A stretch of DNA of 32,000 nt from Candidatus Omnitrophota bacterium (GCA_023818895.1 JAMWCX010000004.1:1-32000); one strand, 5' to 3'. Numbered from the stretch's first letter, positions 1 through 32,000 are shown. Translations and numbers: made by a program. Notes: generated by a model from the letters alone, not told the origin.

Positions 1-399
1 TGGCTCCCCCGCGAGGACTCGAACCTCGGACACTCTGGTTAACAGCCAGATGCTCTCGATTCTGTTACCACCCGTATAATCGGGCGAGCCGGTCATTTCT
101 GCCGGCTTCTCCTGTTTCACTGCGGTTATATCAGGAGTCCGGACTATCGCATGACCCTTTCGGGCCTCCCGTCGTTTAGTCTCTCACGCCGCGTATAAGG
201 ACGCTTGCGCCTTGTTACCCACCGCTGGGCTTCCAAGTCAATTAGACGGAATTTAAAGTCGGCGGTGATGCTTCCTCCTCCTCCCTCCAACTCGCTGACA
301 ATGGCAGGGCTTCGGGGGATTAATTCGGCCTTATGACTTGCGCTCCAAAAGATCGCGTAATTCATGGCCTCATTGAACTACCGACTGAGCTACAGGGGA
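1..399 (-). tRNA. tRNA-Asn(GUU), split gene: exon 1 = 399..380, exon 2 = 56..1, interrupted in the D-loop
   Basis: Minus strand reads TCCCCTG-TA-GCTC-AGTCGGT (399..380) and AGAGC-A-TCTGG-CTGTTAA-CCAGA-GTGTC-CGAGG-TTCGAGT-CCTCG-CGGGGGA-G-CCA (56..1). The joined exons give a 76-nt cloverleaf: 7-bp acceptor stem with one U-G pair, D stem GCTC/GAGC, anticodon GTT, canonical T-loop and an encoded CCA. The layout matches the E. coli tRNA-Asn pattern (5' U, discriminator G). Confidence 0.85.
57..379 (-). ncRNA. Group I intron (323 nt) inserted between tRNA positions 20 and 21 (D-loop)
   Basis: The 5' exon ends in U (380) and the insertion ends in G (57). The core matches the group I R/S consensus: GAGACTAAACGACGG (about 183..169) and GCGATAGTCCGG (about 150..139). 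Helices found by eye: P3 TTCCGTC (251..245) / GACGGGA (173..167); P7 GACTA (181..177) / TAGTC (146..142); P8 GGCCC-GAAA-GGGTC (166..153); P9 CTCCTG (137..132) / CAGGAG (114..109); two further 3' hairpins (107..87 and 86..69). I could not resolve P4-P6 confidently by eye. Confidence 0.75.
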
Positions 400-434
400 A
401 CGAATATTTTTAAAGAGCAAAATTTAGCGATAAA

Positions 435-463
435 ATAATAGCACATCGAAGCCGCCTTATCAA
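435..463 (-). promoter_or_regulatory. Sigma70-like promoter for the tRNA gene
   Basis: Minus strand TTGATA (463..458), 17-nt spacer, TATTAT (440..435). It lies about 35 nt upstream of tRNA position 1. Confidence 0.4.
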
Positions 464-478
464 CCATTTTTGTCCTGA

Positions 479-2323
479 CTATTCCTCCTGCGTCATGCCC
501 TCTTTATAGATACAAACCCGGTTCTTTCCTTCGCGCTTGGCGTTATATAAAGCGGTGTCGGCCTTCTCGACAAGCTCGTCTTTGGTTTTTTCTTTCGTGT
601 ATTCGACAACACCTATGCTAAGACTCGTGGAATATAATTCATTCTTGAATTTAAACTTTTTTGCCTCGACAGCGGCGCGTATCTTTTCCGCGACATCCGC
701 CGCGTCCTTTATCTTCGCGCCGGTTAGCATGACTATGAATTCCTCTCCGCCGTATCTGCCAACAACGTCCACCTGCCTGCACTTTGACTGGATTATATGA
801 GCGACTTCTTTGAGAACAAGATCGCCGGCCTGATGGCCATAGGTATCATTAAGCTTTTTGAAATTGTCGAGATCCGCCATCATCAACGAAAGGTTTCTGA
901 ATTTATATACGGCCGCGTTCCTGAACTCGGCCTCGAGAAGCAGGTTAAAATGCCTGATATTGTAAAGATGGGTAAGTCCGTCGCGCGTTGCCTGCCGTAA
1001 TAGTCTTGTCCTTTCCACCGACTGCAATATTTGGGCGTAAGACGCCGTGACAACGTAGGCCATCATTATGCCGAAGATGGGATAGAATGTCACGATTATC
1101 GTTTTGAATAAAATAAATATGGCGACCGAAAAGGCCAGATAGGATACTATACCAAGTATCGCGAAAATTATCCCACTGAGGACTCGTAAATTGCATAAAT
1201 AGATTGTCGCTAAAACTGACACGAGTATAACAAGAAAATAGTTTATCACCTGAGGCGCTTCCATCAAAAAATCACTTTTCATCACGCCGTGCACCATCAT
1301 GGCGTTTGTGCCCACAGCCGGATAAGCGTTTTGTATCGGTATGGGTTTTATATCTATAAGACCGGCGGCGGTAAGGCCTATTATGCATATCTTATCCCTG
1401 AATTCATTAAGATCGACGATGGGCTTCTTCCCCTCTCTTATCATGACGTATGATCTTATTACATCAATGAATGAATAATGGTTAAATTCGTTACCCCATC
1501 TGCCCAGCCAGTTCACTATAAGCTGATTGTTCCTGTCTAAAGGGATCCTTCGCAGCTCACCGGTTGGTAACCTGAAAATGATATCATGTTTCTTGGGGTC
1601 GAACAGGATGTCTTCTTCCTTAACTCCTAGAAGGCTAAACCCTATCCTCATCCCGAACTGGTAAGTTATATTACCGCCAAAACCTATTATAGGCGGCACG
1701 CGCCTCAATATACCGTCGGAATCAGGGATGGCGTTTATATGACCGGTTCCTTTTGCCTGGGCCAGGAACCGATCGAGTGGCCTGTGTATAGCGTTAACGC
1801 CTTCCCCTTTGTAAAGGAACTTAAGCCGTTGAACATTCATATCATAGATTGATGGCATATATACGATACCAGACTGCCGCATGGCTTCTTCCAGAACAAG
1901 GTCGTCATTCTCATCTTGCGGTTCGGAAAATATCACATCAAAAGCTATCGCTTTCGGCTTGTATTGCGAGAGTATCTGTATTATTGTGGCATGCCATTTC
2001 CTCGGCCATGGCCATCTGCCGATGGCGTTGACACTGTCTTCGGCCATATCTATAAAGACTATGTCCGACTCTTTGGCTTTCATGTGACGGAGATTGAAGC
2101 GCAGATCGAGCGTTAAAAGCTCCAGTCTTTCCAGCATGTCAAAGTGGTACAGGACAAGGAGAGTAAACGTTACGACGAAGGCCAGCAGCCACCCTACGCC
2201 GCGCTTATGTTTGATGGCCTCCTGATAAAGAAGATTATATATCCTTTTCAGTGACGAAAAGATCATATTGTATTTAATAAGCATACATAACGGCTTATCT
2301 TTTGTCAAGACTGGTATCCCCAT
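479..2323 (-). CDS. CHASE2 sensor domain / transmembrane / GGDEF diguanylate cyclase
   Basis: 614-aa ORF. The N-terminal extracytoplasmic region carries a CHASE2-type signature (DIVFIDMAEDSVNAIGRWPWPRKWHA...FDVIFSEP). A block of TM helices follows, then a C-terminal GGDEF domain (RYGGEEFIVML, DLDNFKKLNDTYGH). The start codon could be a downstream Met. Confidence 0.9.
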   Translation of the reverse strand: MGIPVLTKDKPLCMLIKYNMIFSSLKRIYNLLYQEAIKHKRGVGWLLAFVVTFTLLVLYHFDMLERLELLTLDLRFNLRHMKAKESDIVFIDMAEDSVNAIGRWPWPRKWHATIIQILSQYKPKAIAFDVIFSEPQDENDDLVLEEAMRQSGIVYMPSIYDMNVQRLKFLYKGEGVNAIHRPLDRFLAQAKGTGHINAIPDSDGILRRVPPIIGFGGNITYQFGMRIGFSLLGVKEEDILFDPKKHDIIFRLPTGELRRIPLDRNNQLIVNWLGRWGNEFNHYSFIDVIRSYVMIREGKKPIVDLNEFRDKICIIGLTAAGLIDIKPIPIQNAYPAVGTNAMMVHGVMKSDFLMEAPQVINYFLVILVSVLATIYLCNLRVLSGIIFAILGIVSYLAFSVAIFILFKTIIVTFYPIFGIMMAYVVTASYAQILQSVERTRLLRQATRDGLTHLYNIRHFNLLLEAEFRNAAVYKFRNLSLMMADLDNFKKLNDTYGHQAGDLVLKEVAHIIQSKCRQVDVVGRYGGEEFIVMLTGAKIKDAADVAEKIRAAVEAKKFKFKNELYSTSLSIGVVEYTKEKTKDELVEKADTALYNAKREGKNRVCIYKEGMTQEE

Positions 2324-2332
2324 AAATTATAA

Positions 2333-2361
2333 TTGCCTGGTCATGTTTAAGAGAATATAAT
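2333..2361 (+). promoter_or_regulatory. Sigma70-like promoter immediately upstream of the 2372 ATG
   Basis: TTGCCT (2333..2338), 17-nt spacer, TATAAT (2356..2361). Only 10 nt separate the -10 box from the ATG, and there is no Shine-Dalgarno motif. Confidence 0.45.
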
Positions 2362-2371
2362 ATCCTTCTGC

Positions 2372-3067
2372 ATGGCAAAGAAAAAGATATCTATAGACTG
2401 GAAGTGGGTCAAAAAAGAACTTTTGCGAAAAGAAAGAATACGCCCGGGCACTGCCATCTCTAAAGCGGCTGAAGAATACCTTAAAAAAGCCAGAAGGCTG
2501 GCCAGGCCCATAGCGATATCTACCGAAAAGAGTTTAACAATCTCATGCGTCGGAAATATCAGGGTGGCGGGCCATTCTGCCTTGAATAGCAGACAGCTTT
2601 CTTCATATCTGAAGGGCGCAAATAAAGTTCATATATTTCTTGTAACCATAGGAGGCTTGATTGAAAAAGCCGCAAGCCGCAGCATGAAAATCGGCGACTA
2701 TCTCGGGGGATATCTTCTTGACAGAATAGGGTCGCTCGCCGTGGAGTCGCTTGCAAAAAATTTTGAGGATGATCTGCGGGCGTCTTGCGCCGCCAAAGAA
2801 GCAAGCGTATCCATCCGCATGAGCCCCGGTTACTGCGACTGGCCTATTGAAGAGCAGTTTAAACTCGCAAAACTTCTGAAGTTCTCGCGAGCGGGAGTGC
2901 GTCTTAACGAAAGCTGCATGATGATTCCGCGAAAATCCATATCTGCCATTGTGGGCGTGGGCCCTAAAGGACTTTTTCGGTATAGAAAGTCGCCGTGTGC
3001 GGCCTGCGCAAAAAAGACATGCGATTACCGAAGGCCGTCCCACTTGCCGCAACGGGAATTAAGATGA
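2372..3067 (+). CDS. Stand-alone methionine synthase activation-domain-like protein (Met_synt_B12-like)
   Basis: 231-aa ORF and the only plus-strand gene. The motif block SPGYCDWPIEEQFKLAKLL...GVRLNESCMMIPRKSISAIVGVG resembles the MetH reactivation domain family. The C-terminus has a CAACAKKTC cysteine cluster. Assignment is from recalled family signatures only. Confidence 0.6.
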   Translation: MAKKKISIDWKWVKKELLRKERIRPGTAISKAAEEYLKKARRLARPIAISTEKSLTISCVGNIRVAGHSALNSRQLSSYLKGANKVHIFLVTIGGLIEKAASRSMKIGDYLGGYLLDRIGSLAVESLAKNFEDDLRASCAAKEASVSIRMSPGYCDWPIEEQFKLAKLLKFSRAGVRLNESCMMIPRKSISAIVGVGPKGLFRYRKSPCAACAKKTCDYRRPSHLPQRELR

Positions 3068-3978
3068 CCGCAGGCCTCACCGTTCGTGTAAAACCTAGCA
3101 ATCTCGCAATGGTTTGAGCAATCTTCGCACACAAAAGATTCCGATCTAAGTTCACCGTCCACACAATCGAGTCCCAAAAATTTAGTCTTTTTGATTTCCG
3201 CCTTCAGAGCAAGCAGCGCTGCGCCTATGCAACCTGTTATTTTGTGTTCTTCTGGCACGATGACAGCGTGGCCCAGCTCCTTTTCAAGCGCCCTCACTAC
3301 CCCGCCGTTCGCCGCCACGCCGCCAACGAAGAGCGTCGGACTTTCAATAGGCCTGTTCCGAGCCACATTATTAATAAAGTTCCTGGCAAGGCCTTCGCAA
3401 AGACCTTTTATTATATCCTCCTTTTTGTAGCCCAGGGCCGCTTTGTGTACCATGTCACTTTCCGAAAATACCGCGCATTTAGCCGAAATAACCACATCTC
3501 TCGTAGACCTGGCCGCATAGTCTCCAAGCTCTTCGACCGGCACTTTTAACCTGTAGGCCTGTGATGAAAGAAAAGATCCTGTTCCGGCGGCGCACAGGTT
3601 ATTCAGGTTATGCCATAGCGGCACGCCGTTCTCAAGAATAATTACCTTCGAATCTTGTCCACCTATTTCTATCACTGAGCGGACATCCGGCCTAAGCTTC
3701 AGAGCAGCCAGCGTCTGCGCAGTAACTTCGTTTCTTACGACATCCGCTCCTATAAGAAGGGATGCCAGCTTTCTGCCGCTGCCTGTAATACCGACTCCGC
3801 TTATTTCAATCCGTTGGGCTTGGCATTGCGTCTTGATGGATCCCATCGCGGTCCTGATAGAATCCGCAAGCGAGCCCCTGCTCTCAAGATATCCGCTTGC
3901 GCAGACACATCCACTCGCATCAAGAACGGCCATCTTGACCGAGATGGACCCCACATCTACTCCCAAAAAATACCTCAA
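3025..3978 (-). CDS. BadF/BadG/BcrA/BcrD-type ATPase (2-hydroxyacyl-CoA dehydratase activase-like)
   Basis: 317-aa ORF. N-terminal FLGVDVGSISVKMAVLD is an ASKHA phosphate-1 motif. CAAGTGSFL matches the cluster-binding helix region of the family. The C-terminus has a Cys-rich tail (CEDCSNHCE...C...C). An ATGA overlap joins it to the upstream gene. Confidence 0.8.
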   Translation of the reverse strand: MRYFLGVDVGSISVKMAVLDASGCVCASGYLESRGSLADSIRTAMGSIKTQCQAQRIEISGVGITGSGRKLASLLIGADVVRNEVTAQTLAALKLRPDVRSVIEIGGQDSKVIILENGVPLWHNLNNLCAAGTGSFLSSQAYRLKVPVEELGDYAARSTRDVVISAKCAVFSESDMVHKAALGYKKEDIIKGLCEGLARNFINNVARNRPIESPTLFVGGVAANGGVVRALEKELGHAVIVPEEHKITGCIGAALLALKAEIKKTKFLGLDCVDGELRSESFVCEDCSNHCEIARFYTNGEACGHLNSRCGKWDGLR

Positions 3979-4724
3979 AGCATCCCCTTTCTCATACGAA
4001 GCATGTCGACGAAAGACTCTATTCTAGTCTTAAAATGGGTTTCAACAGTAGATTCGTCTATGCTGAGGCATATCACTGGCATTCCATAATCCCGGCTTAT
4101 GCTCTCTATCGCTGGTTCTATGATCGTTTCCGGATTGCAAGCGAAGGGTTTTAAGACTATCACGCCATCGTAACCTTCCTGCGCGTACCTTATTATCCTT
4201 ACAAGATTTTCATTAGCGTGTCCGCCGGTCTTTTCGGGGAAATACTCGCGCGCCGCCGCTCTCACCTCAGCAAAGCCCTTTATCCCTAGCAACTCTTTAA
4301 ATACAAGGGCAAAATTACCTGACAGCGATAACCACCTGTCAACGTAAACCCCCATACGATGAAGCATATTCACAATATCCATGTTTATGGTATTATCGTT
4401 GCAAACGTGGATTTCGCCCGCTATTCCTATCCTTATCGGTGAGGCCCTATTTATCTCCTTCTCCTGAGCATCGAGCCTATTCACCTTCAGAAAAAAGGAG
4501 GCGACTTCCTTGGCAATTCTGAAATAAGAAACGCCTCCACTTATCCTCTGAATGTCCGCACAAAGCCGAACTGGATTTCGTACCATAATATTAATCATCT
4601 TGAAATCATACCCCAGATTCTTCAATATCATCTGCTGGGCAGACGCGTAACATCTTAAGATACACCAGCCGGCGGAATTAACCATTATGATCGTATCCGC
4701 GCCACGCTCTAAAGATTCTATCAT
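3975..4724 (-). CDS. Activase-associated DUF2229-type protein, C-terminal 249 aa of a frameshifted gene
   Basis: The ORF as tracked starts at an internal Met. The same frame stays open upstream to 4823 and encodes GDPAPPITKHTIELGTRHSPSDVCYPFKVTLGT, which continues the family pattern (CYPxK). Confidence 0.7.
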   Translation of the reverse strand: MIESLERGADTIIMVNSAGWCILRCYASAQQMILKNLGYDFKMINIMVRNPVRLCADIQRISGGVSYFRIAKEVASFFLKVNRLDAQEKEINRASPIRIGIAGEIHVCNDNTINMDIVNMLHRMGVYVDRWLSLSGNFALVFKELLGIKGFAEVRAAAREYFPEKTGGHANENLVRIIRYAQEGYDGVIVLKPFACNPETIIEPAIESISRDYGMPVICLSIDESTVETHFKTRIESFVDMLRMRKGML

Positions 4725-4801
4725 CGTTCCAAGGGTAACCTTAAAAGGATAGCAGACATCGGAAGGCGAATGCCTGGTTCCGAGCTCGATGGTATGTTTC
4801 G

Positions 4802-4921
4802 TTATCGGAGGGGCGGGATCACCTCAAGACCTATACTCTCCGCCAGCTCGATAAAAAGATTTGTATATTTACCGAAACGGGGAAACGAAACTCTTGGAAT
4901 ACGACCCTTTATCCTTATCAT
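4802..4921 (-). pseudogene. N-terminal 39-codon fragment of the same DUF2229-type gene, in a different frame
   Basis: ATG at 4921 gives MIRIKGRIPRVSFPRFGKYTNLFIELAESIGLEVIPPLR*. This is the typical N-terminus of activase-associated proteins. The frame changes within the C/G run at 4810..4817. The fragment is too short for the 60-aa ORF track. Confidence 0.6.
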
Positions 4922-4967
4922 CTATATCGAATGGAATGTTATGCGCCCGGAATGATGGAGGCGACTT

Positions 4968-5921
4968 TTATATGGATTTGGGCTGTGCTGGAGCAGCTGC
5001 TTGAGAAGCAATATTTTCTTTTCTTAATAACTCTTCCCAGGCCTTGTCGGTCTCCGCCTGTATCTGGTCGAGAAGAGCTTTGTTCTCCGGCCTAAAAAGA
5101 TGCGCAAACCGGCCCTGAAGCTTAAGCCATTCCGCGATGGGTTTTTTCTCCTTAGGCCTTGTCACTTTATACTGGCCATTGGTCACTTCATATAACGGCC
5201 ACGCGCACGTATCCACCGCAAGTCTGCCCATCTCGCATGTAAGCTCAGGCTTATAAGACCAGCCAAGCCTGCAGGGCTGGAAAACATTGATGAATTTCGG
5301 TCCTTCGATCGAGAGAGCCTTTTCGACCTTATTGGTAAGGTCACGCCAGTTGCCTACGACCGCCTGTGCCGCATACGGGATACCGTGGGCCACCATGATC
5401 GCGGTCAAGTCCTTCCGGTACTGCGCTTTTCCTTTCTGTACTTTTCCGACGGGTGCGGTGGTGGTGTCAGCGCCTATCGGAGTTGCGCTCGAGCGCTGCA
5501 CACCGGTATTCATATAAGCCTCGTTGTTATAACAGACGTATAGTATGTTATGCCCTCTCTCCATGGCGCCAGAAAGCGCCTGCAAGCCGATATCGTAAGT
5601 GCCGCCATCTCCGCCAAACGCGATGAAATTCACCTTCTTATCGTACTTCTTCTGCCTCGCCCATGACCTATATAGCGCCTCAACGCCACTTATCGTGGCG
5701 GCCGCATTCTCAAATGCGCTATGTATGAAAGGCACATTCCAGGCTGTGTAGGGGAATATAGTAGATACAACTTCAAGGCAACCCGTAGCGCTTGCGACAA
5801 CGGTATCAGGACCGGCCGCCATTAGAACCTGTCTTGCCACTATCGCGGCGCCGCAACCAGCGCAGGCACGGTGGCCGCCGGTAAATAACTCTTTCCGCTT
5901 TACTACTTCCTTTATATTCAT
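4968..5921 (-). CDS. porB: Pyruvate/2-oxoacid:ferredoxin oxidoreductase beta subunit (TPP-binding)
   Basis: 317-aa ORF. It has GGHRACAGCG near the N-terminus and the TPP motif GGDGGTYDIG...NNEAYMNTG. It is last in a gamma-delta-alpha-beta gene order. Confidence 0.9.
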   Translation of the reverse strand: MNIKEVVKRKELFTGGHRACAGCGAAIVARQVLMAAGPDTVVASATGCLEVVSTIFPYTAWNVPFIHSAFENAAATISGVEALYRSWARQKKYDKKVNFIAFGGDGGTYDIGLQALSGAMERGHNILYVCYNNEAYMNTGVQRSSATPIGADTTTAPVGKVQKGKAQYRKDLTAIMVAHGIPYAAQAVVGNWRDLTNKVEKALSIEGPKFINVFQPCRLGWSYKPELTCEMGRLAVDTCAWPLYEVTNGQYKVTRPKEKKPIAEWLKLQGRFAHLFRPENKALLDQIQAETDKAWEELLRKENIASQAAAPAQPKSI

Positions 5922-5924
5922 CTT

Positions 5925-7103
5925 CTATTCTCTCACGCCTAGATACGAAACCTTAGGCTTCTCTTTTCCGCCTGCAACCTCCGATAGCTCGCTGAAGACT
6001 AAGGCAATATCTTCGGGCCTGATCTCCCTCCCACCCAGGCCGTAGATATAATTAAGCACCGGTTTATTAACACCGATGTCATAAAAGGCCGCTTTTATCT
6101 CAGCGCAAAGAGGGCCTTCATGGCCGTTCATCGAATCAGATCTATCCATTACGGCTATGGCTTTGAGCTTTTTAAGGGCTTCCAATATCTCTTCTTTCGG
6201 AAACGGCCTAAACACCCTCGGCTTGAGAAGCCCTGCCTTGAGTCCCTTCTGTCTTAATTCATCAACAACAACCTTCGTCGTGCCAGCGGTCGATCCCATC
6301 GCCACCAGTGCTATTTCGGCATCATCTAATCGATACTTCTCAAATAGTCCATACGAGCGGCCTGCTATTACGGCAAATTCTTTCGCAACATCAAGGATTA
6401 CAGCTTTAGAAGCCTTGAATCCTTCTATCTGCTGCCTTTTATGCTCGAAATAGTAATCCGTAAGATCAAGCGCGCCTGCTGTTATCGGCTCTTCCAGCTT
6501 TAGAAGATAATCCTTTGGCTTATATTCACCGACAAAATTTTTGACATCCGCGTCATCAAGTATCTCTATACGTTCCATGCCATGGCTTATTATAAACCCG
6601 TCCGTTGTCACAATAACAGGTATGGCTGCCTTCTCTGCTATTTTTACAGCTTGGATCATATTGTCATAAGCTTCCTGGGAGTTTTCGGAAAAGATCTGTA
6701 TCCAACCGGAGTCTCTGACCATCATAGTATCGGAATGATCGCAGTGAATGTTTATTGGGCTTGAAAGCGCCCTGTTGACGACCGCAAGCACAATAGGAAG
6801 TCTTAAGCCGGCGGCAATGTATAACATTTCTGCCATGAGAGCAAGCCCCTGGCTGGAGGTGCCGGTCATCGTTCTGCCCCCTGCCGCGCTCGATCCGATA
6901 CACGCCGACATTGCCGAATGTTCGCTCTCAACCGGCACAAATTCTGTAGAGACAAGGCCATCCGCCACATAACTTGCGAATATTTGAACTATCTCCGTAG
7001 CAGGTGTTATCGGATAGGCCGCAACGACGTCCGGATTTATCTGGCGCATCGCCTCGGCCATCGCTTCGTTGCCAGTTCTTGCTACAATATTACCTTTGGC
7101 CAT
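5925..7103 (-). CDS. porA: Pyruvate/2-oxoacid:ferredoxin oxidoreductase alpha subunit
   Basis: 392-aa ORF. The N-terminus GNEAMAEAMRQINPDVVAAYPITPATEIV is typical of the POR alpha subunit. It lies 3 nt from porB. Confidence 0.9.
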   Translation of the reverse strand: MAKGNIVARTGNEAMAEAMRQINPDVVAAYPITPATEIVQIFASYVADGLVSTEFVPVESEHSAMSACIGSSAAGGRTMTGTSSQGLALMAEMLYIAAGLRLPIVLAVVNRALSSPINIHCDHSDTMMVRDSGWIQIFSENSQEAYDNMIQAVKIAEKAAIPVIVTTDGFIISHGMERIEILDDADVKNFVGEYKPKDYLLKLEEPITAGALDLTDYYFEHKRQQIEGFKASKAVILDVAKEFAVIAGRSYGLFEKYRLDDAEIALVAMGSTAGTTKVVVDELRQKGLKAGLLKPRVFRPFPKEEILEALKKLKAIAVMDRSDSMNGHEGPLCAEIKAAFYDIGVNKPVLNYIYGLGGREIRPEDIALVFSELSEVAGGKEKPKVSYLGVRE

Positions 7104-7104
7104 A

Positions 7105-7431
7105 TTATTTGCAGGTCTCGATCTTGGCTTCCCTCTCGGGCACCATCTTTATCGCCTTGCCCTTAACAGGGCACTCGTGGGCACATATACCGCAGCCCTT
7201 GCAGTAATCATAGTTAAACCCAATGACTTTACCGTCTTTAACTATTACCGCAGAATCTGGGCAGTACACCCAACAAGTCAGGCAGTTTATGCACTTCTCC
7301 GGAATGTGTACAGGACGTTCACTTCTCCAGTCGCCTGTCTTGAACTGCATAGCCGTTCCGCCGCCTATTATAAGGTCGCCTTCCGGCAAGTTCTTCCATC
7401 CGGGCTTAGTTATTTTTTTCTTTTCTGCCAT
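7105..7431 (-). CDS. porD: Pyruvate:ferredoxin oxidoreductase delta subunit (2x[4Fe-4S] ferredoxin-like)
   Basis: 108-aa ORF with two cluster motifs, CINCLTCWVYCP and CKGCGICAHECP. It lies 1 nt from porA. Confidence 0.9.
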   Translation of the reverse strand: MAEKKKITKPGWKNLPEGDLIIGGGTAMQFKTGDWRSERPVHIPEKCINCLTCWVYCPDSAVIVKDGKVIGFNYDYCKGCGICAHECPVKGKAIKMVPEREAKIETCK

Positions 7432-7536
7432 ATTTACTTAACGAATTCGCAACTCGTAATTGCGGGCTTTCAGCGGCCTTGCACAACCAAGGACCGAAGG
7501 GCCCAACCTATTCTTTACTAATTACTCTTTGTTTCC

Positions 7537-8115
7537 CTAAGATCTTACTTCCGCATACGCCCGCTCTATCGCCTTTATATTGCCCTCGACGACGCCGGGC
7601 TTATTCTTGAATTTCTTTTCGAGCTTCTTCCTCGTGTCCTCGAGCATCTCTTTAAAATCAAGTATGCCGGTCGCTTTCACAAACGCTCCCAGCATTGGCG
7701 TATTTGGTATCTCTCTGCCGATCGTCTCCTTGGATATACCCGAGGCATCTACCGCAAAGACCTTTATTCCACCTGCAATACCAAGCTCTTTTTTTATTTC
7801 AGAAGGACACTTACCGCTATTTATTATGAGGATACCGTCATCAGGCATACCTTCGGTCACGTCCACAGATGCGACCAATGTCGGATCGAGGACTATAACA
7901 ATGCTTGGATTGGCAACCCCTGAATGCAAAAGTATCGGCTTGGAGGAGATGCGGTTAAAAGAGGTGACCGGAGCGCCCATTCTTTCGGGACCATATTCCG
8001 GAAAGGCTTGTATATACTTACCTGACGCCAACGCGGCATCGGCAAATAAAAGTGCGGCCGTCTTCGCTCCCTGGCCACCCCTTCCATGCCAGCGGATTTC
8101 TATGATATCTTTCAT
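7537..8115 (-). CDS. porG: Pyruvate:ferredoxin oxidoreductase gamma subunit
   Basis: 192-aa ORF. The opening IRWHGRGGQGAKTAA is the hallmark start of the gamma subunit family. Confidence 0.9.
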   Translation of the reverse strand: MKDIIEIRWHGRGGQGAKTAALLFADAALASGKYIQAFPEYGPERMGAPVTSFNRISSKPILLHSGVANPSIVIVLDPTLVASVDVTEGMPDDGILIINSGKCPSEIKKELGIAGGIKVFAVDASGISKETIGREIPNTPMLGAFVKATGILDFKEMLEDTRKKLEKKFKNKPGVVEGNIKAIERAYAEVRS

Positions 8116-8131
8116 TTATAAACTATTGAAC

Positions 8132-8932
8132 CTATAAGGTCTCTTTTGTTATCTTGAGAAAATACGCCATAAAGCTTGCTGTAACCACAAGACCCATATA
8201 TCCATTAACGGCGCTTGAGACAGTTATCATGAGAATGCGGCCGGCCTGCATCGGTAACAGCACAGACACAAGCCCCACAAGCAGCCCAACCACAAATCCA
8301 ATAGCGAGCGCTATGAGCACCAGGGCTAATATGAGCAAAATGAGAACAAACACTCTGGAAATCGGCTTTTTCATGAGCTGGAGACTACGCTTCATTGAAG
8401 AAACGACGCCTTTTTCTTCGCAAACTACAGCGTAAGGCGACAATGTAAGAGGAATGAATATTTTCAGCGCGGCCGCTACCACTATTATAAGCGCTATCAC
8501 TATCGCTATGCCGGTAACAACGGCGTTATTCAACGGAGCGGTAACAGCTACAATTATTCCCGCTATAACAGCCACTATAGCAAGAATAAGAACGATGAGA
8601 ACACCGACACCAAGCAGTCGAAGATAATACTTAGCTCCATATTGAGGCATTACGCTAAGTCTCATCTTGCCTTCTTTAAAACTATCCCTCACGAGGCCCA
8701 GCGTACCGCCCTGGATAAAGATGCTTACTAATATGAACGCTATACTAAATAATAGAGCCGGTGCCGCCATAGCTGGTGGAATGACCGCCGGAGCGCCTGC
8801 CGCCGGCGTCATAGGCGCAAAAGGAATACTCAAAAGGTTACCTATCCAATTAAAAAGAAATAAAACCAAAACAAGCCCCATGCTTTTGGTTGCCACCCCG
8901 AAGCCTTTCCTGATCGCTTCGATCACTCCCAT
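8132..8932 (-). CDS. Polytopic membrane protein, function unknown
   Basis: 266-aa ORF with about 6 long hydrophobic segments. A strong SD (AAAAGGAGGG) precedes the ATG. I recognise no family signature. Confidence 0.6.
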   Translation of the reverse strand: MGVIEAIRKGFGVATKSMGLVLVLFLFNWIGNLLSIPFAPMTPAAGAPAVIPPAMAAPALLFSIAFILVSIFIQGGTLGLVRDSFKEGKMRLSVMPQYGAKYYLRLLGVGVLIVLILAIVAVIAGIIVAVTAPLNNAVVTGIAIVIALIIVVAAALKIFIPLTLSPYAVVCEEKGVVSSMKRSLQLMKKPISRVFVLILLILALVLIALAIGFVVGLLVGLVSVLLPMQAGRILMITVSSAVNGYMGLVVTASFMAYFLKITKETL

Positions 8933-9016
8933 AACGCCCTCCTTTTATCTTCGGCCCCACTCATCATACCATTCTCTCAACCCACTAAGTCATCTTTATG
9001 CTCGTAATATAAAGGT

Positions 9017-9045
9017 ATTATACCGAAAATGCATATGAGGGTCAA
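9017..9045 (-). promoter_or_regulatory. Sigma70-like promoter for the membrane protein / por unit
   Basis: Minus strand TTGACC (9045..9040), 17-nt spacer, TATAAT (9022..9017). It lies about 85 nt upstream of the 8932 start. Confidence 0.5.
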
Positions 9046-9085
9046 CCCCTATTTACATCTTAGAAATCTTACTTCTACGCAGCGG

Positions 9086-9691
9086 TTAGGCTTTCGCCTC
9101 CCTCCTGCCTTCGAAAGCTTTTATTATCGTCGCCTGATCAGCATACTCTATATCGCCGCCAACTGGGATGCCGTAGGCGACTCTTGTGAGCTTCGCTCCG
9201 GAGTTCTTAAGCACTTTCGTCAGATATAATGATGTCGCCTCACCCTCTGTATTGAAATCTGTAGCGATTATTATTTCTTTGAAACGATTTTTCCTAACTC
9301 TTTCAAGTAGTTCTTTTATTTTTAAGTCGGACGGCCCTATGCCGTCAAGAGGCGAAAGCGAACCCAAAAGAACATGATATAAGCCGTTAAAGTTAGCGGC
9401 TCGTTCTATAGTTATTATGTCATTGGGTTCCTCGACGACGCAAAGGAGAGATTTGTTCCGCGAGGGGTCTTTGCATATTGCGCAGGTCTCTTCGTCGCTC
9501 AGGTTATTGCAAACCTTGCAAAATCTAACGGAGTCTTTTACCTTGATAATAGCCTTGGCGAGTGAGTCGGCCTCTTCCCTTGAGCACTTCAGTATATAAA
9601 AAGCGAGGCGCTGCGCGCTTTTGGGACCTATGCCTGGCATTTTGGCAAATTCCTCTATGAGGGCTTTCATAGAAACGGGGAATCCGTTCAC
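9086..9691 (-). CDS. recR: Recombination protein RecR
   Basis: 201-aa ORF with a GTG start after AGGAAGGTG. It has the HhH motif (MPGIGPKSAQRLAFYIL), a C4 zinc finger (CKVCNNLSDEETCAICKD) and a Toprim region (LCVVEEPNDIITIE). Confidence 0.93.
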   Translation of the reverse strand: MNGFPVSMKALIEEFAKMPGIGPKSAQRLAFYILKCSREEADSLAKAIIKVKDSVRFCKVCNNLSDEETCAICKDPSRNKSLLCVVEEPNDIITIERAANFNGLYHVLLGSLSPLDGIGPSDLKIKELLERVRKNRFKEIIIATDFNTEGEATSLYLTKVLKNSGAKLTRVAYGIPVGGDIEYADQATIIKAFEGRREAKA

Positions 9692-9716
9692 CTGCGCACC
9701 TTCCTAACTTTAAAGC

Positions 9717-11453
9717 TTAAGCGCCATTATTTCCGGCTATCCTGCCGCCGAAAATTTCAAGAGCCGCCTTGATTATCGGATCAGACTCACCGCTTTTTTT
9801 GACAACTTCCGCCGCTTTATTATCGCCGGGATGCTTTGTAAAGCCCTTCCGTGGGCCTTCCTCGGCGCCTGAAGGGTTAATAAGCGTCAGGGCCACCTTC
9901 AGGTCAAGCCCTAAGGCCTTAGATATACTTTCCTCTATGAGATGCCTGTTCTCCGGACTCTCCAATACTTCCTTATGAAACTGACACTCTTTGGGGAAAC
10001 CTATAGAAAGCGTACCAGACTCAAGACTAAGAAGAGAGCCCTCCTCAAGATACGAAGCGATTGATATCTTCCTACCCTTTATATAATTTATGACCTTGTT
10101 CCATGCGCTCAGTATCTCCTCAAGACTTAAGCCGCACTGCGATGGGGTGGCAAGATCTCCTTCGGCATCTATTTTATTATCGGCGGGTCGCAAGGCATAC
10201 CCAGCGGCATCTTTCATCCCTTCATTTTCCAACGAGTGGCGTTCTCCGGGGTTCTGATCCTTCGAATCCGCGCTCTTAATTGCTTGACCAGTCTCTGAGC
10301 GGCGTGTGAAGTAACCCTGTTCTATCTTATCAATACGCTTCAAAATCTCATCTATTGGCAGAATAATGCCCAGTCTGGTAAGCTTTACAAGAGCGGACTC
10401 AAAAGGTATCCTTGGCAGGTTCGTTTTTCGCACAAAATCTAAGGTGGCCGAAAGGGTGTATATGATATAAAGCGTCTCCTCTATCGTGAAACTCTCCGCT
10501 TCCTTCGAATAACGCCCTATCTTATCCGGACCGGCATCTATGAGTGTATTCAGCTCATCTCCAGTCTTGGCTACGACTATGTTCCTGAAATGTTCTATAA
10601 GGTTTAGTATGATCTGGACGACATCCTTGCCGTCGTCGATAAGCTGGTCGATGATCTTTAGCGCTTTCTTCGAATCTCTGTCTTTTATGGCGCCGGACAA
10701 ACCGAATAGAATATCGTCTTCGACGATGCCCAGTATTTTAGCGACATCATCGGCTTCGATTTTTCCCCCGGTTAAGGACGCTATCTGGTCTAACACAACC
10801 TGAGCGTCGCGCAGGCTGCCGTCGCTGTACTTAGATATGAGGCCCAGCGCTTCGTCGTCGGCGTCCATCTTTTCTTCTTTAACGATCATCTTCAGGCTCT
10901 TCATTATGTCTAGGGCCGGGATTCTTTTGAAATCGAACCTCTGGCATCTGGATAATATAGTAGGCGGTACTTTGTGAGGATGGGTTGTAGCGAAAATAAA
11001 TTTCAAATGAGGCGGCGGCTCCTCGAGTATCTTGAGAAGCGCGTTGAAGGCGTCAGCGCTCAGCATGTGCACTTCGTCTATTATGTAAACCTTGAAGCTG
11101 CCCTTAGAAGGCGAAAATTTCGCGTTCTCCCTAAGTGAGCGTACTTCGTCGATGCCTCGATTGGACGCGCCATCTATCTCCAGTATATCAAGGCTGGTGC
11201 CCTGCGTTATCTCCCTACATGAGGGGCAATTGTTGCAGGGTATTGGGGTAGGTCCTTTTTCGCAATTTAAAGCCTTGGCCAGTATCCTGGCGGTCGTCGT
11301 CTTTCCTACGCCGCGCGGGCCGCTAAACAAATAGGCATGCGCCACCCTGGACATCTCTATGGCGTTTTTGAGCGTAGATGTGATATGGCTCTGGCCTATT
11401 ATGTCATCGAAGACTTGGGGTCTGTACTTGCGTGCGAATACTACGTAGGTCAT
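9717..11453 (-). CDS. dnaX: DNA polymerase III subunit gamma/tau
   Basis: 578-aa ORF. It has YRPQVFDDIIGQ, the Walker A motif GPRGVGKTT, the zinc module CNNCPSCREI, and the SRCQRF sensor motif. Confidence 0.93.
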   Translation of the reverse strand: MTYVVFARKYRPQVFDDIIGQSHITSTLKNAIEMSRVAHAYLFSGPRGVGKTTTARILAKALNCEKGPTPIPCNNCPSCREITQGTSLDILEIDGASNRGIDEVRSLRENAKFSPSKGSFKVYIIDEVHMLSADAFNALLKILEEPPPHLKFIFATTHPHKVPPTILSRCQRFDFKRIPALDIMKSLKMIVKEEKMDADDEALGLISKYSDGSLRDAQVVLDQIASLTGGKIEADDVAKILGIVEDDILFGLSGAIKDRDSKKALKIIDQLIDDGKDVVQIILNLIEHFRNIVVAKTGDELNTLIDAGPDKIGRYSKEAESFTIEETLYIIYTLSATLDFVRKTNLPRIPFESALVKLTRLGIILPIDEILKRIDKIEQGYFTRRSETGQAIKSADSKDQNPGERHSLENEGMKDAAGYALRPADNKIDAEGDLATPSQCGLSLEEILSAWNKVINYIKGRKISIASYLEEGSLLSLESGTLSIGFPKECQFHKEVLESPENRHLIEESISKALGLDLKVALTLINPSGAEEGPRKGFTKHPGDNKAAEVVKKSGESDPIIKAALEIFGGRIAGNNGA

Positions 11454-11463
11454 GGCAGAATAT

Positions 11464-11492
11464 AAAATAGCATGATAGGAACTTTAAATCAA
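11464..11492 (-). promoter_or_regulatory. Possible promoter abutting the dnaX start
   Basis: Minus strand TTGATT (11492..11487), 17-nt spacer, TATTTT (11469..11464). Ten nt (ATATTCTGCC) follow before the ATG, with no SD. The -10 box is weak. Confidence 0.3.
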
Positions 11493-11510
11493 TGAGAAAC
11501 TTCGTTAAGG

Positions 11511-12812
11511 TTAATCTTCCGGCGGCACGACAAGTTCCGCAACAATATTGACTCCCGAGGCCACTTCAGGGATTATGCCTATTCTCTTATATACCGGATG
11601 GACCACCTTACGTATCTCGGGCAATCTTCTGGCAAATATGGCAGCTGCTACAATACAAACCGCACCACCTAAGATAAGAGTGTTTGATGCTCCTATAATA
11701 CCGGCAAGCGTTCCCGCGCCAAGACTTCCCAACGGCGCCATCCCCATGAAGGCCATAGTATAAAGGCTCATGACTCTGCCACGTTTGTCATCATCGACTA
11801 TGGTTTGTAAAATAGTATTTCCAGCCGCATTATGCACAACAAGTCCAAAACCGGCAACCGCCATAAGAACAAGAGAAAACGAAAGGCTGCGTGATATTGA
11901 GAAAAGCATTATGGCAGCGGCAAATACCATAACGGATAGCGGCATCATCCTCCCAAAACCAAGCACACTCTTGCGCGAAGCCATATAGATGGTAGCAAAA
12001 AGTGCTCCTGCTCCCGCCGAAGCCATAAGAAGCCCTAGCGTTTGAGGCCCACCATGCAGTATATCACGCGCGAAGACCGGCATCAGGATGGTATATGACA
12101 TGCCCATAAGGCTCAGAACCGACAGCAAAAAAAGTATTGAACGTATAGGAAGCGATCCGAAGCTGTAGCGTAATCCCTCCTTCAAACCGTCAAGCACGTC
12201 GGCGGTCGCAAGATGTTCTTTCGGAGGCTTCATTTTCATCATTAACAGCGATATGATAACTGCCACGAAGCTCAGTCCATTCAGCAAAAAGCAAATGCCT
12301 TCTCCCGTCATGGCGACGAGGACTCCCGCCACAGACGGTCCTATCAACCTTGCGGAATTGAAGATGAGGGAATTAAGGGCGATGGCATTCGAAAGATTTT
12401 CTTTTCTCTCTACCATCTCCACTATGAACGATTGCCTAACCGGTATATCGAGCGCGTTTATGAAACCGAGAAACGCGCTGAGAATTATAATATGCCAAAC
12501 TCTAACAACGCCGCTAAGCGTAAGCGTGGCGAGAAGAAATGCCTGCAACATGGAAAAAATCTGAGTCATAAGTAAAAGGCGGCGACGATTAAGCCTGTCG
12601 GCGAACACCCCTGCAACCGGACTAAAAAAAGCAGGTATCTGGCTCGAAAAACCGACCACGCCGAGAAGGAACGGCGAGTTCGTTATGCGATAGACAAGCC
12701 AGCCCATCGCAACATGCTGCATCCATGTACCGATTAAAGATATGCCCTGTCCTGCGAAGAATAACCGGAAGTTCCTGTAGCGGAGGGTGTGAAAAATTCC
12801 TGACAATCTCAT
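11511..12812 (-). CDS. MFS transporter (EntS/MFS_3-like)
   Basis: 433-aa ORF with about 12 TM segments. The N-terminus (YRNFRLFFAGQGISLIGTWMQ) and the loop motif (DRLNRRRLL) are typical of this family. Confidence 0.85.
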   Translation of the reverse strand: MRLSGIFHTLRYRNFRLFFAGQGISLIGTWMQHVAMGWLVYRITNSPFLLGVVGFSSQIPAFFSPVAGVFADRLNRRRLLLMTQIFSMLQAFLLATLTLSGVVRVWHIIILSAFLGFINALDIPVRQSFIVEMVERKENLSNAIALNSLIFNSARLIGPSVAGVLVAMTGEGICFLLNGLSFVAVIISLLMMKMKPPKEHLATADVLDGLKEGLRYSFGSLPIRSILFLLSVLSLMGMSYTILMPVFARDILHGGPQTLGLLMASAGAGALFATIYMASRKSVLGFGRMMPLSVMVFAAAIMLFSISRSLSFSLVLMAVAGFGLVVHNAAGNTILQTIVDDDKRGRVMSLYTMAFMGMAPLGSLGAGTLAGIIGASNTLILGGAVCIVAAAIFARRLPEIRKVVHPVYKRIGIIPEVASGVNIVAELVVPPED

Positions 12813-14401
12813 CCGTTGCCAACCTTTATCACCATCGTCGTAATGTCATCGAACTGTGGCTGATCACCGACAAAAAGCGTCACTTGCTCCTGTATCTTAT
12901 CTATAAGGGACTTGGCGTCCAGCGATCGATTGAAAGCCACAACCTCTTCAAGGCGTTCGATCTCGAACTGCTCTCCGTCTTCATCTATGGCCTCAGTAAC
13001 GCCATCCGTGTAAAGGACCAAGCAATCGCCTTTCTTAAATTCCATCTTATTGTCTGTCAGTTTTAAGCCGGATGTTATGCCTAGCGGCACCCCTTGCGCT
13101 TTCAGAAGCACTATGCTGTCAGTCTGGCCGCTTATCAGCAACGGCGGGTTATGCCCGGCGTTGGCGAAGGTGAGCGTCATGGTGCTTGCGTCTATGACGG
13201 CATAGAAGAGCGTAACAAACATGTTCGTCTTCGAATCTTTCAGAATAAGCGAATTGGCGTGATTGATAGCGTCAGCAGGAGAGGTTGTGCCAGAAGCGCT
13301 TGCTCTTACCAGTGTGCGGGAAAGCGCCATGAAAAGAGCGGCGGGAACACCCTTGCCGGAAACATCAGCTATCACGATCCCCCAGCGGTCCGCGTCTATG
13401 GGAATAAAATCGTAAAAGTCTCCTCCGACAACGCGCGCAGGTATACTTATCGCAGCGATATCTATGCCGGGAATCTTCGGCGGCGATTCGGGCAGGAAGC
13501 TCTGCTGGATGCCTTTCGCGATCTCGAGCTCACGCAAGAGACGCTCTTTTTCGGCGGTGGTCCGCTTCAATTCTTCGATATGTCGCTTCAGATCCGATGA
13601 CATCCTATTGAAAAGATGCGCCAGCTGCGCTATCTCATCGGCCCCCTTTATCTTCACCTTATACTCCAGATCGCCCTGTGAGATGCGGCGCGCCCCTTTC
13701 ATCAGCTCCTGCACCTGCCTAGTAACACCTCCTGACACGAGAACGCCGAACATGACGGCGAGCAGCATCCCAAAAGCGAAAACGAAAACAAGTCTGCGGC
13801 GGACTTCCCTCTGCACGCTGTGAACATCCTGCGCCGTCATGTCAACGCCGAGCACGGCGATCGCCTTACCGTCCCTGTCGCGCACCGGCGCGTAGCCGGA
13901 AAGAAATACCCCCCACCGGTCGGCGCCTAATTTCTTATCGGCGGCTGGCCCATAAAATCCTTTCAGCATCTCGGGAAACGGCGATGCGTCATACTCATCA
14001 CCGGGATACGACGGTGGTTCTGTCGGCACTGTGCCGGAGTCGGCGTCTACTACGAACTGGAGTTTCGCCGGCTGGGCGGTCCGCGCCAGAACATACAGGT
14101 ATTTGATCGATGGAATCGCCCTTTTTATCTCCGCAAGCTTTGCGGCTATGGCTTTATATTCGCCGCTTTCCATACCGCTTTTGTTCAGGGGTATAGCCTT
14201 GAGCATTTCGGCGTCGACGCGTAACGCCGCTATCCGCGCGATGGTCATGAGCTTGTCACGCAGTTGTTCGAATTGCGAATCAAGAGCGTATCGGTAGACT
14301 AGGAAATTTGAGGCGCTTCCGGAAAAGAGCATCGCCACTATAAAAAATATAGTGACCTTGACGCGAAAACTCCTGAATACCAGCGGAATCTTTTTGACCA
14401 A
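12809..14401 (-). CDS. Membrane sensor with HAMP domain and PP2C/SpoIIE-type serine phosphatase domain (RsbU-like)
   Basis: 530-aa ORF. The order is TM, an extracytoplasmic domain of about 170 aa, TM, HAMP (ARRISQGDLEYKVKIKGADEIAQLAHLFNRM), a coiled coil, then SpoIIE motifs (GGDFYDF, DVSGKG, LYTDGVTEA). Confidence 0.85.
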   Translation of the reverse strand: MVKKIPLVFRSFRVKVTIFFIVAMLFSGSASNFLVYRYALDSQFEQLRDKLMTIARIAALRVDAEMLKAIPLNKSGMESGEYKAIAAKLAEIKRAIPSIKYLYVLARTAQPAKLQFVVDADSGTVPTEPPSYPGDEYDASPFPEMLKGFYGPAADKKLGADRWGVFLSGYAPVRDRDGKAIAVLGVDMTAQDVHSVQREVRRRLVFVFAFGMLLAVMFGVLVSGGVTRQVQELMKGARRISQGDLEYKVKIKGADEIAQLAHLFNRMSSDLKRHIEELKRTTAEKERLLRELEIAKGIQQSFLPESPPKIPGIDIAAISIPARVVGGDFYDFIPIDADRWGIVIADVSGKGVPAALFMALSRTLVRASASGTTSPADAINHANSLILKDSKTNMFVTLFYAVIDASTMTLTFANAGHNPPLLISGQTDSIVLLKAQGVPLGITSGLKLTDNKMEFKKGDCLVLYTDGVTEAIDEDGEQFEIERLEEVVAFNRSLDAKSLIDKIQEQVTLFVGDQPQFDDITTMVIKVGNG

Positions 14402-14412
14402 GGAAACCTTCC

Positions 14413-14925
14413 CTATTGTTGACGCGGATGTATGACAATCTTGTCTGAAGTAATCTTGGCATTAGGAATTATTATTTTTTTGTTATCGGCGGCCATCAAC
14501 ACTGTATTGAATATCTGTATCTCTTCGACCCTACCGGCCGCCCCGCCTGCCTCGATAGTATCACCGGCCTTGAACGGCTCGAACATTATTATCATAACGC
14601 CGGCCGCGAAATTGGCAAGCGAGCCCTGAAGAGCCAGGCCTACGGCGAGGCCCGCGGCGCCTATTATGGCCACAAATGAGCTCGTCTGAACGCCGAGCTT
14701 GCCGAGCGCGGCGATTATGACGAACGCAAGAATACCGAAATAGACGATGTTTTTCACGAACGAGGCAAGCGTTTTATCCACACCGGCCTTCGCCATGGCC
14801 TTCTCAAGAAAACGCGCAACCATCTTCGCGACCCATTTACCGATTACGAATATGAGAACCGCCGCAACAAAATTTAAGCCATACTGTATCAAATATACTT
14901 GCGCCTTTTCCCACATAGCCTGCAT
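14413..14925 (-). CDS. Small MscS-family mechanosensitive channel (short form)
   Basis: 170-aa ORF. It has three TM helices with the MscS TM3 signature (GAAGLAVGLALQGSLANFAAGVMI) and a beta-domain start (GDTIEAGGAAGRVEEI). It ends before the usual C-terminal alpha/beta domain. Confidence 0.85.
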   Translation of the reverse strand: MQAMWEKAQVYLIQYGLNFVAAVLIFVIGKWVAKMVARFLEKAMAKAGVDKTLASFVKNIVYFGILAFVIIAALGKLGVQTSSFVAIIGAAGLAVGLALQGSLANFAAGVMIIMFEPFKAGDTIEAGGAAGRVEEIQIFNTVLMAADNKKIIIPNAKITSDKIVIHPRQQ

Positions 14926-14951
14926 GTATCCCTCCTTATATTTATTAATCC

Positions 14952-14986
14952 ATAAAAACGGGCAGGAGCTTAACGGCTCCTGCCCG
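14952..14986 (-). terminator. Rho-independent terminator after the PLDc_N miniprotein gene
   Basis: Perfect 11-bp stem CGGGCAGGAGC / GCTCCTGCCCG (14959..14986) with a 6-nt loop. On the minus strand it is followed by TTTTTAT. Confidence 0.6.
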
Positions 14987-15013
14987 ATGCACTGTTATCT
15001 TACGCCATCACGG

Positions 15014-15169
15014 TTATTTTTTCTTGCCCAGGAGGAAATAGAGTACCATGCCCACCACAGGCAGTATGATGACAAGAAGTATCCAGAGCACCTTCTTGCC
15101 GGTATCCATGGCGCTCTTAAGCACATCCACTATTGCGATGATGTCCAATATCAAAACTACAATGCTCAG
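15014..15169 (-). CDS. PLDc_N-type small membrane protein (about 46-51 aa); start codon uncertain
   Basis: The minus-strand frame encodes (L)SIVVLILDIIAIVDVLKSAMDTGKKVLWILLVIILPVVGMVLYFLLGKKK*. This is the two-helix pattern of the cardiolipin-synthase N-terminal-domain miniproteins. It is below the ORF-track cutoff. Candidate starts are CTG at 15169 (5 nt after GGGGAG) or TTG at 15154. Confidence 0.5.
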   Translation of the reverse strand: MSIVVLILDIIAIVDVLKSAMDTGKKVLWILLVIILPVVGMVLYFLLGKKK

Positions 15170-15207
15170 TAAAGCTCCCCTGCGCTCCTCCTTTCTATCA
15201 TATACCT

Positions 15208-15235
15208 ATTATAGTAAATCGGATAAATAATTCAA
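15208..15235 (-). promoter_or_regulatory. Sigma70-like promoter for the PLDc_N miniprotein gene
   Basis: Minus strand TTGAAT (15235..15230), 16-nt spacer, TATAAT (15213..15208). Confidence 0.45.
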
Positions 15236-15277
15236 GAAAAGAATCGGGGCTCATAAGTTTTACTTATAAGCCCCGAT
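15232..15277 (-). terminator. Rho-independent terminator after the KPC-repeat gene
   Basis: 15-bp stem ATCGGGGCTTATAAG / CTTATGAGCCCCGAT with one mismatch (15243..15277). On the minus strand it is followed by TCTTTTCTT. Confidence 0.55.
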
Positions 15278-15302
15278 CTGTTGTAAACAACTATCCTGAT
15301 CT

Positions 15303-15584
15303 TTACTGGCCGCTTATGAGCGTATTCTCATACTGAGTGGCCTTGTCGGTCATCGCGCTTCCGTCTTTTGTATAGGTATAGAGAGGAACCTTTTGGCCGA
15401 GGACGTCTCTCTTATACTCGACGCATATCGGCGCGCACGGCTTCGCGCAAGGAGCGCAAGGTTTCACACACGGCTTGCACGGCTTCGCGCACGAAGAGCA
15501 TGAGCTCGACATGGCCGCATCCGCTATCCCGGCGAACATCGCTGCCACCGCTATAGCAATCACTACGAGTGCTAATTTCTTCAT
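15303..15584 (-). CDS. Small secreted cysteine/proline-repeat protein (93 aa)
   Basis: The likely start is ATG at 15584, preceded by AGAGGAGGG. A signal peptide (MKKLALVVIAIAVAAMFAGIADA) is followed by SSSCSSCAKPCKPCVKPCAPCAKPCAPIC: 8 Cys in about 24 residues, spaced C-x2-3-C with Pro before Cys. The tracked ORF extends to 15653, but that extension lacks an SD. Confidence 0.7.
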   Translation of the reverse strand: MKKLALVVIAIAVAAMFAGIADAAMSSSCSSCAKPCKPCVKPCAPCAKPCAPICVEYKRDVLGQKVPLYTYTKDGSAMTDKATQYENTLISGQ

Positions 15585-15616
15585 GCTACCCTCCTCTTTT
15601 ATATATGAGTACCTCA

Positions 15617-15655
15617 GTTTGCGGCGCAAGGCCTTATCGGTCCTGCGCCGCAAAC
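15617..15655 (-). promoter_or_regulatory. GC-rich intergenic hairpin between the PKD gene and the KPC-repeat gene
   Basis: GTTTGCGGCGCA(GG) pairs with (CC)T-TGCGCCGCAAAC, giving 12-14 bp with one bulge. It starts 10 nt after the PKD stop codon. There is no U-tract on the transcribed (minus) strand. Confidence 0.4.
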
Positions 15656-15664
15656 CTTACACTT

Positions 15665-17347
15665 TTATTTCACGCAGAGGTCAGCTATAGGAGCTCCGCT
15701 TATGCACGCGGTGTAGCAGGCATACGATACTGAGCACGGACTTCCCTTGCCGTCATCCACTTTGAGCACTACCTTATACTGACCGATCTCTTTATATACA
15801 TGGGTTACCTTAGCGCCTTCGGCAGTGGTGCCGTCGCCGAAATCCCATGAATACGAGAGCTTATCGCCATCTGGATCGGTAGAAGCAGACCCGTCGAAGA
15901 GGGCCTCTTTACCGACGCAGCATGCGTCACACGGGCCGATTACAGCAGTAGGCCTACTGTTTATATTGACAACAACACTTGCCGAGTCTTTAGAGCAGGG
16001 TGTCATGCCGCTACCGTCATCGACGGTGACCCTTACCGTATACGTGCCGCCCTTATCGTAGGCGTGGTGCACTTCGCAGTCGGCGCCCTCGAGCGTCGTG
16101 CCATCGCCGAAATCCCACGAATAGGTCAGGCAGTCGCTATCTGGATCGGATGATCCGCATGCGTTGAACGAGATGCACTCGCCCATGCAGGCCTTATCCG
16201 GTCCGCAGAGCGCCGCCTTAGGCCCCGCGTTCACGAAAACACAAGCCGTATCGCAAGAGACGCACTCGCCATCAGTGAGGGTGAGCGTGGCGGTGTAATG
16301 GCCGCCCTCGGCATACTTATGCGACACCTTGACTCCAGTGCCGGTCTGGCCGTCGCCAAAATCCCACGCGTAAGTAGCTCCGGGTCCTGCCTGCGACTTG
16401 GAGGCGTCGAAATTTACCTCATCTCCGGCACAGACATTGTAATCGCAACCCGCGTCAGCACAAGGCTGTCTGGAGATATTAACAGTGAGGCAATCCGAAG
16501 CCGTACTACACTGTGAATTACAGCCGTCGTCAACAACGAGCGTAACCTTATACATGCCGGGTCCGGCATAAGTGTGTTTTACGTTCCGGCCTTCACCTGA
16601 GGTGCCATCACCGAAATTCCACATATAGGTAAGACAGCCCGTGGAAGAGCTTCCTGAACCGCGGAATGAGACCGTCAGCGGTTGGTCATACGGAACGCAT
16701 GTCATGCATACATCATTTCCTGCCTCAGCGCAAGGAGGTGTATTAACTGTAACATTCATACAGGCACTATCCCTGCAGCAGTTTGAGCATGAACCGTCAT
16801 CTACCGTAAGGACAACCCTATAGCTACCACCGCGCTCAAAGACATGCTTTACTACCTGGCCTTCGGCCGTGGTACCATCACCGAAATCCCAAGTGTAATT
16901 AAGAGTCTTGGAAGTAGTACTTGAAGACTGGGAAGCGTCATAAGTCGCTTCCTGGCCAGTGCATATGCAATCCGGACCGTTAAATACCGCTGTTGGCGGG
17001 CAATTTACCTTCACGACCTGCGTTAATGTATCAATGCCGCAGGGGGAACCGCAGGAATCGGTAACAGTCAATTTCACCGTATACTCGCCTGGCTTCTCGT
17101 AAGCATGCTTAACTACCGCACCCTCAGCTGTGCAACCGTCACCAAAATCCCAGCTGTAGCATAGGGATGCCGGCGCGCAGGTCTGCGGCCGCGATTTTGA
17201 CGCATCAAAAGTGAACGCCTCGCCTATGCACTTGGTATAATTAGAACACGGGCCGCATTCCTCTTTTGCCGTCAAGCTGGATATGCCGCATAGCATGGCC
17301 ACGAACGACACGACCAATGCCATACATATTACAGCTTTCTTCTCCAT
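15665..17347 (-). CDS. Secreted protein with six tandem PKD domains, unusually cysteine-dense
   Basis: The likely start is the second Met (17347), after AAAGGAGGGGG. A signal peptide is present. The PKD signature W(D/N)FGDG occurs six times at residue spacings of 83-90, each followed by a V.H.Y...G.Y.V.L.V.D block. I count about 44 Cys in the 565-aa tracked ORF. Confidence 0.9.
   Translation of the reverse strand: MEKKAVICMALVVSFVAMLCGISSLTAKEECGPCSNYTKCIGEAFTFDASKSRPQTCAPASLCYSWDFGDGCTAEGAVVKHAYEKPGEYTVKLTVTDSCGSPCGIDTLTQVVKVNCPPTAVFNGPDCICTGQEATYDASQSSSTTSKTLNYTWDFGDGTTAEGQVVKHVFERGGSYRVVLTVDDGSCSNCCRDSACMNVTVNTPPCAEAGNDVCMTCVPYDQPLTVSFRGSGSSSTGCLTYMWNFGDGTSGEGRNVKHTYAGPGMYKVTLVVDDGCNSQCSTASDCLTVNISRQPCADAGCDYNVCAGDEVNFDASKSQAGPGATYAWDFGDGQTGTGVKVSHKYAEGGHYTATLTLTDGECVSCDTACVFVNAGPKAALCGPDKACMGECISFNACGSSDPDSDCLTYSWDFGDGTTLEGADCEVHHAYDKGGTYTVRVTVDDGSGMTPCSKDSASVVVNINSRPTAVIGPCDACCVGKEALFDGSASTDPDGDKLSYSWDFGDGTTAEGAKVTHVYKEIGQYKVVLKVDDGKGSPCSVSYACYTACISGAPIADLCVK
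15698..17257 (-). repeat. Six tandem coding repeats of about 255-270 bp (PKD modules)
   Basis: The recurring DNA/protein blocks YxWDFGDGTTAEG...VKH.Y...G.Y.V.LTVDDG are the repeat unit. The periodicity is visible from the six W positions (tracked residues 71, 158, 248, 333, 416, 506). Confidence 0.8.
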
Positions 17348-17447
17348 ACCCCCTCCTTTCATTTACGCTTCCCAAGCCTCACTATACTATCTTGATGAAT
17401 AGCGTCTATCCATTATTTGAGACTTAATTGCTGAATAACAATATAAT

Positions 17448-17476
17448 TATATACCTAAGTTAAGGATAGATGTCAA
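17448..17476 (-). promoter_or_regulatory. Sigma70 consensus-like promoter for the PKD gene
   Basis: Minus strand TTGACA (17476..17471), 17-nt spacer, TATATA(AT) (17453..17448). It leaves a leader of roughly 90 nt before the 17347 start codon. Confidence 0.5.
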
Positions 17477-17506
17477 GTATAATATCAGATACGTCCCAAA
17501 GGCCTT

Positions 17507-19033
17507 TTACTGTCCTTTTCTGACATCAGCCTGTATCTCAAATATCACAAGCGGGTTCTTCTTTGAATCCGTATGAACGAACAGATGTCGTTTTTTTAAC
17601 CCAGAATATCCCTTAGTATCGAAAGCTATTTCAATGGGCACCGTTTTACCCGGCTCAACGACCTTCGTTTCGACCTTTGGTTCAGTGCAGGAGCATGATG
17701 TGTTAACACTCTTTATATTTATTGTAACATCTTCGTCGTTTCTGAATACGAAGGTGTGTTTAACGGTCTCTCCCTCTTTTACCACGCCGAAGTCGTAAAA
17801 ATTCGGATCCGCTTTAAGTTCCTCTGCCGTCTTTTCGGGCGGGAGGACGCTGTCGGCGTGAAGAAGAGTCGCCCCTAGGAAGATGAACATCACAGCAAGG
17901 AGTATCTTGACCAGGAACATGTGTTTCTTCATGACATTCGCGAAGCTCTGGGAAGAAACGCCTGCAAGGGCAAGGCAATAAATGGCAAGCAGGGGAACAA
18001 TAAACATTAGATTATAAATAAAAAGATAGGCGAAGGCTTTAAGTTTCTCCGAAGAGGTTTTCAAAACAAAGACGATCGTTGGAAGATACAGTTGTCCCGT
18101 GCATACGGATTCGAACAACGATACGACAAACCCCACACCGAGAGCACTGCAACCCAGCACGAAAAGGTTCGTGCGTTTTTTGTCGGTTGTTTCTTTCGTA
18201 ACCCTGTACTGGTTGCCGATGACCGCCTGTATCCTCGCTTTTATGCTCTTAGGAAGACGAAGAACCATGCTTTCGCTTTCGCCTTTCTTAAGGAATATAA
18301 AAGCGTCATACAATGATAAAATGCCGAATATTATGCTCAAGCCTCCCACAGCATAGGAGATAATCTTGGTTATCGTCGTGTATCCCCTCATCGCGTGTAG
18401 CCATCCGAAAAACCCAAGGCCCAGAAGAAGATAGGTAAGGAAGACCGCGAAGATAAATGCCAGGCCCACAACTGCAATGCCTCGCTTTCTATAACCTTGA
18501 AAGAAAAGAAACGACATAAAGAATACGATAACAGTAAAAGCGCATGGATTTATGCCGTCTATAAGGCCCGCCGTAACTATGGCGAGAGGCTTCAGGTTTT
18601 GAAAATACTTCATGATATCTGCCTCAGTAGCCTTAGCTGTAGGAGCCGGCATGCCGCATCCTATTCCACGAGCCACAAATGTAGCGATGGATTCAAAGGT
18701 AAGATTGCTCTCTTGCCGTCCATCGAGGAACTTACCGCACATATAGAGAACAGGGAAAACACTTTCGTCATCACCACTATATTGCTGCTTCAGCGCGAAC
18801 AGCATCTTGTAATTTTCCAGGTCGCCGATGTCCCTGTACTCCACGAATACGCGGCCTTGGAAATGCTGGACAATCCGCGGCATAACTTCCGCCTTCGTCA
18901 TCGCGCAACGGTGGCAACTGGGGCTGAAAAAGTAGATAAGCTTCTGAAGATGCTCCTCAGAGCGGCATTCCTTTATTAGGAATACGCCGCCTATCAGTAA
19001 AGCTGCTATCGCTATAAAAAATATTTTTTTCAC
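17507..19033 (-). CDS. Three-part fusion: thioredoxin/glutaredoxin-like CxxC domain, CcdA/DsbD-type thiol-disulfide transporter membrane domain, and C-terminal DUF1573 domain
   Basis: 508-aa ORF. An N-terminal anchor is followed by FFSPSCHRCA (CxxC). A polytopic core carries DGINPCAF and ESVCTGQLYLP, the two conserved membrane cysteines of the CcdA/DsbD family. The C-terminus FYDFGVVKEGETVKHTFVFRN...NTSCSCTEP is the DUF1573 signature. Confidence 0.8.
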   Translation of the reverse strand: MKKIFFIAIAALLIGGVFLIKECRSEEHLQKLIYFFSPSCHRCAMTKAEVMPRIVQHFQGRVFVEYRDIGDLENYKMLFALKQQYSGDDESVFPVLYMCGKFLDGRQESNLTFESIATFVARGIGCGMPAPTAKATEADIMKYFQNLKPLAIVTAGLIDGINPCAFTVIVFFMSFLFFQGYRKRGIAVVGLAFIFAVFLTYLLLGLGFFGWLHAMRGYTTITKIISYAVGGLSIIFGILSLYDAFIFLKKGESESMVLRLPKSIKARIQAVIGNQYRVTKETTDKKRTNLFVLGCSALGVGFVVSLFESVCTGQLYLPTIVFVLKTSSEKLKAFAYLFIYNLMFIVPLLAIYCLALAGVSSQSFANVMKKHMFLVKILLAVMFIFLGATLLHADSVLPPEKTAEELKADPNFYDFGVVKEGETVKHTFVFRNDEDVTINIKSVNTSCSCTEPKVETKVVEPGKTVPIEIAFDTKGYSGLKKRHLFVHTDSKKNPLVIFEIQADVRKGQ

Positions 19034-19284
19034 TTACCGAATGCTCCCTTAAACCCTTTTTGCATCTTAGCAGCCTGTTTTTCCATATTTTTGCCGAAGC
19101 GCTTGGCCTCGCGTTCTGACTTTCGTTTCATCAATATCATGCTCTTTTCCGGTTCCTGTTTTCCTCTGGTTGCCCACCAGTCTCCTATACGGTCTAGCGC
19201 ATTATCTTGCGCATATACCGGGATGGCGACAAAAGATATCGCGATGAAGACGATTGCGACAAAAAGCGCTGTGTATCTTTTCAT
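19030..19284 (-). CDS. Small secreted lysine-rich protein, unknown function
   Basis: The likely start is ATG at 19284, after AAGGTGGG. A signal peptide (MKRYTALFVAIVFIAISFVAIPVYA) is followed by a charged, K-rich tail. A 4-nt overlap joins it to the downstream fusion gene. Confidence 0.55.
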   Translation of the reverse strand: MKRYTALFVAIVFIAISFVAIPVYAQDNALDRIGDWWATRGKQEPEKSMILMKRKSEREAKRFGKNMEKQAAKMQKGFKGAFGK

Positions 19285-19299
19285 GATGCCCACCTTATG

Positions 19300-20118
19300 T
19301 TATTTTTGGGAACCAAACCCCTTTAAGAGGTCCGCGACCGCGCCTGCGGTCTCTTCGGCTGTCTTCTTCGCCTTGCCAGCCGTATCGGTCACTGTCTTCA
19401 CCGTCTGGGCGGCGGTCGCGACGGCTTTTTTGGTGACCAATTGCGCCCTGGAAAGAGTTCCTGAGACGGTGTTAGACAGGCCGCTTATGTCAAAACCGGT
19501 CAGATTGGATACAGATGTGTTAGCCAACGAACGCACTACGACTACACTCACCACAGAATAAGGGTCATCAATACCTGTGAGGCGCTCATTTATATTCAGG
19601 TTGAATTCCTTTGTTATAGGCACACCGCCAAGCGAATAGTCCTTATATACCACTTTGCCTATTTTCAGTTCCAAGTTATCTATCCTGAAGATTTTTAGTT
19701 TCTCTGTAGGGACTGCCGGAGACCTTCCTTCTTTCACCGCCTGCACAACTTTAAGCGCGTCGAGATTTAAAATACCTCGTTCATTTCTGACGACGGTAAA
19801 TTCTTTGAGGGCAAGACGCGCCTCTTTAAGATGGATGTCTCCTTTTAGGATTGCGGGAAGGTCATAAATGACTGCGATTTCCTGCACCTCTGCCATGACG
19901 CTGTCTTTGAAACCCGCGGGGTTAAAAAGCCTCAAGCCCTTAATGAAAAGTGATGAGTCGATAAGACCAAGTCTGAAGCTGCCTATGGTAATCTTAAGAC
20001 CCGTCACCATCTCAACCCCTCTTTCGACTGAGGTCTTTATGATAACGTCTTTCGCCATAATAACTGCGACGAGCGCTATAAATATTATCAAGACTAATAG
20101 GCTAATCAGTTTTTTCAT
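19300..20118 (-). CDS. N-terminally anchored envelope protein, possibly a short AsmA-like protein
   Basis: 272-aa ORF with SD AAAAGGAG. It has a single N-terminal TM helix, then a beta-rich region resembling AsmA-family N-termini, then an Ala/Thr/Lys-rich tail. The family call is weak. Confidence 0.55.
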   Translation of the reverse strand: MKKLISLLVLIIFIALVAVIMAKDVIIKTSVERGVEMVTGLKITIGSFRLGLIDSSLFIKGLRLFNPAGFKDSVMAEVQEIAVIYDLPAILKGDIHLKEARLALKEFTVVRNERGILNLDALKVVQAVKEGRSPAVPTEKLKIFRIDNLELKIGKVVYKDYSLGGVPITKEFNLNINERLTGIDDPYSVVSVVVVRSLANTSVSNLTGFDISGLSNTVSGTLSRAQLVTKKAVATAAQTVKTVTDTAGKAKKTAEETAGAVADLLKGFGSQK

Positions 20119-20171
20119 AGCCTTACTCCTTTTGCTTTTACGGGGTTAAAAATGTAATTTTGATTATAGCC

Positions 20172-20200
20172 AGTATACATGAAACATACTAAATCTTCAA
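20172..20200 (-). promoter_or_regulatory. Sigma70-like promoter for the 20118 unit
   Basis: Minus strand TTGAAG (20200..20195), 17-nt spacer, TATACT (20177..20172). Confidence 0.4.
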
Positions 20201-20244
20201 TAAGAAAGGATGTTTTTTATTACTTCATAATACAAAATACGGTT

Positions 20245-22674
20245 TTATTCTTTCGGGCCGAGTAGCGCACCAGCAACCCCTATTACGATATCCGGGACGC
20301 TTTGCTTCATCTTGAACCTAGGATTATTCAATGTACCCGTGACCTCAGTATAGGTATATTGTCCGATGGCATCGGCGATATTCTTCTGCGCGCTCGGGTA
20401 CATTGCCTCTTCGGTAAGCTCGGTCTTAAGCACAGCATTCACTGATCCGTCAAATCCTATAGTCCCTGAGCCATACATGTTGATGAGATCACTCTTCATG
20501 GCAAAGTAGTCGGCGAATATCGTCCTGTCCCTGATCTTGAAGTCGCATGTGCCTTCGGTGAAGACGATATTCTTAAAGTCCTTGGTAAAAATAATCGAAC
20601 CGAAACCATGAAAAAGATTAAGCTGCCACAGCCTGCCGTCTTTAAGAGCCGCGCGCCCCAATCCTGTCAGGCGCGAGACATCTTTGAACACGCCTTTAAG
20701 ATCCAGATAAACACGCAGAGTCCCTGATACATCCTTGTCCCTGATTCCGATGTCTGATCTGAGCTCATCAATCTTCACTTCACGGGCATCAACTCTTAAA
20801 TCGTATGGCAGACCTTTGGCGTAGAAGTCCATCTTAGCGGTCGCCTCAATCGTCCCGCCATAAAGGCTGGCGCGCATCTTGTTTATATAACCTGCGCCTT
20901 CTTCTTGAAGATATTCGGCTGAGGCGTCCGTAAATACCAGGCCGTAAAGAGAAATACGCCTACTCTTCAGCCGCGCCGATATGTTGCAAGATCTTAAGTC
21001 CTTTATATCCCCGCTTAATTTGAAATCAGTAACCATATTTCCAGCTGGTTTCATCTTCACAATACCAGCGGCTTTCCTGCCTATTGTTTTGAGGTCTCTG
21101 AGTTCCAATTCTGCCGAGCCGTTTAAATCGGCATCTATGACGTCCTTTTCGCTGAAATCAAGCTCGCCTTTTAGGTTAAAACCTGAATTTAACCAGCGCC
21201 CTTTCACCTTTTCGATATTCATGACCTTATCAGTCATTGTAAATATGGACTCCAGCGAGAGATCTCGCGAGGAGGCCTCGAGCGTCACCTTCGGGATCCT
21301 AAAATTTTCCACCTTTCCCGATACCATATACCTGACATCCCGATATCTCAGTTTGAGGTCTTTCCATTTCAGGCCTTCCGTGGTGAATTGGATCTCGCCG
21401 TTAAGTTCCTCTATAGGAAAATTGCCGCTTCCAAAAGCGATCGTGGCGTCACGTAGGACAATATATCCGTTCAACCGCGGCTCTTTCTCCTTCGCCATCT
21501 GCACAGAGACGCTTAGAGCGGCCTTGCCGGCAAGATCAAGCGGCAGCTTCACACCGAAATCAGCAAGAAGGGTCTTCTGTAGGGGGCCTAGCAGCGTCTC
21601 GGAGGTCGCGTAGATATCAAGGATAGGTTTTTGGAAATTTACCACGTTTATCCTGGCCTTCCATGGCATACCATAGGCTTCGACATATATGTCCTCCGAG
21701 TGGATCCTTGTATCGTCGAATTCAACATTTGCCTTCAAGTTGGTAAGCTTACCGAGCATAGTGATGCCCTCTATATCCATGTCGGTTATCTTAAGATTTC
21801 CGGCATATTCAAGGCTTTTATCAGCGAAGTCATAGCGCATCATCACTTTAATACCGGCGTCAAGTTTTGCGCGCAAAGTGTCCTTCACGACAGAAAGCCT
21901 TAGGGCACGGCCCGAGATATCAGTGTTAAGACAGCCTTCTTCGGTTCGAAGCGATATAAATAGATCGACATATCCGTCAGGAAAAGAAAAACCCATTGAG
22001 CTATAATACTGGCTAAACTCTTCCAGCAAAACATCGTTGATGCTGACAGTGGCGTTCAGAAGACCTTCTTTTATCGAATAGGTGCCGGATGACTTAAAAT
22101 AGATGGGCCGTTCTATCGGTATATCGCAGGCGAGAGAATATCGCAATATCTGATCTTCATTAACATGGATTTTCATACGAAGATTGTCCAGGCGTTCCTT
22201 GAACGTCGGATCGAGTGTTCTATCAACAAAAAGAACTCGGCCGTTTCTTACCATCAGACGCCGTGGCAGAAGTGCTATATTCCCCGCCGGTCTATATGAT
22301 ATATTAAAAAAGGATGCCACATTAAACTTTCCGTCGGATCTCCTTTCGACATATATGGCCGGGGAATCCACGAATACGGAGTGTATAACGATTTTCTTGG
22401 CAAAAAGCGGCGCAAGCTCGATGCCGCAGGAGACATTTTTGGCCCAGATCGTTATCGAACTTTTATCATATATCACAAGGTCCTGCAGCACCAAGCCCTT
22501 GGCGATGTTGTAACGTAAGTCTTGCAACAGGACCTTCTTGCCGGTAGCTTTCTCGATCTCCATTACCACAAGATTTGCCGTGCTGGCGGGAAGGGCTATG
22601 TAGACAAGGTATGCCAGAGCGCCGACAATCACTAAAACTAACCATACGAATACAACAAGCAGCTTTTTTGTCAT
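20245..22674 (-). CDS. AsmA-family (TamB/YhdP-like) large envelope protein
   Basis: About 809 aa from ATG at 22674 (MTKKLLVV...), which forms an ATGA overlap with the upstream stop. It has an N-terminal TM anchor, a long beta-rich body, and a C-terminal AsmA_2-like region (LKDGRLWQLNLFHGFG...MYGSGTIGFDGSVNAVL). Confidence 0.8.
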   Translation of the reverse strand: MTKKLLVVFVWLVLVIVGALAYLVYIALPASTANLVVMEIEKATGKKVLLQDLRYNIAKGLVLQDLVIYDKSSITIWAKNVSCGIELAPLFAKKIVIHSVFVDSPAIYVERRSDGKFNVASFFNISYRPAGNIALLPRRLMVRNGRVLFVDRTLDPTFKERLDNLRMKIHVNEDQILRYSLACDIPIERPIYFKSSGTYSIKEGLLNATVSINDVLLEEFSQYYSSMGFSFPDGYVDLFISLRTEEGCLNTDISGRALRLSVVKDTLRAKLDAGIKVMMRYDFADKSLEYAGNLKITDMDIEGITMLGKLTNLKANVEFDDTRIHSEDIYVEAYGMPWKARINVVNFQKPILDIYATSETLLGPLQKTLLADFGVKLPLDLAGKAALSVSVQMAKEKEPRLNGYIVLRDATIAFGSGNFPIEELNGEIQFTTEGLKWKDLKLRYRDVRYMVSGKVENFRIPKVTLEASSRDLSLESIFTMTDKVMNIEKVKGRWLNSGFNLKGELDFSEKDVIDADLNGSAELELRDLKTIGRKAAGIVKMKPAGNMVTDFKLSGDIKDLRSCNISARLKSRRISLYGLVFTDASAEYLQEEGAGYINKMRASLYGGTIEATAKMDFYAKGLPYDLRVDAREVKIDELRSDIGIRDKDVSGTLRVYLDLKGVFKDVSRLTGLGRAALKDGRLWQLNLFHGFGSIIFTKDFKNIVFTEGTCDFKIRDRTIFADYFAMKSDLINMYGSGTIGFDGSVNAVLKTELTEEAMYPSAQKNIADAIGQYTYTEVTGTLNNPRFKMKQSVPDIVIGVAGALLGPKE

Positions 22675-23597
22675 ACGAGGCCATCGTACCAATTATAGAC
22701 ATCGAGAGATATTCCGGCTATGAAGGCCTTGGCATCCTTTGAAGTCTTAGACTTATGCCGCGTAAGGGCCACTATCAGGAAATTTCCTTTTTTCGTGTAG
22801 ACTATCCCCGCATCATGGCAGACGCCCCTCTCAAGGCCGGTCTTGTGCGCGACGACTGTGCCGGGAGGAAGTTTCTTCGGTATACGATCCTTAACCTTCT
22901 GTCTAGCAAGTATGGTCAGACATTCTTTGGAAACCAAAGGGTTGATCAATTTTCCACGGTAAATCTTCTCAAGAAGATAGGCCATGTCGGAGGCCGTTGT
23001 ATAGTTCTCGACTCCCATCTTCCGTGACTTAAAATCCATCATGACGCGCGAGATATTCGTATTCTTAAGGCCCATACGCTTGAAGGATTTATCCAAGTAA
23101 TCCATGCCTAGCTTTTCCATGAGCATGTTAGCGGCAGTGTTATCGCTCTCGGAAATCATAAGATCCATCAGTTCTTTTATTGTGTAACTCTTGCCCGGCT
23201 TTTCGCTCTTCAACACACCCGAGCCCGGAACCGTTTGGGCCCTTATGTGTGTCATCTTCTCATCAAGCTTAAGGCGTCCCTCCGATTCGGCATAAAATAC
23301 GGCTGCCATTATCGGCACTTTGACGAGGCTTGCTGACTGTATGGCCTTATCCTTGTCGAAGCTTATCTCAAGTCCTGTCGCCAGATCCTTTATGACAAGC
23401 GAGACTTCGCCATCAAAACTTTTTATATCAGAGGCGATCTTTTTTTCCAGCGCCTGCCAGGCGGCTTTGCGTTTTTCGAAAAGCAACTTCCTTTGCCGCT
23501 CCGCCTGAAAGCCTTTATAAGCCTGCATCCCAAAATTCACGGCCGCCACAGCGAGCACCAGCATCATTATCGCGGGCAATATCTTTTTTATGATCAT
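22671..23597 (-). CDS. Class A beta-lactamase-fold serine hydrolase (secreted)
   Basis: 308-aa ORF with a signal/anchor. It has SxxK (SLVK), SDN (SESDNTAAN) and KTG (HKTGL) motifs in the canonical order. Confidence 0.8.
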   Translation of the reverse strand: MIIKKILPAIMMLVLAVAAVNFGMQAYKGFQAERQRKLLFEKRKAAWQALEKKIASDIKSFDGEVSLVIKDLATGLEISFDKDKAIQSASLVKVPIMAAVFYAESEGRLKLDEKMTHIRAQTVPGSGVLKSEKPGKSYTIKELMDLMISESDNTAANMLMEKLGMDYLDKSFKRMGLKNTNISRVMMDFKSRKMGVENYTTASDMAYLLEKIYRGKLINPLVSKECLTILARQKVKDRIPKKLPPGTVVAHKTGLERGVCHDAGIVYTKKGNFLIVALTRHKSKTSKDAKAFIAGISLDVYNWYDGLV

Positions 23598-23959
23598 CTA
23601 CGCTTTCCTACCTCTCTTGTGGCTATTAGATTTATGCCGAGACCGAGGAAATTTCTGAAAACCGTATCACCGGCTTTCAGCGGTTTTCTTATCCGGATCT
23701 TTCTTATCTCTTCCATCGCCTTGAAAAGGTCCTTCTTCGGGATCGGCTTATCCGTGCGCACAGGAACGAGTCTCAACTCCAGGCCCTCCGCAAGCAGTGT
23801 AGATGTAAGAACTCTTGTGGGATTCTCTACTTCCGCTTGAGCATATATCACGCCTTTGGGGCATTTAGCGCCCTTTACATCTTTTGCCTTGCTGCTTTCG
23901 ATATCAACCGAAAGAACGCACCCCTTCGGGCATTCTATACACACTAAACTTTTATTCAT
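23594..23959 (-). CDS. DUF1667 protein (third component of the archaeal/Thermotoga-type G3P dehydrogenase cluster)
   Basis: 121-aa ORF opening with LVCIECPKGCVLSVD. It sits in the conserved position after the two flavoprotein genes. Confidence 0.75.
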   Translation of the reverse strand: MNKSLVCIECPKGCVLSVDIESSKAKDVKGAKCPKGVIYAQAEVENPTRVLTSTLLAEGLELRLVPVRTDKPIPKKDLFKAMEEIRKIRIRKPLKAGDTVFRNFLGLGINLIATREVGKRR

Positions 23960-23978
23960 TATTTTTGCTCTTAATGCG

Positions 23979-24956
23979 TCAATCTAAACCTTTTATATAT
24001 TCCGCCGCCATCTTCCCGGCAAGCTGGCTATCAACTGTCACAGAATCGACATAGTCATAGACTTTATACGAATTGCCGCACACGAATATACCAGGAACTG
24101 ATGTCTTATTCACTTCCGTCGAGACCGGCGAGTTTGTCCTCTTGTCTATGATAACACCCGCCATTTCGATAAGCTCGTTTTCCGGTATTAGGCCTACTGA
24201 GACCAGGACAGTGTCGCACTCGATATCGAATTCGGTACCAGCTATTTCGTTCATCTTTTCATCGACTTTGGCAACAGAAACCTTTTCTACTCTGTCAGAA
24301 CCGTGTATCCTTAGCACCTTATGGTTGAAGTATATCGGTATTCCGAAATCCTCGACGCATTGTACGACGTTACGCAAAAGGCCGCGCGTAGTTGGCTGTA
24401 TCTCTATTATACCCTTCACCTCCGCCCCTTCCAAAGTAAAGCGGCGCGCCATTATGAGACCTATGTCGCCGGAGCCGATGATCACGACCTCTTTACCAGG
24501 CAGAAGCCCCTCGATATTTATAAGTTTTTGGGCAAGCCCTGCGGAAAAGATACCTGCAGGCCGTGTTCCCGGAATATGGACCATCTCACGGGTTTTCTCG
24601 CGACACCCTGTCGCCATTATAAGGGCTCTGGGCCTTACGGTGAATAACCCGCCGGGCTTAAGATACGTCAAGGTCTTGTCCTTTTCAAGTCGCACCACGA
24701 ACGACCTTAAACTTATTTCGATAGATGTGATATTTTTTATTTTTCGTATAAAACGGTCCGCGTACTCCGGGCCTGTCAGGACCTCCTTAAAGTATTCTAT
24801 ACCGAATCCCGTATGGATGCACTGATTTAAGAGTCCGCCCAGATACTGGTCCCGTTCTAAAAGAAGTATGTCTTTAATGCCATTTTCGTACGCTGAAATG
24901 GCAGCCGCAAGCCCTGCCGGCCCGCCGCCAACTATCACCAGATCCCTCTTAATCAC
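23979..24956 (-). CDS. NAD(P)/FAD-dependent pyridine nucleotide-disulfide oxidoreductase family protein
   Basis: 325-aa ORF with two dinucleotide folds: VIVGGGPAGLAAA and VVIIGSGDIGLIMA. Confidence 0.85.
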   Translation of the reverse strand: MIKRDLVIVGGGPAGLAAAISAYENGIKDILLLERDQYLGGLLNQCIHTGFGIEYFKEVLTGPEYADRFIRKIKNITSIEISLRSFVVRLEKDKTLTYLKPGGLFTVRPRALIMATGCREKTREMVHIPGTRPAGIFSAGLAQKLINIEGLLPGKEVVIIGSGDIGLIMARRFTLEGAEVKGIIEIQPTTRGLLRNVVQCVEDFGIPIYFNHKVLRIHGSDRVEKVSVAKVDEKMNEIAGTEFDIECDTVLVSVGLIPENELIEMAGVIIDKRTNSPVSTEVNKTSVPGIFVCGNSYKVYDYVDSVTVDSQLAGKMAAEYIKGLD

Positions 24957-26382
24957 TCACTCTCCCCGTCTTTACAAGCTCCGAACCTTTTCCGCGTTTT
25001 GTCACGGCCAAGCGAGATAATCCCGTTTCTTGGGCCAATATCTTCATAAGTCGCGTTGTGCAGAAAGAGCCGTGGCAGCGGCCCGCCTGGGCGCGTGTTC
25101 TGAACTTTATGCCGTCCATTGTTGTCGCGCCGCGAGCTATCGCTTCGCGCACCTCTTTTGCGGATACCATCTCGCACCTGCAAACAATATCGCCGTAGGA
25201 AGCGTCCTTCTTTATAAGTTTCTTCGTCTTTGCTATCGGAATAGCGAAAAGGTGATATTCTTTTTTTCGGTGCTTTCGAAAGACCGCTTTCTTTTTAAGA
25301 AGAAGGCCGTGATCTCTAAGGATGCCGGCCACCATAAGCGCTATCGCTGGCGCGGCGGTCAGTCCAGGCGACTGTATACCTGCGACATTTATGAACCCCG
25401 GCGCTTCATCTTCATGCCTTATTATGAAATCTTCGCCGGCAACAGGCCGCAGCCCGGCGAAATATGCTATTACGTCGTTCTCATTTATAGAAGGGACTAG
25501 CTTGTGAGCGCCCTCCAGGACCTTCCTGAATCCTTCCGATGTCGTAGAAAGATCTGTCTTGTCATCAACGTCCTCCGCCGTTGGGCCTATCATCGGATTT
25601 CCGTCGGAAGTCCTCGTAACAAGAATGCCCTTAGATATATTCGATGGAAGCGGAAATAGAAGGTGTTTTGTGAGGCCCTCCAACTTCTTATCAAGCAGAA
25701 ACTCCTCGCCCTTCCGCGGCTTTATCTTAAAATTTTTTATACCGCTCATTGCGGAAACATCATCCGCATACAACCCCGCCGCGTTTATAACAAAGCGCGC
25801 GCCGAAAGCGCCTTTCTGCGTTACAATCTCAAAGCGGGGCTTCTTTGCAAGAATCTTCTTTACCTCCAGCCCTGTTCGTATCTCGGCTCCGTTTTGGATA
25901 GCATTCTCGGCAAGGTCATAAACCCAGCGGTAAGGGCTTATTATGCCGGCGGTAGGCGCATAAAGCGCTGCTATGGCCTCACCTGAAAGATTCGGCTCAT
26001 TTTTTCTAAGCCATTTCTTATCTACGATCTTAAGGCGCGGAACGCCGAGAGCTTCCGCGTCTTTTTTTAACTGAATGAGGCGGCCAGCTTCCTCTTCGCT
26101 GAAGGCGACTATGAGCTCTCCGGCCTCCTTAAAATCTACCGCGAGCTCTCTTGCAAGCCTCCTCGTTAGGATATTGCCCTGCACACACAGTTTTCCTTTA
26201 AGGGATGCGGGCGGGTTCTGGGTTCCGGGATGGATAATGCCGCTATTTGATTTCGAGACACCGAAGGCAACTTCCGCCTCTTTCTCGAAAAGCACTATCG
26301 TTAGCCTGTATCGCGAAAGCTCTCGTGCGATGGCGGTTCCTACAACACCGCCTCCTATTATCGCGATATCATATAAGTTCAT
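24949..26382 (-). CDS. FAD-dependent glycerol-3-phosphate dehydrogenase/oxidase-like protein with BFD-like [2Fe-2S] domain
   Basis: 477-aa ORF. It has the N-terminal fold IAIIGGGVVGTAIA and a C-terminal CRCEMVSAKEVREAI...C..FC motif. It overlaps glpK by 4 nt. Confidence 0.85.
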   Translation of the reverse strand: MNLYDIAIIGGGVVGTAIARELSRYRLTIVLFEKEAEVAFGVSKSNSGIIHPGTQNPPASLKGKLCVQGNILTRRLARELAVDFKEAGELIVAFSEEEAGRLIQLKKDAEALGVPRLKIVDKKWLRKNEPNLSGEAIAALYAPTAGIISPYRWVYDLAENAIQNGAEIRTGLEVKKILAKKPRFEIVTQKGAFGARFVINAAGLYADDVSAMSGIKNFKIKPRKGEEFLLDKKLEGLTKHLLFPLPSNISKGILVTRTSDGNPMIGPTAEDVDDKTDLSTTSEGFRKVLEGAHKLVPSINENDVIAYFAGLRPVAGEDFIIRHEDEAPGFINVAGIQSPGLTAAPAIALMVAGILRDHGLLLKKKAVFRKHRKKEYHLFAIPIAKTKKLIKKDASYGDIVCRCEMVSAKEVREAIARGATTMDGIKFRTRAQAGRCHGSFCTTRLMKILAQETGLSRLAVTKRGKGSELVKTGRVSD

Positions 26383-27863
26383 CTCTTTTGACTCAAAGTT
26401 CTCTTGACCGCGTCACGCCAGCCTTCGTATAATCTGTCAGCGTGGTTACGCGACATGGTGGGCTTAAATACCCTGTCAACGGCCCAGCATCTTTTTATCT
26501 CGGCCGAATCCTTCCAGTATTCTACCGCAAGGCCAGCAAGATATGCCGCCCCCAAAGAGGTGGTCTCCACAACTCTTGGTCGAACTACATCGATACCTAG
26601 TATATCAGCCTGGAACTGGCACAAGAAATTATTCACCGTGGCGCCGCCGTCTATCTTAAGGCTCTTTATTTTAAGGGCCGAATCCCTTTGCATCGCCTCA
26701 ACGACATCTTTTGTTTGGTAGCACATAGCTTCCAGAGACGCGCGCACAAGATGGCTTGCGCGAGTACCCCTGGTTATACCGTATATGGCGCCGCGCGCGT
26801 GAGAATCCCAATAAGGCGCCCCCAGCCCGACAAGCGCAGGAACAAAATATACTCCGGCGTTATCTACGACTGATGAGGCCATGAGCTCTGATTGCGAGGC
26901 ATGGCTTAGGATTTTAAGTCCATCTCGAAGCCATTGAATAGCAGCGCCCGCTATGAATATAGCACCCTCGAGGACATAGACTGGTTCACCGTGGGGGCCA
27001 CACCCTATAGTAACGATAAGGCCGTGCCTGGAAACCGGCCTCTTAGCGCCAGCGTTCAACAGGATAAAGCAACCCGTTCCGTAAGTATTTTTCATCGTTC
27101 CCGGCTCAAAACACACCTGCCCGAACAACGCGGCCTGCTGGTCACCAGCCACACCGGATATCGGTATTCCCGCCGGCAGTCTGTCTATGCGAATGGTGTG
27201 TCCAAACATACCGGAAGATCTTTTTACATCCGGAAGCATCACGGCCGGTATTCCCAACTTTTCCAGTATAGCCGTATCCCAACATAATTTATCTATATTA
27301 AAGCACATGGTGCGCGAGGCGTTTGTATAATCGGTGGCGTGAACCTTGCCTCCGGTAAGCTTCCATAATATCCACGAATCCGTCGTACCAAAAAGTATCT
27401 CGCCTCGTCTTGCTCGACTCATCAGGCCGGGGACGTTTTTAAGTATCCATTCTATCTTTGTCGCCGAAAAGTAGGGATCGACGGGAAGACCTGTTCTTTT
27501 CGTAAAAAACCTTCCCATGCCATTTTCTCTGAGATTATCGCATCGCTCGGCGGTCCTGCGGCATTGCCATACTACCGCGTTGTAAACGGGTTTTCCGGTA
27601 CGCCTGTCCCACACAACGGTCGTCTCTCGCTGGTTGGTTATGCCAATGGCGGCGATCGACAACGGCGAGACTTTGGCTAGGACGCGTTGTATTGAGATAT
27701 TTACACTGCGCCAAATATCATGCGGGTCGTGCTCAACCCATCCTGGTTTAGGAAAATGCTGCGGAAACTCTTGATAGGCAGATGCCACCTTGCGGCCTTT
27801 CCTATCGTAGACTACGGCGCGGCTGCCGGTCGTGCCCTGGTCTATCGCTAATATGTATTTCAT
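26379..27863 (-). CDS. glpK: Glycerol kinase
   Basis: 494-aa ORF. MKYILAIDQGTTGSRAVVYD, GWVEHDP, TNQRETTVVWD and FGTTDSWILWKLTGG are classic GlpK blocks. Confidence 0.95.
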   Translation of the reverse strand: MKYILAIDQGTTGSRAVVYDRKGRKVASAYQEFPQHFPKPGWVEHDPHDIWRSVNISIQRVLAKVSPLSIAAIGITNQRETTVVWDRRTGKPVYNAVVWQCRRTAERCDNLRENGMGRFFTKRTGLPVDPYFSATKIEWILKNVPGLMSRARRGEILFGTTDSWILWKLTGGKVHATDYTNASRTMCFNIDKLCWDTAILEKLGIPAVMLPDVKRSSGMFGHTIRIDRLPAGIPISGVAGDQQAALFGQVCFEPGTMKNTYGTGCFILLNAGAKRPVSRHGLIVTIGCGPHGEPVYVLEGAIFIAGAAIQWLRDGLKILSHASQSELMASSVVDNAGVYFVPALVGLGAPYWDSHARGAIYGITRGTRASHLVRASLEAMCYQTKDVVEAMQRDSALKIKSLKIDGGATVNNFLCQFQADILGIDVVRPRVVETTSLGAAYLAGLAVEYWKDSAEIKRCWAVDRVFKPTMSRNHADRLYEGWRDAVKRTLSQKR

Positions 27864-27882
27864 GATAATAACCTTTTCGCGA

Positions 27883-28665
27883 TTATATTCTGCGCTCTAT
27901 CCACCTCAATATCTCTTCAAAGACCGCCTGCCGGCCCATCTCCACTGAAAGCGAATGATACATTCCTGGAAACTTCACAAGCGCTTTATCATCAACTCGA
28001 AGCCTCCCGAACACACGGGCTGAAACCGCCTGATTGGCTATCTTATCGTCGCCAGGCAGAAGAAAAAGGGTAGGAACTGTTATCTTCGGCGCCGCAGACC
28101 GGGCAGACGCCTGATAAATCATCAGCTCGAATAGAAGCCTGGCCGATGCTGAGCGGTATTCAAGAGGGTCGCAATCCATTCTATTCCTATAACGAGAGTC
28201 ACGCGTGCACATGGAAGAATCGAATGGCAGCTTTATCTGGTTAGCGGGGTTATAAAGAAGCGAAATCGCTATTTTCAGGTAATCCAGAACGTTAAGACGC
28301 ACTCTGTTCGCGAAAGCTGGCGAAAGTAGTATAAGTCCGTCAAAACAGCTGGGGTTTTTAGCAGCGAGTATGAAGGAAATTATGGCGCCCATGCTCTCGC
28401 CGATCAGGAATATTTTCTTTCCGGGAAGCTGCGTGGCCGCCAGCTCGCGTAGACGCATTACATCGCTGAAATATCTTCTGAAATTCCCCGTTTTCTCAAG
28501 CTCAATCGCATAAGATAAGACACCTTTTGTAAGAAAAAACTCCGCCAGCGCCTCCCACCTTCCACCGTGCGCCCCGAGGCCATGCACCAGTAAAAAAACC
28601 GCTCTCGGAGAGGAAGGCGCCCATCGCCTGTAGACAATATTTGGCGAGTCTTGCTTTTCGTTCAT
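27883..28665 (-). CDS. Alpha/beta hydrolase (lysophospholipase / monoacylglycerol lipase-like)
   Basis: 260-aa ORF. It has the HG oxyanion motif (VHGLGAHGGRW), the nucleophile elbow GESMGA, and a late Asp/His (PGDDK, GMYHSL). Confidence 0.85.
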   Translation of the reverse strand: MNEKQDSPNIVYRRWAPSSPRAVFLLVHGLGAHGGRWEALAEFFLTKGVLSYAIELEKTGNFRRYFSDVMRLRELAATQLPGKKIFLIGESMGAIISFILAAKNPSCFDGLILLSPAFANRVRLNVLDYLKIAISLLYNPANQIKLPFDSSMCTRDSRYRNRMDCDPLEYRSASARLLFELMIYQASARSAAPKITVPTLFLLPGDDKIANQAVSARVFGRLRVDDKALVKFPGMYHSLSVEMGRQAVFEEILRWIERRI

Positions 28666-28666
28666 A

Positions 28667-28888
28667 TCATCTCTTGAAAAAATTTGCCTTTATCCAGCCC
28701 CAGTTAAGCGCAACATGAACAAGCACAAGGACTATCATAATCATGCCGTTGTGCTCATGTATATCATATACTAACTTCATATCTGGGATATCGATACCGA
28801 AATATATGATAAGTGCCGTCACTGTCTGCGCAAGAAACGAAACAAGAAGGGCCGCGTTTACAACCTTCAATGTTTTGGCTCTGTTCAT
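28667..28888 (-). CDS. Small two-TM membrane protein (DUF4405-like)
   Basis: 73-aa ORF. It has two hydrophobic helices with conserved His residues and a C-terminal HVALNWGWIK motif. It is tightly packed between its neighbours. Confidence 0.5.
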   Translation of the reverse strand: MNRAKTLKVVNAALLVSFLAQTVTALIIYFGIDIPDMKLVYDIHEHNGMIMIVLVLVHVALNWGWIKANFFKR

Positions 28889-29379
28889 GGCTTTCTCCCG
28901 CGTTTTGAATATGATATCACAACAAGCACGATAATATAACTTATAATTCCCATCCAGATAGAGACGATGAGATAGCCGACCGCTGTCGGGATGACAACGT
29001 TTTGCAACGATAGGCTAACGACCTTTTCCCACCTGAAATCCTTAATAAAAATATCCCAACTTGCCCGCACATCCTGATACTTCAGGCCTGTGAGTATCGC
29101 ACCGGTCTTGACAGCAAGGAAAAATACCGGTATGCTGATCCACGTATTGGTAAGGAGGCTTCCTATAAGCGCAGAAGCGCGGTTTACCCTGAGAAGGAAT
29201 GCCAGGCACAGCGCCGCGACAGGCCCCGTGCCGGGAAAAGCACCGAGAGCGACTCCGATCCCCAGGCCGATCGCTATCTTCTGGGGGGTGTCGTTTATCC
29301 TGAAAAGTTTTAGATATACTAATCTAAAAAATCGGAATATTCTGTAAGGGATGGTCCTTTTTTCGCCCATGGCTGACAT
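28885..29379 (-). CDS. DUF2062 membrane protein
   Basis: PQKIAIGLGIGVALGAFPGTGPVAALCLAFLLRVNR matches the DUF2062 signature. I prefer ATG at 29379 (MSAMGEK...) as the start. The tracked ORF begins at TTG 29409, which lies inside an inverted-repeat arm. Confidence 0.7.
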   Translation of the reverse strand: MSAMGEKRTIPYRIFRFFRLVYLKLFRINDTPQKIAIGLGIGVALGAFPGTGPVAALCLAFLLRVNRASALIGSLLTNTWISIPVFFLAVKTGAILTGLKYQDVRASWDIFIKDFRWEKVVSLSLQNVVIPTAVGYLIVSIWMGIISYIIVLVVISYSKRGRKP

Positions 29380-29397
29380 GTCCCCACCATTCCCCCC

Positions 29398-29511
29398 AGA
29401 CGTTTTCAAAACCCATCTTGAAGTTGTCCCAAAATCTATCTCTAGCCTGTCCCCGAAGACAGGTTAAAAGATAAATCTAAGACGCCTTCAAGCACAAAAC
29501 TGAAAACGTCT
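29398..29511 (-). promoter_or_regulatory. Nested inverted-repeat element (candidate structured leader RNA)
   Basis: The outer stem is a perfect 11 bp: agacgttttca (29398..29408) / tgaaaacgtct (29501..29511). The middle stem is 7 bp: cttgaag (29417..29423) / cttcaag (29486..29492). The inner hairpin is cctgtc-cccgaa-gacagg (29446..29463). Confidence 0.4.
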
Positions 29512-29527
29512 CCATCCTTTTCGTTTT

Positions 29528-29902
29528 TTATATCTTGTTTTCGCCGACATCCTTAAGATAGGCGTCAAGATAGGCGTCCGCCTCCTGCAACGTGGCGAAC
29601 ATGGAGGAGGGAATCATCTTCACAGCCTTGAATATCCTTTGCACGTTCGGCTGTACACGTACCATAACAAAAGCGCTGCCCTGTCCTTCCAGCGCCTGCT
29701 TTACCCTGAATATCAGACTCAAACCGATGCTTGATATGTAATCAACCCCCGCCATATCCAAAATAATCGCTTTGGTGTAAGGGCCCACAAGAGGATCTAT
29801 CTTCTCAGCAAGCGCCTGGTGAGTATCCGTATCGATAGGACCTACTGGAGCAATAATGAAACATCCGGGACGCTTCTCCTTTACTGTAACCTTGATACTC
29901 AT
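29528..29902 (-). CDS. STAS-domain protein (anti-sigma-factor antagonist, SpoIIAA/RsbV-like)
   Basis: 124-aa ORF. ILDMAGVDYISSIGLSLIF is the typical STAS phosphorylation-loop region. Confidence 0.85.
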   Translation of the reverse strand: MSIKVTVKEKRPGCFIIAPVGPIDTDTHQALAEKIDPLVGPYTKAIILDMAGVDYISSIGLSLIFRVKQALEGQGSAFVMVRVQPNVQRIFKAVKMIPSSMFATLQEADAYLDAYLKDVGENKI

Positions 29903-30023
29903 AAGCGCCTCTTATTCACTAGACTTCCAAAAATGTTATGAGATATTTTTTCTCTAAAACAGCTTCCTCTTAAATAAGATTATAACCTATAAAATAAAAA
30001 AACCCAATCAAAAAGACTTTTAT

Positions 30024-30830
30024 TTATCTCTTGCGGAGGTAATTAACCGCCAATACGATGGCAAAGAAAACGCCATAGATGACCACTATCATAGGGTTGG
30101 TGGGAAGATCCCACAGATAGGAAAAAATCAAGCCCGCCGTCACACATAAACAGGATGCACTACAAGCGATAATGAAGATCGTCCTCACGCGCCTTGCCAC
30201 GACCAGTCCTACCATCGCCGGAATAAGCAAAGAAGCGAAGACGAATAAAACACCGCAGATCTTGGTAGCCAGGCTTATCGTAACGCCTATCGTGATATAG
30301 AGAATAAGATCTATGGCATCGGCTCTTATCCTCGCGGTAAAAGCCGTTTCTTTGTCGAAAGATACGAATATGAGCTTTCTAAAGAGCGCAAGATGAACAG
30401 AGATGATAATTATTACCGACGCCCCAAGAACCTCTATATCATGCCAGGTCGTGTAGAGAAGGCTACCTGAGGTCAGGTTCACGCCCATAGCCTCGGCCAT
30501 TGGATTTTTCGCTATAAGTATCACGGCCAGGGCAGCGCAGAATACATAAACAAAACCGATAAAACTTTCCCTTGAAACGCTGCGTTCCGTTTGAGCTAGC
30601 CAGAATATGGCTACCGCCGTAAGTGTGGAAACAAATGCGCAAGAAAAAGGATCCAGGCCCGCGAAAAGACCCAGCGCCACACCTAGCGCCGCCACTTCGG
30701 CAAGCGCTATACCCATAAATACTATTCTTTTCAGTATAACAAATACTCCAAGATAAGCGCATACCGCCCCAGCGATAAGGCCTGCGACGAGGGCGGTCAC
30801 CATAAACTGTTCACCAAAAATATCAATCAT
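30024..30830 (-). CDS. znuB: Metal (Zn/Mn) ABC transporter permease, ABC-3 family
   Basis: 268-aa ORF with 8-9 TM segments in the family-typical layout. It follows the ATPase gene. Confidence 0.85.
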   Translation of the reverse strand: MIDIFGEQFMVTALVAGLIAGAVCAYLGVFVILKRIVFMGIALAEVAALGVALGLFAGLDPFSCAFVSTLTAVAIFWLAQTERSVSRESFIGFVYVFCAALAVILIAKNPMAEAMGVNLTSGSLLYTTWHDIEVLGASVIIIISVHLALFRKLIFVSFDKETAFTARIRADAIDLILYITIGVTISLATKICGVLFVFASLLIPAMVGLVVARRVRTIFIIACSASCLCVTAGLIFSYLWDLPTNPMIVVIYGVFFAIVLAVNYLRKR

Positions 30831-30846
30831 GATAAAAAGTCCTTTT

Positions 30847-31581
30847 TCAGGCTGTAACGTACTTACCGTCGATCTTTTTTAGATCCATTTTGACACCAAA
30901 TATGTCAGATAGAATAGAGGCGCTCAAGTCCTCCTTGCTTATTGTCCACCAACGGCCCTGCCCGGTGAGAAAAAGGAATTTATCTGAGAAGTTTATTACC
31001 TCGTTAAGTTCGTGGCTAACCAAAACCACTGTTAGGGCCTTCTCGCTATGAAGCGAAGAGATAAGTTTCAGTATCTCGCGCTCGCCTTTCACATCGAGGT
31101 CAGTAGTCGGCTCATCTAGTATCAGGAAGTTCGGCTCAAAACTTAAGGCCCGCGCTATAAGAACCCGCTGTTTCTGACCACCTGATAAGTCCCGAAAAGC
31201 TGACGAGGCCAGCTCTGGTATACCCGCTATTTCCAGGGACTCGAACACTTTCCTCCTGTCAGATTCATCGGTAGGGCGGAAACTGCCTTTCACAGACGCG
31301 CGCGCCATCATCACGATATCGAACACGGTAAAAGGAAAAAGAGTGTCGATAAATTGCCTCTGCATGCAGTAACCGAAACGAAGGCCCGGCGCCGTAATGA
31401 CTTTGCCTGACTTTGGCTTAATAAGCCCCATGACGGCCCTTAAGAAAGTTGTCTTGCCCGAACCGTTAGGGCCCACTACACCAAGAAAATCGTTATCGTG
31501 AATGTCGAAGTTTAAATTTCCCACAACAGTCCTGCGACCGTAGCAAAGAGACGCTCCCTTAAACTCCACTATCTTTTTCAA
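30847..31581 (-). CDS. znuC: Metal ABC transporter ATP-binding protein
   Basis: 244-aa ORF with Walker A GPNGSGKTT, signature LSGGQKQR and Walker B LILDEPT. Confidence 0.9.
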   Translation of the reverse strand: MKKIVEFKGASLCYGRRTVVGNLNFDIHDNDFLGVVGPNGSGKTTFLRAVMGLIKPKSGKVITAPGLRFGYCMQRQFIDTLFPFTVFDIVMMARASVKGSFRPTDESDRRKVFESLEIAGIPELASSAFRDLSGGQKQRVLIARALSFEPNFLILDEPTTDLDVKGEREILKLISSLHSEKALTVVLVSHELNEVINFSDKFLFLTGQGRWWTISKEDLSASILSDIFGVKMDLKKIDGKYVTA

Positions 31582-32000
31582 TTTTCAAACCCTTCCGCGA
31601 TTTTGCCAATTATAGTATCTATCAGGCTAAAGTAGTCCTTGGCCTCGTCTGTTCCGCCGACCGAATTCGGGACTATGATGACTTTAGCGCCTGTCTGTTC
31701 AGCCACGAAACGCGCCGGTTTCTCGTCATAAAACACCTCCATGAGGATAAGCCCTACCTTGTCGCGTCTCATTATATCTATTACTTCCTTCAAATGACCG
31801 GGAGACGGCGGTATACCGGGTTTCGGCTCAAGCTCACAGGCAACCTTAAGGCCAAACCTATCGGCAAAGTATGGCCAACTTCTGTGATATATAGCAACTT
31901 TTCTGCCCTTAAATGGCTCCATTTTTTTCTGCCACTCCACCATCTTCTCTTCTATCTTTCTATTGAATGCCTTAAGGTTTTCTTGAAAATACGCTTCGTC
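31578..32000 (-). CDS. znuA: Metal ABC transporter substrate-binding protein (ZnuA/TroA-like), 5'-truncated by the window edge
   Basis: The reading frame stays open from 31943 to 32000 (DEAYFQENLKAFNRKIEEK precedes the tracked Met). The C-terminal half resembles the cluster-9 SBP family (YHRSWPYFADRFGL, EPKPGIPPSPGHL). Confidence 0.8.
   Translation of the reverse strand, partial: DEAYFQENLKAFNRKIEEKMVEWQKKMEPFKGRKVAIYHRSWPYFADRFGLKVACELEPKPGIPPSPGHLKEVIDIMRRDKVGLILMEVFYDEKPARFVAEQTGAKVIIVPNSVGGTDEAKDYFSLIDTIIGKIAEGFEN

Follow-up and report, generated by a model that had tools for sequence, protein, structure and literature searches.

In the searchable literature, group I introns of bacterial tRNA genes are all placed in the anticodon loop (PMC4033280, PMC5733544, PMC8450103), and the largest survey reports 5,292 introns in 21 settings from 80,413 genomes (bioRxiv 10.1101/2020.01.27.920355). 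The survey examined only the eight anticodon-loop positions, with ARAGORN calling introns in that loop, and required an RF00028 score of at least 18-20 bits, so that it would have missed the intron described here on both counts. It classes the four classical tRNA intron settings as IC3, and for tmRNA genes it cites 343 cases of a group I intron in the T-loop (bioRxiv 10.1101/2020.01.27.920355). A P2 helix is present in the Azoarcus intron (PMC13168695). Our literature searches, with subscription journals largely outside their coverage, found no group I intron in a D-loop, and the statement in the initial annotation of the present locus that known bacterial tRNA introns sit in the anticodon loop and that a D-loop case is undescribed fits the searchable literature, in which the tmRNA T-loop introns are a partial precedent. 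Archaeal non-canonical tRNA introns, which form bulge-helix-bulge structures, are spliced by EndA and occupy many positions including the D-arm, resemble the case described here in that the tRNA is broken outside the anticodon loop and is hence missed by standard tRNA finders; they differ in being short and in relying on a protein endonuclease and ligase, whereas here we are dealing with a 323-nt ribozyme in a bacterium.

The locus lies at the start of a 32,000-nt stretch from a metagenome-assembled genome (MAG) of a Candidatus Omnitrophota bacterium (GCA_023818895.1, JAMWCX010000004.1:1-32000; hereafter the window), where two minus-strand segments, 399..380 (20 nt) and 56..1 (56 nt), give, once joined, a sequence of 76 nt (TCCCCTGTAGCTCAGTCGGT|AGAGCATCTGGCTGTTAACCAGAGTGTCCGAGGTTCGAGTCCTCGCGGGGGAGCCA) that ARAGORN calls as tRNA-Asn(gtt) with every stem of the cloverleaf paired and anticodon GUU, just as the initial annotation had proposed; a discriminator G73 and an encoded 3' CCA can be read from the joined sequence. 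Exon 1 (380..399, minus; ARAGORN on the joined exons) supplies the acceptor 5' strand, U8 and A9, the D-stem 5' strand GCUC and D-loop residues A14-U20, while exon 2 (1..56, minus; ARAGORN and Rfam), which runs AGAGCATCTGG...GGGGGAGCCA, supplies A21, the D-stem 3' strand GAGC, the anticodon arm with GUU, the variable loop, the T-arm, the acceptor 3' strand, G73 and CCA. Between them lies an insert of 323 nt (379..57, minus), which splits the 8-nt D-loop AGUCGGU|A (AGUCGGUA) between U20 and A21. That the break lies between positions 20 and 21 was borne out by reading the joined tRNA: exon 2 holds the whole, unbroken anticodon arm (UCUGG-CUGUUAA-CCAGA), and the anticodon loop is not the insertion site. 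Exon 1 ends in T and the insert in G, the borders that had been claimed on group I splice-site rules. The unspliced DNA yielded no tRNA call from ARAGORN, intron mode included, and the intron-tolerant tRNA search suggested for this locus thus came up empty; the Rfam tRNA model gave a partial match at 68..11 (27 bits, below the cut-off, model positions 7-64).

Upstream of tRNA position 1 by about 35 nt is a candidate sigma-70-type promoter (435..463, minus; TTGATA-17 nt-TATTAT, TG-extended), which is a consensus match only and was scored at 3385-3413 of an identical contig from a second MAG (L001, JAMWDH010000128.1; window position = 3848 minus L001 position). On that contig a strong intrinsic terminator hairpin follows the CCA at 3861-3891, past the window end.

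Set beside the classical bacterial tRNA introns, the insert is likewise a group I intron in a tRNA gene, lies in a hairpin loop that the two exons close by pairing, and has U at -1 in a U.G wobble, G at the omega position and no ORF; it differs in lying at D-loop position 20/21 where the classical introns lie in the anticodon loop, and its isoacceptor (Asn) and phylum (Omnitrophota) differ from those of the four classical settings, to which alone this comparison applies. Nor does it look like the IC3 type reported there for the classical tRNA introns, of which the Azoarcus intron has P2, as the present intron is without P2 and its relatives interrupt phage protein genes. The tmRNA introns are alike in being group I introns in a tRNA-like domain and in a loop other than the anticodon loop, and unlike in host and loop (tmRNA and T-loop there, tRNA and D-loop here). 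What is new at this locus is the insertion site, the host tRNA, the phylum and the intron lineage; the kind of element itself is already known.

The identification of the insert (57..379, minus, without a homing-endonuclease ORF) draws on a family covariance model, on conserved columns and on covariation among relatives, and we regard it as almost certain that this is a genuine group I intron in the tRNA-Asn D-loop. Two core blocks had been named in the initial annotation, and both are present, one being the P7/P3' strand and the other the J8/7-P7' strand; the covariance model, for which 44 relatives were used and the window was left out, matches 274..132 (minus) over its full length at 110.2 bits (E 1e-23), with zero non-canonical pairs and inside the family's own score range of 83-136 bits. 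Compared with 116 relatives, the window core agrees at 39/39 columns that are at least 97% conserved and at 8/9 columns of 90-97% conservation. Running 5' to 3' on the minus strand, the core consists of the P3 5' strand UUCCGUC (245..251), all 7 pairs of which covary in the family; the P4-P5-P6 domain (186..237; P4 CUUG/CAAG, P5 GCCC/GGGU, P6 GCGC..GC/GC.GCGU), supported by RNAalifold, the covariance model and covariation; the P7 5' strand GAGACUA with a bulged A (177..183), supported by covariation and in a pseudoknot with P3; the P3 3' strand GACGGGA (167..173), supported by the covariance model and covariation; the P8 hairpin GGCCC-GAAA-GGGUC (153..166), all 4 modelled pairs of which covary; and J8/7 AUGCGA with the P7 3' strand UAGUCC (141..152), placed by alignment, with the P7 pairing counted in the covariation test. 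The 3' domain (69..137, minus) folds into P9 (CUCCUG/CAGGAG), P9.1 (GCCGG/CCGGC) and P9.2 (CGCCCG/CGGGUG), with all three hairpins in both the MFE and centroid folds, and the same P9-P9.1-P9.2 layout was found in relatives such as the metagenomic member L018. P2 is absent by homology, the guide sequence being followed directly by UU-AAA-P3. The GC content of the intron is 54%, against 36-57% in the family (most members below 50%) and a window average of 48%.

Rfam searched at gathering thresholds returned nothing across the whole window, and RF00028, which had been put forward both as the check on a group I identity and, through its failure, as grounds for rejecting one, scored the insert at 12.3 bits (E 1.8) vs a gathering score of 50, which is below membership. 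Though weak, the RF00028 alignment places P3, J3/4-P4, P5, P7-P3' and J8/7-P7' sensibly. As a means of refutation the model was badly chosen: at E <=0.01 it finds 0 of 20 tested loci with bona fide family members, and because it misses 20/20 of these its failure on the window is not evidence against group I identity. A foldable P4-P6, on which the initial annotation had also let the matter turn, is present and covaries in the family.

Within the intron, a 73-aa reading frame at 365..144, the only sense ORF, was set aside as spurious, as it overlaps the ribozyme core, lacks a Pfam match and corresponds to no called gene on record. Elsewhere in the window, a second match to the family model at 12629-12705 (plus) is weak (14.9 bits, E 0.12); it includes AUGCGAUAG and falls within a HAMP-SpoIIE phosphatase gene, and we take it as chance.

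The relatives of this intron were reached by blastn against phage genomes, where the core matched three phage genomes at 71-73% identity over about 110 nt, with one of the genomes deposited twice. Two of these matches fall in genes that are each annotated as two CDS, namely a P22-like coat gene (MW202674) and a ribonucleotide reductase (RNR) gene of Roseobacter phage CRP-118 (OR420741, L008); the third is in Desulfovibrio phage 7757, whose deposit carries no annotation and which is also on record under the name Nitratidesulfovibrio phage SRB7757. A four-way alignment revealed compensatory changes in P3, P6, P8 and P9, and a pattern of the invariant blocks (ATTGACTTGGAA...GACTAA...ATGCGATAGTC) retrieved at least 120 metagenome contigs (L010-L129); the invariance of ATGCGATAGTC in the family is by construction, as it is part of the search pattern. 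For 44 diverse members, window excluded, RNAalifold predicts P3, P4, P5, P6 and P8, with double changes in 20 of 25 pairs. For the covariation test, P7 was entered as a pseudoknot in an alignment of 117 sequences, and here 97.7% of cells were paired vs about 40% with partners slid by 1-3 columns, a level that 0 of 500 shuffles attained; compensatory changes occurred in 24 of the 31 pairs, and the outer P7 pair alternates between A:U and G:C (74 vs 35 sequences). The family thus has the covarying P3-P8 core with P3/P7 pseudoknot by which group I introns are recognized, in a compact form without P2 and with a small P4-P6 domain.

Splicing the protein-hosted members in silico gave coherent proteins. 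In the CRP-118 gene, U-1 pairs with G in a P1 of 8 bp, and excising the 172 nt (L008 1471-1642) from there to a terminal G gives an RNR of 633 aa with GTNPC|SEIILRPYQFCNL reading across the junction. A fixed splice rule (P1 of 7 bp that includes the U.G; intron ending on the G of GTAACA(A/G)AA(0-2 nt)G) was applied to 18 metagenomic protein-hosted members and reopened the reading frame in 10/18, vs at most 1/18 in either wrong phase; after splicing, the encoded proteins match major head proteins of phages and the anaerobic RNR (NrdD), and these matches extend across the junction. The restored frames and junction-spanning protein matches point to a family of introns and not merely a structured repeat. 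The identified hosts other than tRNA-Asn are all phage genes (head protein or coat, RNR, NrdD).

The two annotated CDS of the CRP-118 RNR are one gene split at the NPC|SEI active-site motif by the 172-nt intron, which is shorter than the 205-nt Azoarcus intron that has been termed compact (PMC13168695). In the three deposited phage genomes examined, the intron is not annotated as such. On several contigs (L149 at 6029-8413, L113, L029, L038 and L066), three to five family introns lie within 1-2.5 kb of each other, and some phage genes may therefore be heavily laden with introns. Some members (L092 and L096, at about 36-45 nt after P7'; L139, L140 and L143) have a P9-region hairpin with a perfect T-arm-like sequence (e.g., CTGGG-TTCGATT-CCCAG), and no tRNA exons matching these hairpins were found.

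Among the approximately 135 family copies examined, no other tRNA-hosted member was found, leaving the window as the sole case. A T-arm scan and ARAGORN on 123 segments returned only T-arm-like intron hairpins plus one neighbouring intact tRNA, and five viral-contig patterns anchored on the D-arm or T-arm returned only chance matches or family introns with a T-loop-like P9 hairpin; joining possible exons by brute force and running ARAGORN on them proved too permissive to discriminate.

Against this family background, the insert shares with the phage-associated introns its core (110 bits), P1 geometry, 3'-terminal motif, lack of P2 and small P4-P6 domain, and differs from them in being hosted by a bacterial tRNA gene where they sit in phage protein genes, in a P1 loop (L1) of 116 nt where theirs are 4-33 nt, and in their lower GC. 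The 5' strand of P1, AGUCGGU (380..386, minus), is tRNA residues 14-20, and it forms a 7-bp helix with the internal guide sequence GCCGACU (257..263, minus; intron nt 117-123), which was located from the family alignment and P1 geometry, such that U20 stands in a U.G wobble with G117 at the 5' splice site, the P1 arrangement by which group I introns mark that site. This geometry is the family mode, as 56 of 93 distinct members have exactly 7 bp and a guide that ends, like the window's, 14 nt before ATTGACTTGGAA. An alternative guide, GGCCGA at intron nt 49-54, was rejected; it gives only 5 bp and lies inside a stable L1 hairpin, whereas nt 117-123 gives 7 bp at the homologous position.

At the other end, comparison with the family identified a conserved 3'-terminal motif GUAACAGAAUCG (57..68, minus), of which the last G (window 57) is the omega-G that group I introns place at the 3' splice site. 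The motif, in the form GTAACA(A/G)AA(0-2 nt)G, occurs in 35 of 109 members at 77-122 nt after P7', and the window's 12-nt form lies 85 nt after P7' and stops exactly at the exon 2 junction. The splice position 380/57 is thereby backed independently by the homologous guide position and by the family's 3'-terminal motif. A repeated AG at the junctions leaves three formal splice registers, of which the initial annotation had held a single one valid; indeed, only 380|379...57|56 combines U-1, omega-G, the P1 register and the terminal motif. With no target-site duplication and no extra bases, the insert is exactly one intron.

The 116-nt L1 (264..379, minus), which family comparison and folding mark as specific to this copy, is predicted to form two hairpins, one closed by GGCC/GGCC and one C-rich/G-rich. 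Enforcing P1 changes the fold from -41.1 (free) to -40.2 kcal/mol, a cost below 1 kcal/mol. The L1 insert has no repeat elsewhere within the 32-kb window and no coding potential with a database match, and at this size it could hinder P1 docking. P10 is not visible, as the start of exon 2 (AGAGCA) and the AUCACC 5' of G117 are not complementary; P10 is weak or absent in many group I introns.

The choice of splice site has consequences for the tRNA itself. P1 takes D-loop bases 14-20, G18 and G19 included, and for that reason the tRNA elbow would be unable to form before splicing. The strands of the D-stem flank the splice sites, with GCUC (10-13) adjoining the exon strand of P1 and GAGC (22-25) beginning one base past the 3' splice site. 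The earlier proposal that P1 competes with folding of the D-arm therefore stands for the loop, which P1 uses, and falls short for the stem, as GCUC/GAGC stays free and may hold the exons together. Pairing of the D-stem and acceptor stem could keep the exons in register as a substitute for P10, and given this pairing the D-loop would, as a place for an intron, have the same topology as the anticodon loop.

To place the gene in its genomic setting, we compared the window with a second assembly and with related genomes. The second MAG contig (GCA_023818765.1, JAMWDH010000128.1) is identical to the window over 478 nt, from the CCA end to the stop codon of the GGDEF gene, a segment that contains the tRNA, the intron and the promoter region, and the two differ at 2 of 3847 aligned bases overall, which makes them independent assemblies of near-identical strains. 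The window genes are chromosomal (DnaX, pyruvate:ferredoxin oxidoreductase (PFOR), glycerol kinase (GlpK), AsmA-like), and the scan of its larger ORFs, roughly 20 over the 32 kb, revealed no phage gene. For the neighbouring CHASE2-GGDEF gene two protein accessions are on record, and the source names given for this protein and its orthologues are those of Candidatus Omnitrophota. The orthologues in four other Omnitrophota lineages (9 loci) have no tRNA or intron downstream and gave no intron-less allele; synteny breaks directly after the GGDEF gene in these four relatives, where unrelated genes follow. Representative genomes gave 0 matches to a specific core pattern and 5 to a looser three-block pattern, all of them chance matches in coding sequence, and plasmid blastn gave no match. 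The search for intron-less or intron-containing alleles in related genomes that the initial annotation had suggested thus found none, either among the 9 orthologous loci or in the representative-genome scans. Absence of the tRNA from the orthologous loci leads us to think that the tRNA gene may have been acquired recently and is possibly mobile. Position 1 of the window is A76 of the tRNA, and the second contig ends 60 nt further on (3848-3907), just past the terminator; ends of two assemblies at the tRNA 3' end suggest either a repeat boundary (e.g., a second tRNA-Asn) or the edge of an inserted element, and with the synteny break they leave it an open possibility that this tRNA-Asn copy is dispensable or imported.

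In the same region, the order of genes for PFOR alpha/beta-like subunits, a Met_synt_B12 activation-domain protein and the CHASE2-GGDEF cyclase (2372-7103) is kept in Omnitrophota relatives, and the window has, in addition to what the relatives have, a BadF/BcrA-type ATPase and an HgdD-like protein between the Met_synt_B12 and PFOR-like genes.

Three other accounts of the insert need to be weighed. An assembly chimera, or a chance likeness of an unrelated insertion such as a MITE or IS fragment to group I motifs, would agree with the poor RF00028 score (12.3 bits, E 1.8) and with the origin of the sequence in a metagenome-assembled genome, but the junctions are identical in two separate assemblies, the family model reaches E 1e-23, and both ends of the insert match family intron termini to the base with no target-site duplication; a chimera of 57..379, a concern voiced at the outset, is very unlikely given the second assembly's identity over 478 nt, and we consider this account as a whole effectively refuted. 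It is also possible, if unlikely, that tRNA and intron together are the cargo of a phage or integrative element beside the GGDEF gene, which would be compatible with splicing competence and would make the D-loop intron a matter of phage biology and not of the host's own set of tRNAs. All other identified hosts of the family are phage genes and synteny is lost right after the GGDEF gene in four relatives, and exon 2 is 79-85% identical to many phage tRNA-Asn genes, as any tRNA-Asn would be; on the other side stand the lack of phage genes in the scan of roughly 20 larger ORFs, an intron GC of 54% that exceeds both typical family GC and the window average, and the failure of five viral-contig scans to turn up a tRNA-hosted copy.

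A real intron that does not splice here, now or ever, would make the gene a tRNA-Asn pseudogene that a phage-derived intron has inactivated, with another tRNA-Asn serving the cell, and we hold this to be unlikely. The oversized 116-nt P1 loop, the lack of a visible P10, the status of this tRNA as the sole tRNA host seen in the family and the missing tRNA at the syntenic position in relatives all speak in its favour, as do the assembly ends at the CCA and 60 nt beyond it, which, if true contig ends, could mark a repeated tRNA sequence. Yet no decay is seen: 39/39 near-invariant core columns are intact and the score is inside the family range, every cloverleaf exon pair is intact, promoter and terminator are retained, and the locus is identical in two assemblies. 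A very recent insertion would, however, look just as intact, and guide-exon complementarity is no proof of current function because insertion by reverse splicing would give it automatically.

The explanation we favour, and regard as quite probable, is that a P2-less group I intron of the phage family lies at U20/A21 of a chromosomal Omnitrophota tRNA-Asn(GUU) gene and splices; that splicing there yields a functional tRNA seems likely. On this explanation, a precursor of at least about 430 nt would be transcribed from the gene's own promoter and its core would fold, P3-P8 with the P3/P7 pseudoknot and then P9-P9.2. A14-U20 would pair with the guide GCCGACU to form the 7-bp P1, in which the U20.G117 wobble would mark the 5' splice site for attack by an external guanosine. 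Next, the omega-G (intron nt 323, window 57) would enter the G-site of P7 and U20 would attack the 3' splice site through its free 3'-OH, joining U20 to A21 and giving the junction ...CAGUCGGU|AGAGCAU.... Exon-exon pairing, through the D-stem (GCUC/GAGC) and the acceptor stem, may align the 3' exon much as the anticodon stem does for anticodon-loop introns, and RNase P and 3' trimming would complete the tRNA.

As to where the intron came from, one family member, L018, has a target and guide (AAUCGGU/GCCGAUU) one base from the window's AGUCGGU/GCCGACU and shares with the window the first two bases of the intron and the 3' motif. A plausible route from a phage gene would be reverse splicing; illegitimate homing to a site that resembles the original target, with later adjustment of the guide sequence, would be another. 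The target UAGCUCAGUCGGU|AGAGC is among the most conserved tRNA sequences and is common to, for example, E. coli tRNA-Phe, and therefore further tRNA genes could in principle be invaded with the guide sequence unchanged. A more far-reaching reading, to which we give slightly less than even credence, is that this is the first natural self-splicing intron in a tRNA D-loop, active and supplying the cell's tRNA-Asn, with D-stem and acceptor stem standing in for P10, and that it is the tip of a class of introns in any cloverleaf hairpin loop that tRNAscan-SE, ARAGORN and Rfam do not see.

These findings bear on accounts that restrict bacterial tRNA introns to the anticodon loop, an assumption on which the main surveys rest, and an intron in the D-loop would make the anticodon-loop rule at least partly an artefact of detection. 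The locus would offer a natural test case of a group I ribozyme whose P1 is made of nucleotides of the tRNA tertiary core (G18, G19), with a tRNA body unable to pre-fold, and it would document how an intron family of phage protein genes has jumped to an RNA gene of a cell. Through it a large phage intron family of at least 120 loci has come to light, one that goes undetected by the Rfam group I model. Annotation of MAGs may be miscounting tRNA sets, and, if introns of this kind do form a class occupying any loop of the cloverleaf, they could explain some of the 'missing' tRNAs in uncultured bacteria.
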